Shown here: one piece after another, positions 1 to 64,000 of the stretch | Position numbering within the stretch: position 1 is the stretch's first letter | Layout: each line of letters begins with the position of its first letter | Virus record (IMG/VR): IMGVR_UViG_3300034107_000725 | Coordinates: 96,001 to 160,000 of that record | Length of the DNA stretch: 64,000 bases | Strand: one strand, 5' to 3' | DNA from: a virus | Position numbers and translations under genes: made by a program | The notes under the pieces: generated by a model | The model's database searches: none | The model's input: the letters and a program-made list of their open reading frames with translations, nothing else | Told to the model about the DNA's origin: nothing

Positions 1-1
1 T

Positions 2-1246
2 CTTAAGGCCGCGTGTAACGCGTTCAACACTGGTCGACAGCTGGCTCAGTGGAATGAAAACGATTCTGTGTTGGACAAGCTGGCAAGTTTCCCGCTAGCC
101 GACTACGACAACATCCACGATAAGATGTGGGGCAAAGCCCAAGAAAAAGTAGCTGCTGCTTCATTTACGCAGCCTAAGTTTCTAACTTACGACGAACAGT
201 TTCGCCAGGAACTGTTGAATCGTGATCTGAGTGCCTTCACCAAGTCAGCTTCCGCTGAGCCTGAGTTAAGTCCGATGGCTGCCGACGAGCAGGCTGACAA
301 TCGCACCAAGCGGGCTTACGCTAGTTACGATTACCTTAATCGACTAGCCGAAGAAGCTCGTAGAGAAAAGACTGCAGCTGCGTCTCAGCTCGAGAAGACA
401 GTCGGGCAACTGGAAGATTACTTCCGCAAATTTGCACACGATCGCCTGTCACTGGCTCACGTGCAACACGCTGCTGCAACATACTACGGCACAGCAGGCA
501 AAGCTCTGATGCACCACATCGCAGACCAGTTGCCCAACGAAAAACGTGCTTCGGATTACACTTCGTCCTGGAGTGGCTTTCAATTGGCAGTGGATCGCAC
601 ACAAGAGCCTTACACTTTGATTGAGGCATCTATCAAGCGAGCTGCTGCGTATCAAATAGCCATAGATCAACTTAACGAAGCTCAAGAGAAGCTGGCTGAG
701 GCAAAAAAGGCAGTTGCCCCTTTTTCTCAGCCCCGGTTCGAAAGCTCGAATGGGAGCCCAGTTACCCTGACTCCCTCCTTGCTTCCTGACGCCGGGGAAA
801 AAGAAGCCAATACCGGGGTTAGTGCAGCGTTAGCTGGTGGGTTAGGTATGGGTACTGCCAGAGAGCTGGGTGAGTACGCCATACATGGTGCGGACAGCAG
901 GATGCAAGGATTGCTGAACGAGCTAGACGATCCAAATCACCTTAACGAACTACGGAAGATCCGAGCTCAAACGGTACTTACTCAGTTGATGAGCGATCCG
1001 GAGAGCCCTATCAGTAGTTACGATCCGGAAGAAGTACTTTCTGCTTACAACGATATGATTAAGCTCTCGCCTAGGCTGGCTGATCAACCTTCGGCGGTTG
1101 GCCCACTGTTGAACAAGCGGTTATCGGGAAATATTGAACCGTTTGAACTCGGTGAGACTTTGAAACTGGAACAAGGGCTCAAGCAAACACAATCCACCCC
1201 GTCTTATATGGACTTGACGAAAAATGAAAACAGTATCGTTGGCTGA
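2..1246 (+). CDS. Head-associated protein, 5'-truncated (K-x-A-rich N-terminal part, Gly-rich hydrophobic helix then helical C-terminal domain)
   Basis: Frame is open from position 2 (LKAACNAFNTGRQLAQW...), so the GTG at 68 is probably not the start. Many K-x-A motifs up to EKEA (nt 797-808), followed by GVSAALAGGLGMG. Confidence 0.6.
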   Translation, partial: LKAACNAFNTGRQLAQWNENDSVLDKLASFPLADYDNIHDKMWGKAQEKVAAASFTQPKFLTYDEQFRQELLNRDLSAFTKSASAEPELSPMAADEQADNRTKRAYASYDYLNRLAEEARREKTAAASQLEKTVGQLEDYFRKFAHDRLSLAHVQHAAATYYGTAGKALMHHIADQLPNEKRASDYTSSWSGFQLAVDRTQEPYTLIEASIKRAAAYQIAIDQLNEAQEKLAEAKKAVAPFSQPRFESSNGSPVTLTPSLLPDAGEKEANTGVSAALAGGLGMGTARELGEYAIHGADSRMQGLLNELDDPNHLNELRKIRAQTVLTQLMSDPESPISSYDPEEVLSAYNDMIKLSPRLADQPSAVGPLLNKRLSGNIEPFELGETLKLEQGLKQTQSTPSYMDLTKNENSIVG

Positions 1247-2396
1247 CATTTCGTACGAGCAAGGCCTACAACTATTGGCACTGCGAAAGCAGGCCATGGA
1301 CGCTGGGCAAGTTCGTCGCATGACTCCGGAAGCATTGGCAAACACTTTTCCGCTTCGCAGCATCGGTCAAGCCACGATCGAAAAGCTAGCTGAAGGTGGA
1401 TTTTTGGATAGTCTAAAATCCGGAATTAAGAATGTTGGTGATAAGTACCAAGGCATAGATCCATCAGTTCGCAAAGCCTTACTGTCTACTGTGGCTGGAA
1501 CTGGATTAGGAGCTGCAGCCGGAGTCGGTTCAGCATACCGTAGGGGCGATAAAAACTACGGACGGAACGCTCTGCGTGGTGGTATTGCCGGGGCTGCTGT
1601 TGGTGGTGGTCTTGGTCTTGCCTTAAATCCGCAGCTGGCAAATAAGATACAGGAAAAGACTAAACCGGTAGTGGACAATCTGGATGCTAAAACGCAGCCA
1701 GGAGATCCCGCAGCTGCTAATTTACAAAGCAAGGCCACAAGCATTAATCCAGAGCTTGCAGGTCTGGCGACCGGGCTTGGTTCTGGTGGAGCCGCTATCG
1801 AAGGAATTCGTCGCGTGCATAATTATAAATCATACGATCCACAGGCGATGGCCAATCATCTTTGGGAAAAAGCTCAGACGGGTGCGGTTGGAGCTACTGA
1901 CGCTAAAGGCAAGATGAAACCTTCTAAGTTTTCGATGGAAGGTTTATCCCGTATGCTGGGTTATTCTCAGGCAGAAACCGTGGGTCGGGGTGGAAAGCTG
2001 GGTAAGGCCGAACTGTTACGCGAGCTCATCCAGAAGGGGCATGTGAATTCAGAAAGGCTTGCAACTTTACTAGAAAAAGCCGACCACGGTGCTAACGTCT
2101 TTGGAAAGATGAAATCCGGACCTACGTTTTTTAATTCAAAAACACCGGACACTAAATCGATGCTATCGTCCGTCGTGGGTAAAGAAGGATTACAAGAAGC
2201 GATGGAGGCGGCTGAACGCACTGGGTTTAGATCTGCTAAAGGTTCACTACGTCCTAAAAAGGTCGGGATTGCGGGTCTTTTGGCTACGTTGGGCTTAGGT
2301 GGCGTGGGCTACGGCATAAAGAATTATCGAGCCGATGCCGCTGTACGAAACCAAGCACTTGAAGCGGTCAAAAATCAAATCACAGATAAACCCTAA
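1224..2396 (+). CDS. Gly-zipper/hydrophobic-segment protein, putative internal head (ejection) protein
   Basis: 390 aa, four Gly/Ala-rich hydrophobic stretches (GTGLGAAAGVG, GGIAGAAVGGGLGLAL, LAGLATGLGSGGA, IAGLLATLGLGGVGYG), basic; sits directly before the protease. Confidence 0.45.
   Translation: MKTVSLADISYEQGLQLLALRKQAMDAGQVRRMTPEALANTFPLRSIGQATIEKLAEGGFLDSLKSGIKNVGDKYQGIDPSVRKALLSTVAGTGLGAAAGVGSAYRRGDKNYGRNALRGGIAGAAVGGGLGLALNPQLANKIQEKTKPVVDNLDAKTQPGDPAAANLQSKATSINPELAGLATGLGSGGAAIEGIRRVHNYKSYDPQAMANHLWEKAQTGAVGATDAKGKMKPSKFSMEGLSRMLGYSQAETVGRGGKLGKAELLRELIQKGHVNSERLATLLEKADHGANVFGKMKSGPTFFNSKTPDTKSMLSSVVGKEGLQEAMEAAERTGFRSAKGSLRPKKVGIAGLLATLGLGGVGYGIKNYRADAAVRNQALEAVKNQITDKP
1416..1427. 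promoter_or_regulatory. AAWTCCGGAWTT palindrome, copy inside a CDS
   Basis: TAAAATCCGGAATTA (1414-1428) is identical to 21061-21075. Confidence 0.45.
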
Positions 2397-2408
2397 GGTA
2401 CACCGCTC

Positions 2409-3893
2409 ATGGCTTTGATCAAATTTGTCTCGCCTTCGGGCTGGGATTTTGAGCAACGGATTGTCTCACCGATCAAGATGAGCAGTCGAGGTTTGATTGG
2501 TGAGGATCGCCGGGAATTCCTGAAGCGAGCCAGCCATGCGTTTTTGCCCCAACTGGACAACGTCAAGTTTGCCAAGGACGAAGTCCCGGTTCACTTGATT
2601 GCTCTTGGAGCCAGCGAAGCCTACGGTCCCAACCGTAACGGTGACGGCTTTAAGGAAGCGACCTGTCGAGAACACCACCACACGTTTACCAAGTTTGCCA
2701 AGTTCTTCCGTAACCATAAGAACAAAGCCGAGCGTGGTGATCCGTACTACGGCTACGTCAAGGCATCAGCTTACAACGAAGACATGCGTCGCGTTGAGTT
2801 GCTGTGTGCCCTAAATGCCGAAAAGTCAGCCGCAAATCGCAACGGTGGATTTGTTGCAGACACTGAGTTGGAAAAGATTGCACGTGGCGAAGACATGGCT
2901 GTCAGTATGGCCTGTCGTGTGCCACATGACGTCTGTTCCTTCTGCAAGCACGCTGCAAAAAATCGATCTGAATACTGCACTCGCGAGAAATGTGCTGCCG
3001 GTGGTTGTCAAAGTAATCTGACACGATTAGTGAAGGTCGGTAGTGATCTTCACCACCTGCACGTTGACAATCCTAATCCAACGTGGTTCGATATTAGCCG
3101 TGTCTTTCGTCCAGCTGACCGTATTGCTTACGGGGCTAAAGCGGACTATCTAACCAAAGCTGCTGCGGATTCTGGAATTTTTGAGTTGCAAGATTACATC
3201 AAAATGGCGGAGAATTCTACCGCACCGCTTGATGTGATTCTGTACCAATCCGGTCACCACGGTTTCTGGTCTGAGAAGTTCGCAGCTCAAGTAAAACTAG
3301 GATATGGACTAGCTGCACTTGAAAAATACGAAACAGCAAGAGATGCTAATACATATCGAGCCCACGCAACTGCCGATTTTCCAATCGAAAAGATGGCAGC
3401 GTTCGGCTCCTCCCAATGCGATACTCAGTTGGCTGCGATGGCCGATCGAAAAATCATCTTGAGTTTGAAGGATTACGCACGATTGGCAGGCCGAGAAGAA
3501 CATGTTAAAAGTGCTGCTGCTTTCTTACCGGGGATCTATTCTCATATGACCACCGATGAGTCGTTACCCCTCAGGGTCGAAAGCGGCATGTGCTCGTTTA
3601 TCGAAAAGACAGCCAACGAAAGCTCTCGTATGCTCGCGGCTACACTTCATGCAGAGTACTCTCTGCAGAAGGAAGCAGTTGAGGATCGGGGCTTTCTGAG
3701 TTGTATCCGGGGGCAGCCTGCTCCCGTGATTGTCCCGTATGAAAAGTCAGCCACTTGTGACGAACACGGTGAAAGGCTTGCCAAGGATTACGCTATGTAC
3801 AAATTGGCAGCCCTCTGGCGTGTCGCCGCAGTGGATACAGACTTTCCATTGACAGTGAGTTTGAGTCTCCGTCAAAATCGAGTTTTTCACTAG
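2409..3893 (+). CDS. Prohead (capsid maturation) protease with Cys-rich insertion and C-terminal extension
   Basis: HK97/assemblin-like motif order: FRNHKN (His), VSMACRV (Ser), CSFC..C..C..C cluster, WFDISRVFRPAD; located upstream of scaffold and capsid genes. Confidence 0.75.
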   Translation: MALIKFVSPSGWDFEQRIVSPIKMSSRGLIGEDRREFLKRASHAFLPQLDNVKFAKDEVPVHLIALGASEAYGPNRNGDGFKEATCREHHHTFTKFAKFFRNHKNKAERGDPYYGYVKASAYNEDMRRVELLCALNAEKSAANRNGGFVADTELEKIARGEDMAVSMACRVPHDVCSFCKHAAKNRSEYCTREKCAAGGCQSNLTRLVKVGSDLHHLHVDNPNPTWFDISRVFRPADRIAYGAKADYLTKAAADSGIFELQDYIKMAENSTAPLDVILYQSGHHGFWSEKFAAQVKLGYGLAALEKYETARDANTYRAHATADFPIEKMAAFGSSQCDTQLAAMADRKIILSLKDYARLAGREEHVKSAAAFLPGIYSHMTTDESLPLRVESGMCSFIEKTANESSRMLAATLHAEYSLQKEAVEDRGFLSCIRGQPAPVIVPYEKSATCDEHGERLAKDYAMYKLAALWRVAAVDTDFPLTVSLSLRQNRVFH

Positions 3894-3934
3894 AGAACGA
3901 GCGGAACTCTAAGCCGTTTAGCAAGGAGTGCGAT

Positions 3935-5272
3935 ATGAGCAATTCTGCAGTACAGTCGATGCGATCCATCGACCGATTTTTGCAGGAAGTCGCCGCAACC
4001 GAAAAGCGAGCTGCTGAAGCCAACAGTGAGCGAGGCAGTATCGGCGGAGCGACGACCCACCCTGTGAAAGATGTGGACGATCAAACGGAAGACGCCCAAG
4101 AAGGTTCTCGTTCAGCGGAAAACACCGCTGATGTGAAAGCCGATCAAGGCCCAGCCGCTGTTGATAACACACCTGAAAATGTTGCGGACAAAAAGGCAGC
4201 GGCTAAGCGAGCTTCGGCCCGCAAGCAAGCTGTCGACGGCAAGTCTGAAGACGGTGCGATTAACCCGCCCGGCACAGCTGAAGACGACCAACTTCAAATC
4301 GGCACACGTAAATCAACCACAGGTCAAGATCCTGCCGTAGAAACCTCTTCAGCTAAGGCTGAGAAGGAAGACGCAGCGGGTGGCCGCCTGGGCAATACAG
4401 CTCACCCTGCTCGTACCAACAATGGTGAGCTGGATGGTTACAAGTATGCCGAAATGCCGCTGGATCAGCTCGCTAAAGTTGCTTCCGACATGGGCAACAA
4501 CTTGTTGGCTCAACTGGCTAACTTGCAGAAACAAGCTGCAGGACTGGTCGGCGGTCAAAAAAAGTTGGACATGAACGGCAACGGTAAGCTCGAAGGTTCA
4601 GACTTTGCCTCGATGCGAAATCACTCGCAAGAAGAAGGCGAAGAGGATGAAGACGAGAAGGAAGCCGCAGATCTGGCCGGTCAAGCCGGTTGGGAACTTG
4701 CAGGTCTTCTGAGCGGTAACTTCGATAAGAAGGCTGCCGATTCCCTGGTGCGTAGCACTTTGGAAGAAATCATTAAGACTGCTTCCGATGATGCCGACAA
4801 GGTTGCTTCCTTCCTTGTTAGCTACGAGGAAGAACTCGTAAAAAAAGCTGGAGGTGAAATGCCCGCTGGCATTGATCCCGCAGCCATGGGCATGGGCGGT
4901 GCTGGTCCTGATGAAATGGCCGGTATGGACCCTGCAGCTATGGGTGGTGATCCTGAAGCTATGGGCGGTGGTGACGCTGGTGGGGATCAGGTCGCTCAGT
5001 TGGCCGCCCTGCTGGAACAGCTTGGCATTTCACCTGAAGAACTTGAAGCAGCTATGGCTGCCGAAGGCGGTCCCGGTGAAGCTGGTGGTGCCCCTATGGG
5101 CGGCGAACCTATGGGTGAGCCTGCTCCAGAACAGGCAAGTGAAGCTCCTGGCATGGAAGTTGAGGCTTCTGCAAAGCGACATGTCGCTAAGCAAGCTACT
5201 GCCAAAAAGGGTGCTGCTAACAACTTGGTGCGGGATTACATTCAGGAAATCCTGGAACGGTCTCGTCATTAA
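3935..5272 (+). CDS. Scaffold/prohead core-like acidic low-complexity protein
   Basis: 445 aa, Ala/Glu/Asp/Gly-rich, many K-x-A motifs, DMNGNGKLEGSD loop, GMDPAAMGG repeats; AAGGAG RBS; between protease and capsid genes. Confidence 0.6.
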   Translation: MSNSAVQSMRSIDRFLQEVAATEKRAAEANSERGSIGGATTHPVKDVDDQTEDAQEGSRSAENTADVKADQGPAAVDNTPENVADKKAAAKRASARKQAVDGKSEDGAINPPGTAEDDQLQIGTRKSTTGQDPAVETSSAKAEKEDAAGGRLGNTAHPARTNNGELDGYKYAEMPLDQLAKVASDMGNNLLAQLANLQKQAAGLVGGQKKLDMNGNGKLEGSDFASMRNHSQEEGEEDEDEKEAADLAGQAGWELAGLLSGNFDKKAADSLVRSTLEEIIKTASDDADKVASFLVSYEEELVKKAGGEMPAGIDPAAMGMGGAGPDEMAGMDPAAMGGDPEAMGGGDAGGDQVAQLAALLEQLGISPEELEAAMAAEGGPGEAGGAPMGGEPMGEPAPEQASEAPGMEVEASAKRHVAKQATAKKGAANNLVRDYIQEILERSRH

Positions 5273-5326
5273 TTCTAGGCTAGCATTCTGCTAGCTCCAT
5301 CTGAGGCAACTCACGGAGGTTTCCGT

Positions 5327-5767
5327 ATGAATACGAAGCTCGCAGCCCAGACGATTGAATTCATCGCCGCTTCGTCGGCGTTGAATGACCGTCTGATGGG
5401 CGAAGTGCAAGCTCATCGTGCTCGGGAAAAGCAGGCGGCTGCGAAGCGGCAGGCAGTTCTCGATCTCATGGTGAGCACAGGAAGTGTTGCTCCACATCAA
5501 AAGCAGGCAGCTGCTGGGATGTTGGGTGATCATAGTCAGAGTCTGGACCTACTGGTCAACGCAATCAACAAGATGCAGTCATACAAGGCAGCATCCGAAA
5601 AGGCGGCGTCTGACTTAGGACAGGCTGTGTCGGATCGGGAGTCTGGCGTTAAGTCAGCTTCCACGGTTCGTGACAGTTTGAACGATCCCTATGTCGGACG
5701 ACTGACTTCTGAGAAGAAGGCGTCGGACGTGGCAATTCTGGCGGTTCTGAACGCTCCGCGTTCTTAA
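5327..5767 (+). CDS. Small helical scaffold/internal head protein
   Basis: 146 aa, Ala-rich, 7 of 10 Lys in K-x-A; GGAGG RBS. Confidence 0.5.
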   Translation: MNTKLAAQTIEFIAASSALNDRLMGEVQAHRAREKQAAAKRQAVLDLMVSTGSVAPHQKQAAAGMLGDHSQSLDLLVNAINKMQSYKAASEKAASDLGQAVSDRESGVKSASTVRDSLNDPYVGRLTSEKKASDVAILAVLNAPRS

Positions 5768-5820
5768 CTTTCACACTCTAGGTCTATGTCAGGCCTTAAA
5801 TCGGTATCAGGAGGATTCCT

Positions 5821-6348
5821 ATGGCTGCTCCGCGGCAAATGACTGCCAACACTTTGAATGCGTTAAAAGGTTGGCCGCAGATGAATGCGGTCGATTACCA
5901 CGCGGCAATCGACTCGACGGTCACCACTCCTGTGCTTGCAGGCTCAGTGGTGCACGTAAACAGCTCAGGCAACTTTGTTCCGGGCGTTGGCAATCTAAAT
6001 GTCATGCCTATGTTCATCTTCAACAGCTCGGATGACCCAGATGTCTCCAATGATGGCGGCGACGCCTCAACGGATCCTGGCGTATTCATCCCTATTAGCC
6101 CAACTGGCCAGGCAATGGCTTTGGTGGCTATTGGGGCTTACGAGTTGGTAAGCACAGCTTACGTGGCTGGTTCTTACTTGCCTAACGCTCCGCTTACATC
6201 GGCTACCACCGGTGATAACAAAGGTAAGCTCGTAGCTGGCAACATGTACACCAACATGATCGTGGGATTTGTATCTCGCGGCGTTGTGGACAATGGTTAC
6301 GGTAAGAATGCTTTGGCATTCTGGCCCTTCCCTATTTTCCCTGATTGA
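5821..6348 (+). CDS. Capsid decoration/cement protein (probable)
   Basis: 175 aa beta-rich protein immediately upstream of the major capsid gene, the usual position of lambda gpD-like decoration genes; AGGAGG RBS. Confidence 0.55.
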   Translation: MAAPRQMTANTLNALKGWPQMNAVDYHAAIDSTVTTPVLAGSVVHVNSSGNFVPGVGNLNVMPMFIFNSSDDPDVSNDGGDASTDPGVFIPISPTGQAMALVAIGAYELVSTAYVAGSYLPNAPLTSATTGDNKGKLVAGNMYTNMIVGFVSRGVVDNGYGKNALAFWPFPIFPD

Positions 6349-6421
6349 TTTTCCAGACCCGTACCAGACTCGCAGTTGATAAGCCACAGGCTTAATCAAC
6401 TCAAACAAGGAGGTTTTCTTA

Positions 6422-7369
6422 ATGGCTAGCTCCACTATGATGACTCAGGAAGAAAGCAAACTCCTGAGCCAAACGATCTTCGAGAAGCTCGCTTCTCGGG
6501 ATTCGGGCCTGGAAAAGCAAGCAATTGACGCAGTCAATGATTTTACCCGCACCAAAATGCGGGAAGATGGCTTTTTCCGCCGAATTATGCCGCCAATCCC
6601 AATCTCCAACGACGATCTCGATCGTCAGGTAGATACGGACAAGCCGGTAAAGATCGTGGACAAAGAACCGAACAGCCCTGCCGCTGTTTCGATTCCTTTT
6701 GCCACACTGCCGACGAACCTGTACATCAAGGGTGACCGTTACAAGGTGACCTTCGATCGTATCGTGACACCTAAGTTCACGAAGGACGTCGATGAGCTTC
6801 GTACCTGGTACATGGATATCCGTCAGGTTCTGAGCGATAACGCCATCAAAGACATGCTGGCTGAAGAAGATGGCAAGTTCATCTCCGCAGTCAACACGGC
6901 TCTGGTTGGCCCTGGCCTGGTCGTCCCGACATCGGGCACGATTCAGTATCAGGAAATCTCAGGCGGTATCACCCGTGATACCCTGTGGGATAGCCTCAAA
7001 ATTATGCCAAACACGCCTTCGAACTTGGAAGTTCACTGCGTGCTGCTTAACAACATCACCATCAAAGAAGTTGCGAAGTTTACTCGTAACGAAATGGGTG
7101 GCGACCTCAGCGAAGAGATCATGCGTAACGGCTGGACTCTGAGCGAGTGCATGGGTGTTAAGTGGGTGATTACGATCAAGAAGGGTCTCGTGCCAACAAA
7201 CACGATGTACCATTTCGCTGATCCTAAATTCATTGGCAAATCGTATATGCTCGAGGATACTACAATGTATATCCGTCGGGAGGCATATTTTATCGAATTC
7301 TTCGCGTACGAGTCACTGGGCGGTACGCTCGGTCACACGTCTGGCCTTGCTCGCGTTGACTTTACCTGA
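6422..7369 (+). CDS. Major capsid protein (HK97 fold)
   Basis: 315 aa; FFRRIMPP, TPKFTKDVDELR..MDIRQ, KDMLAEEDGKF pattern typical of HK97/encapsulin-like capsid proteins; AAGGAGG RBS; hairpin follows. Confidence 0.85.
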   Translation: MASSTMMTQEESKLLSQTIFEKLASRDSGLEKQAIDAVNDFTRTKMREDGFFRRIMPPIPISNDDLDRQVDTDKPVKIVDKEPNSPAAVSIPFATLPTNLYIKGDRYKVTFDRIVTPKFTKDVDELRTWYMDIRQVLSDNAIKDMLAEEDGKFISAVNTALVGPGLVVPTSGTIQYQEISGGITRDTLWDSLKIMPNTPSNLEVHCVLLNNITIKEVAKFTRNEMGGDLSEEIMRNGWTLSECMGVKWVITIKKGLVPTNTMYHFADPKFIGKSYMLEDTTMYIRREAYFIEFFAYESLGGTLGHTSGLARVDFT

Positions 7370-7393
7370 TAAAAATTTCATAGGTAAGACGTT

Positions 7394-7427
7394 GCTCCTG
7401 GTTTATGCCAGGAGCCTGTCTTCCTTT
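7394..7427 (+). terminator. Stem-loop after the major capsid gene (weak terminator or mRNA-stabilising hairpin)
   Basis: GCTCCTGG-tttatg-CCAGGAGC followed by a pyrimidine-rich but interrupted tail (ctgtcttccttt). Confidence 0.5.
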
Positions 7428-7441
7428 GAGGAGCCACACTC

Positions 7442-7714
7442 ATGGCAGTAGCTTTTCCAGGTGCATATGTCGATCAGAGTATCACGGAACGTGGACCGTA
7501 TGATCAAACGTCAGAAGCTGTGGATGTCGGGAATCCCCCGGATCTCGGCTATGACCGTAGCTACGCGGTAGGCAGAGCCACTACACGTACACTGGATCTT
7601 TCTGGTCAGCAGACAGACCCTAAACCCTTCCCACCCAACAGATGGGTTGTAGGTCGTGACCCTTACGCCGTCGGTGGCGGTGTATACAGTTACCTCCTGA
7701 ACTCTGGCGGTTAA
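7442..7714 (+). CDS. Hypothetical small virion protein
   Basis: 90 aa, GAGGAG RBS, fills the gap in the operon. Confidence 0.6.
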   Translation: MAVAFPGAYVDQSITERGPYDQTSEAVDVGNPPDLGYDRSYAVGRATTRTLDLSGQQTDPKPFPPNRWVVGRDPYAVGGGVYSYLLNSGG

Positions 7715-7732
7715 CACCGTCGTTGTGGTTTT

Positions 7733-7746
7733 AAATTCCGGAATTT
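7733..7746. promoter_or_regulatory. Perfect 14-bp palindrome AAATTCCGGAATTT, intergenic
   Basis: Immediately 5' of the RBS of 7759..8154. Confidence 0.5.
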
Positions 7747-7758
7747 GGAGTATTCACT

Positions 7759-8154
7759 ATGTCAAAGAACACGCAAGCTCTGCCCAACGCGGCTGACGCT
7801 TACAATCAGTTGTTCGATGGCGTGCATGCTCAGGTCTTCCTCGGCAAGTTGGCCAGCTACGGTATTCAGCCTACGACTGAAAAAGAAGCTGCTGACTTGT
7901 TTGCGTTGGCCGGGCAACTTCGGCACGTCGATAGCCCTGTGAAGCAAGCCGCTGAACAGAGCCGTTTTGGAGGAGCCGTCTCGGCTCTTGATTCTGTGCT
8001 TGGTCACTCACCCGCAGCCCAACAGCATCAAGCTGCTGCCTACGGTGAAGCGATTAAGCAGGCAGCTGCTGACCTGATGCAAGACTCCAGCGTGTACAAC
8101 GCTGTGCTCTCGCTGAAGGCTCACGAAGCTGCTATCTTGGCTGGCGGTAACTAA
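7759..8154 (+). CDS. Small helical head-associated protein (K-x-A-rich)
   Basis: 131 aa; GKLA, EKEA, VKQA, IKQA motifs; GGAG RBS. Confidence 0.55.
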   Translation: MSKNTQALPNAADAYNQLFDGVHAQVFLGKLASYGIQPTTEKEAADLFALAGQLRHVDSPVKQAAEQSRFGGAVSALDSVLGHSPAAQQHQAAAYGEAIKQAAADLMQDSSVYNAVLSLKAHEAAILAGGN

Positions 8155-8167
8155 GGGAGCCCGATTC

Positions 8168-8509
8168 ATGCAAGATACAAGCTGCCTCTATTCCACCATC
8201 AAGAACACCTCTGGCGGCATCAAGAACTTCGGTTTCTTGCCTCCTCACGGTCGCACTTTAGCGAACAACGAAGAGTTCACCATCTTTGGTGACGTTCGTC
8301 AGGCTCTGGGCGGCAACCGTGGTAACGAACGCAGTGTTCAACGTCGCGATACCGCTGCGTTCGAAGCTGCCGTAGCCGCAGGCAATCTGACCATCTTGGA
8401 AACACCTTCTTTGGTTATCAAGGATACGGTGACGAACAATTCCAAGACGCTGCAATCAGCTAACGGTGTGCTTTCCGTTGTTGACCCATGCTGGCTTAAC
8501 TCCATCTGA
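8168..8509 (+). CDS. Hypothetical virion protein
   Basis: 113 aa, GGGAG RBS, operon continuity. Confidence 0.6.
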   Translation: MQDTSCLYSTIKNTSGGIKNFGFLPPHGRTLANNEEFTIFGDVRQALGGNRGNERSVQRRDTAAFEAAVAAGNLTILETPSLVIKDTVTNNSKTLQSANGVLSVVDPCWLNSI

Positions 8510-8551
8510 GTTTGAATCATTTAAATTCAGAAAAGCTGCCGGTACAATTCG

Positions 8552-8590
8552 AGGTCGGTTGGTTACAATGTGGCCAACCGACCTTGTCTA
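8552..8590 (+). terminator. Strong hairpin, probable terminator ending the head operon
   Basis: AGGTCGGTTGG (8552-8562) is the perfect reverse complement of CCAACCGACCT (8574-8584); followed by tgtctatt (weak U tract). Confidence 0.6.
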
Positions 8591-8608
8591 TTGATAGAAA
8601 GTGCCAAT

Positions 8609-9853
8609 ATGCTGCTGAGCCTGTTCACTCCAACGCATAAGCCAACCTACTTACCAGAAGCCTACCATTCGCTAAAGCAGCAGAATCTTAAGGACTGGGA
8701 ATGGGTCATCCTTCCCAACGGCAACAACGTCGTAATCCCTGAAGAGATCCAGCGGGATAAGCGAGTTCGAATTGTCACAGGTGGGGAGCACCTACATAAC
8801 GTAGGGGCTTTAAAGCGAAAAGCCTGTGACGCTGCCAGCGGCGATGCGTTCATCGAATTTGATCATGACGACATGCTGGTACCGGGTGACTCGCTCGACA
8901 TCATCCGAGACAAGTTTATAAAAGGTGCCGGGTTTGTTTATTCCGACACCGCTGTCTTTAGATTCAAGCAGGAAATGGGATCAGACGGACAGCTAAAGGA
9001 CGTACACAGTCCTTACACGTATTCTCAGCAGCACGGCTGGGAAAGCTATCCAATCACAGCCAACGGGCTGGATTTGTTGGCGACCAAGTGTTTTGAAGTG
9101 TCGCCAAGGTCCCTGGCCGAAATTTACTACTGCCCGGACCACGTGAGAAGCTGGTCACGTAAGGCTTACTATGAAGCTGGCGGCCACAATCCAGAACTTT
9201 CGGTTTGTGACGATCATGAGCTCATGATCAAAACGTATTTGACCGGTGCTCCGTTTGTGCACACAGGTGGCTGTCAGTATCTGTACCGCATGTTTGATCA
9301 CAACACGGTCATTATGCGGAACAAGCAGATTCAGGATATCACCCGCACACTGAGGGAAACACATGTACAAGGGTTGATCAAATCCTGGCTTAAACGTAAG
9401 GACTTTGCCGAATTGGATCTGACTACGCTGAGACAGTCCGGCTGGGAGCCCGATCGACATTTGCTTCAAGGTTTTGGAAAAGACCAATATGGTCATATAA
9501 TAGCAGATACCGAACTGCAAAAGTTCACAGGTATTCAGGTCCGGGAATTCATGAATGAAGCCTACGAAGCTCTGGTTCCAGGCGGTTATCTTTCCATCAC
9601 AGTCCCTGAAGTCCATTCTGGTATGGGCTATGGTGATGTAGAGTGGCAGAGCCATTTTAGTGCGGTCAGCATGAATCCATACACTCGTGTGACATCTGCC
9701 CGCAATAATGGTAAAGTAAACTGTCGGTTCCAGCAGATTAACTGCTTGGAGGTATATCCTTCAGAATGGCACCGCGACAATGGGTTTAAGTTCCTGCGAT
9801 TTGAGCTGGCTGCTCTCAAGGGACAAAGACACCCAGGACTTCAACATATTTGA
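8609..9853 (+). CDS. GT2-family glycosyltransferase fused to a degenerate class I methyltransferase-like domain
   Basis: SLFTPTH...WEWVIL..N, EFDHDDML (DxD), CDDHELM are GT-A/GT2 motifs; C-terminal FMNEAYEALVPGGYLSITVP resembles SAM-MTase strands. ATG 8609 preferred because the GTG at 8570 lies inside the hairpin. Confidence 0.8.
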   Translation: MLLSLFTPTHKPTYLPEAYHSLKQQNLKDWEWVILPNGNNVVIPEEIQRDKRVRIVTGGEHLHNVGALKRKACDAASGDAFIEFDHDDMLVPGDSLDIIRDKFIKGAGFVYSDTAVFRFKQEMGSDGQLKDVHSPYTYSQQHGWESYPITANGLDLLATKCFEVSPRSLAEIYYCPDHVRSWSRKAYYEAGGHNPELSVCDDHELMIKTYLTGAPFVHTGGCQYLYRMFDHNTVIMRNKQIQDITRTLRETHVQGLIKSWLKRKDFAELDLTTLRQSGWEPDRHLLQGFGKDQYGHIIADTELQKFTGIQVREFMNEAYEALVPGGYLSITVPEVHSGMGYGDVEWQSHFSAVSMNPYTRVTSARNNGKVNCRFQQINCLEVYPSEWHRDNGFKFLRFELAALKGQRHPGLQHI

Positions 9854-9905
9854 TGACTTCATGCTCGTCTCTCGACTGACAACAACGTACCAAGGATGGA
9901 ACTAA

Positions 9906-18997
<9,092 letters not shown>

Positions 18998-18998
<1 letters not shown>

Positions 18999-20071
18999 TG
19001 ATTGAAACACTCTTACGTCAACGTAGTCCTGCTGCAGGAAATCCCGGCAACCAGTATCTGGCTGTCGGGATGTCTGTAGCTCCATTTATCGCAATCTATA
19101 AGAGAAACGGAGATACATTTACTCGGCTTGCTACGCCTGCGTCTGTTCCCATATATGCCGTTACAGGCGTTGCTTGGAACGGATACGACCATTTAATAAC
19201 GGTACACGCAGCATATCCGTATGCGACAGTGTATAAGGTCAATCGATTTACTGACTCATTTACGAAGCTGCCAGACTTCGTCACCAATCAAGGTTACGCA
19301 GACACAGGAGCCGTTTCAATTACTACGATCTCTGGTACTACATATATGGCTTTTACTTTTTCTCTAGTGCCTTATCTTAAGTCTTTCATTATTTCCGGCG
19401 ATACTTTTGGTCAATGTTCCAATCCGGCTTTGCCGCTCTCGCCTGCTACAGGTAGCAGTGCAGGTAATGACATTAAGTACAATCTTAATTCTGGTTCAGG
19501 TAACTGGTTTGCTGTCGGTACTCAAGGCCGACTTTACATATATCGCACGGCTAATCCGCCGGTACAAGTAACACACAGTATGACGGCTGGCGGTGGTTTT
19601 CAGGGAAGAAACGCGGTGCTTCCAAGCGTAAATGACGACTTTATGATGTACAATGCGGCTAGTACTCTTTATTTGTATACAATAACAGGGGGACCTTCTA
19701 CGCCTACTTTTGGCACTAACACGCCTTCCAGTATTTCCCACGGTGGAACTTGCTTCTCCTTAACACAGGATAGCTACTGGTCATGTTTTATAGCGGCAGG
19801 TTGTGGCTCATCCCCTTTCCTTAAAATTTATGATTGTTATGGCCAGTTTATTAGTCAGTGGACTACATATACACTATCGGCCAATCCGCCTAGTCACGTT
19901 GTGGATTCTTGTTTTACTTACGAATCTGATCCCCTACTTGCCTGTGCCCACGCGGCTTCACCGTATATCTCGTTTTACAGACGAAGTGGAACTTCTTTCA
20001 ATAAACTCTCCGATCCCGCTGTTCTACCTAATGGGGCAGCTACCAGTATTGCGTTGAGTGCCACCTTCTAA
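18998..20071 (+). CDS. Beta-propeller-like fibre-associated protein
   Basis: TGATG overlap with the collagen gene; repeated blade-like units (SVAPFIAIYKRNGDTFTRL, AAYPYATVYKVNRFTDSFTKL, AASPYISFYRRSGTSFNKL); Ser/Thr/Tyr-rich. Confidence 0.55.
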
Positions 20072-20088
20072 CTCTTCAAGGATACTTC

Positions 20089-20619
20089 ATGCGTTACAGT
20101 CGAATCGTCGACGGACTACCCACACCACCCCAGCTGCTTCCAATGTCGTTTGCGGATGTCTCCAACTTCCACACGTTGCCTGACGACACGCTGGCAACGT
20201 ATGGCTGGTATCCCTACACTCACACATGGCCTCCCAGCTATGATAAAGCGACGGAACGGCTGGTACAGAACTTCAGCTTTGACGGGACTACCGTAAATAC
20301 AAGCTGGCAGACAGTTCCGCTCACCCCAGAAGAGTTGGCAGATATCGCCAAGCAGACGATTAAAAGTCTGGGACAAGCAGTCAAAGATCACCTGGATGCT
20401 ACGGTGCAGGCTAGGGATTACGATTCCATCATTAGTGCTTGCACCTACGCCACGTCTTCCGTGGATCACTATCGGGACGACGGGCTGGCCTGTGTAAACT
20501 GGCGAGATGCTGTGTGGTTAGAAGTATATATGATTATGGCTGAGGTTGAAGCCGGGACACGGCCAGTACCCTCAGTTGAATCCCTTATCGCTGAACTTCC
20601 GGAGCTTGTCTGGCCATGA
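20089..20619 (+). CDS. Fibre assembly chaperone-like protein
   Basis: C-terminus HLDATVQARDYDSIISACTYA...WRDAVW...ELPELVWP matches the small proteins commonly encoded after phage tail-fibre genes. Confidence 0.65.
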   Translation: MRYSRIVDGLPTPPQLLPMSFADVSNFHTLPDDTLATYGWYPYTHTWPPSYDKATERLVQNFSFDGTTVNTSWQTVPLTPEELADIAKQTIKSLGQAVKDHLDATVQARDYDSIISACTYATSSVDHYRDDGLACVNWRDAVWLEVYMIMAEVEAGTRPVPSVESLIAELPELVWP

Positions 20620-20843
20620 CATTCGCCAAAGCTGCCCGCAACTTCATCATCCTGATCTCTATAGCTATCGGTTTATTGCTGGTCGATCTTTACTTTTGGT
20701 CGCAAGGTCAGCAAACTTGGTCGGAAGCCATTTGGGGTGTCAACCAACGTACCTTAGGGCTGGCAGTTGGTGTGGGGATAGTCCTCGGCCACTGCTTTAC
20801 AGTTCCACGATCTGGAGGATCTGATGCTAATCAATCAAGCTAG
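20616..20843 (+). CDS. Small two-TM membrane protein (holin-like topology, function unproven)
   Basis: 75 aa; hydrophobic segments FIILISIAIGLLLVDLYFW and LGLAVGVGIVLGHCF; ATGA overlap. Confidence 0.5.
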   Translation: MTFAKAARNFIILISIAIGLLLVDLYFWSQGQQTWSEAIWGVNQRTLGLAVGVGIVLGHCFTVPRSGGSDANQSS

Positions 20844-21063
20844 TCCTTACACACTGAAGCAACTCGACTTCATCATTGCTCAACTGCAAGCAATTCGGGC
20901 AAGTCTGGTTCCAGCCGTCAACCCAGGTGCAGTCATGCCAGTAGGCGTGCCTGCAAACACCAGTGCTGGCTCAGTGATACTGCCGTCTATAGGTGTAACA
21001 AGTGTTGGGAAACTGTTACCTGCAGCTCCTACACTTCCGACTGCACCAAAACCTGTAGTTTAA
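20824..21063 (+). CDS. Hypothetical Pro/Val-rich protein
   Basis: 79 aa, GGAGG RBS at about 20814-20818. Confidence 0.5.
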   Translation: MLINQASPYTLKQLDFIIAQLQAIRASLVPAVNPGAVMPVGVPANTSAGSVILPSIGVTSVGKLLPAAPTLPTAPKPVV

Positions 21064-21074
21064 AATCCGGAATT
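21063..21074. promoter_or_regulatory. AAWTCCGGAWTT palindrome at a gene boundary
   Basis: Overlaps the stop codon of 20824..21063, upstream of the GT4 gene. Confidence 0.5.
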
Positions 21075-21112
21075 AGCCACTCACCTCACGATTCTCTTGT
21101 AGAAGGCATCAC

Positions 21113-22756
21113 ATGTCATTCCGGTTCCACCTGCTTGGGCTGCCGCACACGGTTTCCAGCCCGGAGTATGTCGCTTGTGCTTACACTCAAAAGGTCGTTA
21201 AGTTTGCCAAGATGATGAAGGCCCGTGGCCACCATATCATCCACTACGGACACGAAGACTCTCAGGTAGACTGCCACGAGCACGTCACGGTCACGACCAA
21301 TCGGGATCTGGAAATTGCGTACGGCAACTACGACTGGCGAGCTGGCTTCTTCAAGTTTGATGTCAACGACCACGCCTACCAGACGTTCTACAGAAACGCC
21401 ATCGTTGAGGTCGGCAAGCGAAAGCAGAATCGCGACTTCATCCTGCCGTTCTGGGGTTCCGGTGTTCGACCTGTCTGTGATGCCCACCCAGACATGATCT
21501 GTGTTGAACCGGGCATCGGTTATGCCGGTGGACACTGGGCTCGTTGGAAAGTGTTCGAGAGCTATGCCATCTACCACGCTTACTGTGGAATGCACAACGT
21601 CAGCACCTGTCGTCAGGATTGGTACGACGTGGTTATCCCCAACTACTTCGATGTCGATGACTTTGAGTATTCAGACGAGAAGGACGATTACTTCTTGTAT
21701 CTGGGTCGGGTCTACGACGGCAAAGGCGTGAACATTGCGATCCAGGTCACCGAGAAGATCGGAGCCAAGTTGATCGTGGCAGGCCAGAAGGAAGAAGGCT
21801 ACGCTCTACCACCACACGTTGAGTACGTCGGCTATGCTGACCTACCAACACGTAAGCGACTCATGAGTCGGGCCAAGGGTAGCTTTGTGCCGAGCATGTA
21901 TGTCGAACCATTCGGCGGCGTTCAGGTTGAGAACCTACTCTCCGGTACGCCTACGATCACGACTGACTGGGGAGCTTTTGTGGAAAACAATCCACACGGA
22001 GTTACAGGTTATCGTTGTCGTTCGTTCGAAGACTTCGTCAACGCTGCCCTGAACGTCGACAAGATTAACCCGGCAGACTGTCGTAAGTTCGGCGAACAGT
22101 TCTCACTGGAAAACGTCGCACTCAGGTATGAGAAGTATTTCCAGGACGTCATGAACGTCTACACGGGTCAAGGCTGGTATCAGATTGGCATACCGTGCGA
22201 CTATCCTACGATGGAAACAGAGGAAGGCCCGTTCGCCAAGCGGCTGGCCGAGTATATCTCCAGCCTTTATTTCTACGGCAGGCAATTTCAAGGCACGGTC
22301 GCGGACATTGGCTGCGGTCCGGGCATCTACACACAGGCGATGCGGGAACTGGGGATTGAAGCCACCGGCTATGACACGGATGCTCGGATCAAGGGTAAAC
22401 CAAATCTAGAGCAGATCTCTCTCTTCGATTTAGATACTCCTGCTGACATAGTGCTTTGTCTGGAAGTGGCAGAACATATTCCAGAGGCTGAGGCGGACGG
22501 TGTGGTTGCCAGTATGGTTCGCAACCTGAAATCGGATTCAACAGCTGGGCTCATCATCTGGACAGCTGCTCAACCAGGACAAGGCGGACACGGGCATATC
22601 AACTGCCAACCGCCGGAATACTGGGACGCCAAGTTTGAAGCTCAGGGCATGACGAGGGAAACCTCATTTGAAGACGATCTGCGAACATTTGCTCGCGACG
22701 GATATCACATGGGTTGGTTCGTCAATAACCTGAGGGTTTATCGTCGTGCCGAATAA
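21113..22756 (+). CDS. GT4-family glycosyltransferase fused to a class I SAM-dependent methyltransferase
   Basis: [10 protein letters not shown] and [16 protein letters not shown] (GT-B/GT4); VADIGCGPG (SAM motif I), [21 protein letters not shown]. Confidence 0.9.
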
Positions 22757-24368
22757 GCTCCAGACTCACACCGTTGAACAACCGGATAGCGATATCACCG
22801 CGTTCATTCTGAGCTGCAACCGACTCGACCTGCTATCACGCACGGTCGAGTCGTTCTTACAGACTCGGGACATGCCAACCAAGATCGTAATCCTGGACGA
22901 CAGCGGTGTGGATGGTGTGTTTGAACTGCTGGTTCAGCGTTACGGACAGATCGCAGATATCGTTTGCTTCCCAGAGAACCGTGGTCTCTGGTGGGCCAAG
23001 GATTTCATGATCTCGTACTGCTTCACCAAGTACATCTTTTACATAGAAGATGACTGGCTGTTCTTGCAGCCCGGTTACCTGATTAGATCTAAAGCGATCC
23101 TTGAAAAGGATCGTACAATCGGTTCGATTGATCTTTCGTGGCGGACGTTTGAAGAAGAGGGCATGGACGCTTACGACCCTGAACTGGTCGACGATGCCTA
23201 CTTCCACAAAAAGCCTTGGCAGATTACCGAAGGACACTTGCACTGGTTCTGCTGGCAGGGCAGTCCGAATCTAAAACGTCGGGAAGACCTGATCCTGCTG
23301 GGCCGGGTTGAGAGCTATTACACCGAGTGGAATATCGATCGCAAGTTCTATGCCCTGGGTCTAAGAGGTGTTTATCTCAAGGACCGGTATGTAACACACC
23401 TGGGCGACTTCGCCAGCTTGATGGTGAACAAACGCCCGAACGAGCAGAACACTCCAGAAATCTTATATCCAGAAGAGCTGAAGGCTAACAGGTTATTCCC
23501 GGCTTTCGACTACTACGGATTAGATCAGGTGGCTTTAGACATTCGCGGAGATGTTCCAAGGCATCGACAAAATAAGCAGGTGCTGGTGACTTGTGTGCTC
23601 GACATCGGGCGAGAAGCCTACGATCGCCGAAGTTTCCTGGATCACTACATCGAAGGTTTGGAACAGCTGATTGAGCTAAACCGACCGCTGGTTATCTTTG
23701 TAGACGATCGGTACTACATAGATGTCTTAAAGCTCACGGGCGGTCGTCCGATAAAGGTCATCTCGGTTGCTCCGGAACTGATCAAGTGGCGACCCATCTA
23801 TCCACGACTAAAGGAAATCTGCGAGTCCAAGCAGTGGGCATCACAATCAGACTGGATGCAGGGAAGCATCATCCAATCCCCTGATTACATAGGATTGACG
23901 CTGCACAAGATGGAACTGTTGATGCACTGCGTCAATCACAGCGTATTCCGTTCTGACTCTTATTACTGGGTTGATGCCGGTATGTGTCGCAGCTACCACG
24001 TGAGCAATCTTCGTGGCTGTGATTTTGACAAGCTGCCAGCGACGCGATTCTTTATGACTACGTTTCCGTATCCCATGCCAGAGTCTGTTCCAGAGATGCA
24101 CGGCTATTCTCGTAACGGATTTCTGGAACTTTGCGGGCGTATTCCAAACACAGTTTGCAGGGCTACCATTTTCGGTGGCACCAAGCAGGCTATCTCTGAC
24201 GTGTATGTGCAGTACAATGAGTTCTTGAAGCAATCACTTGCAGCAGGGTATATCGGAACAGAAGAGGCAATTTTCTCTGGGTTGGCTATCACCCGCCAGG
24301 AACTGTTCAATCTGGTCCCTATGCATACCGGCGACATTCGGAACTATCTCAACACGTTACGCCACTGA
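22746..24368 (+). CDS. GT2-like glycosyltransferase fused to an HtrL/YibB-like domain
   Basis: N-terminal [25 protein letters not shown] (GT-A); C-terminal VTCVLDIGR...YYWVDAG..R pattern recalled from the HtrL/YibB (WlaTC) family. Confidence 0.7.
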
Positions 24369-24395
24369 CACCTTCCCGCTTACGGAGTCATACGG

Positions 24396-25367
24396 ATGTT
24401 ACCGGACGGAACCTCACCGCTCACATTACCTACGGAAACGCTGACCGCAGAACAGCAGAACACCATCCGACCAAAACAGACGGTCATAGACGGTTGTCCT
24501 GTTCTTCCAAAGCTCCAATGTCATGAAGTTCAGATGGGCCAAGACGCTCGACTGATCTGGAACTTTAAGAATCCACAGGGTGAATTCGTGGATTTAACAG
24601 ATGCTTTAAGTTACTCCAGTGCTTCTGGAGCCACATTTGACGCAGTCGGAACACCTGGACAAGGTGTGACGCTTCGTATGCGTGAACTGAGCGGTGCAGA
24701 TTACCGTGACGAGATCTATTCAATCAACGTCACGGTGTTGGATGCAGCTAGCGGTTTGGTACGAGCCGACTCGTTACCCGATGCTATCGTTCGAGCTCCT
24801 GGTGTTTACATGGAAGAGTGGGGTGTGTTTACGTCAGAAGGTCGCATGTTGTTTAGCAACCAGTGCTGCACCTTCGTGCGTCGTGGTTTGTTTGGTGTAG
24901 ACACTGATCCAACCAAGCGAAATCTAGGCCCACCGACACTGGAAGAGATTCGCATGGCACTGAGAGACAACGCCCCGCAAGATAACATGTTGCTCGACGA
25001 AGTGGAGTTTGATGCAGCTGAGATCGCTCAGGCGGTTCTGCGGCCCATTCAGTATTGGAACGAAACCCCACCACCCATCCAACCTATGCTGACAACCAAG
25101 ACGTTTCCATTTCGGGAAATGTGGATGCTTGGGATTCAGTCTTACCTGTTCAGCATGGCCGCCAACCATTACAGACGAAACCAACTTGCTTACTCAGCTG
25201 GTGGCATGTCTGTGGATGATAAGAATAAAGAACAACAGTATCTGGCTGCCGGTAACATGCTACAGCAGCAGTTCCGCGAGATGCTGAGAGCCAAAAAGAT
25301 TGAGATCAACATCAGTCTGTTTTCGGGTAGCTTGGGCTCACCATACGGCAGCATGTTCTATTCCTGA
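24396..25367 (+). CDS. Head-tail adaptor (neck) protein with an N-terminal Ig-like domain
   Basis: C-terminal helical EIRMALRD..P..N.LLD.VEF..AEI..., LAYSAGGMSVDDK typical of adaptor proteins; N-terminal beta-sandwich-like segment; position before stopper, terminator and sheath. Confidence 0.6.
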   Translation: MLPDGTSPLTLPTETLTAEQQNTIRPKQTVIDGCPVLPKLQCHEVQMGQDARLIWNFKNPQGEFVDLTDALSYSSASGATFDAVGTPGQGVTLRMRELSGADYRDEIYSINVTVLDAASGLVRADSLPDAIVRAPGVYMEEWGVFTSEGRMLFSNQCCTFVRRGLFGVDTDPTKRNLGPPTLEEIRMALRDNAPQDNMLLDEVEFDAAEIAQAVLRPIQYWNETPPPIQPMLTTKTFPFREMWMLGIQSYLFSMAANHYRRNQLAYSAGGMSVDDKNKEQQYLAAGNMLQQQFREMLRAKKIEINISLFSGSLGSPYGSMFYS

Positions 25368-25387
25368 GCACAAAAGGAGTCTGGGCC

Positions 25388-26305
25388 ATGCCGGAAGGAA
25401 TGGTAAATTTACCTACCAATATTATCAGCAACGAGAACTTTGCAGTCTCTTGCGAACCTAATCAGTGCGTACCTGACTGTGCCAACGTATTTGAAATGGT
25501 ACACGTCTCGTATCTGATTCGCGGCGGCACGCGTGTTATGTGGACGTTGACTGACTCGTTTAATGATCCAACTCCGTGGTTGTTTCAGCTGCAAGCCAGT
25601 CGAGTGGCAAACCAAAACGCGGACGACTGGGAAAACATCGGGCTGCCTGTAGAGAATTCCTGCTACGCGATTGATGCGACAAAGCAAAACTACGCAAAAG
25701 CCCCACAAGATGCTCACTATCGGATTAAACTGACTACCCCGCAGGCAACGTATTACTCCAATCCTACGGCGGCGGCTGGCATTTTAATGCCCAGAGACTG
25801 GCGACTGGCTCAAGAAATTATACGTAAAGAGCGGATACGTTTCAGATACAGCTCACAGGATGGTTATCTGCTGAAACGTCGAATTACAGGTGCAGACTGT
25901 CCGAGGTGTCTGGACTTACAGACGATGGAAGTTACCGATCCTTACTGCACACAATGTTGGGGCACAGGTAAAGAATGTGGTTACTACTATCCACTGGGCT
26001 GCATCTGGGCCGACTTGTCGCCCGTTACTCGCAAGAAGAACTTGGATGACCAAGGCATGCGAGGTACGGTTCAAGACGTCATAGTTGCCGGACGCATGTT
26101 GATGCTTCCGCTGCTTGACGAAATGGATGTCTGGGTAAGCCGAAAGACAGATGATCGTTACTATATTCAGGCCATCAAGGGTGTGGCGGAAATCCGGGGT
26201 GTCCCGCTTATTGCCACCGTAGAGATGCGGCCAGCACCCTACACGGATGTGATCTACAACATTCCTATTCCGCAACAAGACGCTTGGTTACAACAAACTT
26301 GCTGA
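25388..26305 (+). CDS. Head closure/stopper-type neck protein with a CxxC...CxxC zinc finger
   Basis: KRRITGADCPRC...CTQCWGTG..GYY; beta-rich C-terminus; synteny. Confidence 0.55.
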   Translation: MPEGMVNLPTNIISNENFAVSCEPNQCVPDCANVFEMVHVSYLIRGGTRVMWTLTDSFNDPTPWLFQLQASRVANQNADDWENIGLPVENSCYAIDATKQNYAKAPQDAHYRIKLTTPQATYYSNPTAAAGILMPRDWRLAQEIIRKERIRFRYSSQDGYLLKRRITGADCPRCLDLQTMEVTDPYCTQCWGTGKECGYYYPLGCIWADLSPVTRKKNLDDQGMRGTVQDVIVAGRMLMLPLLDEMDVWVSRKTDDRYYIQAIKGVAEIRGVPLIATVEMRPAPYTDVIYNIPIPQQDAWLQQTC

Positions 26306-26313
26306 GGTAATTG

Positions 26314-26601
26314 ATGCCATACATTCCACGATCCATAGCTCCAAGTGGTATGATTGATCCAGCGACTGTGCCTCGAGCTCCGCGATCTGCAGCTGCTAAG
26401 CCACCCGTGGCTTACGCTGGCGGGGGTAAAGACAATCCAACGACCAAGTCTGACAGTGGCCGCCAAAAGATGGTTAATCGAATCAACATGGTTGACTGGG
26501 ACGTGGAGCCTGTCAAAGTTTACAAACAACTGACTGACAAGGAGCTGGATATCGATGAGCACAGCCGAATGGTGTCCCCCGGCAGGAACTCCGCCCAGTA
26601 A
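26314..26601 (+). CDS. Hypothetical protein
   Basis: 95 aa from ATG 26314 (GAGG upstream); overlaps the next gene. Confidence 0.45.
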   Translation: MPYIPRSIAPSGMIDPATVPRAPRSAAAKPPVAYAGGGKDNPTTKSDSGRQKMVNRINMVDWDVEPVKVYKQLTDKELDIDEHSRMVSPGRNSAQ

Positions 26602-27289
26602 AGATGCTTGCAAACCTCAAAGCACAATCGATGTTGATTATCTGTGCGACAACGGTTGGCAACCGTTACTCATCACAGGGTTCCTCCGCGACTTGTTGAT
26701 TCGCCAGTGGGCGAATCCTCAGAACATCATAAGTCCTGAGATGAAACAATACGTATGGAGCGAGCAAGCGTCTTCCGGTATATTAATTGAAAGCGTGTAT
26801 CGTTATCGTGCAGACCTCGTCGAGAAGCGTCCAGCGATCATGATTAAACGTAACTCGTATCGGAACATGCAAACCGGGTTTGCCGGTCAGTCGATAGGAG
26901 CGGGCATTGCGGCATATCCAAACGAAAAGGGTGCGATCAGCCGCCACTCGACCCTGATGATAGGGTCGCACACTCTTTTCTGCATCCACGCAACGGGTGC
27001 TTCAGCAGAGATACTCGCGTCGGAAGTTGTCACTCACCTGATTGGCTGCTTATATCCGATTCGCATGCATCTCGGACTGAGACAATTCTCAGTAACAGAA
27101 GTCGGTGCGATCCAAGAGCTTGAAGAGTCTCGGGAGCACTATGTGGTTCCAGTCACTGTCGGATGGGGTTACGAACACGTCTGGGAGTTGAAGCTGGAAT
27201 CACTTCCACTGCAAGCTGTTTCACTTACAGGGCTGCTTGGTCCGGACGCAAATGATGTTGCTCTGGGCACAAGCTATCAAGGCCCGTGA
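26555..27289 (+). CDS. Tail terminator/completion protein (probable)
   Basis: KRPAIMIKR, HTLFCIHATGASAEILASEV pattern; directly upstream of the sheath gene. Confidence 0.55.
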   Translation: MSTAEWCPPAGTPPSKDACKPQSTIDVDYLCDNGWQPLLITGFLRDLLIRQWANPQNIISPEMKQYVWSEQASSGILIESVYRYRADLVEKRPAIMIKRNSYRNMQTGFAGQSIGAGIAAYPNEKGAISRHSTLMIGSHTLFCIHATGASAEILASEVVTHLIGCLYPIRMHLGLRQFSVTEVGAIQELEESREHYVVPVTVGWGYEHVWELKLESLPLQAVSLTGLLGPDANDVALGTSYQGP

Positions 27290-27322
27290 TTTCCGAGTAT
27301 CTAGGCTATGGAGGCCTGACAC

Positions 27323-30157
27323 ATGGCGACGTATGTTTTACCTCAGGTTCTGGTTTTCCAGGACTTCACGATTCAACCCGCTGTTGCTGCCAATCCCCTG
27401 TCTGCTCACATTGCAGGCGGTCACGCTTACCTGGTTCGCGAGAGCGAAACCAACGAACGTGAATTTGGAAACATTGGCTTGTACGACAACGCTGTCGACA
27501 ACTCAACGCTTTGGCCAAATCGCCCCGCTGGCGGCATTGTAGACCCAACCTACACAAAGCTCTTCGTCGAAAACGCACTGCTAAGATATTTCGACGACGC
27601 ACTTAGCGGCGGCGACACCATTAGCGTTGTAGGCGATTATCCTAACCGGATTGAGGCTTACAATACCATCTTTGCCACAGGCAATGGGTACAACCGTTCC
27701 AGCACTCTTTACGACCGGGACGTGCAGATTGGCGACGTGATTCGCGTTCGCGGTGTGTGCTCGGTTGGCGGCGTTGAGCATGTCCTTTGGACCTACGTCC
27801 GTGGGTTGGTCGCTAACACAGTTGCCGCAGGTATTGCCGCAGCAACTGTCGACGCAGCTAACGAAGGTACTTACAATCCTACGGCTACGGCTGTTCAGAC
27901 TGACGGGGCTTTGAACTGTGTCCACGCAACCGCAACCGGTACAAACTATGACGGTTTGCCAAGCGGACACCTTGGAGAAATTTACACGATTCGTGTAACG
28001 GACAGTTCCATCAGTGGTGACTTTACAACGGCACGCTTGCGTGTGATCTCTGGCAGTGGTACTGACGATCAAATCACAGTCACACCTGCCGCAGCAGGGG
28101 CAGAAACGACAATTGGTACTCGCGGGTTGACTGTGACCTTCCTCAAATATGGGGGTGGTAACAGCTGTTCGCTTTCCGCGGCTAACGAAGACATCTCTGC
28201 CGACGACCTGATTGCCGGGCAGGAATTCCAAGTTGCGGTGTCCCAAGATTTTGATCCGACAACAGTGACGTCCAACACTGGTGGTACTTACACTGGAAGT
28301 AACGACACTACGTACATCATAAAGGTTACCAAAGGCGGCAAGTTCGCTGGCGGTGCTCCTGAGATCACAGTCACCACCACCAACGGTGTAGACCAGAGCG
28401 GTCCTCACATCGTTACAGGTACTGGTTCTGCAATCGCCATCGGTACCCAAGGCGTCACCATTACGTTTGGTACTTCTGCGGGTCTCGCCCTAGGCGATCG
28501 TTTCTACATTGGCGTGACAAGCGTTACGGCTGCCGAAATCAACACCATAGTGCTAGGTCACAACCTAGACCCAGATTTCATAGACGGTGATGAAGTCAGC
28601 GTCGAGCTTTACATCCGCAAACCTTTGCTGGAAGTAACAGCTAACCGTACTGGTATGGCTCCGTTAACCAACTGGGAACAGTCGGAAACCGAGATCACTG
28701 TCAAGTCCGGTATCGTTGCTTACGACGCCAGTTGGACCGACGAAGGCCAACCACTGCCGCTGGATGTTTACTCCTCCGCGACTCTGGACTACGGTAACCT
28801 GTATGTTCAGTATCGTGCCTGGTTGCCAACACTGGCCAGTCAAGTCAACAGCATCATCGACGTCGCAACCATTGACGATATCTCCGGTGCTCTCACACCT
28901 GACAACCCGCTGAAGTGGGGCGTGTTCAAGGCTCTCACCAACAGCAACGGCACTCCTGTGCTTTACACAGCTGTGCTCAATCCTGACGACGTCAACACCT
29001 GGGACGAAGTGCTTGAAGTCCTGCTGTCTCGCGACGACGCTTATGGTTTGGTACCACTGACCCGTAATCCAACGGTGATTGGGCTGTACCAGGCTCACGT
29101 GAACAGCTGCTCGTCTCCAACTGAAGGTCTGTGGCGTGTGGCCTGGGTTAACCTGAAGGGTATTCCGGAAATTCCGGTAGTGTCTGCAGGTTCTACCGTG
29201 GCTAACCACTTGATCGCAACAACCACGGACGGACAAGTAGCCTTGGCCGTGTTTGAAGACGACCCACAAACCACCGGTTCACAGTACACCATCTGTCGTG
29301 TACCTACGGCCAACGTCAACTTCCTGACAAACGATGTCATCCCTGGTGACATTGTGCGTGCTCTTTACACCGGCGATGGTTTTGGTAACTACACCTACAG
29401 CGAATTCGTTGTAGATGAAGTGCAGTCAGAAAACCAACTTCGGGTTAAGACTGGCCCAGATGCTCCACAAAGCATTCCGGCAAAGATTGAGATCTGGCGT
29501 AACCTGTCAGCAACTCAAGAAGCCATTGAAATTGGTCAGACTGCTGGTGCTTACTCTAACCGGCGTGTTCGTGCCACCTGGCCCGACCTGATCGAATCTG
29601 ACGGCCTTGTTCAAGAAGGTTACTTCCTGAACGCTGCCTTGGCTGGGCTATCCTCTGGTGTGCTGCCACAACAAGGTTTGACCCACCTGTCCATCTCGGG
29701 CTTCTCCAGTACACAGCGTACGAACGATAAGTTCAACCGCCCACAACTGAATCAAATGGCTCTGGATGGCGTCTGGATTGTAGAGCAAACCATCTCAGGT
29801 CAGATCTACACCCGACACGCTCTGACCACTGGCGTCTACAGTGACATCAACCAACGTGAAGAAATGCTGACCCGTAACGTGGACAGCATCAGCTACCGCT
29901 TCAAGGATTTCTTTGCCCCATACATTGGTGTTACCAACGTGACTCCAAGCATGGAAGCTCAAATTCGTCTAGGATTAGGTGCATTGATTTCCACTCTGCA
30001 AATTGAGCGTTACACTCAAAATTTGGGTGGTCAGCTTATCGGTGCTACAGTCGAGCGGTTCTCTGTTTCCGCAATATTTAAAGATCGTTACGTTGCCTTC
30101 ATTAACTTGCAGGTTCCGTACGCTCTAAACAACATCGAACTACACCTCGTAGTCTGA
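27323..30157 (+). CDS. Contractile tail sheath protein (944 aa, with large beta-rich insertion domains)
   Basis: N-terminal YVLPQVLV; C-terminal sheath core (AALAGLSSG..PQQGLT, REEMLTRNVDSISY..K, YIGVTNVT, VPYALNNIELHLVV); GGAGG RBS. Confidence 0.9.
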   Translation: MATYVLPQVLVFQDFTIQPAVAANPLSAHIAGGHAYLVRESETNEREFGNIGLYDNAVDNSTLWPNRPAGGIVDPTYTKLFVENALLRYFDDALSGGDTISVVGDYPNRIEAYNTIFATGNGYNRSSTLYDRDVQIGDVIRVRGVCSVGGVEHVLWTYVRGLVANTVAAGIAAATVDAANEGTYNPTATAVQTDGALNCVHATATGTNYDGLPSGHLGEIYTIRVTDSSISGDFTTARLRVISGSGTDDQITVTPAAAGAETTIGTRGLTVTFLKYGGGNSCSLSAANEDISADDLIAGQEFQVAVSQDFDPTTVTSNTGGTYTGSNDTTYIIKVTKGGKFAGGAPEITVTTTNGVDQSGPHIVTGTGSAIAIGTQGVTITFGTSAGLALGDRFYIGVTSVTAAEINTIVLGHNLDPDFIDGDEVSVELYIRKPLLEVTANRTGMAPLTNWEQSETEITVKSGIVAYDASWTDEGQPLPLDVYSSATLDYGNLYVQYRAWLPTLASQVNSIIDVATIDDISGALTPDNPLKWGVFKALTNSNGTPVLYTAVLNPDDVNTWDEVLEVLLSRDDAYGLVPLTRNPTVIGLYQAHVNSCSSPTEGLWRVAWVNLKGIPEIPVVSAGSTVANHLIATTTDGQVALAVFEDDPQTTGSQYTICRVPTANVNFLTNDVIPGDIVRALYTGDGFGNYTYSEFVVDEVQSENQLRVKTGPDAPQSIPAKIEIWRNLSATQEAIEIGQTAGAYSNRRVRATWPDLIESDGLVQEGYFLNAALAGLSSGVLPQQGLTHLSISGFSSTQRTNDKFNRPQLNQMALDGVWIVEQTISGQIYTRHALTTGVYSDINQREEMLTRNVDSISYRFKDFFAPYIGVTNVTPSMEAQIRLGLGALISTLQIERYTQNLGGQLIGATVERFSVSAIFKDRYVAFINLQVPYALNNIELHLVV

Positions 30158-30166
30158 TGATGCCAA

Positions 30167-30192
30167 TACCCGGGGCTAGCCAGCCCCGGGTA
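30167..30192 (+). other. Perfect 11-bp hairpin between the sheath and tube genes
   Basis: TACCCGGGGCT-agcc-AGCCCCGGGTA followed by cctttcct. Confidence 0.7.
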
Positions 30193-30257
30193 CCTTTCCT
30201 TCGCGACTAAACGTCACGGGTGGCATCGTGACTTTCCTGAATCAAGGAGTGATTCCA

Positions 30258-30734
30258 ATGGCAGGTGTATACGCAAAGCAAGACACACAGCACCTCGGTT
30301 CCTTTTCTTCAGACAGTGCAGTACTGACTGTAGACAAAGTCAAACTAGGTATTGTGCAAAATGCTCAAGTTCAATTTGCACAATCAATTGCCCGCGTTTA
30401 TGACGTCGGCAACGGCGGAGGCCAGGCTGCCAAAGGCAGTGTACCTGTCTGGTACGTCGGTGGTCGTACTCAAGGGCAGGCCACGCTTGCTCGTATTCTA
30501 GGACCGCAAGGCGATGCCCTAGCAGGCTTCTACCTAGCAATAGGTGATGTCTGTGCTCCACAAGACCTGACCTTTACGTTCAAAGCAGGTTGTTCTGGTG
30601 CGGGAACTTCTAAAGACACAGTTTACACCCTTAAAGCGGCTGTAGCGGTGAATATTGGGATCTCCGTCAGTGCTCAAGACATGATCGTGAACGAAAACGT
30701 ATCACTCATGTTTGCTAATCTTGACTTGACCTGA
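30258..30734 (+). CDS. Tail tube protein
   Basis: 158 aa from ATG 30258 (AAGGAG RBS); follows the sheath gene; LGIVQNAQVQFAQSIARVYDVG...GGRTQGQATLARI tube-like pattern. Confidence 0.8.
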   Translation: MAGVYAKQDTQHLGSFSSDSAVLTVDKVKLGIVQNAQVQFAQSIARVYDVGNGGGQAAKGSVPVWYVGGRTQGQATLARILGPQGDALAGFYLAIGDVCAPQDLTFTFKAGCSGAGTSKDTVYTLKAAVAVNIGISVSAQDMIVNENVSLMFANLDLT

Positions 30735-30753
30735 TAAAGTTACTGCCACTAAT

Positions 30754-30777
30754 AAATCCGGCTTTAATTCCGGATTT
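30754..30777. promoter_or_regulatory. Tandem AAATCCGGCTTT / AATTCCGGATTT, intergenic
   Basis: Between the tube stop codon and the terminator; one exact and one single-mismatch copy. Confidence 0.5.
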
Positions 30778-30782
30778 TAACG

Positions 30783-30817
30783 AGGCTGGCCCGTCCTATT
30801 CCGGGCCAGCCTTTTTT
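30783..30817 (+). terminator. Intrinsic (rho-independent) terminator
   Basis: AGGCTGGCCCG-tcctattc-CGGGCCAGCCT followed by TTTTT. Confidence 0.9.
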
Positions 30818-30856
30818 CGAGCCTCGGCTCCAAACGCACCGTAAGGTGAGATATAT

Positions 30857-33637
30857 ATGATTCTGCCTCCTAATGCGGACAGCAAGCCTGCGGTTTATAA
30901 CGAACGCAGTACGGGTATCAGCTACGGCGATACCGGGTTAATTTCCGACATTCAGGCGATACAAGAATCGCAGCATCTTTGGATGCAACAACAAGACGGT
31001 CGTCAAGGTAGTGACACCAAGCAGACGGCAGTCAACCAATCTAATACTTTAGCCGACGACACACCGTTACGGGTCGGTCGTGTTTTGTTAGCTATGCCTT
31101 ACGTGCATTGTTATAAAGTTCAGCTTAGCGGTCGCCAAGGTACTTGTATTGCCACAGCCACAGCACGAGCATCCCATTCTCCGTTAGGTGTTCGTAGTGG
31201 TGATGTTATTCCACCCAACTCAAACGTGTTGTTGTGGAAACCACAAGCCTCGCAGATGGCCTACATTATTGCCGTACTGCCGATGGCCACGATGCACGAC
31301 AACTTCAACGCTTCTGACTTTATTCAACAGGGCGGTAACTCAGGTCCTAAGAAGATTGAAGCCTATCGAAATATTCCTAGAACCGCCACGATGGCCCATG
31401 GTTGGGTACCGCAGTCCTGTGGGCGACCTATGGACGGTACGATTGGCGAATACGTTCGCATGTCCGAGACCGGGATTGGTCTGCTGATTGATTCGTTCCA
31501 GACCTACCTTCGAGTTAATGAAGTCTGTGGTCTCTGGCTTAACTACTTTGACAACTATGCCAAGCTGGCCGGACTGTCTTTGAATATCATGTCGTACTGC
31601 GAGCACAACTTGCAGTACTACGACGAAGGCGAACTGTTCTCCGTGAAGGGGTACGCCACGTATCCCTGGGAATCCACTGGCATGTATGCGTCCGGTGAGA
31701 AGTTTTCAAAGACGAATTCTGCCGAATCTGTGCAGTTGGACAAGCAGTTTCCATTTGCGTTAGAAGATATCGAAGATCAAAGCCAGACACCGGTGTACCG
31801 TTTGACGGATTACACAGGCTACATGGGTCAAGGTTTCAACCGCACGTTGATGAAACCTGCCAAGGATTCTGGCAAGCGACTCATGACGCAGGCGGAAGCG
31901 GATAAGGATGTAGGGCTGTTTCAAGAGCTGTTGTCTTTAGACGGCGGTTACTCGATACGTTCAGCCAAGCAGGTAACGATTGCCAAGTATCCGTTGATCC
32001 CTAATCCACGTCGCAAACGATTAGTCGAAGACGCGTTGGGTGACGACTTAACCGAGTCTAACGACTACAAGTTTAGTGGCAAATTTGGGGAAGGCGAAGA
32101 ACACAAAGTTCTGGAATGGCAAGACGATAGCGTTGTCGATCTGCCTAACATGCTGCGTCCGACGGGCGTGTTGGATATGATTACCCGCCACTACAACTGG
32201 AAATCCACACATCCGTTTCACTATCACCGTAAGGACTATCACTATCCAGAAGAAGGCGATAGTAATAGCCCTTTAACGCAGGTTAGATTTTATCGCGGTA
32301 CGATGGGTAAAGCATACGAAACTGTGGAACCGGTGCAGCTTAAGATTGATGACCGTTACAAGGATGTGAATTACTACAACACCGCGTCATTTTTCAGCCT
32401 GGCCGAAGACGGCAGCGTGGTTATCGGTGACGGCTACGGCTCTCAAATCTTAATGGGCGGCGGGCAAATTCGACTGGAGACGGGTGGCGACATCATGCTG
32501 ATGTCAGGAGCTCGTGTGGTTACGTTAGCCAAAGAAGCTATTATCCGGGCTAAGAACAGTGTAGATATCTCATCAAGCGACAAAGACGTTCGCATCAAAT
32601 CAGAGCGTAATATGCAGTTGCTGGCAGGTAACAGCGGCTATGGCGGCATGTTACTAGAGTCCAAAGGGCAGGGAGCGTATCAACTCTATGACGGTAAAAT
32701 AGGTGAAGAGGTTGATGCAACCGGAATTACTTTGCTTAGCCGCGGTGGCTCAATAAACGCCATGACCAAGACTATGTACCTGAGAACGGGCGTAGACGAG
32801 AACAAAGCAGACAGTACAGGAGATCTAATTATTGACTGTGCTAATGGCCGATCAAACGTGGTGACTTATGCCCTTTCCAACATTTTCTTCAATTCACAAG
32901 GTATGGGGATCTGGCATTCGCCTGTAGGGCAAGACTCCATTACGATTGATCAATCACACTTCTTTGGGCCAAACTACTCCAAGATTCACGGACCGATGGT
33001 GATCGATGAAACGGTTTGTATCGTGAAGGGCGGTAGCCTGGGTGTAGACGGCAGTATCCTGGCAACAAGTGACATCATCGCGTTGAAGTACATGGGATGT
33101 CGTAAGGGTCTTATGGGATTGGGCGACAGTTCAACCAACGGGATTCCGGAAGCCGTATACAAGTTTATCGAAGACTTCACAACCTTTTCAAACGATCTGA
33201 CCGCGGTCGGCGAGCCAGTCATAGCTGCTTTCTATACCGATAATGTTTGGGCAGCTTTTCAGCCCGGCAACACCGACCTGCTGGAAGACCAGATTGGATT
33301 TTCGTATCGAGATCGCGATACCTACGATTACGAACCAGGTAACTTCTTCTTACTGGAAAGCCGCTGGCAGCAGATGGAACGCATGGGACTCATAGCCGGA
33401 TCAGGTGAAACCTGGACGGAACAGTTTGTCTCGTATCAGGGGCGTGAACTTTATCCTTGGCCGGGCAAAATCAATTGGAAGACTGAGCCCACCTTTTTAG
33501 GGTATAGTGCAGAGGATCGATTCAAACTATTTGAAAACGATCGAGCACGCCCGCGTGAAGCGTCTCAATCTGACTACGAGCAGCCACGGTTTGAAGACTG
33601 GAAAAAACGTGTCTGCGATGGTAACTACAGCCTTTAA
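30857..33637 (+). CDS. Baseplate central spike-like protein (gp5/gpV/VgrG-like, 926 aa)
   Basis: N-terminal OB-fold-like segment (LRVGRVLLAMPYVHCYKVQL..IPPNSNVLLW); beta-helix-like repeats (SFFSLAEDGSVVIGDGYGSQILMGGGQIRLETGGDIMLMSG). Confidence 0.65.
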   Translation: MILPPNADSKPAVYNERSTGISYGDTGLISDIQAIQESQHLWMQQQDGRQGSDTKQTAVNQSNTLADDTPLRVGRVLLAMPYVHCYKVQLSGRQGTCIATATARASHSPLGVRSGDVIPPNSNVLLWKPQASQMAYIIAVLPMATMHDNFNASDFIQQGGNSGPKKIEAYRNIPRTATMAHGWVPQSCGRPMDGTIGEYVRMSETGIGLLIDSFQTYLRVNEVCGLWLNYFDNYAKLAGLSLNIMSYCEHNLQYYDEGELFSVKGYATYPWESTGMYASGEKFSKTNSAESVQLDKQFPFALEDIEDQSQTPVYRLTDYTGYMGQGFNRTLMKPAKDSGKRLMTQAEADKDVGLFQELLSLDGGYSIRSAKQVTIAKYPLIPNPRRKRLVEDALGDDLTESNDYKFSGKFGEGEEHKVLEWQDDSVVDLPNMLRPTGVLDMITRHYNWKSTHPFHYHRKDYHYPEEGDSNSPLTQVRFYRGTMGKAYETVEPVQLKIDDRYKDVNYYNTASFFSLAEDGSVVIGDGYGSQILMGGGQIRLETGGDIMLMSGARVVTLAKEAIIRAKNSVDISSSDKDVRIKSERNMQLLAGNSGYGGMLLESKGQGAYQLYDGKIGEEVDATGITLLSRGGSINAMTKTMYLRTGVDENKADSTGDLIIDCANGRSNVVTYALSNIFFNSQGMGIWHSPVGQDSITIDQSHFFGPNYSKIHGPMVIDETVCIVKGGSLGVDGSILATSDIIALKYMGCRKGLMGLGDSSTNGIPEAVYKFIEDFTTFSNDLTAVGEPVIAAFYTDNVWAAFQPGNTDLLEDQIGFSYRDRDTYDYEPGNFFLLESRWQQMERMGLIAGSGETWTEQFVSYQGRELYPWPGKINWKTEPTFLGYSAEDRFKLFENDRARPREASQSDYEQPRFEDWKKRVCDGNYSL

Positions 33638-33646
33638 GGAATCCTG

Positions 33647-34567
33647 ATGCTCGACCCAGCTAAACTCTCAATTGAAGAGAAAAAACTACTCGAAGAAATT
33701 GCCAAGTCCAAGGGGCAGACGATAGAGGAAACTCTGGTTGACCTCGGTTACGGTACTACCCCTGCCCCGGTAGTGACACTTGAAGGTCCGGCAGTGGTAG
33801 AACCTGTTTTGACGCTAATGCCTGCACCAGAATTAACTCCAGCTGCGGAAATTCCAACACAGCCGGAGTTTAATCCTCAAGTCGTTCCTGACTTTGATCC
33901 ACCCCCTGCCGATGAGCCCGCGGCACCCCCATTTGCAGACGATCCGGAAGTCGTAGCAGACAGCACAGTAGGCTCGCTTAAGCAGATTTGCGTGCAATGC
34001 GGTTGGGATCAAGACGTGCCTACGATTCCAGAACCAGAGTATCAGGATAAAATTGCCTTCCTGCATTGCGTGTTAGGGCACAAAGTCTTCAGCAAGAAGT
34101 ACGCACTGTTTGGTAACAACCTAAAAGCCACATTCCGGACGCTGACGATTCGTGAAATCGACATGCTGTATCAGGAAACTTTTAAAGCCCAGAAACTGGG
34201 TTTGATTCAAACTACCGCGGACTACTACGAATACTTAAACCGCCAAAGACTGTACTTGCAGTTGGTTGGTTTGGTGTCACAGCAGACTGCCATGCATATC
34301 AGGTTGCCGGATGGTTTGGACCGCTCTACTCATCCCGATGCCGATCTCTACTGGGAAGACTTCTTGCGAAGCGAAAACGCGTACAAGGAAGATGGCGGGT
34401 CTCTGCTGATGCAGATCCAAGACTACGTCATCGCAAAAGTCTTGCGTACAGAACATCTTCAGCGAGCCGTGACACACACCTGTAACAAGTTCAATCGACT
34501 TGTTGCTAAGCTGGAATCATGTGTAGACGACCCAAATTTTTGGAACGAGACCGAGCCGCAGTCCTGA
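33647..34567 (+). CDS. Tail assembly chaperone (G-like)
   Basis: Upstream of the tape measure; acidic Pro-rich N-terminus, CVQCGW, FRTLTIREID motif; ends in a slippery sequence. Confidence 0.65.
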   Translation: MLDPAKLSIEEKKLLEEIAKSKGQTIEETLVDLGYGTTPAPVVTLEGPAVVEPVLTLMPAPELTPAAEIPTQPEFNPQVVPDFDPPPADEPAAPPFADDPEVVADSTVGSLKQICVQCGWDQDVPTIPEPEYQDKIAFLHCVLGHKVFSKKYALFGNNLKATFRTLTIREIDMLYQETFKAQKLGLIQTTADYYEYLNRQRLYLQLVGLVSQQTAMHIRLPDGLDRSTHPDADLYWEDFLRSENAYKEDGGSLLMQIQDYVIAKVLRTEHLQRAVTHTCNKFNRLVAKLESCVDDPNFWNETEPQS

Positions 34568-35073
34568 CACTGAGAGCGGCTGTGCAAGGAGTGGTCGATT
34601 ACCGCAAGGCCGACCCGCACAATCCGATCTGGTGGAAGCACTGGAGATACCTGGTTAAGGCTATGGACGAGAAAGCTCATGAAACGCTACTCCACCATGC
34701 CTTGGAATTCCAGCTGGCTTTGGTCTCCAATTCACGTATCTCATCTGATGATTTTACCAAAGTACAACGCGAGGCAAAGGAACTGTTCGGCGACATCGAA
34801 GGCAGCTTGAGGCCTTGGCTTGGGCGAACCAAACAAGATCGCCAGACAAGGGATGTTGAAGATTTTCGAGCAATGTGGAAAGAAGCCGCTGGATTTGATC
34901 TTGATGACGTCGAGGCACGGGAAGCCTGGGAAGATCAGGTCAGGGGCTTGGTAAACGACAGTACGGTAAAACGCGAGGCTAGAGAACACGAAGAGCAGGA
35001 AAAGGAACGCAAGTTCGCGGCTACGATTGAAGCTATACGACAGAAACGACTCCGACAGCAAGGACGCAAGTAA
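34519..35073 (+). CDS. Tail assembly chaperone extension (T-like, probably expressed as a frameshift fusion)
   Basis: -1 frame relative to the upstream gene, opens after TAA 34507-34509; TAATG overlap with the tape measure gene. Confidence 0.7.
   Translation: MCRRPKFLERDRAAVLTLRAAVQGVVDYRKADPHNPIWWKHWRYLVKAMDEKAHETLLHHALEFQLALVSNSRISSDDFTKVQREAKELFGDIEGSLRPWLGRTKQDRQTRDVEDFRAMWKEAAGFDLDDVEAREAWEDQVRGLVNDSTVKREAREHEEQEKERKFAATIEAIRQKRLRQQGRK
34531..34541 (+). other. Programmed -1 ribosomal frameshift site (C CCA AAT TTT T)
   Basis: Two overlapping in-frame X XXY YYZ heptamers (CCCAAAT, AAATTTT) lie in the overlap of 33647..34567 with the -1 frame ORF that ends at 35073. Confidence 0.75.
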
Positions 35074-38000
35074 TGGAAATGGATCCGAATCAGCTATACA
35101 TGATGCAGGACTTGGCCCCGGAGCTGATACACGCAGTTCCTGGCATGCTTTCAGCAGGCAGCCGGGGCGGAGCTCAACGCTTGTCGGCTCTTTCGGATCC
35201 CTCCAATCCGACTTATGCTTCACCTATGGCAGGAACCCCTGTTCCAGATTTGTCGCCCATGGCTCCGCTTGGGTTGCAGAATTTTGGTATTGGCGGGCAG
35301 CTTGCGGGCATGGCTGGCAACCTATATCTGGCACAGACAATGACCCAGTCAGGGTCACTTCCGACTGGAAATTCCGGTTCCTATATGCAGGCGTACAGGA
35401 ACCGTAACCTTCAAAACCAACAAGCTCAGTTAGCGTCAAAAGTGGCGTCGCAGGATGCGGAAAGCTATTACCGCACGCTGCGTGGTGCTGCGGCTATGGT
35501 GGGGTTACCGTTCAACCAGGCACAACAACAAGCTGCTCGAGGTTTTGCTCAAACTATCGCCAATGCAGGCCCTACACTGGCCGCTGTCGCTCCTGAACTT
35601 ATGGACGCCATGACAGGAGAGCGTGGCAGCGTTCAGGCAATGGCCTCACAGATGATGGACGCGAATCGCTACAAGCTAGACCCTGTCTCTGGAAAAATGG
35701 GTTATGCGGTTTCAGCCAATGCAGATCTGGTCAACAACGTGTTTCAAAACATGTTCACTGAAGACTCCACAGCTCAACGTCAGGGTATACGTGCCGGAGA
35801 TATCGGTCAGCTTTACAAAGGCTTAGCTGCGGAGGGTTTGGCAGGACCTCGTGGCAGTATGCGAGATCGTACGATTCAGGCATTACAAGAGGCTCGACAG
35901 GAAGGCGTAGACCTGCAAAAGGTTGGAGCTGCTCAGGGTATTGGTGTGGGAGCCAATATGAACCTGGAGTCTCTGTCTAACATGGATTTGACTTCTTTAC
36001 GCCAAGATAAAGGAGTACAGGCTCGCTTATCAAAATCAGACGCTAAGCAGGTTTCAGATCAGTTGAGTGGTTATGTCAGTTCACTTTCCGCAATGCGTGA
36101 AGTGTTTGGGGAGAATGGTGATCCCAATGCCCCTGTTCCTAAACTGATCAACGCGTTGAAGGGCTTAACCTCAGGTCAGATGCAGCGGTTTGACCCAGCA
36201 CAACTTAACACAATGGTGAGGGACATGCAGGCATTGTCCCAGGTATCTGGTAAAAGCGTTGACCAGCTGTTGGCCATGACGGAAACAGCCAACGCACTTA
36301 ATACTCGGATGCTACGTGGTAACGGTGTCAGCTTTAACCCTACGTCAACGAACGTGGGCGTAACTACCGGAATGGCGTTTGCCCAAGAAGGCGGGGCTAC
36401 TGGCTTTGGTGCTCTAAACCGAGAGCAAGCCGAACAGTCGGCTATGGGGCTATTCAGCCGCGGGTTGGCTTCTGAGATGGGCAATGCGATGGGAACTTTG
36501 ACCCGCATTGAAAAGGCAGGGGGTTTTGCCGACAACCAGGCCGGACGTCAGATGAAGGCGGCCATGGACGCAGCAGATGCCGGAGCTAAAACATACGCGT
36601 TTAAAGCCGATGACGGACAAACTATTACGCGAAATGTCCCAACACGTGAGATGGAATTCATGTCGATGGCTCGTAACGGAGCTGTCAGCGGTATGGATGC
36701 CTCTGGGTTTAGTATGATGCTAGGTGATCGAACTTCAAATCTGCGGGCTCTTTCTACCAACCCAGAACGACAACAGGCAGCTATGCGGCAGCAAGGTTTT
36801 GAGATTGACCGCGAGATTGCTCGCGTTGCAGGCAATCGCCTTGGATCAGATCAGGCTCTGATGTCGGGGATTGCGGATCCTCGACTGCGAGCAGAGGCAG
36901 GTATGGCGATGGGACAAGCTGCAACCAACGCCTTAACCAGCTTGGATATGACTCAGCTACAGAGCGACCCGGCCCGTAATCGGGCAATTGCAGATGCTTT
37001 GAAGGTTGAAGCATCCAACCAGGGTGTCGTGCTGGATGACAAAGCCGCACTGACGATGGCCGCTGGAGTTTTTGGGCAAGCGGAAACAACAGTACGACGT
37101 TTTGGTTTTGATGCTTTTACGGCAAAACAACAGGTCTTAGGTCAAGGGGTTTCGGAAAGCCGAGACTCACAACAAGCTGTAGCTTCTGCTCGTGCAGGAC
37201 TAAACCAAGCCATGTCTGGCCTTGGCCCTAAGGGCAGTCCGCTGGCTCGTGTGTTGTCTGCGTTACAGAAACAAGGCGACCGGGGTGCCGATGCAAACAT
37301 CAGTACGATGCTTGGGGATATATTTGCAGGCAGTGCAGACATGGACGCCACCACACTGAGTGGCCCTATCAAAGAAGTTCAGGCACGTAAGGTGGCTGTT
37401 GAAGAGCTGACTGGTCGCTTAAACGGAGCTACGCCGGAGCAACGTCAACAGTTGCAGGCTCAAATCAAAGATCAGGTTGGGATGTTAGACAAAGCCGTAC
37501 AGGCAACGCTCAAAGCAGCAGAGCCCATGGGGCTGGTCGGACAGGAAGGCACGTTTAACAAAGAAGATTTAATTCGAGGGCAGCAGGCAACAAGAGAGAT
37601 GGGACACATTAACAGAATGTCTCAGGTACAGACTTTGGCACTCTCTAGTACCGTTACGGATGTTGATCGCCAAGCCGCGAGTGCTACAACATTAAATCAA
37701 CGAGACTTGCAGGCGGTAGCCTCAAGGCTGGCTCAGCTTAAAGGTGACCAGATTGACGCAACGTCGTTTGACAAATTGCTGAAAGAAAATGAAGATGCCC
37801 AGGAACATTACGATCAACTGGTTAAAGAGGTAGGTGTAGTCCCAGCAGAAGCAGAGAAGATAGTGCGACAAAACCTACGCAACGAGATGGATACACCGGA
37901 TGCCGAGGATTTGAAAGAACTTTACGGTGACCAGATGACGTTAGGTAAGCTGGATACAGCGACACAGGACGCGGTCATCCGAGCTCGTCGCACTGCCCTT

Positions 38001-40076
38001 GCTAAGTTGCCTGATGATCAAGCTGTCCTGGCTCGCCGAGACCTGATGCGAGGTAACGCCAAGTTAACAGTTGATCAGGATCGCAACCTACTCAAGCAGG
38101 CTGAAGACCAGCTCATCGCAGAAAACCAATTAAAGGCAGTTGGGCAGCTTAAAGACAATCAGACATTGATGGCAGGAAAAACCGAGCTAGACGGCTATAC
38201 GTTGGACTCAGCTTTAAAGACAGAGCTGGCCGCTGCTGATCCAAAAGACCGGGCTCAAGTTGTCAACAAGTATTTGGATTCCCAATTAAGTTACAGCGAT
38301 AATGCCCGTAAGACTGCGGTAGCTTACAGTCACACGGCAGAGGGGCGGCAGGCTGCGGCAGATGTAGAGCAAAACGTCGGAGCTATCTCAGATCTTCGTC
38401 GCGAATTTATGCAGGATACTGGTGCGTTTGCTCGCGGTGGCCTTCGAGGTCAGTTGGCCGTAAAACAAAGTCAAGCTGCAGAAGACACACTTCAAACTTT
38501 GGCCAACGATTACTTTGAAGGTGATCGCGGTCGGATGATAAACTCTGCCGGATTGGCTATGAGTGATCGCGGACGTACAAAGGCAACAGCTCAACTTGCG
38601 GCTATGCCTGCTGAAGAGAAGGCGGCTATAGCTGCTCGACTTGGTATTGAAGTTAAAGCTCTCGACGTAAATCAATTTCAACGGTTCATAGGGCTACAAG
38701 CCAAAGACGCTGTTGGCACAATGGCCGGAGCCATGGACGCATTTACCGGTGCCGCCGATAAGACCTATGCAGATTTGATCAAACCAACAGAAGCGACTAC
38801 AGCACTGGCCACGCAATTGCTAGGAACCGAGGCTACCAAAGAGCAGGCTGCGGGGATGCAGGCGTTAAGTTCTGCAGCAGCTCTAAAAGGTACAGACGTA
38901 GCCGGAATCACTAAGGGGTTGGATCTGGCAAATATTACAAAGCAGATCGCAGCCGGAGAACAGATCGATACCCAAGGTATGAGTGCTGAACAAAAATCTC
39001 TAGTTGAGATGGCCAGTGGCATGAAGAGCCTAAGCAAACTGGACGAAGAAAAGCTAAAGGCTTTAGCCAGCGTGGCTGAAATCGGCACGGTTGATGCCAA
39101 AGCCAAAGCAAAAGAGTTAGGGATGACTGAAGCGGAGTATATGAAGATCCGTCAAGGCGGTAAGGCTGACCGCAATGTTGTAATGGACAAGCCTGCCGTG
39201 GATGCCGCTCTCGCCGACGAGGCTCAGCTACAAACTTTAACACGAAGACTGAACCGAACTGGCATGAGCGAAGAAGCTCGGTCAAACTTCACAAGGCAGT
39301 CCGATGAAATCAAAACCCGCCGAAACGAACGAATGGTTGAGGCCGGGCTTAAGCCTGGCGACGCAGAAGACGAGTTGAAGTACAAAGCTCAGCTGACTCA
39401 CCAAGGTGATATCAAAAAGTTGATGACTGAAGGCGAGCGGTATAAGAAAGATTCCGAGCAGCTATCCGTTTCAATGGGTACGGCAGATTTTGAATCCGCC
39501 AAATCTGCTTTGGTTTCTGTCAATAAGCAAGCCAAAGAAGACGCCGCAAAGTTGGCTGCCCGAGATCTAGGCAGTGAGTCGCTGAATACGTTGGCAGATG
39601 CTTTTGGGCAGGAAGATCCCGAAAAACGAACAGCGTTCCGGCAAATGGTCGGGTCTCGTGGTACAAATACGGAACGCAACAACCTGCTTGTCTCGAATGT
39701 GCTGAAAGATCTGAAGCTCACTTCAGACAAAGATGGCACGGCAATCAACAAGCTGGATACATTGGTGGATAAATATAAGGCAGCCACGGACACAGAAAAG
39801 ACAGACATAGCCAAAACTATGGGCATATCGCCAGAAGCCTTGGCAAAGGGCATGCGAAGTACTGAGTTTCTGGAGATGGACAAGATTGCAGGAAAGTACA
39901 CAGAAGCCAACTACGAGTCTGCCTTGAAGCGAAAAGCTGGAGTCGATGTGGCTAAAGAAGTAGAGCAGTCAGAGCCCCGTTCGATGCGAATTGATGGCGG
40001 GGTGATTGAAATCAAAGGTGACATCACGGGTACCGGTACTCCGCATAATGTCATCGTCACTGGTGGCCAACGCTAA
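35073..40076 (+). CDS. Tape measure protein (1667 aa)
   Basis: Very long Ala/Gln/Gly/Met-rich helical protein after the chaperone pair and before the baseplate genes. Confidence 0.85.
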   Translation: MEMDPNQLYMMQDLAPELIHAVPGMLSAGSRGGAQRLSALSDPSNPTYASPMAGTPVPDLSPMAPLGLQNFGIGGQLAGMAGNLYLAQTMTQSGSLPTGNSGSYMQAYRNRNLQNQQAQLASKVASQDAESYYRTLRGAAAMVGLPFNQAQQQAARGFAQTIANAGPTLAAVAPELMDAMTGERGSVQAMASQMMDANRYKLDPVSGKMGYAVSANADLVNNVFQNMFTEDSTAQRQGIRAGDIGQLYKGLAAEGLAGPRGSMRDRTIQALQEARQEGVDLQKVGAAQGIGVGANMNLESLSNMDLTSLRQDKGVQARLSKSDAKQVSDQLSGYVSSLSAMREVFGENGDPNAPVPKLINALKGLTSGQMQRFDPAQLNTMVRDMQALSQVSGKSVDQLLAMTETANALNTRMLRGNGVSFNPTSTNVGVTTGMAFAQEGGATGFGALNREQAEQSAMGLFSRGLASEMGNAMGTLTRIEKAGGFADNQAGRQMKAAMDAADAGAKTYAFKADDGQTITRNVPTREMEFMSMARNGAVSGMDASGFSMMLGDRTSNLRALSTNPERQQAAMRQQGFEIDREIARVAGNRLGSDQALMSGIADPRLRAEAGMAMGQAATNALTSLDMTQLQSDPARNRAIADALKVEASNQGVVLDDKAALTMAAGVFGQAETTVRRFGFDAFTAKQQVLGQGVSESRDSQQAVASARAGLNQAMSGLGPKGSPLARVLSALQKQGDRGADANISTMLGDIFAGSADMDATTLSGPIKEVQARKVAVEELTGRLNGATPEQRQQLQAQIKDQVGMLDKAVQATLKAAEPMGLVGQEGTFNKEDLIRGQQATREMGHINRMSQVQTLALSSTVTDVDRQAASATTLNQRDLQAVASRLAQLKGDQIDATSFDKLLKENEDAQEHYDQLVKEVGVVPAEAEKIVRQNLRNEMDTPDAEDLKELYGDQMTLGKLDTATQDAVIRARRTALAKLPDDQAVLARRDLMRGNAKLTVDQDRNLLKQAEDQLIAENQLKAVGQLKDNQTLMAGKTELDGYTLDSALKTELAAADPKDRAQVVNKYLDSQLSYSDNARKTAVAYSHTAEGRQAAADVEQNVGAISDLRREFMQDTGAFARGGLRGQLAVKQSQAAEDTLQTLANDYFEGDRGRMINSAGLAMSDRGRTKATAQLAAMPAEEKAAIAARLGIEVKALDVNQFQRFIGLQAKDAVGTMAGAMDAFTGAADKTYADLIKPTEATTALATQLLGTEATKEQAAGMQALSSAAALKGTDVAGITKGLDLANITKQIAAGEQIDTQGMSAEQKSLVEMASGMKSLSKLDEEKLKALASVAEIGTVDAKAKAKELGMTEAEYMKIRQGGKADRNVVMDKPAVDAALADEAQLQTLTRRLNRTGMSEEARSNFTRQSDEIKTRRNERMVEAGLKPGDAEDELKYKAQLTHQGDIKKLMTEGERYKKDSEQLSVSMGTADFESAKSALVSVNKQAKEDAAKLAARDLGSESLNTLADAFGQEDPEKRTAFRQMVGSRGTNTERNNLLVSNVLKDLKLTSDKDGTAINKLDTLVDKYKAATDTEKTDIAKTMGISPEALAKGMRSTEFLEMDKIAGKYTEANYESALKRKAGVDVAKEVEQSEPRSMRIDGGVIEIKGDITGTGTPHNVIVTGGQR

Positions 40077-40087
40077 AGGACTATTCT

Positions 40088-40570
40088 ATGCCAGTTGTCT
40101 TTTCCACAAATACCGGACGTGTCTTAGCTGTTACAGACGAGGTTGCTGCGGGAGCAATTTCACTCGTAGGTGTAACCGGCGATACACAAATCAGTTTTAA
40201 TACCCACCGAACTATCATCACACGATTGGGTGTTTCTGCTGCAGGCAATTACCAATTCCTGCACACCATCGGCAATGATGTTTACGTCTATGTCTTTGGC
40301 GATCGCATGGGGCAAATTGTGGTCCACGGTATAAGTTTCGCACAGGACTGCAACGGTAGCACTGATCACGGGTTTGAAAGGCTGTTGGGTTGGTATGAGC
40401 AAAATCGAATCGCAGTGCGTAAAGCTCCAGTCACTGTGACCATCGGAAGCAATAAAGCGTTTAAGGGGTTTTTGACCGCGTTATCTGGCGACGTTCAAGA
40501 CGCCCTACATCGTACAATTCAGTTTCAGCTAACGATTTCACTGCTGCCAGATACCCTGGCAACGCCGTAA
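40088..40570 (+). CDS. Tube-fold baseplate/tube initiator protein (probable)
   Basis: 160 aa; NYQFLHTIGNDVYVYVFGDRMGQIVVHG; position after the tape measure. Confidence 0.55.
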   Translation: MPVVFSTNTGRVLAVTDEVAAGAISLVGVTGDTQISFNTHRTIITRLGVSAAGNYQFLHTIGNDVYVYVFGDRMGQIVVHGISFAQDCNGSTDHGFERLLGWYEQNRIAVRKAPVTVTIGSNKAFKGFLTALSGDVQDALHRTIQFQLTISLLPDTLATP

Positions 40571-40579
40571 GGGAACCTC

Positions 40580-41380
40580 ATGTTCAATCACGCTCGAACT
40601 CTGCTGATGAACTTATCCGGAAATACCGGAGATCTCTACATATCCGATTATCCTGGGGATGAGATGATCCCTGCGGGTTATCGGGCTGTGGCGTTGCCAA
40701 CTTACTTGCAGGTTGTGCGTTCGCGATTGTTTGGCGTAACACCTGATCGAGCCATGCTGAATTACAGAGTAGCTCAACTTTTGCAGCTGATTGAGGCAAC
40801 GGAGCTTCAGTCCCATATCTTGGCCTTAGACTCCAGGATTACTTACAGTAGTTATCCCAGACAGCTGGCTTTAGATTCAACCTTCCAACCAACGGTTCGA
40901 AGGTTTGGCGGTTTACCTACTGACATCTTATCTGTGATAGGTAACGCAACTCGCCCAGACTTTAGCGGCAAGGCTTACTACAACTATCAAGTCACTGTGG
41001 TGGATGAGTCTACGCTTGGTGTTCAACGGCTGACCTTCCCGCTGGCGTATGCGGAATACGAACTTACCTACTCACAAGAGTTAAGCCCGCAGTATGCTTT
41101 GCCGTTCTCTGACTACAAAGTGCAGATCACTCGGCCTTCAACAAATTTGACATGGAATGTTCGCGGCTGCATGCGACCTCAGTTAAGTCTGGATGCGATT
41201 GACACCAACTTGCGGTCTATCGGTGAGCCTTACTTGCTTCAGCTTTTTGGAGCAGCTCCTGTTGAACCTTTTACCACTTTTCGTAACTGCTGGAAAAATC
41301 ATCCAGAATTTGCGTATCGACTTGGCGGTATAGTACTAGCTCTGATCTACCGCACCGAGGAGATATACCGTGGCAAATAA
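40580..41380 (+). CDS. Baseplate-region hypothetical protein
   Basis: 266 aa ORF with GGGA RBS, within the operon. Confidence 0.5.
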   Translation: MFNHARTLLMNLSGNTGDLYISDYPGDEMIPAGYRAVALPTYLQVVRSRLFGVTPDRAMLNYRVAQLLQLIEATELQSHILALDSRITYSSYPRQLALDSTFQPTVRRFGGLPTDILSVIGNATRPDFSGKAYYNYQVTVVDESTLGVQRLTFPLAYAEYELTYSQELSPQYALPFSDYKVQITRPSTNLTWNVRGCMRPQLSLDAIDTNLRSIGEPYLLQLFGAAPVEPFTTFRNCWKNHPEFAYRLGGIVLALIYRTEEIYRGK

Positions 41381-43067
41381 ATCAAAAAACTGGGCTCTTG
41401 TCGATTTCTCTGGGGCGTTGCAATCCGCTAAACTGCGGCTGTACGTCGCAGGTGTTGAGCTGCCAGTGGCTCAATTTTCCATGACCTACGGGTTGAATGC
41501 CATACCATCGGCTACGGCTTTGATTGCGTTGGGCCGAAATGCTCAAACGCTAGAAGAGTCAACGGTTTATCAGGTAATCGATAAGATTAAGCAGATGGCT
41601 AAAGTGCGTGTGATAATTGAAGGGCCTTTAGGTGACTGGTCTACGGCAGCCGGTACGCAATTCCCAAGTGGCTACTCTGTAATATTTGTGGGGTACGTTG
41701 CAGGAATCAGCTATCGCAGATCCGCGGGTCGCGTCAGCATGGTGTTAAACATGCTCAACCGGCTGATTGACATGGACATGTCCGCAGGCGGTAGTAAGGA
41801 TGTCGTGCCTGGGGCTCCGCATGAACTGCTATTGCCAACGCTGGTACAAGGGGCAGGCAGTGAATCAGCCGGGGCTGCGGGTACTAAGTTTGTGTTAGGT
41901 CTTAACTCTGACTTAACAACTGACTTCAGCCAGGGCATTTTGAATACACTTCTCCATCTGGGCAAAAATAACCAGATACAGCTCCACGAGGGTGGTATCT
42001 GGTGTCAGGGTGGGGAACCAAAACAACTCCAGCTGCGAGAAGCAAACACCCGTGTGCTGGAGACCATTGAAGGCGTAGGTGACTGGGAAGGAATCGCAAA
42101 CAGCTCCGCAGTTGTCGCAAATGTCATGTCCGCCACGTACCCTTTAAAAGTACATGCAGCGGGAATAGAAAAAGCGGCCTACACGATTGGCGAGATCGTT
42201 GCGTCTTCTCTGACCGGTACGAGTATGTGGAACATGCTGATCGGTTCACTTCTACCTGTTTTTGGTTGCGGCGTAGTACCAACAGCCACCGGAGCAATCA
42301 TTGCTCCAATTTTAAACAATGCCCGTGAACACCAAGTCGCAATCCTCCCTGATGAGTATGCTGACTTTGATATGACGACGTTGTCAAAACGTCCGTTATA
42401 TGGTGTGGGGGTTTCAGGTAATTACCAGTTTGGCTCTATCGGGGTTGGTGAAAATAAGATGTGCGTGGGAGCAACTTTTGATGCTTTTGCGGAAGGCGAT
42501 ATATCTGGACCTGATGGTATGTGGTTGTTTGTACCTGCCCCTAGTTGGATGGATGATTGGGTCAATCTGGATCCGCAGGCTCTGAAGGGGGAAGCGGCTA
42601 TTAATCAAATGTTAAATAAACCTTCCCACGACAGCGTGGGAGTTAACGCGACTGCAACTAGCCGAAATCCAGATTCAGAGGTGTCGGGTTGGAACGATGT
42701 CATGCAGAAGTATGCTCGACTGGTTTACGCTAATAACGCTTTACACGGTCGACAAGGTACACTGGTAGGTAAACTCAGATTCGATATTGCTCCCGGGACA
42801 ACAGTCAAGGTTGGGGTCAAAGATGATCTGATGTCTGCGGGTGTGGATCAGTTAGCCTGTGACATGTTTGGATTTGTGGCAAGAGTAACAATCACAATCA
42901 ACGCAGAGCAAGCGGCAGCCGCTACTACTTTGGAACTCACCAACTTAAGGACTAGCTCTGAGAATCAAATGACTCGCTTCTCCATGACTACGCACCCATT
43001 CTTTGACTCAAATTATTTCAAGTACGCTTCCATCGTTCCCGGACTTTCACTACCTCCGAGCAAATAA
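41370..43067 (+). CDS. Baseplate hub protein (gp27/gpD-like, probable)
   Basis: LYVAGVELPVAQFSMTYGLNAIPSATALI start and GKLRFDIAPGTTVKV..VARVTITINA end are typical of hub proteins; 565 aa. Confidence 0.6.
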   Translation: MANKSKNWALVDFSGALQSAKLRLYVAGVELPVAQFSMTYGLNAIPSATALIALGRNAQTLEESTVYQVIDKIKQMAKVRVIIEGPLGDWSTAAGTQFPSGYSVIFVGYVAGISYRRSAGRVSMVLNMLNRLIDMDMSAGGSKDVVPGAPHELLLPTLVQGAGSESAGAAGTKFVLGLNSDLTTDFSQGILNTLLHLGKNNQIQLHEGGIWCQGGEPKQLQLREANTRVLETIEGVGDWEGIANSSAVVANVMSATYPLKVHAAGIEKAAYTIGEIVASSLTGTSMWNMLIGSLLPVFGCGVVPTATGAIIAPILNNAREHQVAILPDEYADFDMTTLSKRPLYGVGVSGNYQFGSIGVGENKMCVGATFDAFAEGDISGPDGMWLFVPAPSWMDDWVNLDPQALKGEAAINQMLNKPSHDSVGVNATATSRNPDSEVSGWNDVMQKYARLVYANNALHGRQGTLVGKLRFDIAPGTTVKVGVKDDLMSAGVDQLACDMFGFVARVTITINAEQAAAATTLELTNLRTSSENQMTRFSMTTHPFFDSNYFKYASIVPGLSLPPSK

Positions 43068-43069
43068 AC

Positions 43070-43804
43070 ATGAACAGCTATCTTGAAGAAGAGTATAAGC
43101 CCGCATACGACGCCTGGAAGCTAGACCAGACACCACCCGGCAACGCTGCCTTCCTGGAAGCGATTCATCCAATCGTGCAGAAGGGTGTGCAGATGTACGG
43201 AGGCGACAGTCCGTTATCCGCAAGTCGCGGACGTTTGATGGCTTTGGATGCTGTACGGAAGTACGATCCCTCCCGTTCGCGTTTGCAGTCTCACCTGCTA
43301 AACCAGATGCAAGGCTTACGCCGAGTCACGCAGCAGCAAAGTCAGGTTATGCGGGTACCCGAGCGAGTGCTATTGGAAAACCAGCAACTGCATAGGCAAA
43401 CGCAGGAACTTATGGATGACCTGGGTCGTGAACCTACGGATGCCGAGTTGGCTGACCGTATGGGCCTCTCCATGCCTCGCCTGACGCGTATTCGTAAATT
43501 CCAGCCCGGTATGAGCTCTGGACAAATTGAAGAACAAAATCCAATGGCAGGTGGCGGTGCCGGGCAAATTCCTGGGCAAAGGGACGCCGCAGATCTGTGG
43601 GCTGAGGTTGTGTATCAGGATCTAAGCCCGATGGATCAAGCCATCATGGAACGTACACTAGGCATGCGTGGCCATAAAAAAATGTCCAATCAAGATTTGG
43701 CTCGGCATTTGAGTCGCAGCCCTGGAGCAATCACTCAGCGTAAGATGAAAATCCAGCAGTTACTGGATCAGGAACGTGAGCTTTCCCCTTTTATTGCGGA
43801 GTAA
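43070..43804 (+). CDS. Sigma70-family RNA polymerase sigma factor (group 3-like, regions 2-4)
   Basis: AVRKYDPSR (region 2), VMRVP...LGREPTDAELADRMGLS (region 3), LSPMDQAIM..LG....MSNQDLARHLSRSPGAITQ (region 4 HTH). Confidence 0.85.
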   Translation: MNSYLEEEYKPAYDAWKLDQTPPGNAAFLEAIHPIVQKGVQMYGGDSPLSASRGRLMALDAVRKYDPSRSRLQSHLLNQMQGLRRVTQQQSQVMRVPERVLLENQQLHRQTQELMDDLGREPTDAELADRMGLSMPRLTRIRKFQPGMSSGQIEEQNPMAGGGAGQIPGQRDAADLWAEVVYQDLSPMDQAIMERTLGMRGHKKMSNQDLARHLSRSPGAITQRKMKIQQLLDQERELSPFIAE

Positions 43805-43807
43805 CCT

Positions 43808-44275
43808 ATGGCACAGAAGGGGCTAGTCGATCCTCACTTGGAAATTATGCTTCAGCATTTTACCAAGTCTAAGAAGGAATCGTATTCCAAGCGGACAACC
43901 AACGATGCAGTGCCCTGGTTTCGCCCACCCCTTGAAGGTTGGGACGGTGATCTGCAAACCGAAGAAGGTTTGATCACGATCCATGATGCCTTCAACACGG
44001 ACAAAGCCGAAGCAGCTTTGATTGAAGCCTATCAGCCAGGCTCTCCGGGCAACACTTCAGATGGTGTCGTACTCAGCTTGCAGATCGATTACGCGGCTCA
44101 GGCTGAGCGAGCTTTTCGAGCCCGTACAACTCAAACCTTTCCAAGGGCGTTGGCTCACTTGTCTACAAGAGAAAAAGGCCACGGCCAAGACACAGGTGCG
44201 TTTACCGGGCAGGCGTTGAACTACTTCACCGCAATCATTAAACAAGGATCTGAAGGCAAGGGGGGAGCGATATGA
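43808..44275 (+). CDS. Hypothetical protein
   Basis: 155 aa; coupled to its neighbours (GGAG RBS, ATGA overlap). Confidence 0.55.
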   Translation: MAQKGLVDPHLEIMLQHFTKSKKESYSKRTTNDAVPWFRPPLEGWDGDLQTEEGLITIHDAFNTDKAEAALIEAYQPGSPGNTSDGVVLSLQIDYAAQAERAFRARTTQTFPRALAHLSTREKGHGQDTGAFTGQALNYFTAIIKQGSEGKGGAI

Positions 44276-44760
44276 CCCAGCTATCAGGCACACTACATCA
44301 GTACATTGGACGTACAGTGGACGTGCTGGCGTTTGACGACGCTAAAGCTACTGGGGATGCCTTGCTGACTCAAACTCTGGTTCAACCAGGGCAAAGTGGA
44401 GCACTCATTACCGGTATCGAAAAGCTGGTGCAGCGTTTCCTGCTTGAGCTACTGACCGAGCAAGGTTCCATGCCGTATGCTTTGGCTCGTGGTACGTTTT
44501 TCATGACGCAGATCCGTGCCGGAATGCTGAGTACATCTCAAGATCTGTTTGCAGCTTTTGGAGCCGCAGAGCTGGAAATCCGAACCAATCTGCGAACAGA
44601 AGAAGATGTTGCAACAAACCCCGCAGATGAGCGATACAAGTCAGCCTCTCTGCTTGCTGCGTCATTACAGGGAGATCTGGCGGTGCTTACCATTCAGGTT
44701 ATGAGCGTCGCTGACGTTTCGCGAACCGTGATCTACCCACTGAGAGTTTCTATATCTTGA
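44272..44760 (+). CDS. Baseplate wedge gp25-like (sheath initiator) protein
   Basis: ITGIEKLVQRFLLELLTEQGS.P....RGT motif; directly before the baseplate J gene. Confidence 0.75.
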   Translation: MTQLSGTLHQYIGRTVDVLAFDDAKATGDALLTQTLVQPGQSGALITGIEKLVQRFLLELLTEQGSMPYALARGTFFMTQIRAGMLSTSQDLFAAFGAAELEIRTNLRTEEDVATNPADERYKSASLLAASLQGDLAVLTIQVMSVADVSRTVIYPLRVSIS

Positions 44761-44767
44761 GGATGCC

Positions 44768-46438
44768 ATGAGCCTGACCGTATCAAACTTTGAATTGTCC
44801 AACCTGACAGACCTCGACAACGCCGATGTCCAACAGGTGTTGGAACAGTTGACGACTCAGCTGCAGGAACTCAACCCTTCGTTAGATCTTAAACGAGGGG
44901 TTTTTAAAGATATCGTGGCGTACTATCACGCCGTGCTTGAGACGGCAATTCGTACAAATTTGGAACGCTACCAGTCTGCTCGCAGTCTACAGCAGATTAA
45001 CGCCAACGCCGTTGCCGCAGATTCCACAGTCGTAGATGAGGTTCTTTCTAATTGGGGCATAACCCGTAAGACAGGAACCAGAGCAATAGGTTCGGTCACT
45101 ATCGAGATCAGTCAGGCTCGCTCAGTAACCATACCGGCTAACTTCACTTTCTCTGTAAACGGATTAACCTACGTCGCGACTCAGACCTTCACCTCGAGAA
45201 CAAGTGAAGGACAGATTTCTAATCCTGTCACTGACCGCTTACTGGTACAACTGAGTAACGGAAACTGGGCCTTCACTATTGAGGTGGAAGCTGAAGACGT
45301 AGGTTCAAAATATAAGCTAAACGCCGGGGATACGTTAAACCCGGATCGAACCGTCGTATCCTTTGTCGCCAGTTACGCGACCTCTACATTTAATGACGGT
45401 TTAGACGCAGAGACCAACGAACAATTAATCGCTGAACTACAGTTGGGCCTGGCGGCCAAGGCGTTGTCTAACCGCACTAACATGCGATCTTATCTGCGAT
45501 CCATACCTGCTTTGAATCTTATAACAAATCAATCCATTGTCGGTTACGGTGACGCCGAGATGTTGCGGGATCAACATACCATTTTTCCGGTCAGCTACGG
45601 TGGCAGAGTGGATTGGTACATTCGCGGCCAAGAAACCCTACAGCGGTTGGCTGTCACGGTAACCGCAACTTGTATCAGCATCGCGGGCAGTACCAGCACA
45701 TGGCAATTTGCACTAAACAAGAACGCATCGCCCGGATTTTACGAAGTCACTAAGATTCGACGACAACTTGACGCAAATTTAAATTCCGGATTTGAAATCA
45801 TTCTAGACAGTCGATCCAACGACCTGACAGGTGACGGGTTTATTCCGGACATTACTACAATAGCAGAAGGGGCGTACACCGCGTTTCAAACTGCGATCAT
45901 ACAGTTCGTAGATACTGTGACGCTTGTATCCGGGCTGGCTGTAGGGCAGACTGCTCTATACACTTGCGAGCTGATCGGCACTCCACTGATTCAAGAAATC
46001 CAAACACTGGTATCGAGCCGCGATGTCCGCAGTTATGCCGCAGATGCTTTGGTTAAAGCTCCGGTACCTTGTTTTGTACAGGTGACTCTTACCCTAAACA
46101 AGACAACAGGAACTATGGTCGACGCGGATATGATTGACAAGATCAAGCTCGCCATCATCGGTGTAGTCAATCGCACAGACTTCGTAGGCAGGTTGGACGG
46201 TTCCTATATCATTGAAGCCGTGCACGGTCTGATTACAGATAACATAAGCATAACTCAATTGGATCTTCTGGGACGTATACGTAGACCAGACGGTACATTA
46301 CAATATTTACGAGACCCGGATTCAATTGTGATCCCGGAGCAACCGGTTAAGATGGTGACAGCAAAAACGGTTCAATTTTTTGCAGAGGTTGCAGATGTGT
46401 CCGTTAACGTAGCATCTACGATTCCTACGGCAAACTAA
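44768..46438 (+). CDS. Baseplate J-like wedge protein (T4 gp6/P2 gpJ family)
   Basis: DLKRGVFKD, NWGITRKTGTRAIGSVTI...VTIPANFTF, EVEAEDVGSKY, GLDAETNE motifs. Confidence 0.85.
   Translation: MSLTVSNFELSNLTDLDNADVQQVLEQLTTQLQELNPSLDLKRGVFKDIVAYYHAVLETAIRTNLERYQSARSLQQINANAVAADSTVVDEVLSNWGITRKTGTRAIGSVTIEISQARSVTIPANFTFSVNGLTYVATQTFTSRTSEGQISNPVTDRLLVQLSNGNWAFTIEVEAEDVGSKYKLNAGDTLNPDRTVVSFVASYATSTFNDGLDAETNEQLIAELQLGLAAKALSNRTNMRSYLRSIPALNLITNQSIVGYGDAEMLRDQHTIFPVSYGGRVDWYIRGQETLQRLAVTVTATCISIAGSTSTWQFALNKNASPGFYEVTKIRRQLDANLNSGFEIILDSRSNDLTGDGFIPDITTIAEGAYTAFQTAIIQFVDTVTLVSGLAVGQTALYTCELIGTPLIQEIQTLVSSRDVRSYAADALVKAPVPCFVQVTLTLNKTTGTMVDADMIDKIKLAIIGVVNRTDFVGRLDGSYIIEAVHGLITDNISITQLDLLGRIRRPDGTLQYLRDPDSIVIPEQPVKMVTAKTVQFFAEVADVSVNVASTIPTAN
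45782..45793. promoter_or_regulatory. AAWTCCGGAWTT palindrome, copy inside a CDS
   Basis: AATTCCGGATTT within the baseplate J gene, preceded by TTTA. Confidence 0.4.
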
Positions 46439-46453
46439 CAGGAGGTTACTTGC

Positions 46454-47368
46454 GTGGCAAAACGAGCAAGCGGACGAGCAGAAGCTATTCGATTGTTGAA
46501 GCAAGACGGTGGTGAAGATCAACGCACCCCGCAACAGATGACGTTTGCCGTGAACTACTTGACGTTCTTTGGCTACATTGCAGTACACTTGCTGCAAAAC
46601 CTGGAACTCAAAGATATCAAGGCAGCGATCAAGGCTTTTCAAAAAATCTTTGGCCTAAAAGAGGACGGCACACTCACGCCGCAAACTTTACGTGCCATGG
46701 AAGGACCTCGATGTGGTTGTCCTGACCACATTGACGCGGACAATAAAAACCACCTTCAATTCATGCGGGCTCAAGAGATCTCAATCGAGAAACGAGATCG
46801 CTGGAACAAGCAAGGATTGAAGTACTTTATCGAGAAGTATCCGACGACCAAGATTCACAAAGACGAGCAGTCGCTTATCTTTGCGTCTGCCTTCCGGGCG
46901 TGGGATGACGTGTGTGGTCTAAATATTTTAGAGTGCAAGAAGGCTGCCGATGCGGATATCATTGTATCTGTAGGCAGTGGGCCTCAGCACAACTTTGACG
47001 GTGTCGGTGGTACGCTAGCCTGGGCCTATCTACCCACGGGAACAGATCAGCAGCTTACGATGCGATTTGACCTCGAAGAAACTTGGGTAGCTAAACCAAA
47101 AGATCGTGGTGTCTTGCTGCACAACGTGGCCTGCCACGAGTTTGGACATCTTTTGGGACTAACCCATTCAAAGCGACCTAGTGCTTTGATGGCTCCATAC
47201 TACAACCCATTTGTCGCTGTCCCGCAAGAGGACGATGACATCACACGAATTGAAAAACTTTACGGCAAAAACAACCAAATTGCCGCAATTCATGAAGTCA
47301 GTAAAGTTGGCTCTAACCTGACAGTGGAACTGCAGCCGGGCCAAAAACTTACGGTTGTTTGCAAATAA
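46454..47368 (+). CDS. Matrixin (M10A, MMP-like) zinc metalloprotease with PG-binding-like prodomain and cysteine switch
   Basis: AIKAFQKIFGLKEDGTLTPQT..AM..PRCGCPD prodomain; HEFGHLLGLTH zinc motif; ALMAPYY Met-turn; FDGVGGTLA loop; GGAGG RBS with GTG start. Confidence 0.92.
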   Translation: MAKRASGRAEAIRLLKQDGGEDQRTPQQMTFAVNYLTFFGYIAVHLLQNLELKDIKAAIKAFQKIFGLKEDGTLTPQTLRAMEGPRCGCPDHIDADNKNHLQFMRAQEISIEKRDRWNKQGLKYFIEKYPTTKIHKDEQSLIFASAFRAWDDVCGLNILECKKAADADIIVSVGSGPQHNFDGVGGTLAWAYLPTGTDQQLTMRFDLEETWVAKPKDRGVLLHNVACHEFGHLLGLTHSKRPSALMAPYYNPFVAVPQEDDDITRIEKLYGKNNQIAAIHEVSKVGSNLTVELQPGQKLTVVCK

Positions 47369-47379
47369 GGAGATCGATC

Positions 47380-47781
47380 ATGCCGATGACACAGCTCACT
47401 TTGGATCTGGGTACTTTCGTGACTGCGATCAAGTACCTACTCGCTGCCTGTCTAGTAGCAGTCTGCGTGTTCACGTTTGTCATTCCCTGGATACGTGACT
47501 TGCTAACCAAGGAAGCCGAAGTTGTTGCAAACCCACGAGCGTCAGGGTTGCCTCGCTTTCGGCGTCGTGACGAAAATCACTGTAGCGACACCCCACCTCC
47601 ATCCGGATTCGCTGACCACTTGAAGGTCATTGAAGCCACGGCTCCCAACGCAGATCCAAAAATCTGGTGGGAATACGCCAAGGCTGAAATGACCGAGGCC
47701 GAAGTTGCAATCGCTGAAGCCAAGTTGGCTCGGGTTTGCAGCGATGTGACCGCAACTGTGGTGCCAGGGGGGACGATATGA
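47380..47781 (+). CDS. Single-TM membrane protein
   Basis: AAGGAG RBS before ATG 47380; TM segment AIKYLLAACLVAVCVFTFVIPWI. Confidence 0.65.
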   Translation: MPMTQLTLDLGTFVTAIKYLLAACLVAVCVFTFVIPWIRDLLTKEAEVVANPRASGLPRFRRRDENHCSDTPPPSGFADHLKVIEATAPNADPKIWWEYAKAEMTEAEVAIAEAKLARVCSDVTATVVPGGTI

Positions 47782-48143
47782 AACCCAAATACACGGGGTT
47801 GTTCTGTGGTGTTGCGGGGGTCCTGCTTCTGCTTTGGCCTTCGCAACAGAGTTCACGGCCTACCCCGCCGCCCCCTCCACCGGTAGTTTTGGATTTGCCG
47901 GGTAAGGCTTTTGCCACATATGAAAAGCTGTGGCGAAAGCATACCCAAGATGCCGCTGATAAAATTGTCAGCGGTACGTTAAAAGACGAAAAATCTGTGT
48001 GGGACTTCTTGGCCGCTGGCCAAGAACCTGCACGTAAGGTTGCGTTTGACGAGCTGGCCAAATCTGAGCAGGACTATTTCATCAAGCAAGGTGGCTGGTC
48101 CGCTGCTGCTCATGAGAAGCTATTAAGGAGCTATGCGAAATGA
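47778..48143 (+). CDS. Signal-anchored protein with poly-Pro linker
   Basis: MKPKYTGLFCGVAGVLLLLWP..PTPPPPPPVV; ATGA overlaps on both sides. Confidence 0.65.
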   Translation: MKPKYTGLFCGVAGVLLLLWPSQQSSRPTPPPPPPVVLDLPGKAFATYEKLWRKHTQDAADKIVSGTLKDEKSVWDFLAAGQEPARKVAFDELAKSEQDYFIKQGGWSAAAHEKLLRSYAK

Positions 48144-48961
48144 GCGAATCGCAAACACCTTACGACTACAACTGGGAACTAGAAGATCATGGTTACCTTC
48201 AGGCCTTGCCTGAGGCTCCCATGACTACTGATGCCTGGCAAGTCTTTTCGCGTCCGTCAGAGGTTGATGCCAGTTGGCACAACAACGAAAACCAAGGTCA
48301 AATTGGAAGCTGTCAAGGTAACGGGCTGAGCTCGGTCCTGGAACGTCTTGCCTTTGTACAGGGCAAGACTGTTCAACTATCTCGGATCTTCGCTTACTTG
48401 GCAACTCAGAAAATTGACGGGCTGTTGGGAGCGGACAACGGATCTACTATCGCAGGTGGTTGCAAACTTGCAGTAGAGTCTGGTTGTCCGCTTGAGGCTG
48501 CCACAGGGTATCCTTCACGGTATCCGAATGCGACAGAGCGAATTCAAATTCTCAGCCAGGCCAATTACAGTGCCGGGGCTCCTTACAAAGCTAAATCTGC
48601 CTGGCAAGTACCTAAAGATCATAATCAACTTCTAGATTTTATCGGAGGCGGTGGCGGCATCACTTTCGGGGTCCGCTGGTACAATGGGCTTATCCCACAG
48701 GACCGGATTGTTCGCTCTTTCCGGCCTGCCCGTTGCAGTGGCGGGCATGCCATGTGCGTGCTTGGCTACGACACAGATGGAAACTTACGAGCTTACAATT
48801 CCTGGGGTGACGGTTTGTACACAATCACCCCGGAAGCCTGGGTTCAAATGCTGTCAGATAGTTCTACCGCGGCGATCGGGTTAATGGGCAACGTAAACGC
48901 CGAGCCGATTGACTGGTATCGTAACTCTCCCTACTTCAAGCTAAGGATGAAACCAGAGTGA
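48140..48961 (+). CDS. Papain-like (C1 family) cysteine peptidase
   Basis: NQGQIGSCQG (oxyanion Gln and catalytic Cys), GGHAMCVLGYD (His), YNSWG (Asn). Confidence 0.9.
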   Translation: MSESQTPYDYNWELEDHGYLQALPEAPMTTDAWQVFSRPSEVDASWHNNENQGQIGSCQGNGLSSVLERLAFVQGKTVQLSRIFAYLATQKIDGLLGADNGSTIAGGCKLAVESGCPLEAATGYPSRYPNATERIQILSQANYSAGAPYKAKSAWQVPKDHNQLLDFIGGGGGITFGVRWYNGLIPQDRIVRSFRPARCSGGHAMCVLGYDTDGNLRAYNSWGDGLYTITPEAWVQMLSDSSTAAIGLMGNVNAEPIDWYRNSPYFKLRMKPE

Positions 48962-49674
48962 ATCGTACTACGTTTAGTGTAAAACACCTGCAGTTCGTAG
49001 CTGCGGGTGTTGCCTGTGTAGGTTTACTGGGATTGGGCTTCATGCTATCCCTTGTCTCTGCCGAGGCAGTTGCAGCTCCTCCACAGATAGTCATGGCGAC
49101 CGCGGATGATACTCTTGTCAGTAAGTTTGATGAGGAAGTCAAATCTGCGTTGGTAGACAACCATCAGAAGCAGATGGCTGCGTTGTCTGACCAAAAAACC
49201 ATGCTGCAGAAACTAGATCAATCCGTTCAGCAGTTGTTGGTAAAATCAAAAGAACAGCCAACGCCGCCTCCGGCTCCTCAAGCAGAGACCAAACCCAAAG
49301 TTCAGCCGACTCCAAAGCCTGAACCTGCAAAGGCAATAGCTCCAGCACCTGTAGCTACCACAACTTTGCCAAACCCTGTTCGTCGTTCCAGCATCATTTG
49401 GAATTTGAACAATCGTTGGGACTATTCCACGGAAGAGCTGACGGCCCACTTACTGGCCGAACACAATTTTGAGGCAGCTTCCTACGATCGAGAACAACTT
49501 CAAACGGTACACGACAACCTGCATAACGGGTACACCGCTCTAGGTGACACGGTCGTGCAAGCTCCTGTAGCTCAATCACCTGCGGTACACTATCACTATA
49601 CAGCACCTCAGCGACGTGGCTGGGGACTGCGAAGTGTTGCTTCTTGCCCTGGAGGGACTTGTCCAACGCCATGA
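48958..49674 (+). CDS. Membrane-anchored/exported protein with coiled coil, Pro-rich linker, His-rich domain and CPGGTCP tail
   Basis: Hydrophobic FVAAGVACVGLLGLGFMLSLV; QMAALSDQKTMLQKLDQSVQQLL coil; HLLAEH..HDNLHN; ends CPGGTCPTP. Confidence 0.65.
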   Translation: MNRTTFSVKHLQFVAAGVACVGLLGLGFMLSLVSAEAVAAPPQIVMATADDTLVSKFDEEVKSALVDNHQKQMAALSDQKTMLQKLDQSVQQLLVKSKEQPTPPPAPQAETKPKVQPTPKPEPAKAIAPAPVATTTLPNPVRRSSIIWNLNNRWDYSTEELTAHLLAEHNFEAASYDREQLQTVHDNLHNGYTALGDTVVQAPVAQSPAVHYHYTAPQRRGWGLRSVASCPGGTCPTP

Positions 49675-49985
49675 GTAACGAACCTAAGCCAGAAGCCATA
49701 AGCTACGACTATCCTGTTGTGATTCCAGCTTCAGTCTATGGACTGCTGGAAAGCCTGCTTAACACAGGTAAGATCTCGCAATCCGGTGTAGAGTTGGATT
49801 TTTCACCGGTGCAGGAGATTAAGATCTCCAACGGCACAGCTCGACTGAACCCGCCTGCCCGCGTATCTCTAGGGTATGGTGGTGTGGCAATTCGCACAAC
49901 TGTGTCTGCCTTAGTCGCTCAAGCAGGTGGGGTGAAGATAGAGATCGACAACTCGCCCATTAATGTTGAGGTACGTCCTGGATGA
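49671..49985 (+). CDS. Hypothetical beta-rich protein
   Basis: ATG 49671 overlaps the previous stop (ATGA); 104 aa. Confidence 0.55.
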   Translation: MSNEPKPEAISYDYPVVIPASVYGLLESLLNTGKISQSGVELDFSPVQEIKISNGTARLNPPARVSLGYGGVAIRTTVSALVAQAGGVKIEIDNSPINVEVRPG

Positions 49986-50341
49986 ACTGGGACGCCTTAA
50001 CCTTAGAATGTTGCCGAGAGCATGGATGCTCTGACCAGCATATCGATATGGCAATGGCTGGTCCGTATTCTCGAACAATCGTTCAAGATATGCGGCGAAA
50101 ACAAATTGACGTACGCACTGCTTCAGATGCCGTACGCCGAGCCTATCTGGCTAATCCACAGGCTAGCCGAGAAGAGATGCGACGGCAGTCGTATAAATTC
50201 ATTCTTGGTGGCATCCTTCTTACGATACTACTGCAAGCTCTATTATCCGCCGTAGCCAAGATGGCTATCGAGTGGTTTTTAGATCACGTCTTCAACAAGC
50301 AGGAAACCCGCAATGGCGGTATATCGCTACCCCCAGAATAA
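49982..50341 (+). CDS. Membrane protein with a C-terminal hydrophobic helix
   Basis: FILGGILLTILLQALLSAVAKMAIEWFLDHVF; ATGA overlap. Confidence 0.6.
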   Translation: MNWDALTLECCREHGCSDQHIDMAMAGPYSRTIVQDMRRKQIDVRTASDAVRRAYLANPQASREEMRRQSYKFILGGILLTILLQALLSAVAKMAIEWFLDHVFNKQETRNGGISLPPE

Positions 50342-51887
50342 TTTCGACACACCGGAACTATTGCTGGACCTATTGGGCAGTTTCTGGGCTAACACCTACC
50401 AAGGCACTGCTTTGGTAGGTGATTTAACAAGTACTGCCGGGCAAATCGCCCAGCAGACTTATCTGCACCTGCTGGAATTGATAAACAGCGTATCTCGGTT
50501 TGATGTGCCCGTCTACCATCAGGACAATTGGTACGGATTAACCATACGTGAGTCTGAGTTAAACACGGACCCGTCTCTGCTGCCGCAACATACAACACCG
50601 TCCAGCTATCAGTTCCTTAGTGACGCAACTCTGAGTTATAGCACAGATCCTCAAACAGTAAGACAAAGCCTACAACTATTTGTTGTCACCAAACCGACTG
50701 GCCTTGAGAACGTCAAACTGATTTTTAACCGGCTGACGTCACCGACAGTTGAGCTCCAGAATGGTTTGGACTACTGGATCACAGACTCTGTGATTGTCTT
50801 CCGAGACAATCCATTCAATAATCCGCTGATTGCCCGTCGAGATCTGCTCAATAACTCCGGGCAGATTGTTGACCGCGAGCTCGTCCTTTGGTTGTACCGT
50901 GGTTTATGGGACTGGAATACAGTTTATGAGCAGTTTGGTTACGCCTTACAGCTTCAGTTGAAGTCGAGTGAAGGTTATAAGTCATTTTTAAACGCCATTT
51001 TTGATGCACTTGTAGAAGGTACCAGCCTCCGCACCCAGCAGTTTGCGTTGGCTGCCGTCTACGGTGTGCCGCTAATTATCGAAGCGACTGAAACGGTCGA
51101 GACGATTGCAAAAGATGCGGATAAGCTGAACATCATTACAGATAGTCACGCTTACCAGTTCCCAGTGACTGCGATACCTCTCGTACAGGTCGGGGACGTT
51201 GTACGTGCTGGTGACTCGATAACGAACCTGTTGCAAGTATTTGAGCTCAACCGAGGAGCTGAGATCTCTCCAGCAGACATACAGGCATTAACTATCGGTA
51301 CAGGTGTGCTGGCCTGGGGCTTCTGGGGCGATTTGACGTTTGAAAATAAACAAGTACCCGTCATAGTCGAATCAGATACGGCTGGTCGCACCAAAGTCTC
51401 ATGGGCACTTGGTGGATTTCCGTTTGACGTGGAAAACTTCTGGGACGAAGTACACGCAGCAGGAGTTCAGAAAGGGCAGACGCTTGCCAACTTACTGGAC
51501 ACACGGGAAAATCCTGTAGGGCAGCCCACCGCAGGTATGTTGCCAACCACCATAAATCCATTCCAGTTCCTGACAAATAACCTTTTACGGAATAACGCCT
51601 ACCTGGTTAAAGTGCGGCCAGGCAGTGAACTTACCGATCGACTGGACTTCATGCCGGTAGAGCAGTTGCGTAAGATTCAACCGCCGCATACTCTAATGTT
51701 GCTGATTGTTGAATTGGTTCACAGGGATAGTCCTGTTATCATGGAAAATCCAGGAACCGAGACCGATCCGGGCTACGTAGAAACCTTGAGCGGATTTCCT
51801 TGCATGGTCAACTCAGATGATATGGACCCTGCAGTGTACGTGGCCGAGCGGGTTAGAACCAGCGTCATTGGCGGTCGGTGCGTCTAA
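50313..51887 (+). CDS. Baseplate wedge protein (gp7/P2 gpI-like, probable)
   Basis: LLLDLLGSFWANTY start; helical NAIFDALVEGTS..Q.ALAAVYGVP segment; position among baseplate genes. Confidence 0.5.
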   Translation: MAVYRYPQNNFDTPELLLDLLGSFWANTYQGTALVGDLTSTAGQIAQQTYLHLLELINSVSRFDVPVYHQDNWYGLTIRESELNTDPSLLPQHTTPSSYQFLSDATLSYSTDPQTVRQSLQLFVVTKPTGLENVKLIFNRLTSPTVELQNGLDYWITDSVIVFRDNPFNNPLIARRDLLNNSGQIVDRELVLWLYRGLWDWNTVYEQFGYALQLQLKSSEGYKSFLNAIFDALVEGTSLRTQQFALAAVYGVPLIIEATETVETIAKDADKLNIITDSHAYQFPVTAIPLVQVGDVVRAGDSITNLLQVFELNRGAEISPADIQALTIGTGVLAWGFWGDLTFENKQVPVIVESDTAGRTKVSWALGGFPFDVENFWDEVHAAGVQKGQTLANLLDTRENPVGQPTAGMLPTTINPFQFLTNNLLRNNAYLVKVRPGSELTDRLDFMPVEQLRKIQPPHTLMLLIVELVHRDSPVIMENPGTETDPGYVETLSGFPCMVNSDDMDPAVYVAERVRTSVIGGRCV

Positions 51888-51902
51888 TAAGGACAGTACA
51901 AC

Positions 51903-52481
51903 ATGGATTTGATCGGACTCCAAAACATTCGCGGGCAGGTTCGGGCTTACCAGGTCGACGGTGAGCAGTGGACTCCTCGCACAGAGTTAAAATCCAACCT
52001 GGTGCTATATGACTGGGCAAACATCCTATCCAAGCTGCTGACAATTGGTGATGCCCGCTACCGGATTGGCGGCGTCTACTTGGAGTTCGAGAACACAACG
52101 AGCCCCGGTGATACGGTCAGCCCGCCGACTTTCGATCGCACTCGAAGTATCACATACTATGACGAACTCGTAGCCAACTCTAACCGAGATTACTTGCGGG
52201 TGCCGCTTACAGCGAGCTCGGTTCAATCTACTGGCTCAGGTTTAACGAACAACGAGTTGTTGTTTTTCGCTCGTAGCAGTGGACTAACTGGAGTACACGG
52301 TAAAGATTTTTCCTACGCAGCAAACTCTGTTGTGTTTGGAGCTTCGCTTGTCGCCTTCATCGACTCGACAGATGCTACACAGGATATACTCTTTAGCAGT
52401 TTTTACTTCAACCTTGCTGACCAACAACAAAAGCTCGCGTCTAGCCAAGTTGGGTTGGAATGGCAGCTGACACTCCAGTGA
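51903..52481 (+). CDS. Baseplate/fibre-attachment protein
   Basis: NLVLYDWANILSKLL..GD..YRIGGVYLEF, YLRVPL..S pattern typical of fibre-collar proteins. Confidence 0.45.
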   Translation: MDLIGLQNIRGQVRAYQVDGEQWTPRTELKSNLVLYDWANILSKLLTIGDARYRIGGVYLEFENTTSPGDTVSPPTFDRTRSITYYDELVANSNRDYLRVPLTASSVQSTGSGLTNNELLFFARSSGLTGVHGKDFSYAANSVVFGASLVAFIDSTDATQDILFSSFYFNLADQQQKLASSQVGLEWQLTLQ

Positions 52482-52531
52482 TATGCTGAAACCCGGTTTG
52501 CACCACTCAACTCGTAGGGAGATGCTCAAGG

Positions 52532-54370
52532 ATGAGTCTGGAACGCTTTATCAAGTTCATCAAGGAAGGTGAGCCGGTTTCACCGGGTACACCTAACCGT
52601 CCGTTACAGCAACTCGACCAGAACATCCGCTATTTGTGGGATGTCATCCAGGCAGCAGAACTCGGATCTACCGTGTATGCCCGGTCACAGCCTGTGGCTT
52701 CTACGCTGCAAGTAGGCCAGCCAGTTTACTTCAATGCAACCACCGGTCAGTTTGAAGCGGCATATGCCGCAACTGCCACGGATACGCTTACGGGCTATCT
52801 TGTGTTGCCGGATCAGGCACAAGTCTGGGGTATTGTAGCTACAAAGCTACATGCCACACTGGCAGATATCTTACTGTTCGGTTTCGCCCCAATTGATATC
52901 TCTGCCGCGGTTGGTACAGATTTAAACGGAGATGGCAGTGTGCCTGCAGGCACCTGGTATCTTTCAGGGGCCAGCGTAGGCAAGCTAACTCGACAAATGC
53001 CGCCAGTGTCTATTCCGGTTCTTAAAACAAACGCCAACGGCGGCGTATTTGTGAACCCATCGTTTGTAGACTTCCTGGAAAACCACCGTCACTACGTGTT
53101 TGAGCTGACGATGCTGCCTGCGGGCGATGTCACTCCGCCGGATCAGGGTGATCCACATGTTATTACCAACGTCGATCCGGATAAACCTGGCTGGCTACCA
53201 GCCGACCACGTCAGCTTCGGTGGTCTTGCTCCTGCCAATGCCGTGTTCGGTTATAACTTCTCACAAGACTTATCACTTAAAAACGTCTACCCTCCAATAC
53301 CGTTACAGTCTGCGTGCATTCAGATGCAGCGACCTAACATTTGGAATACAGAGCTGGAACGCCGCTGGTACGGACAGCAGCTCATGGAAGACATGGTGAT
53401 TATCGACCGTAACGGCATTTGGTGGATGTCAGATCTGTATGACACCGTCCCGTGGCCAACACTGCTCGATACGACGATACCGCCGCCAACGCCTGCCCCC
53501 TACACTCCAGGGCAAGAAGAATTCTTCCTGAAGTTCTACTTCACTAAAGTAGGGTTTGCTACGGACAACGCAGTCGTCAGTAGCTTACGATCTACCGACA
53601 ACCGCATTAATGTCTACTGTGCGGATACGACTACGCCTGCAACTACAGGTGCGTTGGATATCAGCCTCGATCTTTCGTTGATGCTTGGGGCCTCAAACCT
53701 GACAGGCTCTACAGTATTCAAAAACTTCAACGCGACAACCAGTACGTTCGACCGCGGTCCCGTGGCTGAAGGGCTGTATACCACCTCACCAAACGTACTG
53801 CTGTCTAGCAATATCACTACTCCATACGGTAGCGGTCTGCTGTACCACGGAGTTGTAGGTATAAACGTCTTGCCACAACCGACACAAGAACTGGCAAGCC
53901 AGCTTGTGCGGTTGGATGGGGTTACGGAAGAAAATTATCCAGTGCTCTATCTGGGAATGCCTAACACCTCATCTACGAGTTATGTGGTTAAATTTGAAAT
54001 ACCTGCTGCTTTGGGTACGCCCCTAAGCCAATTTGACTTCAAATTTAGGGCTCGCGTATTGGCACGGGCCGCAGGCACTCTACCAAACCTGACTGTTTCC
54101 TACTACAAAACTGCAAGGCCTGTAGGTTTGACAGGACCCGTAACTGTGTCGCCGCCGGGCTACACAGCATTACCGATCGATCTTAACTCTACTGAAGTGA
54201 CGACGAGCTTCACAAATCAGGCCTTTGAGACGATTAGCAGTGCGATTAACGTCGTAGCAGGAGATATCGTTTACGTCAGGGTACAGCGGTTTCCGGGAAC
54301 CTCAGACGATTCGTATGCCGGTGAACTTGGTATCATGCAGCAGTCAGGTGTCTTGACGGCACCGGAATAA
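52532..54370 (+). CDS. Baseplate/tail-tip structural protein
   Basis: 612 aa, beta-rich; IKEGEPVSPGTPNRPLQQLDQNIRYL is an N-terminal fibre-anchor-like helix. Confidence 0.5.
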   Translation: MSLERFIKFIKEGEPVSPGTPNRPLQQLDQNIRYLWDVIQAAELGSTVYARSQPVASTLQVGQPVYFNATTGQFEAAYAATATDTLTGYLVLPDQAQVWGIVATKLHATLADILLFGFAPIDISAAVGTDLNGDGSVPAGTWYLSGASVGKLTRQMPPVSIPVLKTNANGGVFVNPSFVDFLENHRHYVFELTMLPAGDVTPPDQGDPHVITNVDPDKPGWLPADHVSFGGLAPANAVFGYNFSQDLSLKNVYPPIPLQSACIQMQRPNIWNTELERRWYGQQLMEDMVIIDRNGIWWMSDLYDTVPWPTLLDTTIPPPTPAPYTPGQEEFFLKFYFTKVGFATDNAVVSSLRSTDNRINVYCADTTTPATTGALDISLDLSLMLGASNLTGSTVFKNFNATTSTFDRGPVAEGLYTTSPNVLLSSNITTPYGSGLLYHGVVGINVLPQPTQELASQLVRLDGVTEENYPVLYLGMPNTSSTSYVVKFEIPAALGTPLSQFDFKFRARVLARAAGTLPNLTVSYYKTARPVGLTGPVTVSPPGYTALPIDLNSTEVTTSFTNQAFETISSAINVVAGDIVYVRVQRFPGTSDDSYAGELGIMQQSGVLTAPE

Positions 54371-54383
54371 GAGAGGACCAAGG

Positions 54384-55337
54384 ATGGCACTGTCTCAATG
54401 GAACCTTGAGTTTCTAAATCATAACGCCCAGCGGAGCTATCCGCTGGTTGCGGAAGCGACTAAAACAGATACCACAGGATCATTCGTAATCCCTACTGAC
54501 TTCTTGGTGGGCATGGATATTCCTATCTCCACTACGATGAATATGGAGACTGGGCGATTCTTTATCCGTCAGCTTGGTGTGTTCGCTTCTGGCATTCAAA
54601 TCATCGTAGCCTACGACACCGGGACTGAAATTAACGACGTTGGTGCTGCGTTGATTCCTTCGACCAGTACCGCACGTAACCGCGTGTTTGTGTTAGGTGG
54701 GCTGGCCCCTTACGACGACGTTGTTGGAAAAGTTGTGATCGGTCGCACGGACACAATTCAACAACAACCCAGCGGATTGTTTAACTTCAATTTAAATGGC
54801 TCCGCAATTGAACCTCAAGTGGTTCGCCCGATGATTAAGGGCATCTCTTCTATTCGCATATCTAACGCGACTGGAACTGTAAGCGATCGGCTTTACGGTG
54901 ATATTGAACTGGTAGCTGGTGCAAATATCCAGCTATCAACTGTACAGACACCCTCAGCCACTCAGATCGTTATCAGTGCTCTGGACGGAGCTGGGACTGT
55001 ATCGCAGTGCGTTTGCGAAGGTGATGCCAGTATCCTGCCGTGTATCAAAACCATCAACGGTATCGCACCGGCAACAGATGGTAACTTCAACTTTATCGGC
55101 GATGACTGCCTAGCTTTTACCGAGATCTCTAATGGGCTCAGAGTGACGGATTCTTGCTGTGCCCCGTGCTGTGGTTGTGCCGAGCTGGAAGCCATCACGC
55201 GAGACCTGGAACGCTTTGCAGCCCAAAGGTCGTACCTGGAGCTGTTCGTCAATCGATTGGCAGCTGAAACCGCAACTTTCGATACTACAGTGCTCGGAGC
55301 TCGCCTTGGCGACCGTCGCTGTTTAACATGCCAGTGA
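54384..55337 (+). CDS. Cys-rich tail-tip paralogue 1
   Basis: EFLNHNAQRSYPL; GDIELVAGANI; CIKTINGIAP..DGNF; CCAPCCGC. Confidence 0.55.
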   Translation: MALSQWNLEFLNHNAQRSYPLVAEATKTDTTGSFVIPTDFLVGMDIPISTTMNMETGRFFIRQLGVFASGIQIIVAYDTGTEINDVGAALIPSTSTARNRVFVLGGLAPYDDVVGKVVIGRTDTIQQQPSGLFNFNLNGSAIEPQVVRPMIKGISSIRISNATGTVSDRLYGDIELVAGANIQLSTVQTPSATQIVISALDGAGTVSQCVCEGDASILPCIKTINGIAPATDGNFNFIGDDCLAFTEISNGLRVTDSCCAPCCGCAELEAITRDLERFAAQRSYLELFVNRLAAETATFDTTVLGARLGDRRCLTCQ

Positions 55338-55341
55338 CCCT

Positions 55342-57021
55342 ATGCCACCATTCCTAAGCGGTCCACAGCCTGAACAAAATCGACTAGCGGTTGGATTTAA
55401 CCAACCACCGGGTAGCGGTGATCTATACCCGTTTGTTGCTCCGTCTTCAGATATTACACAGCTGTTAGGTGATCTTTTTGTTTCGTTTGACGACGTGAAG
55501 GATGAAGTTGTTTATCCTTTGAGGGTTGCTTGGATGGCGGGTTTTGGCACTGTCGCTGTGTCCAGGCCAACCGACTGGCCTGTGCCAACGCATGATTACG
55601 ACCTTGTCATAGTGGATGCCAACGATCTGGTAGTTTTTGATTCTACTACCGCCTCATTCAAGGCAACCACCTGGTGTGACCGACTCTTGATCATGGAGTG
55701 GACCAACGGACACAATGTCTGTCGTTGTACAAAGTATTTGGTCTGGTCACCTGCGGATGTTGCCAACAGCCAGACACGAACATACGAGAGCTTCATCCTA
55801 CCAGTTAACGGAGAATTGCAGGGGGATGCTTGGTATAAGTTACCTAGACGCGTCACCTCACTCTTGGTAGCCGGGACTACGATAGAGCACACGAATGTTG
55901 AACTGGTAGAGGGCTATAACATGGGTATAGCCAAGGCGACGGCTGCGGTTGCTCCTACGTTTCAACTGCCCAGCCTGGTAAGCACCAGCCCGCTAAAGAT
56001 AGGGGCACGAGTTAACCACCGAATCGGGTTGAACGCAACACCCGGCTTGGGCTTGGGTGTATTTCCTGGCTGTGAGAACGCGAAAGCTGAACAGGCAATT
56101 CGTACGATAAACCACATCGCAGGTAATAGTTATCAAAACTTTAACTACGACAGTGAAGGGTGCATCCGAACACAACGTCCGGTTGGATTGACTCAACCTA
56201 GCCCACGCGAGTTTGAATATGCGGATTTTGTTTTGACCCAGGCTGAGTCTGCCGCAGCTCTTAAGCTCAGCAATGACTGTGTAAACTGCTGTGATTGCAC
56301 GCGTTTTGCCCAGACTTATCAAGGGTTGAAACGACAGTGGTTTTTATTCCAAGACCTGGCTCACGCCGCTGAAGACGTCCGGGATACCTACAGTAAAAAT
56401 CGAGATCGCTGGTTAGTGCAAAAGCAAATTCGCGAAGAGGATATGCTGCGAGTCCGGCTAGTATCCGAGGGTAACTGCAAATACGCGTGGGGAATTTCTT
56501 TTTGTAACTCCAGCAAATGCTGTCTATCTCAGGTCGAAGTCTATCTGACATGGGTACAGTATTACAACGGTGTTCCACAGGCACCTACGCTCGCACAATA
56601 TTCCTGTCCTCCTGCGTATCTGGAAGGCTCTGCTCAGTGTGATGGTAGTGCCGCGGTGATACCTTACAAGCTGGACGCCAAAGGGCAGTCATTAAAATTT
56701 GCCTGGGACTACAGCGATCCGCAAAGCGTGACGACAGTATACGGACGGCACTGCCTTCCCGACTGTAAACAAGTTGCCGCCGGGTCGTTAAAAGTTAAAC
56801 TACATGTATACATCCGCTGGGCGGGGGTAGCCCCTAATCCAGACACTGGACTTGAGTGTGAATTTCCACTTCTAGATCCTTTGGATATTCCGATAGAAGT
56901 TCGAAATGTCTGGACAACCAACGGTGTTGCAATTCCGGCAGATTTCTACGGGCAAAAGCTCACCTCGCTTTCGGTTGCCAGTGCAGCCAATCCATTCTGC
57001 CAGACTTGTGCGTGCGATTAA
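55342..57021 (+). CDS. Cys-rich tail-tip paralogue 2 with C-terminal extension
   Basis: DLYPF; NVELVEGYNM; IRTINHIAG...NF; CVNCCDC. Confidence 0.5.
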   Translation: MPPFLSGPQPEQNRLAVGFNQPPGSGDLYPFVAPSSDITQLLGDLFVSFDDVKDEVVYPLRVAWMAGFGTVAVSRPTDWPVPTHDYDLVIVDANDLVVFDSTTASFKATTWCDRLLIMEWTNGHNVCRCTKYLVWSPADVANSQTRTYESFILPVNGELQGDAWYKLPRRVTSLLVAGTTIEHTNVELVEGYNMGIAKATAAVAPTFQLPSLVSTSPLKIGARVNHRIGLNATPGLGLGVFPGCENAKAEQAIRTINHIAGNSYQNFNYDSEGCIRTQRPVGLTQPSPREFEYADFVLTQAESAAALKLSNDCVNCCDCTRFAQTYQGLKRQWFLFQDLAHAAEDVRDTYSKNRDRWLVQKQIREEDMLRVRLVSEGNCKYAWGISFCNSSKCCLSQVEVYLTWVQYYNGVPQAPTLAQYSCPPAYLEGSAQCDGSAAVIPYKLDAKGQSLKFAWDYSDPQSVTTVYGRHCLPDCKQVAAGSLKVKLHVYIRWAGVAPNPDTGLECEFPLLDPLDIPIEVRNVWTTNGVAIPADFYGQKLTSLSVASAANPFCQTCACD

Positions 57022-57050
57022 GGGTTGCTCCCTAGACAGGCTCCTGATTC

Positions 57051-58805
57051 ATGGCCATACGTAATAACCACTGGTACAACCTCAACGAACAACATTACTA
57101 CCCGCTGGACGATACCGCATCTGCCATATCTGATGCGGGAGAGCTGTTACCCTCAGCTCTGATAGCCGATCTAAGACTACGATGGCCTATCACCTACGGA
57201 AAGTACGCGTTCATCAGTGCTGCTGCGGTTACGCCTTACCTGGTAACCGTGTTGATTGAGGCCACTGACGATCTGGATAACAACCCAAGCAGCTCAACGC
57301 TGATCGCGGGTGTTACCCTGCCCAAGACCAACCTAACTGTGGGACGTACCTACACGCTAACCCCGTTTCAACCGGGAGTGGGTGGTTATATCGTTATCGG
57401 ATCTGGGATAGCTCAGATCTATAGTGGAAAGTTCAGCACACCACGCCAAGGATTGTTGACACCCCGTGCTGCCCGTGCCAGCCGCCGTCCGCCTGTGCCT
57501 ACAATCGCAATTGAAAATGCGGCCAACTCGCTGAAGAACCTGGTAAACCTGGTTGCAGTACCTCCTCTGTACTTAACTACAGAGACGCGAGTAATCGACG
57601 GTGTCACGTACGACAACGTCATCGTATTTCGACTGTCGCAGGACGATACGAGTCCACTTACGACCGCCACAACTGACTCTATATTTGCTCAGTTTGCCGG
57701 ACCCTGTGGTCGCAGAGTTGGTTCAAACTCATGTCCTGATCCGCAGCCTATTCAGACAATAAATGGTGTGGCAGCCGACTGCGAGGGTGTCATTACTTTA
57801 GACTTCCGCGGTTGTGCTTTGGTGGGGCGTAATACGATAGACTGCGGCGTAGTTATTGACTGTGAGCTTGGGTTATCCGCCAGCTGTGAGCCACCTTATC
57901 TACCTAACCTGACCACTGGCGAGTTGCCAAGTGAATCGCCTCCCGTTGTTATAACTCCTCCGGTGCCGCCGCAACCACCAATTTTTCCCGACTTCAGCAT
58001 CAGCGAGTCTGTGACTACGCTGTTAGCCCTGCCTTACTGTGATACGTTTGATGACGCGACAGCCCACGGCTTCTCTCCTCTTGGTGATTCTCTGTTTGCG
58101 TTCATTTCGGATGATAGTCCTGCCGAACTGTTTTGCTGTGACGGGCCACCGCCTGCCTCTTTGGAATTTCAGTACGGGTGTCAGGATGTTTCGATATCCG
58201 TAAGTGAGTCCGTAAGCATGTCTAACAGTATGGTTGTAGACCACTACTTAGTTAAATATAAAGTCAAAGTGCCGGAGGTCGCCAGCAGCTACGGCACGAT
58301 CGTCCCGGATGCTCAGTCACGTACAAACATATCTCTATTCACGTCAGACGCTCAGTCTTTATATCGAGTGTTTACAACTGACGTTAAGATCGTAGCAGGG
58401 CAGACCGGCAGCTACAAAAACGCTGGGCTGATCATGAACTATCAGCTCAATAACTTTGGGGCTCCTAACTACGTGTTGGCGTTACTGGATCTCGATACCA
58501 GCATCTTTGGCGTTTACTTCTTTAACGGACTGAATTTATTGTCGCTGTCCTCGATTGCGGTAACTGGTGTAAAAGCTGATGATTGGTATCGCATTCAACT
58601 TTCAGCCGTGCCAGATCCGACAACATATACCAGCGTTAAGCTGACTGCGGTTTTGACTGGTGTCACCAACCCAGGCATTTCAGCAACTATAAATACGTAT
58701 CTAGCGTCTAGTCTTTGGAATACCGATGCGGCAAATTCTGGATTTTACGCTCGTAGATCTAAGAGCTACTTCTCTTACTGGCGAATTGATGAGGTGACAC
58801 CGTGA
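57051..58805 (+). CDS. Cys-rich tail-tip paralogue 3 with a C-terminal beta-sandwich (lectin-like) domain
   Basis: WYNLNEQHYYPL; PIQTINGVAADCEG; C-terminal AGLIMNYQ..YVLALLD..DDWYRIQL..GFYA. Confidence 0.5.
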   Translation: MAIRNNHWYNLNEQHYYPLDDTASAISDAGELLPSALIADLRLRWPITYGKYAFISAAAVTPYLVTVLIEATDDLDNNPSSSTLIAGVTLPKTNLTVGRTYTLTPFQPGVGGYIVIGSGIAQIYSGKFSTPRQGLLTPRAARASRRPPVPTIAIENAANSLKNLVNLVAVPPLYLTTETRVIDGVTYDNVIVFRLSQDDTSPLTTATTDSIFAQFAGPCGRRVGSNSCPDPQPIQTINGVAADCEGVITLDFRGCALVGRNTIDCGVVIDCELGLSASCEPPYLPNLTTGELPSESPPVVITPPVPPQPPIFPDFSISESVTTLLALPYCDTFDDATAHGFSPLGDSLFAFISDDSPAELFCCDGPPPASLEFQYGCQDVSISVSESVSMSNSMVVDHYLVKYKVKVPEVASSYGTIVPDAQSRTNISLFTSDAQSLYRVFTTDVKIVAGQTGSYKNAGLIMNYQLNNFGAPNYVLALLDLDTSIFGVYFFNGLNLLSLSSIAVTGVKADDWYRIQLSAVPDPTTYTSVKLTAVLTGVTNPGISATINTYLASSLWNTDAANSGFYARRSKSYFSYWRIDEVTP

Positions 58806-59605
58806 GTGAAATTCGTTTTGCTGAGTTTCTCCCCTCGCTGGAGAACACGCCTTATCCGTTCACTCCAGCCTCCTCGCTTTCTAACGGACAAGTAGCATTC
58901 CTTGAAGGTACTTTTCTGGATGCTCATATCTATGCGATCGAAGGCACAAATCGCTACTACATTTCTAAAGTGGAAGTCACCTCCAGCCAGTTTAATATCA
59001 TAATTGGAGACGCCACAACGGCCTCTCGGTTGACCGGTACTATCTCACTGCCTATCGAAGATTCAGTTGTCCGGCTGGTTGACAATACGGGTCGATCGGG
59101 TGGAGTACTGGTTTCCGAACCGTCTCGTCTGGCCTTGATGGCTGCATGGGGCGTCGGAACCTATACCTTTGAGCGGACTCAAGCAGAGTTTTGTGTCACC
59201 TGTCAGATGCCTGTTCCAGACCCGGGTGTAACAAGTTTCCGCCTGGAGTCCGGTAATGTGTTTAGCGGGCAGGTTTGGTGGGTTGGTGAAGACGGCGTCG
59301 TGCTGTCGGTAGAGACTGCGACAGACAAGCAAGGCGACCCCTATGACGTGGTCCGCGTTGACGTGGTAGGTGACCCACTCTTTCTTCAACGGCTATGCTT
59401 CCCTCGAGATCTGTTCAAACCGATTCTACCTATCCGAAAGATTCGTGTAGTTAACGGTTCAAACATTCGAGACTGTACTCCAGACGAGCAGGGTAACTTC
59501 AGTCTGCAAATGAACGACGCCCTGGCCGCTGATGCGGCTTTGCGAGTACGCACTACGACTGAAGGTATTGTGATTGAAGTCGCAGGATCTACGCCCACTA
59601 TCTGA
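58802..59605 (+). CDS. Tail-tip paralogue 4
   Basis: EFLPSLENTPYPF; PIRKI...PDEQGNFSL; GTGA overlap. Confidence 0.5.
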   Translation: MSEIRFAEFLPSLENTPYPFTPASSLSNGQVAFLEGTFLDAHIYAIEGTNRYYISKVEVTSSQFNIIIGDATTASRLTGTISLPIEDSVVRLVDNTGRSGGVLVSEPSRLALMAAWGVGTYTFERTQAEFCVTCQMPVPDPGVTSFRLESGNVFSGQVWWVGEDGVVLSVETATDKQGDPYDVVRVDVVGDPLFLQRLCFPRDLFKPILPIRKIRVVNGSNIRDCTPDEQGNFSLQMNDALAADAALRVRTTTEGIVIEVAGSTPTI

Positions 59606-59620
59606 TTTTGAAGGATTGCT

Positions 59621-60586
59621 ATGCCACGTCCAGATTTCTTCAACGATAACATCAACCGATCATTCCCGTTTCGCGTCGGTACGGTTGGAATAAATGTACC
59701 GGATGTCGCTACTGATGCTGTGACAATGCTGCAGTTGCCCGATCAATTCATAGCTGACTGCGGATTTATTATGGGACCAGAATCCGGATTTGACGAAAGC
59801 CTACACCACGTTTTTCTGTATGAGATCACAGCATTAGGTGGGGGTTTGATTACTTTTGAATTCCGGTCTGATGTGGATCGCACCCCTCCGTTAAGTTTGA
59901 CATTTACACGGACACTGGAAGACCCACTCTATACAACTGAATTTGTTGAAGCAGAGCCCGAGTTTGAGTGCGATGAACCACCTTGGTCTGGGTATCTGGT
60001 GACTGGAGATATGTTAAAGGTGGCGGACAGGCTCTTCTCGGTCAGTTACATTCGAAGATCTGCAGACACTCAAACAATTGTCGAACCTGCTTTGATTCAA
60101 AATTTGAATGAAAATCAAGTCGTGTCGCTGAATCTTGCAAACGCGGATCGAACAAGGGCAACAACTCCCGAAGACTGTCCCGATTATGCTTGGTCTTTTA
60201 CTCCACAACCAATCTACGTATACCGTAAATGTCTGCAAGGCGATCTACGCTTACGTGCAGGCTATAACGTGTCCATCAGCCAAAACACTTTGAGTAACAC
60301 CATCCAGTTTTCAGCAATTTTACGGGCTGGGTTGGGCGAGCCTTGTGAAGAAGTTAAACTGTTTCCAGAAGAAACATCTCCAATCGGGTCTACGAATGGA
60401 TTGTTGGAGGGTGACTTTTACTGCAATGAAGTGTTGCGTTCGATCAACGGTGTTCAAGGCCCTGCACTGACTATCTTTGCCGGTTCAGGAGTTACGATCA
60501 CGCCGGACTTCGGCTACGGTATAATTATCGTAGACGTTGACTTGGCCGATTTGTCCCTATGCACATATTCTGCGGTGTCAGTCTAA
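59621..60586 (+). CDS. Tail-tip paralogue 5
   Basis: DFFNDNINRSFPF; GDLRLRAGYNV; LRSINGVQG. Confidence 0.5.
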   Translation: MPRPDFFNDNINRSFPFRVGTVGINVPDVATDAVTMLQLPDQFIADCGFIMGPESGFDESLHHVFLYEITALGGGLITFEFRSDVDRTPPLSLTFTRTLEDPLYTTEFVEAEPEFECDEPPWSGYLVTGDMLKVADRLFSVSYIRRSADTQTIVEPALIQNLNENQVVSLNLANADRTRATTPEDCPDYAWSFTPQPIYVYRKCLQGDLRLRAGYNVSISQNTLSNTIQFSAILRAGLGEPCEEVKLFPEETSPIGSTNGLLEGDFYCNEVLRSINGVQGPALTIFAGSGVTITPDFGYGIIIVDVDLADLSLCTYSAVSV

Positions 60587-63130
<2,544 letters not shown>

Positions 63131-63155
63131 CTGCCATACCTGAAGAAGGCTAGCG

Positions 63156-63518
63156 ATGTCCGGTAACGACTATATCTCGTTTTATGTGGCTATGGAAGAT
63201 CCGGAGAACACGGAACCCGTCATCTCGGCGTACTGTGTTCTCACGGAAACTCATATGAATTACGAAACCCAAGCACTGATTATCGTGTATCAATGCTGGC
63301 GTACCAAAGAAGCCTACCTGGCCAAGCGTAAACCGTTTAACAAAATTCAAGTCAACCTGGCTCCAGATGAAGGGGGTAAAGAATTTTTCAACGGCACGGA
63401 TACACGCGAGGCCAGTCACAAGTTTGGCAATCTTCTGCGTAATTGGTGTCTCAGTGTGAGCAAAGATTTGAGACAGGCAGTCTGTGCTAACACAGAAGAG
63501 CTGAACACCGATGGCTAA
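63156..63518 (+). CDS. Hypothetical protein
   Basis: 120 aa ORF after the fibre gene (possible fibre chaperone). Confidence 0.55.
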   Translation: MSGNDYISFYVAMEDPENTEPVISAYCVLTETHMNYETQALIIVYQCWRTKEAYLAKRKPFNKIQVNLAPDEGGKEFFNGTDTREASHKFGNLLRNWCLSVSKDLRQAVCANTEELNTDG

Positions 63519-64000
63519 GACTCGATTAATACTCCGGCATAAGTGGGCACTGGGTGACACGATCCTGCTGACCGCACTGGTTCGTGATATTCACAGAGCT
63601 TACCCTGATCAATATGAAATCATGGTAGACACCCACTGGACCAATGTCTGGTGGAATAACCCATACGTCACCAAGTTTGATCCGGCTAGCCTGCCTAAAC
63701 CGATACAAGTAGAGGTTGGCTGGGGTGACGCCATTCGCTGGAACAGCTATGCTCGCTATGGTGAGCGGCGTGAGATGAAACACATTCTGGCGTGGTACCA
63801 CTACAACTTTGGACTTAAGACTGGGATCGACGTTCCAGTTACAGATCCTCGCCCTGACCTGCACATGGACGAGCAGGAGAAAGTTCGTAGAGTTGAAGGC
63901 CGCTATTGGGTGATTATGTCTGGCGGTAAGTTAGACATGACAGTAAAGCACTGGCATGCCCACAGAGCTCAAGAGGTTGTCGATAAACTCGCAGCTCGTG
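63511..64000 (+). CDS. GT9-family (heptosyltransferase-like) glycosyltransferase, 3'-truncated; absent from the ORF track
   Basis: My translation from ATG 63511: MAKTRLILRHKWALGDTILLTALVRDIHRAYPDQYEI..TNVWWNNPYV...SGGKLDMTVKHW; LGD.ILLT.LVR and NNPYV are GT9 hallmarks; no stop before the window end. Confidence 0.75.
   Translation, partial: MAKTRLILRHKWALGDTILLTALVRDIHRAYPDQYEIMVDTHWTNVWWNNPYVTKFDPASLPKPIQVEVGWGDAIRWNSYARYGERREMKHILAWYHYNFGLKTGIDVPVTDPRPDLHMDEQEKVRRVEGRYWVIMSGGKLDMTVKHWHAHRAQEVVDKLAAR

What the first reader, a model, noticed from the sequence alone, without database searches (positions are those of the whole stretch)
2..8154. K-x-A motif looks like a prohead-protease processing code across the head proteins
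Seen (manual counts of Lys followed by Ala at +2): 16/28 in 3935..5272, 7/10 in 5327..5767, 4/6 in 7759..8154, 17/32 in the protease, versus 1/15 in the tail sheath. The motif is also positionally restricted. In the major capsid protein it occurs only at K22 and K32 (none of the later Lys). In 1224..2396 it occurs only at K22 and K54 (0 of the following 31 Lys). In the first ORF it stops at EKEA (nt 797-808). Established: T4 gp21 (I/L-x-E) and phiKZ gp175 (S/A/G-x-E) cut short motifs that are dense in scaffolds and propeptides and depleted in mature domains. Inference: this protease recognises K-x-A, shreds the scaffolds, and removes about 24-34 aa from the capsid protein and about 56 aa from 1224..2396.
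Basis: partly seen in the sequence, partly recalled or inferred. Interest (0 to 1): 0.82.

Follow-up and report, generated by a model that had tools for sequence, protein, structure and literature searches.

The report
Lys-x-Ala cut-site code of head protease
The head-building proteins of this uncultured 194-kb phage, and of a very large group of relatives, carry a short Lys-x-Ala tag that most likely marks where the phage's T4/herpesvirus-type capsid protease cuts, a new specificity for this enzyme family, although no cut has yet been measured.

Summary
K-x-A occurs 3-4 times more often than composition predicts in five head-core proteins, in whole-protein and local-block shuffles. The signal appears only at the +2 offset and only in frame. 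Of all gapped residue pairs it is the top one (z 10.4). The same scan on T4 core proteins returns the proven I/L-x-E code.

The full footprint is hydrophobic-E-K-x-A-[A/S]-[D/A]. It recurs in every relative tested, down to 28% capsid identity, including Salmonella phage Arash. K-x-A is the top pair in 127 of 150 protease representatives.

ORF 2409..3893 has the T4 gp21/herpes assemblin fold (Z 8.4, top of 48,161 chains) with invariant His103 and Ser166. The capsid protein's K32-x-A34 is invariant, but K22 is not. In the 1224..2396 family the tag sits only in the first ~55 residues and is depleted afterwards (5 observed, 26.6 expected).

Best reading (about 0.72): a prohead-protease cleavage code, probably cut after Ala, that shreds core proteins and trims capsid and internal proteins. 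Cleavage itself is untested.

The scan already reported this code on another genome (e1-5688984) and in the preceding window (e1-5815356).

This is a new variant of a known kind.

The parts
2..1246 (+). C-terminal 414 codons of a 461-aa head-core protein (the gene starts 139 nt upstream of the window). Predicted to be shredded over its first ~316 aa, leaving a 145-aa site-free C-terminal domain. The last site is EKEA at nt 797-808.
   Evidence: 14/29 Lys are in K-x-A; 12/24 within the window. Orthologues keep the density, and none has a site in the conserved C-terminal domain.
1224..2396 (+). 390-aa Gly-rich internal protein with a predicted N-terminal propeptide. Sites at K22 and K54 (K54-L-A56 = nt 1383-1391); the predicted mature part is 334 aa.
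   Evidence: Across 9 family members the sites lie only in the first ~55 aa; after residue 80 there are 5 observed against 26.6 expected.
2409..3893 (+). Prohead protease. Residues ~17-234 form a gp21/assemblin-fold catalytic domain, with His103 (nt 2715-2717), Ser166 (nt 2904-2906) and a Cys cluster at 176-200. Residues 233-286 form a disordered linker carrying sites K250 and K265. Residues 289-491 form a helical, scaffold-like domain. It has 17 K-x-A sites in all.
   Evidence: AF2 model, pLDDT 75. VIA-align top hits: T4 gp21 Z 8.4, VZV protease Z 6.5, HCMV protease Z 4.8. BFVD hits to named prohead proteases. Invariant residues. Blastp to phage G gp19 at 5e-12, aligning H103, S166 and D237. 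No other S77/S78/ClpP-type gene in the genome.
3935..5272 (+). 445-aa Ala/Gly/acid-rich scaffold-like core protein with 16 K-x-A sites. A 116-aa stretch between cut sites (residues ~306-421), largely the Lys-free (D/E)PAAMGG-type region, would stay uncut.
   Evidence: The first site is K-x-A in all 9 orthologues, with x varying freely (R/F/Y/N/T/S/Q).
5327..5767 (+). 146-aa core protein with 7 of 10 Lys in K-x-A. Predicted to be shredded to fragments of 31 aa or less.
6422..7369 (+). Major capsid protein (315 aa). The predicted maturation site is E31-K32-Q33-A34 (nt 6512-6523), giving a 34-aa propeptide and a 281-aa mature protein. The second site at K22 is not conserved.
   Evidence: The family profile hits PDB 6wkk_A, 'Gp27 major capsid protein' (identified from memory as phage G), at E 2.7e-10, and tblastn hits the Arash major capsid protein. 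K32 and A34 are invariant in alignment A2, which includes relatives at 29-32% identity, and in 93/93 anchored homologues.
7759..8154 (+). 131-aa Ala-rich protein downstream of the capsid gene, with 4 of 6 Lys in K-x-A. Predicted core protein.
   Evidence: orthologues have 3-6 sites each.

Best explanation
The extended motif hydrophobic-Glu-Lys-x-Ala-(Ala/Ser)-(Asp/Ala) is the substrate code of the phage's prohead protease, ORF 2409..3893. This is a Ser/His enzyme of the T4 gp21 / herpesvirus assemblin fold, joined through a disordered linker to a helical, scaffold-like C-terminal domain.

Proposed mechanism. The protease is built into the prohead core together with Ala-rich core proteins. Once the shell has formed, it cuts at the code, most likely after the Ala. 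That would make Lys the P3 residue, Ala the P1 residue and Ala/Ser the P1' residue. This P3-x-P1 layout is the one seen in T4 (L/I-x-E), phiKZ/SPN3US ((S/A/G)-x-E) and herpesviruses ((V/L/I)-x-A|S).

The cutting would have two outcomes.
- Shredding into pieces mostly of 56 aa or less: the protease itself, the 146-, 131- and 405-aa proteins, most of the 445-aa scaffold, and the first two thirds of the 461-aa protein.
- Trimming of N-terminal propeptides: 34 aa from the capsid protein, 56 aa from the 390-aa protein, and 83 aa from a 283-aa protein elsewhere in the genome.

Shown here: the motif, its specificity, its conservation, its distribution, and the protease fold. Inferred: that the motif is cut, by this enzyme, and at which bond.
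For: (1) Enrichment is 3-4 fold and robust to shuffles and block shuffles. It is offset-specific and the top of all gapped pairs, and it is in frame only.
(2) Positive control: the same blind scan on T4 gp67/68/21/22 returns I-x-E and L-x-E, the experimentally proven gp21 code, as its first- and fourth-ranked pairs (z 3.7 and 3.4).
(3) The footprint covers -2 to +4 only. It is the same in 93 sites of this genome and in 105 sites of the distant relatives L019, L021 and Arash. R-x-A, K-x-S and K-x-G are not enriched. Glu at -1 and a hydrophobic residue at -2 accompany motif Lys but not other Lys.
(4) The same orthologues are enriched in all 15 related genomes, and their tail genes are not. All 120 close protease homologues are enriched. 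K-x-A is the top pair in 127 of the 150 best-scoring 50%-identity cluster representatives.
(5) Sites turn over while density is kept, as expected if many cuts are needed rather than particular ones.
(6) The motif is depleted in a mature domain that sits inside the head: 5 observed against 26.6 expected.
(7) K32/A34 at the capsid protein N-terminus are invariant.
(8) The motif also marks N-termini or whole lengths of unlinked genes, as T4 and phiKZ internal proteins do.
(9) The protease fold and conserved His/Ser are supported. In relatives, inteins sit at G73|S and A168|C, inside the two most conserved motifs. No other prohead-type protease is present in the genome.
(10) SPN3US gp245 also prefers Ser at P1' and cuts itself (PMC10052503, PMC5694885).
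Against: - No proteolysis data exist for this clade. The Arash virion proteome lists no peptides, detects 116 of 252 proteins, and is uninformative.
- Lys at motif sites is no better conserved in position than other Lys (0.44 vs 0.40).
- Eight sites lie in the protease's own catalytic domain and are nearly invariant, which could reflect structure rather than cutting.
- Many sites lie in or at the ends of predicted helices.
- Full cutting would still leave a 116-aa scaffold piece.
- The protease has no sequence-level match to Pfam S77/S78, and hhalign to T4 gp21 failed.
- The third catalytic residue is unassigned.
Confidence: 0.72

Rival explanations
1. Same protease and same code, but the scissile bond follows the Lys (hydrophobic-x-Lys|x-Ala). 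The hydrophobic residue would then be P3, as in T4's L/I-x-E, and Lys would be P1, as in HK97, where gp5 is cut after Lys103.
For: A hydrophobic residue at -2 is strongly enriched (44/93 and 71/105 sites; p 2e-5 and 5e-16), which gives a T4-like hydrophobic-x-P1 spacing. The HK97 cut after Lys is established knowledge, recalled from memory.
Against: Ala at +2 would then be an invariant P2' residue, which is unusual. The A/S preference at +3 fits a P1' position, as in herpesvirus A|S and in SPN3US (PMC10052503). K and A are the two defining positions and are spaced as P3 and P1 in all three characterised enzymes of this fold.
Confidence: 0.2
2. K-x-A is a docking or targeting tag that is not cut. 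It would bind the shell interior, the portal or the protease's C-terminal domain, and so recruit proteins into the prohead.
For: It has the same distribution as a packaging signal: core proteins, N-termini of internal proteins, and unlinked genes. T4's capsid-targeting sequence overlaps its cleavage motif (established knowledge).
Against: - A docking tag does not need 14-17 copies per protein at spacings of roughly 13-56 aa.
- It would not be selected against in the mature part of a packaged protein (5 vs 26.6).
- A footprint of 7 residues, with two fixed positions separated by a free one, matches a protease subsite pattern.
Confidence: 0.1
3. The code is cut by a different protease, either a host enzyme or one of the phage's other proteases (for example the MMP-like gene at 46454..47368), and not by ORF 2409..3893.
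For: No enzymology links enzyme and motif. Other protease genes are present in the window according to scan notes e1-5815394 and e1-5815388, which were not checked here.
Against: The motif co-occurs with this protease family across the 150 best-scoring of 3511 matching 50%-identity cluster representatives, and it saturates the protease itself, as in self-cutting gp21, gp175 and gp245. The substrates are head-core proteins enclosed with this enzyme.
Confidence: 0.05
4. There is no function. The motif is a by-product of Ala/Lys-rich helical composition in scaffold-like proteins.
For: The proteins are 13-21% Ala and largely helical. Several sites start helices.
Against: - Block shuffles.
- Offset specificity: 56 at +2 against 6-21 at most other offsets and 33 at +3.
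- Presence in coil and in the beta-rich protease domain.
- Invariance in a capsid protein with 5% Ala.
- Maintenance across relatives at 28% identity.
Confidence: 0.03

Closest known systems
Phage T4 prohead core system (gp21 protease; gp22, gp67, gp68, IPI-III, gp23, gp24 as substrates)
   Same: - Same protease fold (Z 8.4).
- The protease is encoded with the scaffold and capsid genes.
- A two-position P3-x-P1-type code is dense in core proteins and in the protease itself. T4 [LI]xE counts are gp22 16 observed vs 5.8 expected and gp21 7 vs 2.6.
- An N-terminal propeptide is present on the capsid protein, and unlinked genes are tagged.
   Different: - The code is Lys-x-Ala rather than Leu/Ile-x-Glu.
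- No sequence-level match to Peptidase_S77.
- The protease is 494 aa, with a Cys-rich insert and a 200-aa helical C-terminal domain.
- The capsid propeptide is 34 aa, not 65.
phiKZ gp175 / SPN3US gp245 and their (S/A/G)-x-Glu code (PMC5694885, PMC10052503)
   Same: - A large phage with a probably virion-carried multisubunit RNA polymerase.
- Many head proteins carry N-terminal propeptides that hold several motif copies.
- The protease cuts itself.
- Ser is preferred at P1'.
   Different: All characterised members cut after Glu. Here no Glu-ending pair is enriched. The protease and capsid proteins are not detectably similar in sequence.
Herpesvirus assemblin (UL26 family; VZV, HCMV, KSHV proteases)
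   Same: - Fold match (Z 6.5, 4.8 and 2.8).
- Protease domain joined to a scaffold-like C-terminal part by a linker that carries cut sites (R-site analogue: K250, K265).
- Predicted cut at Ala|Ser/Ala, resembling (V/L/I)-x-Ala|Ser (established knowledge).
   Different: P3 is Lys rather than a hydrophobic residue. There are dozens of sites rather than two. It is a phage enzyme whose third catalytic residue is probably acidic.
Bacillus phage G gp19 (head maturation protease) and gp27 (major capsid protein, PDB 6WKK)
   Same: These are true sequence homologues: protease blastp 5e-12, with the NxNGD, H, VSM(A/G)C and ADR motifs aligned, and capsid profile E 2.7e-10. K-x-A is over-represented in gp19 (8 observed vs 2.5 expected) and gp21 (7 vs 2.8). 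The K-x-A just after the catalytic domain is shared.
   Different: In phage G the pair ranks only fifth overall (z 2.7). The 282-aa capsid protein has no K-x-A and no N-terminal extension. No cleavage code has been reported for it in the papers I could read (PMC12484599).
Salmonella phage Arash gp220-gp226 (PMC10585845)
   Same: Cultured member of the same clade: capsid protein 29% and protease 37% identical. Enrichment is the same: gp220 10/21, gp223 8/17, gp225 7/13. The conserved capsid site is V-K27-E-A29.
   Different: The paper annotates gp222 only as 'structural protein' and mentions no protease, scaffold or processing.

Membership tests
Prohead serine protease of the gp21/assemblin fold (MEROPS clan SH: S21, S77, S78, S80) | Assemblin-type beta-barrel fold of the catalytic domain | tested here: met
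   AF2 model residues 17-234. The top three of 48,161 PDB representatives are T4 gp21 (Z 8.4, rmsd 3.8, 143 aa), VZV protease (Z 6.5) and HCMV protease (Z 4.8). BFVD Foldseek hits to named prohead proteases have E values of about 1e-5 to 4e-3.
Prohead serine protease of the gp21/assemblin fold (MEROPS clan SH: S21, S77, S78, S80) | Conserved catalytic His and Ser plus a third residue (Asp/Glu/His), in the order His...Ser...third residue | tested here: inconclusive
   H103 and S166 are invariant in 23 diverse sequences and align with H and S of phage G gp19. The His-to-Ser spacing is 63 residues, against 55 in T4 and 76 in SPN3US. The third residue is not assigned; candidates are D174, D/E188, D228 and D237. 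No residue-level structural alignment was available, and hhalign to gp21 failed.
Prohead serine protease of the gp21/assemblin fold (MEROPS clan SH: S21, S77, S78, S80) | Match to the family's sequence models (Pfam Peptidase_S77 or S78) | tested here: not met
   No Pfam hit at E <= 0.01. PF03420 and PF04586 find nothing in the whole genome. This is a separate sequence family: 3511 clusters at 50% identity, and none of the 120 listed homologues carries a Pfam domain.
Prohead serine protease of the gp21/assemblin fold (MEROPS clan SH: S21, S77, S78, S80) | Gene lies in the head module, just upstream of the scaffold and major capsid genes | tested here: met
   The gene order is conserved in 14 relatives and in Arash. 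Capsid protein identity is supported.
Prohead serine protease of the gp21/assemblin fold (MEROPS clan SH: S21, S77, S78, S80) | Proteolytic activity on head proteins and on itself | not testable with these tools
   Needs co-expression or virion N-terminomics.
T4/phiKZ-type head processing code | Short motif enriched in core or scaffold proteins and in the protease | tested here: met
   T4 control.
T4/phiKZ-type head processing code | Motif confined to N-terminal propeptides and avoided in mature domains of proteins that stay in the head | tested here: met
   390-aa family: 5 observed vs 26.6 expected after residue 80. Capsid protein: the body is free of sites in 86/93 homologues, but those homologues are closely related. 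The 283-aa protein has 6 sites, all in its first 81 aa.
T4/phiKZ-type head processing code | Cleavage C-terminal to Glu | tested here: not met
   No x-Glu pair is enriched; the code is Lys-x-Ala. The system therefore works like the T4/phiKZ one but is not the same code.

The most novel reading that the evidence does not exclude
A very large, almost wholly uncultured branch of gp21/assemblin-fold capsid proteases has switched from the 'cut after Glu' rule of every characterised phage member to a Lys(P3)-x-Ala(P1)|Ala/Ser rule. The branch comprises 3511 clusters at 50% identity, with Arash, three Vibrio phages and perhaps phage G as its cultured members. The new rule resembles the herpesvirus Ala|Ser sites. 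The tag then acts as a genome-wide address label that predicts, from sequence alone, which proteins enter the capsid and where they are trimmed, including ejection proteins and the tail on the virion RNA polymerase.
Probability: 0.6. Interest if true: 0.72.

Novelty: new variant of a known kind. Interest (0 to 1): 0.62.

Why it matters
The only mapped cleavage codes of this kind that I know of are those of T4, the phiKZ group and the herpesviruses, with HK97's individual sites besides; the mapped phage codes all end in Glu (PMC5694885). A second, well-defined code in a clade that is abundant in metagenomes would bring three benefits.
1. It shows how the specificity pocket of this fold can change, possibly towards the herpesvirus Ala|Ser type.
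2. Head-core, propeptide-bearing and packaged proteins could be annotated by motif in thousands of genomes where Pfam and PHROGs return nothing. Here 10 of 10 head proteins had no usable family hit.
3. It gives exact, cheap predictions in cultured phages, for example an Arash capsid protein starting at Gly30.

It also supplies a natural peptide/protease pair with a compact recognition site.

Tried and rejected
- **Family searches.** Pfam and PHROGs on ten head proteins gave nothing usable. The same was true for the 841-aa upstream protein (a portal candidate by position only), the 405-, 283- and 359-aa tagged proteins, and the presumed sheath. Their identities stay open.
- **Nucleotide search.** Megablast of the first 10 kb against phage records found no match.
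- **Sequence routes from the protease to known proteases.** All failed: a profile against PDB sequences, hhalign to T4 gp21 and PF03420 on the genome. PDB Foldseek placed gp21 only 10th (E 0.36). Only VIA-align and BFVD gave the fold.
- **Capsid model.** The AF2 model was too poor to use (pLDDT 43), so I could not show where the K32 site lies relative to the HK97-type N-arm.
- **Arash proteome.** Checked for N-terminal evidence. Only coverage percentages are given, the supplement holds gene sequences and no peptides, and 116 of 252 proteins were detected, so it decides nothing.
- **DNA-level motif.** Rejected on frame and codon grounds.
- **Looser motif definitions.** R-x-A, K-x-S and K-x-G are not enriched.
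- **MCP site K22.** Rejected as a conserved site.
- **Edge of the code.** The representatives search listed only the 150 best, all full-length relatives, so the edge of the K-x-A code within the 3511-cluster family was not reached.
- **Literature.** A search for K-x-A together with prohead found nothing.
Full report
**Where the window lies.** The window is bases 96001-160000 of a 193,990-bp IMG/VR virus record estimated to be 94% complete. Megablast finds no similar phage record. By protein, the nearest cultured phages are Salmonella phage Arash and Vibrio phages D69, D148 and D181. Their capsid proteins are 28-29% identical to the window's, and their protease N-domains 37-40%. Coordinates 2..8154 cover a run of + strand genes:
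- the last 414 codons of a 461-aa gene that starts 139 nt upstream of the window;
- a 390-aa gene (1224..2396);
- a 494-aa gene (2409..3893);
- a 445-aa gene (3935..5272);
- a 146-aa gene (5327..5767);
- a 175-aa gene (5821..6348);
- the 315-aa capsid gene (6422..7369);
- a 90-aa gene (7442..7714) and a 131-aa gene (7759..8154).

Pfam and PHROGs give no usable hit for any of them.

**The observation.** The enrichment does not come from Ala content.
- In 5000 composition-preserving shuffles, none reached the observed count for ORF1 (12 observed, 3.2 expected), the 494-aa protein (17 vs 4.2) or the 445-aa protein (16 vs 4.8). For the 146-aa protein p = 0.0004, and for the 131-aa protein p = 0.019.
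- Shuffling only within 10- or 20-residue blocks keeps local composition and gives the same result.
- Summed over the five proteins, Lys is followed by Ala at +2 in 56 cases. The count is 33 at +3 and 6-21 at every other offset from -6 to +8.
- Among all 1600 residue pairs at spacings 1-4, K-x-A ranks first with z 10.4. The runner-up is E-K at 4.8.
- The signal exists only in the reading frame: AARNNNGCN occurs 58, 3 and 0 times in frames 0, +1 and +2. Codon use at the sites is like that elsewhere. It is therefore a protein feature.
- None of the other 38 ORFs of the window is enriched.

**Positive control.** I ran the same blind pair scan on T4 gp67, gp68, gp21 and gp22. I-x-E (z 3.7) and L-x-E (z 3.4) rank first and fourth, and together they are the experimentally established gp21 code. 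T4 gp21 itself carries 7 such sites against 2.6 expected. The method therefore recovers a proven code, and the signal here is about three times stronger.

**The motif is longer than K-x-A.**
- In 93 sites of this genome, the enriched positions are: a hydrophobic residue at -2 (44/93, background 0.27, p 2e-5), Glu at -1 (31/93, p 2e-13), Ala or Ser at +3 (51/93) and Asp at +4 (18/93, p 2e-5). Positions beyond -2 to +4 show at most weak biases.
- An independent set of 105 sites from the distant relatives L019, L021 and Arash gives the same footprint: hydrophobic at -2 in 71/105 (p 5e-16), Glu at -1 in 29/105, and Ala or Ser at +3 in 49/105.
- Glu at -1 accompanies motif Lys (23/72 and 27/95) but not other Lys (4/61 and 5/144).
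- R-x-A, K-x-S and K-x-G are not enriched.

A seven-residue footprint with two fixed positions either side of a free one is what a protease subsite pattern looks like.

**Comparative evidence.**
- A capsid-protein scan of IMG/VR gave 14 loci whose capsid proteins are 93% to 28% identical to the window's. In each of them, and in Arash, the orthologues of the same head-module genes are enriched, while the genes downstream of the capsid gene are not. Examples: L019 has 10/20 and 4/4; L021 has 9/12, 12/17 and 6/7; Arash gp220 has 10/21, gp223 8/17 and gp225 7/13.
- In alignments, some sites are fixed while x varies freely. The first scaffold site is K-R/F/Y/N/T/S/Q-A in nine orthologues. Other sites are lost and replaced nearby.
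- Counted over orthologues at 55% identity or less, Lys at motif sites is no better conserved than other Lys (0.44 vs 0.40). The motif Ala is better conserved than other Ala (0.58 vs 0.40, p 5e-6). About half of all Lys stay in K-x-A in every lineage. Selection therefore maintains density more than position.
- All 120 close homologues of the 494-aa protein have 33-68% of their Lys in K-x-A.
- A search of 1.84 billion cluster representatives found 3511 matching clusters. In 127 of the 150 best representatives, K-x-A is the single most over-represented x-spaced pair of the protein, and it is at least 2-fold enriched in all 150.

**Distribution: two classes of protein**.
- Some proteins carry sites along their whole length, at spacings of about 13-56 residues: the 494-aa protein, the 146- and 131-aa proteins, a 405-aa protein on the minus strand at genome 175213..176430, most of the 445-aa protein, and the first 316 residues of the 461-aa protein. 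The conserved 145-aa C-terminal domain of the 461-aa protein has no site in any orthologue.
- Others carry sites only at the N-terminus: the capsid protein (K22, K32), the 390-aa protein (K22, K54), and a 283-aa Gly-rich protein at genome 60998..61849, which has six sites in its first 81 residues.
- In the 390-aa family, all nine members keep their sites in the first ~55 residues. After residue 80 they hold 5 sites against 26.6 expected from their Lys and Ala content. The members are related, so this is not nine independent trials. Avoidance of the tag in a mature domain is what one expects if the tag is harmful there, that is, if it is cut.
- In the capsid protein, K32 and A34 are invariant columns in an alignment that includes relatives at 29-32% identity. 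They are K-x-A in 93 of 93 homologues that could be anchored, and in Arash (V-K-E-A).
- The K22 site reads K-L-S, K-L-G or K-L-M in many relatives and is not part of the conserved code. The predicted propeptide is therefore 34 residues.
- Capsid-protein identity is supported by a profile hit to PDB 6wkk_A, 'Gp27 major capsid protein' (E 2.7e-10), and by the Arash annotation. Identifying 6WKK as phage G rests on my memory.

**The enzyme.**
- An AlphaFold2 model of the 494-aa protein (23-sequence alignment, pLDDT 75) shows a beta-rich N-domain (residues ~18-232), a disordered linker (233-286) and a helical C-domain (289-491).
- Aligned to 48,161 PDB representatives, the three best chains are the T4 capsid assembly protease gp21 (Z 8.4, 143 residues, model 17-234), varicella-zoster virus protease (Z 6.5) and cytomegalovirus protease (Z 4.8). 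Unrelated folds follow at Z 4.8 or less.
- Foldseek against predicted viral structures returns phage G gp19 (7.6e-8) and several entries named prohead or capsid maturation protease (E about 1e-5 to 4e-3).
- Blastp against phage G gp19, which PMC12484599 calls a head maturation protease, gives 5e-12. It aligns the N-x-N-G-D loop, His103, the V-S-M-A/G-C motif with Ser166, and the A-D-R motif with Asp237.
- His103, Ser166, Asp174, Asp228 and Asp237 are invariant in 23 diverse sequences. I could not assign the third catalytic residue.
- Many relatives carry inteins (Hint plus LAGLIDADG domains) in this gene, inserted exactly at G73|S inside the N-x-N-G-D loop and at A168|C, two residues after Ser166. 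Inteins typically sit in the most conserved, essential sites of a protein (established knowledge), so this fits those two motifs forming the active centre.
- The genome has no S77-, S78- or ClpP-type gene elsewhere.
- Of the protease's own 17 sites, most lie in coil or at helix ends. K39/A41, K95/A97, K139/A141, K156/A158 and K250/A252 are at least 90% conserved as pairs, and K53 and K465 at the Lys. K250 and K265 sit in the disordered linker. The site after the catalytic domain is shared even with phage G (L-E-K-V-A-S).

**How it most likely works.**
- The protease enters the prohead core through its helical C-domain, as the herpesvirus UL26 protease-scaffold fusion does. Ala-rich core proteins enter with it.
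- After shell assembly it cuts at hydrophobic-E-K-x-A|(A/S). This frees its own catalytic domain, reduces itself and the core proteins to peptides small enough to leave the shell, and removes the propeptides of the capsid protein and of internal proteins.
- I place the cut after Ala for two reasons. In T4 (L/I-x-E|), phiKZ/SPN3US ((S/A/G)-x-E|; PMC5694885, PMC10052503) and herpesviruses ((V/L/I)-x-A|S; established knowledge), the two specificity positions are P3 and P1 with a free P2, which is the K-x-A spacing. The A/S preference at the next position also matches the P1' Ser of herpesviruses and SPN3US.
- The hydrophobic residue at -2 leaves room for the alternative of a cut after Lys (hydrophobic-x-K|, as in T4's layout). 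I give that about 0.2.
- Shown here: the motif, its specificity, its selection, its distribution, and the fold and conserved residues of the enzyme. Inferred: that cutting occurs, that this enzyme does it, and which bond is cut.

**Rivals.**
- A non-cleaved docking tag would explain which proteins carry the motif. It would not explain 14-17 copies per protein or the avoidance of the motif in a mature domain.
- A composition or helix artefact is excluded by the block shuffles, by offset specificity, and by invariance in a capsid protein with 5% Ala.
- A DNA-level signal is excluded by frame specificity.
- Another protease cannot be excluded formally, but the motif saturates this enzyme family itself in the 150 best-scoring cluster representatives.

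**Against the main reading.**
- There are no proteolysis data for the clade.
- The Arash proteome paper reports coverage only, detects 116 of 252 proteins and mentions no protease.
- The conserved sites inside the catalytic domain may be structural.
- A stretch of about 116 residues in the scaffold, largely Lys-free, would remain uncut.

**Comparison and novelty.** The system works like the T4 and phiKZ head-processing systems, and its enzyme has their fold. It fails two membership features: there is no match to the S77/S78 sequence models, and it does not follow the cut-after-Glu rule. I found no paper that mentions a K-x-A code for a prohead protease. I rate it a new variant of a known kind. 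I re-derived the claims independently here and added the T4 control, the depletion test, the 150-cluster survey, the intein evidence and the link to phage G.

Noticed in passing
L009:2066-4690, L017:4737-7349; proteins P0241, P0245, P0249: Many relatives carry one or two inteins (Hint plus LAGLIDADG homing endonuclease, ~375-400 aa) inside the prohead protease gene. They are inserted exactly at G73|S in the N-x-N-G-D loop and at A168|C, two residues after the presumed catalytic Ser166. The window's own copy is intein-free.
   Followed up: partly
window 2934-3008 (protease residues 176-200): A conserved five-Cys cluster (C176, C179, C190, C195, C200) forms an insert in the protease catalytic domain. 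It looks like a zinc-binding knuckle, and T4 gp21 has no counterpart. Phage G gp19 shares part of it.
   Followed up: no
window 9906-18998 and 8570-9853: A 3030-aa protein made almost wholly of collagen triple-helix repeats (PF01391, E 1e-169, 16 stretches; strong GC skew) follows a family-2 glycosyltransferase gene, just downstream of the head module. It may be a glycosylated head or whisker fibre.
   Followed up: partly
window 4850-5130 (scaffold residues ~305-400) and genome 86474-87187 (L003:474-1184): The scaffold has a Lys-free acidic stretch of (D/E)PAAMGG-like repeats. A 237-aa protein 9 kb upstream of the window carries the same repeat type (GGAPPMDPAMAGG, about 4 copies). The function is unknown. 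If the code is cut, this scaffold stretch lies within the largest uncut piece.
   Followed up: no
genome 175213-176430 (-), L004:3213-4427; genome 60998-61849, L005:1998-2846; genome 78343-79422, L006:1343-2419; genome 91674-94199, L003:5674-8196: Unlinked genes carry the tag.
- A 405-aa protein has 14/28 Lys in K-x-A along its whole length.
- A 283-aa Gly-rich protein has six sites in its first 81 aa.
- A 359-aa protein has 5/10.
- The 841-aa protein upstream of the head module (portal candidate by position only) has 11/47, in two clusters (residues 152-260 and 581-652).
None has a Pfam or PHROG hit.
   Followed up: partly
L024 (Bacillus phage G, JN638751) 16840-17742 and 18268-19728: Phage G gp19 is a true sequence homologue of the window's protease. 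K-x-A is over-represented in gp19 (8 observed vs 2.5 expected) and gp21 (7 vs 2.8), with contexts such as L-E-K-V-A-S. The phage G capsid protein gp27 has no site, so the code may reach this cultured megaphage in weaker form.
   Followed up: partly
L001 (Arash OQ632216) 5024-6499: Arash gp222 is annotated only as 'structural protein' but is the homologue of the prohead protease (37% identity over the catalytic domain). The published annotation names no protease or scaffold.
   Followed up: yes
window 5821-6348: The 175-aa protein just upstream of the capsid gene is well conserved (62-80% identity in relatives) and has only 4 Lys. It occupies the position that the capsid decoration gene gp26 holds in phage G, but blastp shows no similarity to gp26.
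   Followed up: partly

Follow-up and report, generated by a model that had tools for sequence, protein, structure and literature searches.

The genome of an uncultivated phage encodes a true and complete matrixin zymogen of the MEROPS M10A type. The gene occupies 46454..47368 on the plus strand of the window, by which we mean the whole 64,000-nucleotide stretch of DNA that was analyzed (positions 96,001 to 160,000 of IMG/VR virus record IMGVR_UViG_3300034107_000725, which is 193,990 bp long and 94% complete). These coordinates include the stop codon, and the product has 304 amino acids. It is read from a GTG start codon with a ribosome-binding site, AGGAGG, 8 nt ahead of it in the sequence (46439..46444, plus strand). 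The GTG start is supported because conservation among homologues begins at about residue 6 (GRxEAxRLL).

Pfam Peptidase_M10 matched the product at 115.4 bits (cut-off, 24 bits; E = 2.9e-33), covering profile positions 1-159 of 159, and PG_binding_1, which has the same fold as the matrix metalloproteinase (MMP) prodomain, matched at E = 1.2e-7. Among the sequences of solved structures, phmmer aligned residues 31-271 with proMMP-9 (5ue3; E = 6.8e-28), an alignment that spans the prodomain, the switch, and the catalytic domain. An AlphaFold2 model built on 84 relatives had a mean pLDDT of 87.5 and a pTM of 0.78. In Foldseek comparisons, this model superposed on proMMP-9, -10, and -3 at target TM-scores of 0.81-0.87 and on full-length proMMP-1, with its hemopexin domain, at 0.45. 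Identity to MMP-13 catalytic domains was 38-40%. There is no signal peptide (the N terminus is hydrophilic, with a KD19 maximum of 1.43), and Pfam found no hemopexin domain. Nor was there a catalytic domain of any peptidoglycan hydrolase family, M10 being the sole catalytic domain found by Pfam and a PHROGs scan assigning the protein to no family. The preliminary description, made from the sequence alone, had proposed a phage-encoded protein with the whole proMMP zymogen fold, an intact cysteine switch, a prodomain homologous to PG_binding_1, and neither a signal peptide nor a hemopexin domain. All of this is borne out, and every motif that it quoted is present at the position it was given.

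The first part of the gene (46454..46705, plus strand) encodes an N-terminal helix (residues 8-18) and a helical, PG_binding_1-related prodomain (residues 26-83), as judged from Pfam, the proMMP-9 alignment, and the model. The modeled helices span residues 8-18, 26-38, 44-49, 52-65, and 76-83, and the motifs YLTFFGY and AIKAFQKIFGL..DG lie at residues 35-41 and 58-72. The cysteine switch, PRCGCPD, follows (46706..46726, plus strand; residues 85-91) and aligns with PRCGVPD of proMMP-9. Its switch cysteine is C87, and there is a second cysteine, C89. Between the switch and the catalytic domain is a linker (46727..46801, plus strand), defined from the model and an alignment of relatives, with a predicted helix at residues 98-112. 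EKRDRW is at residues 112-117, and the alignment of relatives has no conserved dibasic site in the linker. The catalytic domain extends from W117 to G271 (46802..47266, plus strand; Pfam M10 covers residues 116-271). Within it, the sequence and its relatives place the catalytic zinc motif HEFGHLLGLTH at 47135..47167 (plus strand; residues 228-238, with H228, E229, H232, and H238) and the Met-turn ALMAPYY at 47183..47203 (plus strand; residues 244-250, with M246). The C-terminal tail (47267..47365, plus strand) is a linker plus a short beta-hairpin, ends in ...VELQPGQKLTVVCK, and was modeled at lower confidence (pLDDT 63-72).

The residues needed for catalysis and latency are strongly conserved. 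HExxHxxGxxH is invariant in all 121 close relatives and in 150 of 151 representatives, and M246 is retained in 121/121 close relatives. In the same 121 proteins, F181, D182, G183, D206, E209, the three catalytic histidines, and E229 are invariant or nearly so, and the conservation of D182, G183, D206, and E209 extends to the 151 representatives, which are more distant. R86, C87, and G88 of the switch are kept in every close relative, and RC is present in 147 of the 151 representatives. Catalytic residues, a Met-turn, and a switch cysteine that do not vary across hundreds of diverged sequences are the pattern expected from selection for activity and latency. The phage matrixin is probably latent.

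Vertebrate proMMPs (proMMP-9, 5UE3/8K5V; proMMP-3, 1SLM; proMMP-10, 9CSX; and proMMP-1, 1SU3) have in common with the phage protein the three-helix prodomain, PRCGxPD, the catalytic fold, HExxHxxGxxH, the Met-turn, and the calcium ligands, with 32-34% identity over about 245 columns. However, the phage protein has no signal peptide, hemopexin domain, fibronectin domains, or structural-zinc ligands, and it adds the second switch cysteine (forming CGC), the N-terminal helix, and the C-terminal hairpin tail. Karilysin of Tannerella forsythia, a bacterial M10A enzyme (2XS3/4R3V), shares the matrixin catalytic domain (E = 1.8e-19), but the phage protein scores higher against animal MMPs. Karilysin is secreted, keeps the structural zinc, and has a short Asp-based propeptide instead of a cysteine switch. 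Insect DNA viruses (iridovirus, nudivirus, granulovirus, ascovirus, and entomopoxvirus) also encode MMPs, and these were the best structural matches in BFVD (E = 1.4e-17 to 1e-8), but at just 18-26% identity. They are animal-virus proteins that act on the host basement membrane. The few uncharacterized phage entries in BFVD were weaker matches than the insect-virus MMPs.

The S-loop region (46973..47071, plus strand) keeps the calcium ligands D182, G183, G185/G186, D206, and E209 and has none of the structural-zinc ligands. In the phmmer alignment with proMMP-9, MMP-9 residues H175 and D177 have no counterpart, being opposite a 3-residue gap next to SGP of the phage protein, H190 becomes W190 (LAWA; 47021-47023), and H203 becomes R204 (MRFD; 47063-47065). 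FDGVGG and D206/E209 are retained. The preliminary description had read these three sites as replaced histidines and had noted that FDGxGG and the D..E calcium-loop residues remain. The alignment agrees on both counts, and the calcium-loop residues are invariant or nearly so. Moreover, the change is clade-wide. W190 is found in 120/121 close relatives and R or K at position 204 in 115/121, and the sole nearby histidine, H179, is kept in just 69 of the 121. The S-loop has 7 residues in the phage forms versus 10 in sampled canonical matrixins (xHGDxxPFDG). Among the best 150 representatives from an exhaustive search, position 190 is Trp in 124 and His in 6, and the His190 bearers include mis-merged animal MMPs with hemopexin domains. 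By sequence, then, the structural zinc site (the His, Asp, His, and His of the S-loop) is lost throughout the clade. This assignment rests on all four ligands: His-x-Asp is deleted, and Trp and Arg/Lys stand in place of the other two histidines.

A 2025 study of MMP evolution describes structural zinc as a feature of all MMPs and does not mention phages (PMC12587646). A clade of hundreds of proteins that is predicted to lack this metal and keeps every other feature offers a natural test for the role of the second zinc. As every characterized MMP has this metal site (PMC12587646), its loss might also suggest a non-catalytic wall-binding or structural module that keeps the matrixin fold. We consider this extremely improbable, because such a module would not be expected to keep the catalytic, Met-turn, and switch cysteine residues invariant as described above.

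The family is large, and its members are mostly viral or metagenomic. A word-indexed search gave 389 clusters at 90% identity, and the best 120 of these were all about 300 amino acids long and metagenomic, on contigs of up to 236 kb. An exhaustive search of 50% representatives gave 169 matches at E <= 1e-30 and 2109 at E <= 1e-10. There were 87 related loci in IMG/VR, and the two nearest ESM Atlas clusters were labeled 82% and 99% Viruses. The best matches in 185,579 prokaryote genomes were just 27-32% identical, and tblastn against 50,697 GenBank phage records gave no match at 1e-5. An M10A phylogeny had been proposed as a check. In a FastTree tree of 239 catalytic domains, 211 of them without His190, 205 of the 211 non-His forms grouped in a single clade (support 0.85), made up of 150 metagenome proteins, 52 IMG/VR sequences, and 3 MAG-contig sequences. 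This points to one single loss of the zinc site and to a large, almost entirely phage clade of zinc-less matrixins. Scored as RC no more than 60 residues ahead of the catalytic domain, a cysteine switch was found in 173 of the 205 clade members. Complete cysteine-switch zymogens are now placed in phages, with no relative in PHROGs or the GenBank phage records, and phages with such copies may have been vehicles in the inter-kingdom transfers of MMP genes that have been proposed.

Other types of phage matrixin were seen as well. Short forms have about 200-215 amino acids and a propeptide of about 30 residues (PRCGVKD), catalytic-only forms exist, and a few canonical phage forms keep the zinc ligands. 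One canonical phage matrixin bears three ChW cell-wall-binding repeats. The neighbors of the short forms are glycosyltransferase, SSB, and dUTPase genes, without structural genes, and they include envelope-modifying genes (GT4, GT47-like, DUF1501, and a secreted trypsin-like protein). In other phage groups, a secreted protein of about 600 amino acids is encoded 3' of the matrixin gene.

C89 makes the switch a CGC triad in 110/121 close relatives and in 66/151 representatives. The CGC reduction potential is about -167 mV (PMC4316792), so the triad would be reduced in the cytoplasm and oxidized outside. We infer that the redox state of CGC may gate the phage matrixin. Elsewhere in the protein, C154 and C227 tend to be present together (odds ratio, 4.6; p = 0.001), and each of them excludes C161 (p about 1e-7), a pattern suggestive of a disulfide bond or some other site within the catalytic domain.

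The genomic position of the gene bears on what the enzyme might do. Directly upstream is a gene for a 556-amino-acid Baseplate_J-like wedge protein (44768..46438, plus strand; Pfam Baseplate_J, E = 7.5e-12), and the matrixin gene sits in an all-plus-strand late operon. A search with the Baseplate_J protein found 19 related loci. In 11 of them the matrixin gene is directly 3' of the Baseplate_J gene, at a spacing of 0-18 nt in most and 61 nt in locus L089. In the other 8, matrixin is missing from that place, and the next gene is a homologue of 50313-51887, the gene just past the corresponding region of our window. Therefore, the matrixin gene and the genes downstream of it form an inserted island. 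In the closest relatives, the matrixin gene is always directly after the Baseplate_J-like gene, and the upstream block is conserved. Whole-record searches found no matrixin anywhere in two relatives, G002 (224 kb, 100% complete) and G004 (202 kb, 90% complete). In a third, G003 (205 kb, with terminal repeats), the gene is about 45 kb away on the opposite strand. Matrixin is accessory, and its gene belongs to a variable island within a late baseplate operon. The idea that it is standard phage equipment is refuted by its absence from G002 and G004 and by the eight empty loci.

One reading of this position is that matrixin is a virion-borne entry enzyme, attached to the baseplate by its C-terminal hairpin, activated outside the cell or on contact, and digesting a host surface protein layer so that the tail reaches the membrane. 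The gene does come directly after Baseplate_J in the late operon, with no promoter or terminator signal above shuffled expectation between 43 and 52 kb, but relatives build a baseplate without matrixin. In G003, moreover, the gene is far from the baseplate genes and among membrane proteins, and the short forms, too, are away from structural genes. The tail is suggestive. Nearly all relatives have 20-50 residues with a short, conserved hairpin behind the catalytic domain and a flexible linker, in two sequence types, and in some of them the catalytic domain and the tail are separated by an FN3-like or PKD domain. Domains of these kinds are characteristic of phage virion proteins that lie exposed. 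The hairpin tail and these insertions keep the virion reading alive, and a thiol switch opened by oxidation would suit a particle that leaves the cytoplasm. However, no fusion to a tail protein was found, although an empty search for longer fused forms at 1e-20 is weak evidence, and a search for other proteins in the genome that end in the tail motif gave nothing convincing. We regard a virion enzyme as rather unlikely, although it is the chief rival to the role that we prefer.

The genes on the other side of matrixin suggest a connection with membranes. Immediately downstream are genes for a 133-amino-acid protein with an N-terminal transmembrane segment (47380..47781, plus strand; KD19 maximum of 2.63 at residues 20-38) and a 121-amino-acid protein whose hydropathy indicates a signal-like hydrophobic N terminus, followed by a Pro-rich linker (47778..48143, plus strand). 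Neither protein matched a family in Pfam or PHROGs. Next is a 273-amino-acid papain-like peptidase without a signal peptide (48140..48961, plus strand; phrog_16701 "peptidase," E = 1.3e-6), which is confined to the closest relatives, G006-G009. The rest of the island (48958..50341, plus strand) encodes 238-amino-acid membrane-anchored, 113-amino-acid, and 119-amino-acid transmembrane proteins (KD19, 2.20 and 2.36). The only neighbors named by Pfam or PHROGs are Baseplate_J, a sigma-like protein, and the "peptidase," and none of the membrane-protein neighbors matched a holin or spanin family in these databases. In G003, the displaced matrixin gene is flanked on both sides by genes for small membrane or signal-bearing proteins. 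We extended the count to 60 largely non-redundant phage loci, using a crude ORF caller and counting loci irrespective of relatedness. Small transmembrane proteins made up 51/190 genes at positions ±1-2 versus 40/348 at positions ±3-6 (odds ratio, 2.8; Fisher p = 1e-5). The preliminary description had offered three roles, in lysis, in the virion, or on a biofilm matrix, and the genomic context favors an envelope-directed role tied to membrane proteins.

Different genes occupy the island in some relatives. In L137 it holds a gene for a 106-amino-acid membrane protein and one for an S8 subtilase without a signal peptide (Pfam E = 8.7e-59; phrog_3677 "protease"), so another class of protease fills the matrixin slot. 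We considered a complementary distribution of subtilase and matrixin and rejected it: S8 was found in G051 only, and the matrixin-free G002 and G004 have neither enzyme. In L129, the island encodes membrane proteins together with a lipoprotein whose lipobox reads LSGC. A 313-amino-acid product of the same island belongs to a very large conserved family with no known domain.

Our tentative preference, held with somewhat less than even confidence, is for an envelope-directed protease that is latent in the cytoplasm and is freed by lysis to attack the host cell envelope late in infection. We favor this because the protein lacks a signal peptide, probably has an unfilled calcium site while in the cytoplasm, and has a thiol switch that would be closed there. 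It is also favored because membrane proteins travel along with matrixin in several lineages, because the prodomain is of a wall-binding type, and because another protease replaces it in a relative. Lacking a signal peptide, the newly made enzyme would stay in the cytoplasm, where the bond between Cys87 and zinc would hold it inactive, aided by reducing conditions and a low level of free calcium. As infection ends, the small membrane proteins encoded next to it might give it access to the envelope, as holins do for endolysins, with the prodomain perhaps anchoring it to the cell wall. Once the enzyme is out of the cytoplasm, its switch could open through a C87-C89 disulfide, through wall binding that displaces the prodomain, or through a cut by a neighboring protease. 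The active enzyme would then cleave proteinaceous parts of the envelope, such as an S-layer, protein tethers between the outer membrane and the wall, or possibly peptide stems. Such cleavage would aid the bursting of the cell, making matrixin a phage "hatching enzyme."

Several observations weigh against this envelope-directed role. Matrixin is dispensable in relatives, the membrane neighbors match no holin or spanin family, and the baseplate operon position and the Ig-like spacer domains of some relatives fit a virion protein equally well. In addition, the wall-binding motif of this particular protein is degenerate (DGTLTPQT). If the enzyme does act on the envelope, it would suggest that an abundant group of aquatic phages, all uncultivated, uses proteases for lysis or entry. 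It would also be a small protease that carries its own safety catch, perhaps one operated by redox state.

The motif in question is at the position of an endolysin-type peptidoglycan-binding motif (46664..46687, plus strand). The commonest form in the family is DG[IV][IVL]GPKT, most often DGIVGPKT. DG-Pho2-G-x-x-T is present in 60/121 family members, and DGTLTPQT is a partial and weaker match. A motif D-G-Pho2-G-K/N-G/N-T has been described for the wall-binding domains of the endolysins KZ144, EL188, and PVP-SE1gp146 (PMC3352856). These enzymes and 201phi2-1gp229, all from large Gram-negative phages, likewise have an N-terminal PG_binding_1-type module with D-G-Pho2-G-x-x-T, a C-terminal catalytic domain, and no signal peptide (PMC3352856). 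However, their catalytic domains are muramidases or transglycosylases, whereas the phage matrixin is a protease that is predicted to be latent, and its wall-binding-type module doubles as a predicted inhibitory prodomain.

We also looked for conventional lysins. PG_binding_1 occurs nowhere in the genome besides matrixin. With controls working, there was no match in this genome to Phage_lysozyme, SLT, Amidase_2, M15_4, M15_3, M23, NlpC/P60, or Amidase_3. GH19 and GH108 gave no match either, but these two results are uninformative, as the control genomes also gave none. Phage_lysozyme, SLT, Amidase_2, and Hydrolase_2 were absent from all 15 related genomes (116-408 kb), in which M15_3 had one match, below threshold. 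Relatives without matrixin are also without recognizable lysins, and therefore matrixin is not the one essential lysin of this group. We know of no matrixin that cleaves peptidoglycan. A bolder proposal is that this large-phage group, in which no standard peptidoglycan hydrolase was found, breaches the envelope with proteases. Matrixin would be a self-arming lysin whose prodomain binds the wall, whose CGC disulfide opens the switch without proteolytic activation, and whose Trp/Arg pair replaces the structural zinc. We think this combination unlikely to be correct as a whole.

A surface-remodeling or matrix-degrading enzyme has also been considered. Freed at lysis, it might destroy receptors on debris or neighboring cells or digest a proteinaceous matrix, such as biofilm or marine gel, aiding the spread of progeny. 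An accessory, mobile gene would suit this role, as would the envelope-modifying neighbors of the short forms, the ChW repeats of the canonical phage matrixin, and the secreted protein encoded after the gene in other phage groups. However, with no signal peptide, release would require lysis, and sequence cannot separate this role from the one that we prefer. We judge this role improbable.

It is very unlikely, in our view, that matrixin serves to mature collagen-like proteins of the phage itself, namely the product of a 3030-amino-acid collagen-like ORF and the collagen fiber. Initial support came from the first 15 related genomes searched, in which strong PF01391 repeats were found in 9/11 matrixin carriers and were absent from two near-complete matrixin-free genomes. 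However, about 30 other matrixin-bearing phage records, four of them 95-100% complete, had no collagen match, none of 80 matrixin loci had a collagen-like ORF within 10 kb, and G010 has matrixin but no collagen. A cytoplasmic substrate also conflicts with a switch that would be closed in the cytoplasm. We judged the co-occurrence to be a lineage effect, as it vanished once other matrixin-bearing phages were added.

Our literature search found no published account of phage matrixins, and the nearest system is Listeria Mtz with its TIMP-like partner, Tim (PMC8235301). No TIMP-like neighbor was found beside the phage matrixin. Unlike the phage protein, Mtz has a Sec signal peptide, acts by cleaving a lipoprotein partner, and is without a PG_binding_1 prodomain or cysteine switch (PMC8235301). 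Even so, Mtz is a phage-derived metzincin, and when it is expressed, the cell wall is altered and lysis by phage becomes easier (PMC8235301).

The catalytic domain of the window's matrixin, the MMP-like zymogen that lacks the structural-zinc ligands, contains two cysteines, C154 (codon at window 46913-46915, +) and C227 (window 47132-47134, +). Sequences with one of these tend to have the other as well (odds ratio among relatives, 4.6), and both are mutually exclusive with a cysteine at residue 161. Judging from sequence, the C154/C227 pair could form a disulfide that stabilizes the domain, substituting for the lost zinc.

We also found other proteases, one in the matrixin island and one at the island's site in a relative. 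Two genes downstream of the matrixin is a gene encoding a papain-like cysteine peptidase (window 48140-48961, +; phrog_16701, E = 1.3e-6), which has no Pfam match and no signal peptide and is present only in the closest relatives (G006 to G009). In the related locus L137 (IMG/VR 3300008110_000054), an S8 subtilase gene (6054-7163, +; Pfam E = 8.7e-59) takes exactly the place of the window's matrixin island, with Baseplate_J on one side and the window 50313-51887 homologue on the other. The subtilase has no signal peptide and is preceded by a 106-amino-acid membrane protein. Among the 15 related phage genomes (116 to 408 kb, including the window's own), there were no matches to Phage_lysozyme, SLT, Amidase_2, or Hydrolase_2, and M15_3 gave nothing beyond a sub-threshold match.

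Matrixin loci of other phages had their own associations. The gene at L102:5383-6588 (+) encodes a canonical-type matrixin, with zinc ligands present and the switch motif PRCGVRD, in one polypeptide with three cell-wall-binding ChW repeats (Pfam E = 1.3e-25). In several other large-phage groups, among them L053 (11159-13072), L048 (10918-12684), and their relatives, the gene immediately downstream of the matrixin encodes a protein of approximately 590 to 640 amino acids that has a signal peptide but matches no known domain. At 23 loci with short-form matrixins (L066 to L106), GT4-type glycosyltransferases are no more than a few genes away.

Near Baseplate_J, the second downstream gene in locus L136 (4651-6552, +) carries an intein (Intein_splicing, E = 5.8e-10) that includes a LAGLIDADG-type endonuclease. 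Locus L129 encodes a 313-amino-acid protein (6969-7907, +) with neither a Pfam nor a PHROG match, which belongs to a very large family (1,549 matches; >60% identity among members) present in Tara and other aquatic samples. Within the window's baseplate operon is a sigma-70-like gene that is kept in relatives (43070-43804, +; Sigma70_r3, E = 7.1e-7; phrog_351, E = 2.1e-9). Elsewhere, the window encodes a glycosyltransferase (21113-22756, +; phrog_3408, E = 3.6e-207) and two proteins with many collagen repeats (PF01391), one of 3,030 amino acids (9906-18998, +) and one of 842 (60602-63130, +). The genome has 39 PF01391 matches; collagen genes are common to close relatives but absent from other matrixin-bearing phages.

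Follow-up and report, generated by a model that had tools for sequence, protein, structure and literature searches.

The seven genes between the Baseplate J-like gene and d1 of this phage form two separable units, a pro-matrixin gene (g1, unit A) and a six-gene module around a papain-type cysteine peptidase (g2-g7, unit B), and we suggest, at about an even chance, that unit B is a protease-based lysis module and the lysis cassette of the phage. The genes lie in the 64,000-nucleotide stretch of DNA analysed here (the window), part of the 194 kb genome (G000) of a jumbo myovirus whose host probably belongs to Planctomycetota. Phages of this phylum have almost no published literature, and a 2025 review of Planctomycetota mentions phage genes a single time. 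The envelope that such phages have to open is unusual and rich in protein.

Table 1. Features of the region, in window coordinates. The starts of g2 (47380), g3 (47778) and g6 (49671) were refined by comparison with relatives.
Feature	Coordinates	Strand	Evidence
gp25/W-like baseplate protein (context)	44272..44760	+	phrog_975 'baseplate protein' E=1.3e-3
Baseplate J-like wedge protein (context)	44768..46438	+	PF04865 E=7.5e-12
g1, latent pro-matrixin	46454..47368	+	PF00413 E=2.9e-33, PF01471 E=1.2e-7
g2, single-pass membrane protein, TM ~residues 19-40	47380..47781	+	sequence and alignment
g3, N-terminally anchored periplasmic protein, Pro-rich linker	47778..48143	+	alignments
g4, xylellain-type C1A (papain-family) cysteine peptidase, no signal peptide	48140..48961	+	catalytic tetrad, profile, fold match
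g5, exported or anchored protein, C-terminal C-P-G-G-T-C-P	48958..49674	+	alignment
g6, small cytoplasmic beta-rich protein	49671..49985	+	AF2 model
g7, tail-anchored membrane protein, N-terminal cytoplasmic domain and C-terminal TM	49982..50341	+	sequence and alignment
d1, conserved structural-block protein closing variable slot (context)	50313..51887	+	synteny in relatives

All seven open reading frames of the original prediction were found on the plus strand at the positions given there. Translational coupling, proposed for all seven, holds for g2 to g7, which are joined by five 4-nt overlaps (ATGA at g2/g3, g3/g4, g5/g6 and g6/g7, GTGA at g4/g5). In contrast, g1 has its own Shine-Dalgarno after a gap of 15 nt, as has g2 after 11 nt. 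Thus, strict coupling applies to six genes, of which g1 is only a neighbour. In the flanks of the region, baseplate J is 60-68% identical and syntenic in L010-L012, L026-L031 and L107-L115, and d1 is 50-62% identical and syntenic in relatives, where it also follows the M10 slot in L105, L116 and L154. The synteny of d1-d3 downstream is kept in relatives, and a family search gave no match for these three genes.

A single seven-gene cassette, as first proposed, is contradicted by the distribution of the genes. In every jumbo relative with a recognisable J, g1 lies directly 3' of it, including those without g2-g7; for example, M10 is linked to J independently of g2-g7 in L105, L116 and L124. The g2-g7 module, on the other hand, is found without g1 or baseplate genes on unrelated phage backbones (L032-L034, L040, L047/57/67, L081/97), and it is also present in prophage-like loci of Planctomycetaceae MAGs (L013, L018). 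As g1 is kept after J without g2-g7, and g2-g7 move without g1, the region consists of two units. The expected co-occurrence of all the genes is seen in the close clade, while elsewhere the two units separate, and staying with the baseplate genes is a property of g1 in the jumbo clade only. A role of g2-g7 as a baseplate structural module is not supported, as the module is absent in L105 and L116 and occurs without baseplate genes in L032-L034, L018 and L009.

The position of the module differs between backbones. In L033 the next genes are two HNH genes and Terminase_4, and in L018 they are a gene for a ParB-methylase and that for the large terminase gpA. In both, the module thus closely precedes the terminase, where a lysis cassette classically lies, as in lambda. 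On a bacterial contig, L009, it stands alone. In several backbones the module is placed inside the morphogenesis operon, an arrangement that would also fit a function connected with the virion.

The central enzyme of the module, g4, was correctly recognised as a papain-like C1 peptidase. The Gln-Cys-His-Asn tetrad, in papain order and spacing (Q52, C58, H203 and N220, the last followed by S221), is invariant in 19 sequences, and the family profile matches xylellain (3OIS) with E=5e-21. In a Foldseek search the AF2 model of g4 (pLDDT 87) finds 3OIS (E=2.5e-13), followed by cathepsins and papain, and the top 50 hits are all C1A enzymes. The sequence of g4 itself has no match in Pfam at E<=0.01; among its relatives, P0018 and P0019 are annotated as PF00112, and the homologue in G008/G011 matches this family with 5e-10. 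CHAP and NlpC/P60 assignments were rejected, as the modelled fold is C1A. None of 53 C1 homologues has an N-terminal hydrophobic segment or export signal, and no wall-binding domain fused to a C1 homologue was found. In L108 the C1 gene is replaced, and the substitute shows papain-like motifs by eye, while L154 retains a divergent C1. g4 is the proposed lysin of the module.

The membrane anchors claimed for g2, g3, g5 and g7 are real, in the form of predicted TM segments or anchors, and the poly-Pro stretch of g3 and the CPGGTCP end of g5 were both confirmed by sequence and alignment. In g2, a basic stretch follows the TM segment and precedes a conserved C-terminal helical domain; it is a candidate holin-like protein. 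g7 is a candidate second holin/antiholin-like protein, and in L033 and L034 the module is followed by proteins that resemble g7 in size and have a C-terminal TM. The conserved helical domain of g3 carries the motif A-F-x-x-Y-E-x-L-W, and its homologues are either TM-anchored or lipoproteins (L013, L018, L057, L067). In g5, the N-terminal anchor is followed by a helical stretch, then by a Pro-rich linker and a His-rich domain, and the protein has a conserved C-P-x-G-x-C-P end, whose Cys pair is conserved across the alignment. Its relatives are mostly lipoproteins, with an L-x-G-C lipobox in L011, L030, L031 and L035 and M-I-G-C in L032. Thus, the claim that a lipobox is lacking holds for g3 and g5 of this phage, neither of which has a clear one, but not for their homologues in relatives. 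g6 is conserved within the jumbo clade and is modelled as one helix and eight strands (pLDDT 74); the model has no fold match in the PDB at E<=0.001. A staphostatin-type cytoplasmic inhibitor was considered for g6 and rejected on this ground, with the model confidence being only moderate. Searches of Pfam and PHROGs gave no holin or spanin family match for g2, g3, g5, g6 or g7.

The membrane partners are a constant feature of close relatives. Among close non-redundant C1 loci (at least 45% identity), where the background of membrane-anchored genes is 16.5%, the immediate upstream neighbour of C1 (g3 position) is N-terminally hydrophobic in 11 of 12 and the downstream neighbour (g5 position) in all 14, while the second gene upstream (g2 position) encodes a TM protein in 11/12.

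The original prediction of an MMP-like protease also proved right, given the Peptidase_M10 and PG_binding_1 matches of g1 and its invariant active-site motifs. A PG_binding_1-like prodomain with a PRCGCPD cysteine switch is followed by the M10 catalytic domain, which matches PF00413 with 115.4 bits (gathering cut-off 24) over profile positions 1-159 of 159. Both HExxHxxGxxH with the Met-turn (H228, E229, H232, G235, H238, M246) and the cysteine switch R-C-G-x-P-D (R86, C87, G88, P90, D91) are invariant in 18 sequences. The secretion signal typical of classical MMPs is absent, and the N-terminus is hydrophilic; distant short M10 homologues have twin-arginine (RRxFL) signals and are flanked by single-TM proteins of 60-90 aa. 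A literature search on matrixins and phages found no paper linking both. The origin of matrix metalloproteases is debated, and the presence in a phage of such an enzyme, with its cysteine switch intact and a prodomain of PG-binding fold, is relevant to this question. The role of g1 may be that of a co-lysin or that of an entry enzyme linked to the baseplate.

No lysozyme, amidase or transglycosylase was found among all Pfam families matched by the open reading frames of the 194-kb genome, which confirms the predicted lack of a recognisable muralytic enzyme in the window and extends it to a canonical endolysin elsewhere. As neither the cassette nor the genome has a match to a muralytic family, a canonical cassette with a peptidoglycan-degrading endolysin was rejected for g2-g7. 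None of seven informative muralytic families was found over 19 related genomes, ten of them at least 90% complete: PF00959, PF01510, PF01464, PF13539, PF00877 and PF01520 gave no match over the cut-off, and the sub-threshold M23 matches that were checked are RNA polymerase beta-prime. Two complete small genomes with C1 were scanned against all of Pfam; Peptidase_C1 is present and no wall hydrolase is among the 25/28 families listed. However, G014 (93% complete) and G018 (98%), sister jumbo phages that lack the C1 module, have no recognisable endolysin either. This weakens the argument from absence, as the lack of such enzymes may reflect undetectably divergent lysins of this phage group rather than a replacement.

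From these data we infer the topology, the order of events, the substrates and lysis itself as follows. One or both of g2 and g7, as single-pass membrane proteins with cytoplasmic domains, would act as holin/antiholin-like gates. The signal-less g4 would build up in the cytoplasm and reach the envelope only upon a breach of the membrane, where it would cut protein, or possibly peptide-stem, components on which the cohesion of the planctomycete envelope depends. As proteins tethered at the periplasmic face, g3 and g5 could be spanin-like or could be targeting or activating partners, and the Cys pair conserved in g5 may serve to maintain the catalytic thiol in its reduced state. g1 would be expressed with the baseplate genes and act either as a further lysin or, linked to the baseplate, in entry. 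C1A peptidases are not known to cleave peptidoglycan, which planctomycetes do possess (PMC4432640), and a protease may be insufficient for lysis on its own. Two proteases and membrane anchors had been proposed to replace the holin-endolysin-spanin set; both protease classes, the anchors and the lack of a canonical enzyme stand, while the evidence for lysis consists of gene context and the absence of alternatives, which leaves a lysis function of the module evenly balanced.

One or both proteases could instead belong to the virion or baseplate and digest a protein-rich host surface or wall at entry, with the small membrane proteins as assembly factors or in superinfection exclusion. This is suggested by the constant place of g1 behind baseplate J, even without g2-g7, which recalls T4 gp5 beside gp6, by modules located after the tape measure (L081/L097) or between head and tail genes (L047/57/67), and by C1 homologues below 30% identity, which adjoin very large fibre-like ORFs and have no membrane neighbours. 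However, lysis cassettes within late morphogenetic operons are normal, as in P2, the constant partners of C1 are membrane proteins and lipoproteins rather than virion parts, and the module is also found immediately ahead of the terminase, away from tail genes, or is solitary on the bacterial contig. We consider an entry role of this kind unlikely.

A non-lytic function, either envelope remodelling in which surface proteins of the host are trimmed (receptor removal, superinfection exclusion, holdfast or matrix release) or a defence or toxin system of phages and prophages, appears less probable again. It would agree with the modular mobility, with the sporadic presence of the module in hosts (9/301 Planctomycetota genomes) and with the other exported proteins that occupy the slot after M10 in relatives: a secreted Trypsin_2 protein of ~590 aa in L146, PSCyt-like exported proteins in L116 and a secreted protein of 114 aa in L105. 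Yet in about 300 viral contigs the module is tightly coupled and always co-oriented with the late genes, the complete lack of export signals in the protease homologues fits holin-dependent release better than constitutive secretion, and no alternative lysis system was found. It is very improbable that M10, classically of collagenase type, and/or C1 matures collagen-repeat fibres or other virion proteins. G000 does encode collagen-repeat proteins of 3,030 aa and 842 aa, and such repeats occur in 11 of 18 M10-bearing genomes against 0/6 M10-less small phages, but this correlation is confounded by phylogeny, and the nearly complete, M10-bearing G014, G019 and G025 have no collagen repeats. Such processing also leaves unexplained the membrane and lipoprotein partners of C1 and the C1 modules of collagen-less phages.

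Should the C1 module prove to be the lysin, it would represent a new enzymatic route to lysis for phages, and it would provide a direct probe of the load-bearing layer of the planctomycete envelope and a source of protein-targeting lysins. It can also be speculated, although we hold this to be somewhat unlikely, that phages of Planctomycetota lyse mainly by proteolysis, with a holin-released C1A peptidase and membrane-tethered partners, sometimes joined by a matrixin or trypsin-like enzyme, replacing the muralytic endolysin. If true, a protein layer or tethers, and not peptidoglycan, would hold the planctomycete envelope together.

The nearest sequence and structural relative of g4 is xylellain of Xylella fastidiosa (PDB 3OIS), a short bacterial C1A type that also has an N-terminal extension before the catalytic core, although the identity is about 25% only. 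For xylellain, neither a lysis role nor a membrane-partner module has been described. Xylellain-type C1A genes are reported to have been acquired by Myoviridae and Siphoviridae (PMC10380794). With the pro-matrix metalloproteinases (MEROPS M10A), g1 shares the PG_binding_1-fold prodomain, the PRCGxPD switch, HExxHxxGxxH and the Met-turn. However, it lacks a signal peptide and a hemopexin domain, its second (structural) zinc ligands appear by eye to be replaced, and it is phage-encoded beside baseplate J. In T4, the gene of the gp5 tail lysozyme adjoins that of gp6, a Baseplate_J homologue. If g1 is an entry enzyme, it would likewise be a latent wall-directed hydrolase coded beside a baseplate wedge gene, but as a free metalloprotease that lacks spike and OB-fold domains, while the gp5 lysozyme is fused to the spike.

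The Pei enzymes are described as cysteine peptidases (MEROPS C71). PeiW and PeiP are pseudomurein endoisopeptidases of methanogen phages (PMC4592898, PMC2989375). As proposed for g4, these phage peptidases target a peptide link, not a glycan, to lyse a host whose wall is unusual. They belong to a different family, however, and have wall-binding repeats and a known substrate, while g4 has neither a binding domain nor a known substrate. In lambda, S-R-Rz/Rz1 lie before the terminase, and in P2, Y-K-lysABC are embedded between head and tail genes. Unlike in such holin-endolysin-spanin cassettes, the hydrolase of the module is a C1A protease and not a muramidase, amidase, transglycosylase or LAS/CHAP peptidase. 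Neither of the two single-pass membrane proteins, g2 and g7, matches a known holin in Pfam or PHROGs. g3 and g5, as a candidate spanin-like pair, are anchored periplasmic proteins with lipoboxes in relatives, but they match no family and are of atypical size, much larger than o-spanins, and in both the mode of anchoring, TM segment or lipobox, varies across relatives. Shared with these cassettes are the small membrane proteins, the signal-less hydrolase, a candidate pair of inner-membrane-anchored protein and lipoprotein, the tight coupling in a late operon and, in relatives, the location upstream of the terminase or between head and tail genes.

All seven open reading frames of the original prediction exist as described, from the M10 pro-matrixin g1 through the C1A papain-type peptidase g4 to the membrane protein g7. 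Alignment with relatives places the starts of g2, g3 and g6 at 47380, 47778 and 49671, and with these revised starts g2/g3, g3/g4, g5/g6 and g6/g7 all share ATGA overlaps; the g4/g5 overlap is GTGA. Both g1 and g2 are preceded by short gaps and have their own Shine-Dalgarno sequences. Upstream of g1 lie genes for a Baseplate_J protein (E=7.5e-12) and a gp25-like protein, and downstream of g7 are three conserved, syntenic proteins, d1-d3, for which a family search returned no match.

Within the close jumbo clade (L010-L012, L026-L031, L035, L107 and L109-L115), the seven-gene order, baseplate J and d1-d3 are kept at 50-68% identity, but the seven genes are two separable units and not one cassette. 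In the distant jumbo phages L105, L116/L106 and L124, M10 directly follows baseplate J, g2-g7 are missing and other exported proteins occupy the slot ahead of d1. Flanked by g3-like and g5-like genes but without M10 or baseplate genes, C1 is found on several unrelated backbones (L032-L034, L040, L047/57/67 and L081/97), in the prophage-like loci L013 and L018 from Planctomycetaceae MAGs and on the bacterial contig L009. Since each part thus occurs without the other, the locus is a baseplate-linked matrixin, unit A (g1), followed by a mobile C1 module, unit B (g2-g7), in a variable slot behind the matrixin.

The stand-alone module of L009 lies on a 290-kb bacterial-looking contig and adjoins both a reverse transcriptase gene and a stretch resembling a tRNA. 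Two small TM proteins come first in it, then a g3 homologue, C1 at 54% identity and a 305-aa lipoprotein that weakly matches thioredoxin and resembles g5 at its C-terminus; two further TM proteins complete it. The slot in L116 holds two more exported proteins in addition to the one in the table, one of them weakly matching a Planctomycete cytochrome c (PSCyt1).

In the g4 family, Q52, C58, H203 and N220 are invariant, and the family profile matches xylellain (3OIS) with E=5e-21. The AF2 model of g4 (pLDDT 87) also has 3OIS as its best match, followed by cathepsins and papain, and not CHAP or NlpC/P60 enzymes. A Pfam search with g4 itself gave no match, and single-sequence scans of viral contigs found no relatives of either g4 or g1; these were found by the family alignments. 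Against cultured phages, tblastn with g4 gave two weak matches only, Burkholderia phage FLC9 and one uncultured phage. Xylellain-type C1A genes have been taken up by tailed phages, with no role assigned to them (PMC10380794). A search for longer, fused forms of g4 returned an intein-containing copy only, and none with a wall-binding domain. This copy (P0241) has 636 aa and 62% identity to g4, and the intein that splits its C1 peptidase carries a LAGLIDADG homing endonuclease (PF14890, PF14528, PF05203). Inteins usually reside in highly conserved, important phage genes.

The match of g1 to Peptidase_M10 scores 115 bits and a PG_binding_1 prodomain is present. Three features show no variation among 18 homologues: the R-C-G-x-P-D cysteine switch, the HExxHxxGxxH zinc site and the Met-turn. 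From its sequence, g1 is predicted to be a latent, catalytically competent pro-matrixin without a signal peptide. Shorter M10 peptidases (195-233 aa) with twin-arginine (RRxFL) signals are found in L131, L135-L139, L141-L143, L159 and L161, several of them keeping a PRCG Cys-switch-like motif. They sit between 60-90-aa single-TM proteins on viral contigs, and the arrangement resembles a lysis cassette of a second, metalloprotease type.

The whole record, G000, is a single IMG/VR virus record of 193,990 bp with a CheckV completeness estimate of 94%; the window covers its positions 96001-160000. One strand carries about 90% of the ORFs of G000, which encodes a multisubunit RNA polymerase, tubulin, a family A DNA polymerase and many glycosyltransferases; this gene content and the genome features mark it as a jumbo tailed phage. 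The L003/L004 region contains a PhuZ-like tubulin, a DUF6782 putative metallopeptidase, ferritin/Dps, a SET-domain protein and several sigma-70 region 3/4 proteins. A terminal repeat of the contig was rejected, as the match at its ends covers only about 100 bp. The position of glycosyltransferase genes amid virion genes suggests glycosylated structural proteins. Collagen-repeat genes similar to those of G000 are present in most jumbo relatives, and a link of M10 to the collagen-like fibres of the phage is weak.

Coordinates of features in G000 and in two related loci
Feature	Location	Remarks
RNA polymerase beta-prime C-terminal ORF	G000 88153-91335 (L005:12246-15428)	insertion at residues 366-419
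End match of G000	1-100 vs 193470-193569	copy 521 bases from contig end, sequences diverge beyond
Glycosyltransferase genes	window 8570-9853, 21113-24368	GT2, GT1-methyltransferase fusion, HtrL/YibB-like; among virion genes
Collagen-repeat ORF, 3,030 aa	window 9906-18998	about 30 Pfam Collagen matches, most of ORF
Second collagen-repeat ORF, 842 aa	window 60602-63130	near tail-fibre region
Stand-alone C1 module	L009:9174-12584	
Secreted protein of ~590 aa after M10	L146:9842-11614	Trypsin_2 domain; C1-less jumbo relative
Slot after M10	L116:9918-13205	~590-aa secreted protein, CxxCH motif; C1-less jumbo relative

Among 185,579 species genomes, the seven best matches of the C1 family are all Planctomycetota MAGs (Gemmataceae, Planctomycetaceae and Bythopirellula). 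One of them lies within a 4-Mb contig and adjoins a terminase, and is therefore a prophage. Of 301 Planctomycetota genomes sampled, the family is present in only 9, as expected of a mobile gene. From the matches in these MAGs we infer that the host of G000 probably belongs to the Planctomycetota. In this phylum, Planctopirus limnophila and Gemmata are genetically tractable (PMC5394234).

The absence of a canonical endolysin, noticed at first within the window, extends to the rest of G000: no wall hydrolase is among the families matched by its ORFs, all of which were listed. Phage_lysozyme, Amidase_2, SLT, M15_4, NlpC/P60 and Amidase_3 gave nothing over the cut-off when 19 related genomes were searched, of which ten are at least 90% complete. 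Two small C1-bearing genomes, both complete, showed no wall hydrolase among the 25/28 families listed from a full Pfam scan. Searches for GH19 and GH108 gave no matches, but as the built-in controls were equally silent these two results are uninformative. Peptidase_M23 gave sub-threshold matches in 7 of 19 genomes. Those checked one by one, in G000, G015 and G020, out of a set that also includes G001-G003, G014 and G018, were rejected as lysins, as the G000 match sits in the ORF for the C-terminal part of RNA polymerase beta-prime (RNA_pol_Rpb1_5, 5.5e-20) and the other two are within its homologues. The source is the insertion just past the first Rpb1_5 stretch, probably a sandwich-barrel hybrid motif.

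Whether unit B works as a lysis module based on proteases is an even call; no such module is described in the literature searched. The original prediction is partly supported: its proteases, anchors and missing wall hydrolases are borne out, the single cassette is not. Where C1 is at least 45% identical, counting non-redundant loci, the neighbouring gene carries a membrane anchor in 11 of 12 cases upstream and in 14 of 14 downstream, and so do 11 of 12 genes in the second upstream position; the background is 16.5%. A signal sequence is absent from all 53 C1 proteins. True lipoboxes occur at the g5 and g3 positions in relatives. In L108 C1 is replaced by a homologue of the protein adjoining M10 in L145, in which papain-like Q-C, H-A-M and N-S-W motifs can be seen by eye; L154 retains a divergent C1, and in L146 a secreted trypsin-like protease comes after M10. 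The reading is weakened by the lack of wall-binding fusions, by the small cassette proteins matching no holin or spanin families, and by the fact that peptidoglycan is present in planctomycetes (PMC4432640). It is also weakened by C1 members below 30% identity, whose context is different, adjoining huge fibre-like ORFs. No usable look-alikes of g5 and g2 were found in the protein atlas, and the small beta-rich g6 as a staphostatin-like inhibitor was rejected, its fold search being without a match.

No C1A enzyme is known to cleave peptidoglycan, which also weakens the lysis reading. Since the C1-less sisters likewise lack recognisable endolysins, these phages could carry divergent lysins that escaped detection. 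A complementary distribution of C1 and endolysin was rejected, as C1-less M10 phages have no canonical endolysin. For unit A, the fixed place behind baseplate J fits an entry enzyme linked to the baseplate; a lysin also fits, as g1 lacks a signal and, in other phages, 60-90-aa membrane proteins flank the short M10s that have twin-arginine motifs.

The location of the C1 module, unit B, also speaks for the lysis reading. Downstream of it lie two HNH proteins and then Terminase_4 in L033, and a ParB-methylase gene and then the large terminase in L018; in lambda-like phages the lysis genes are in the same place, ahead of the terminase. In P2 the lysis genes lie between head and tail genes, and the module is found there too in L047-type phages.
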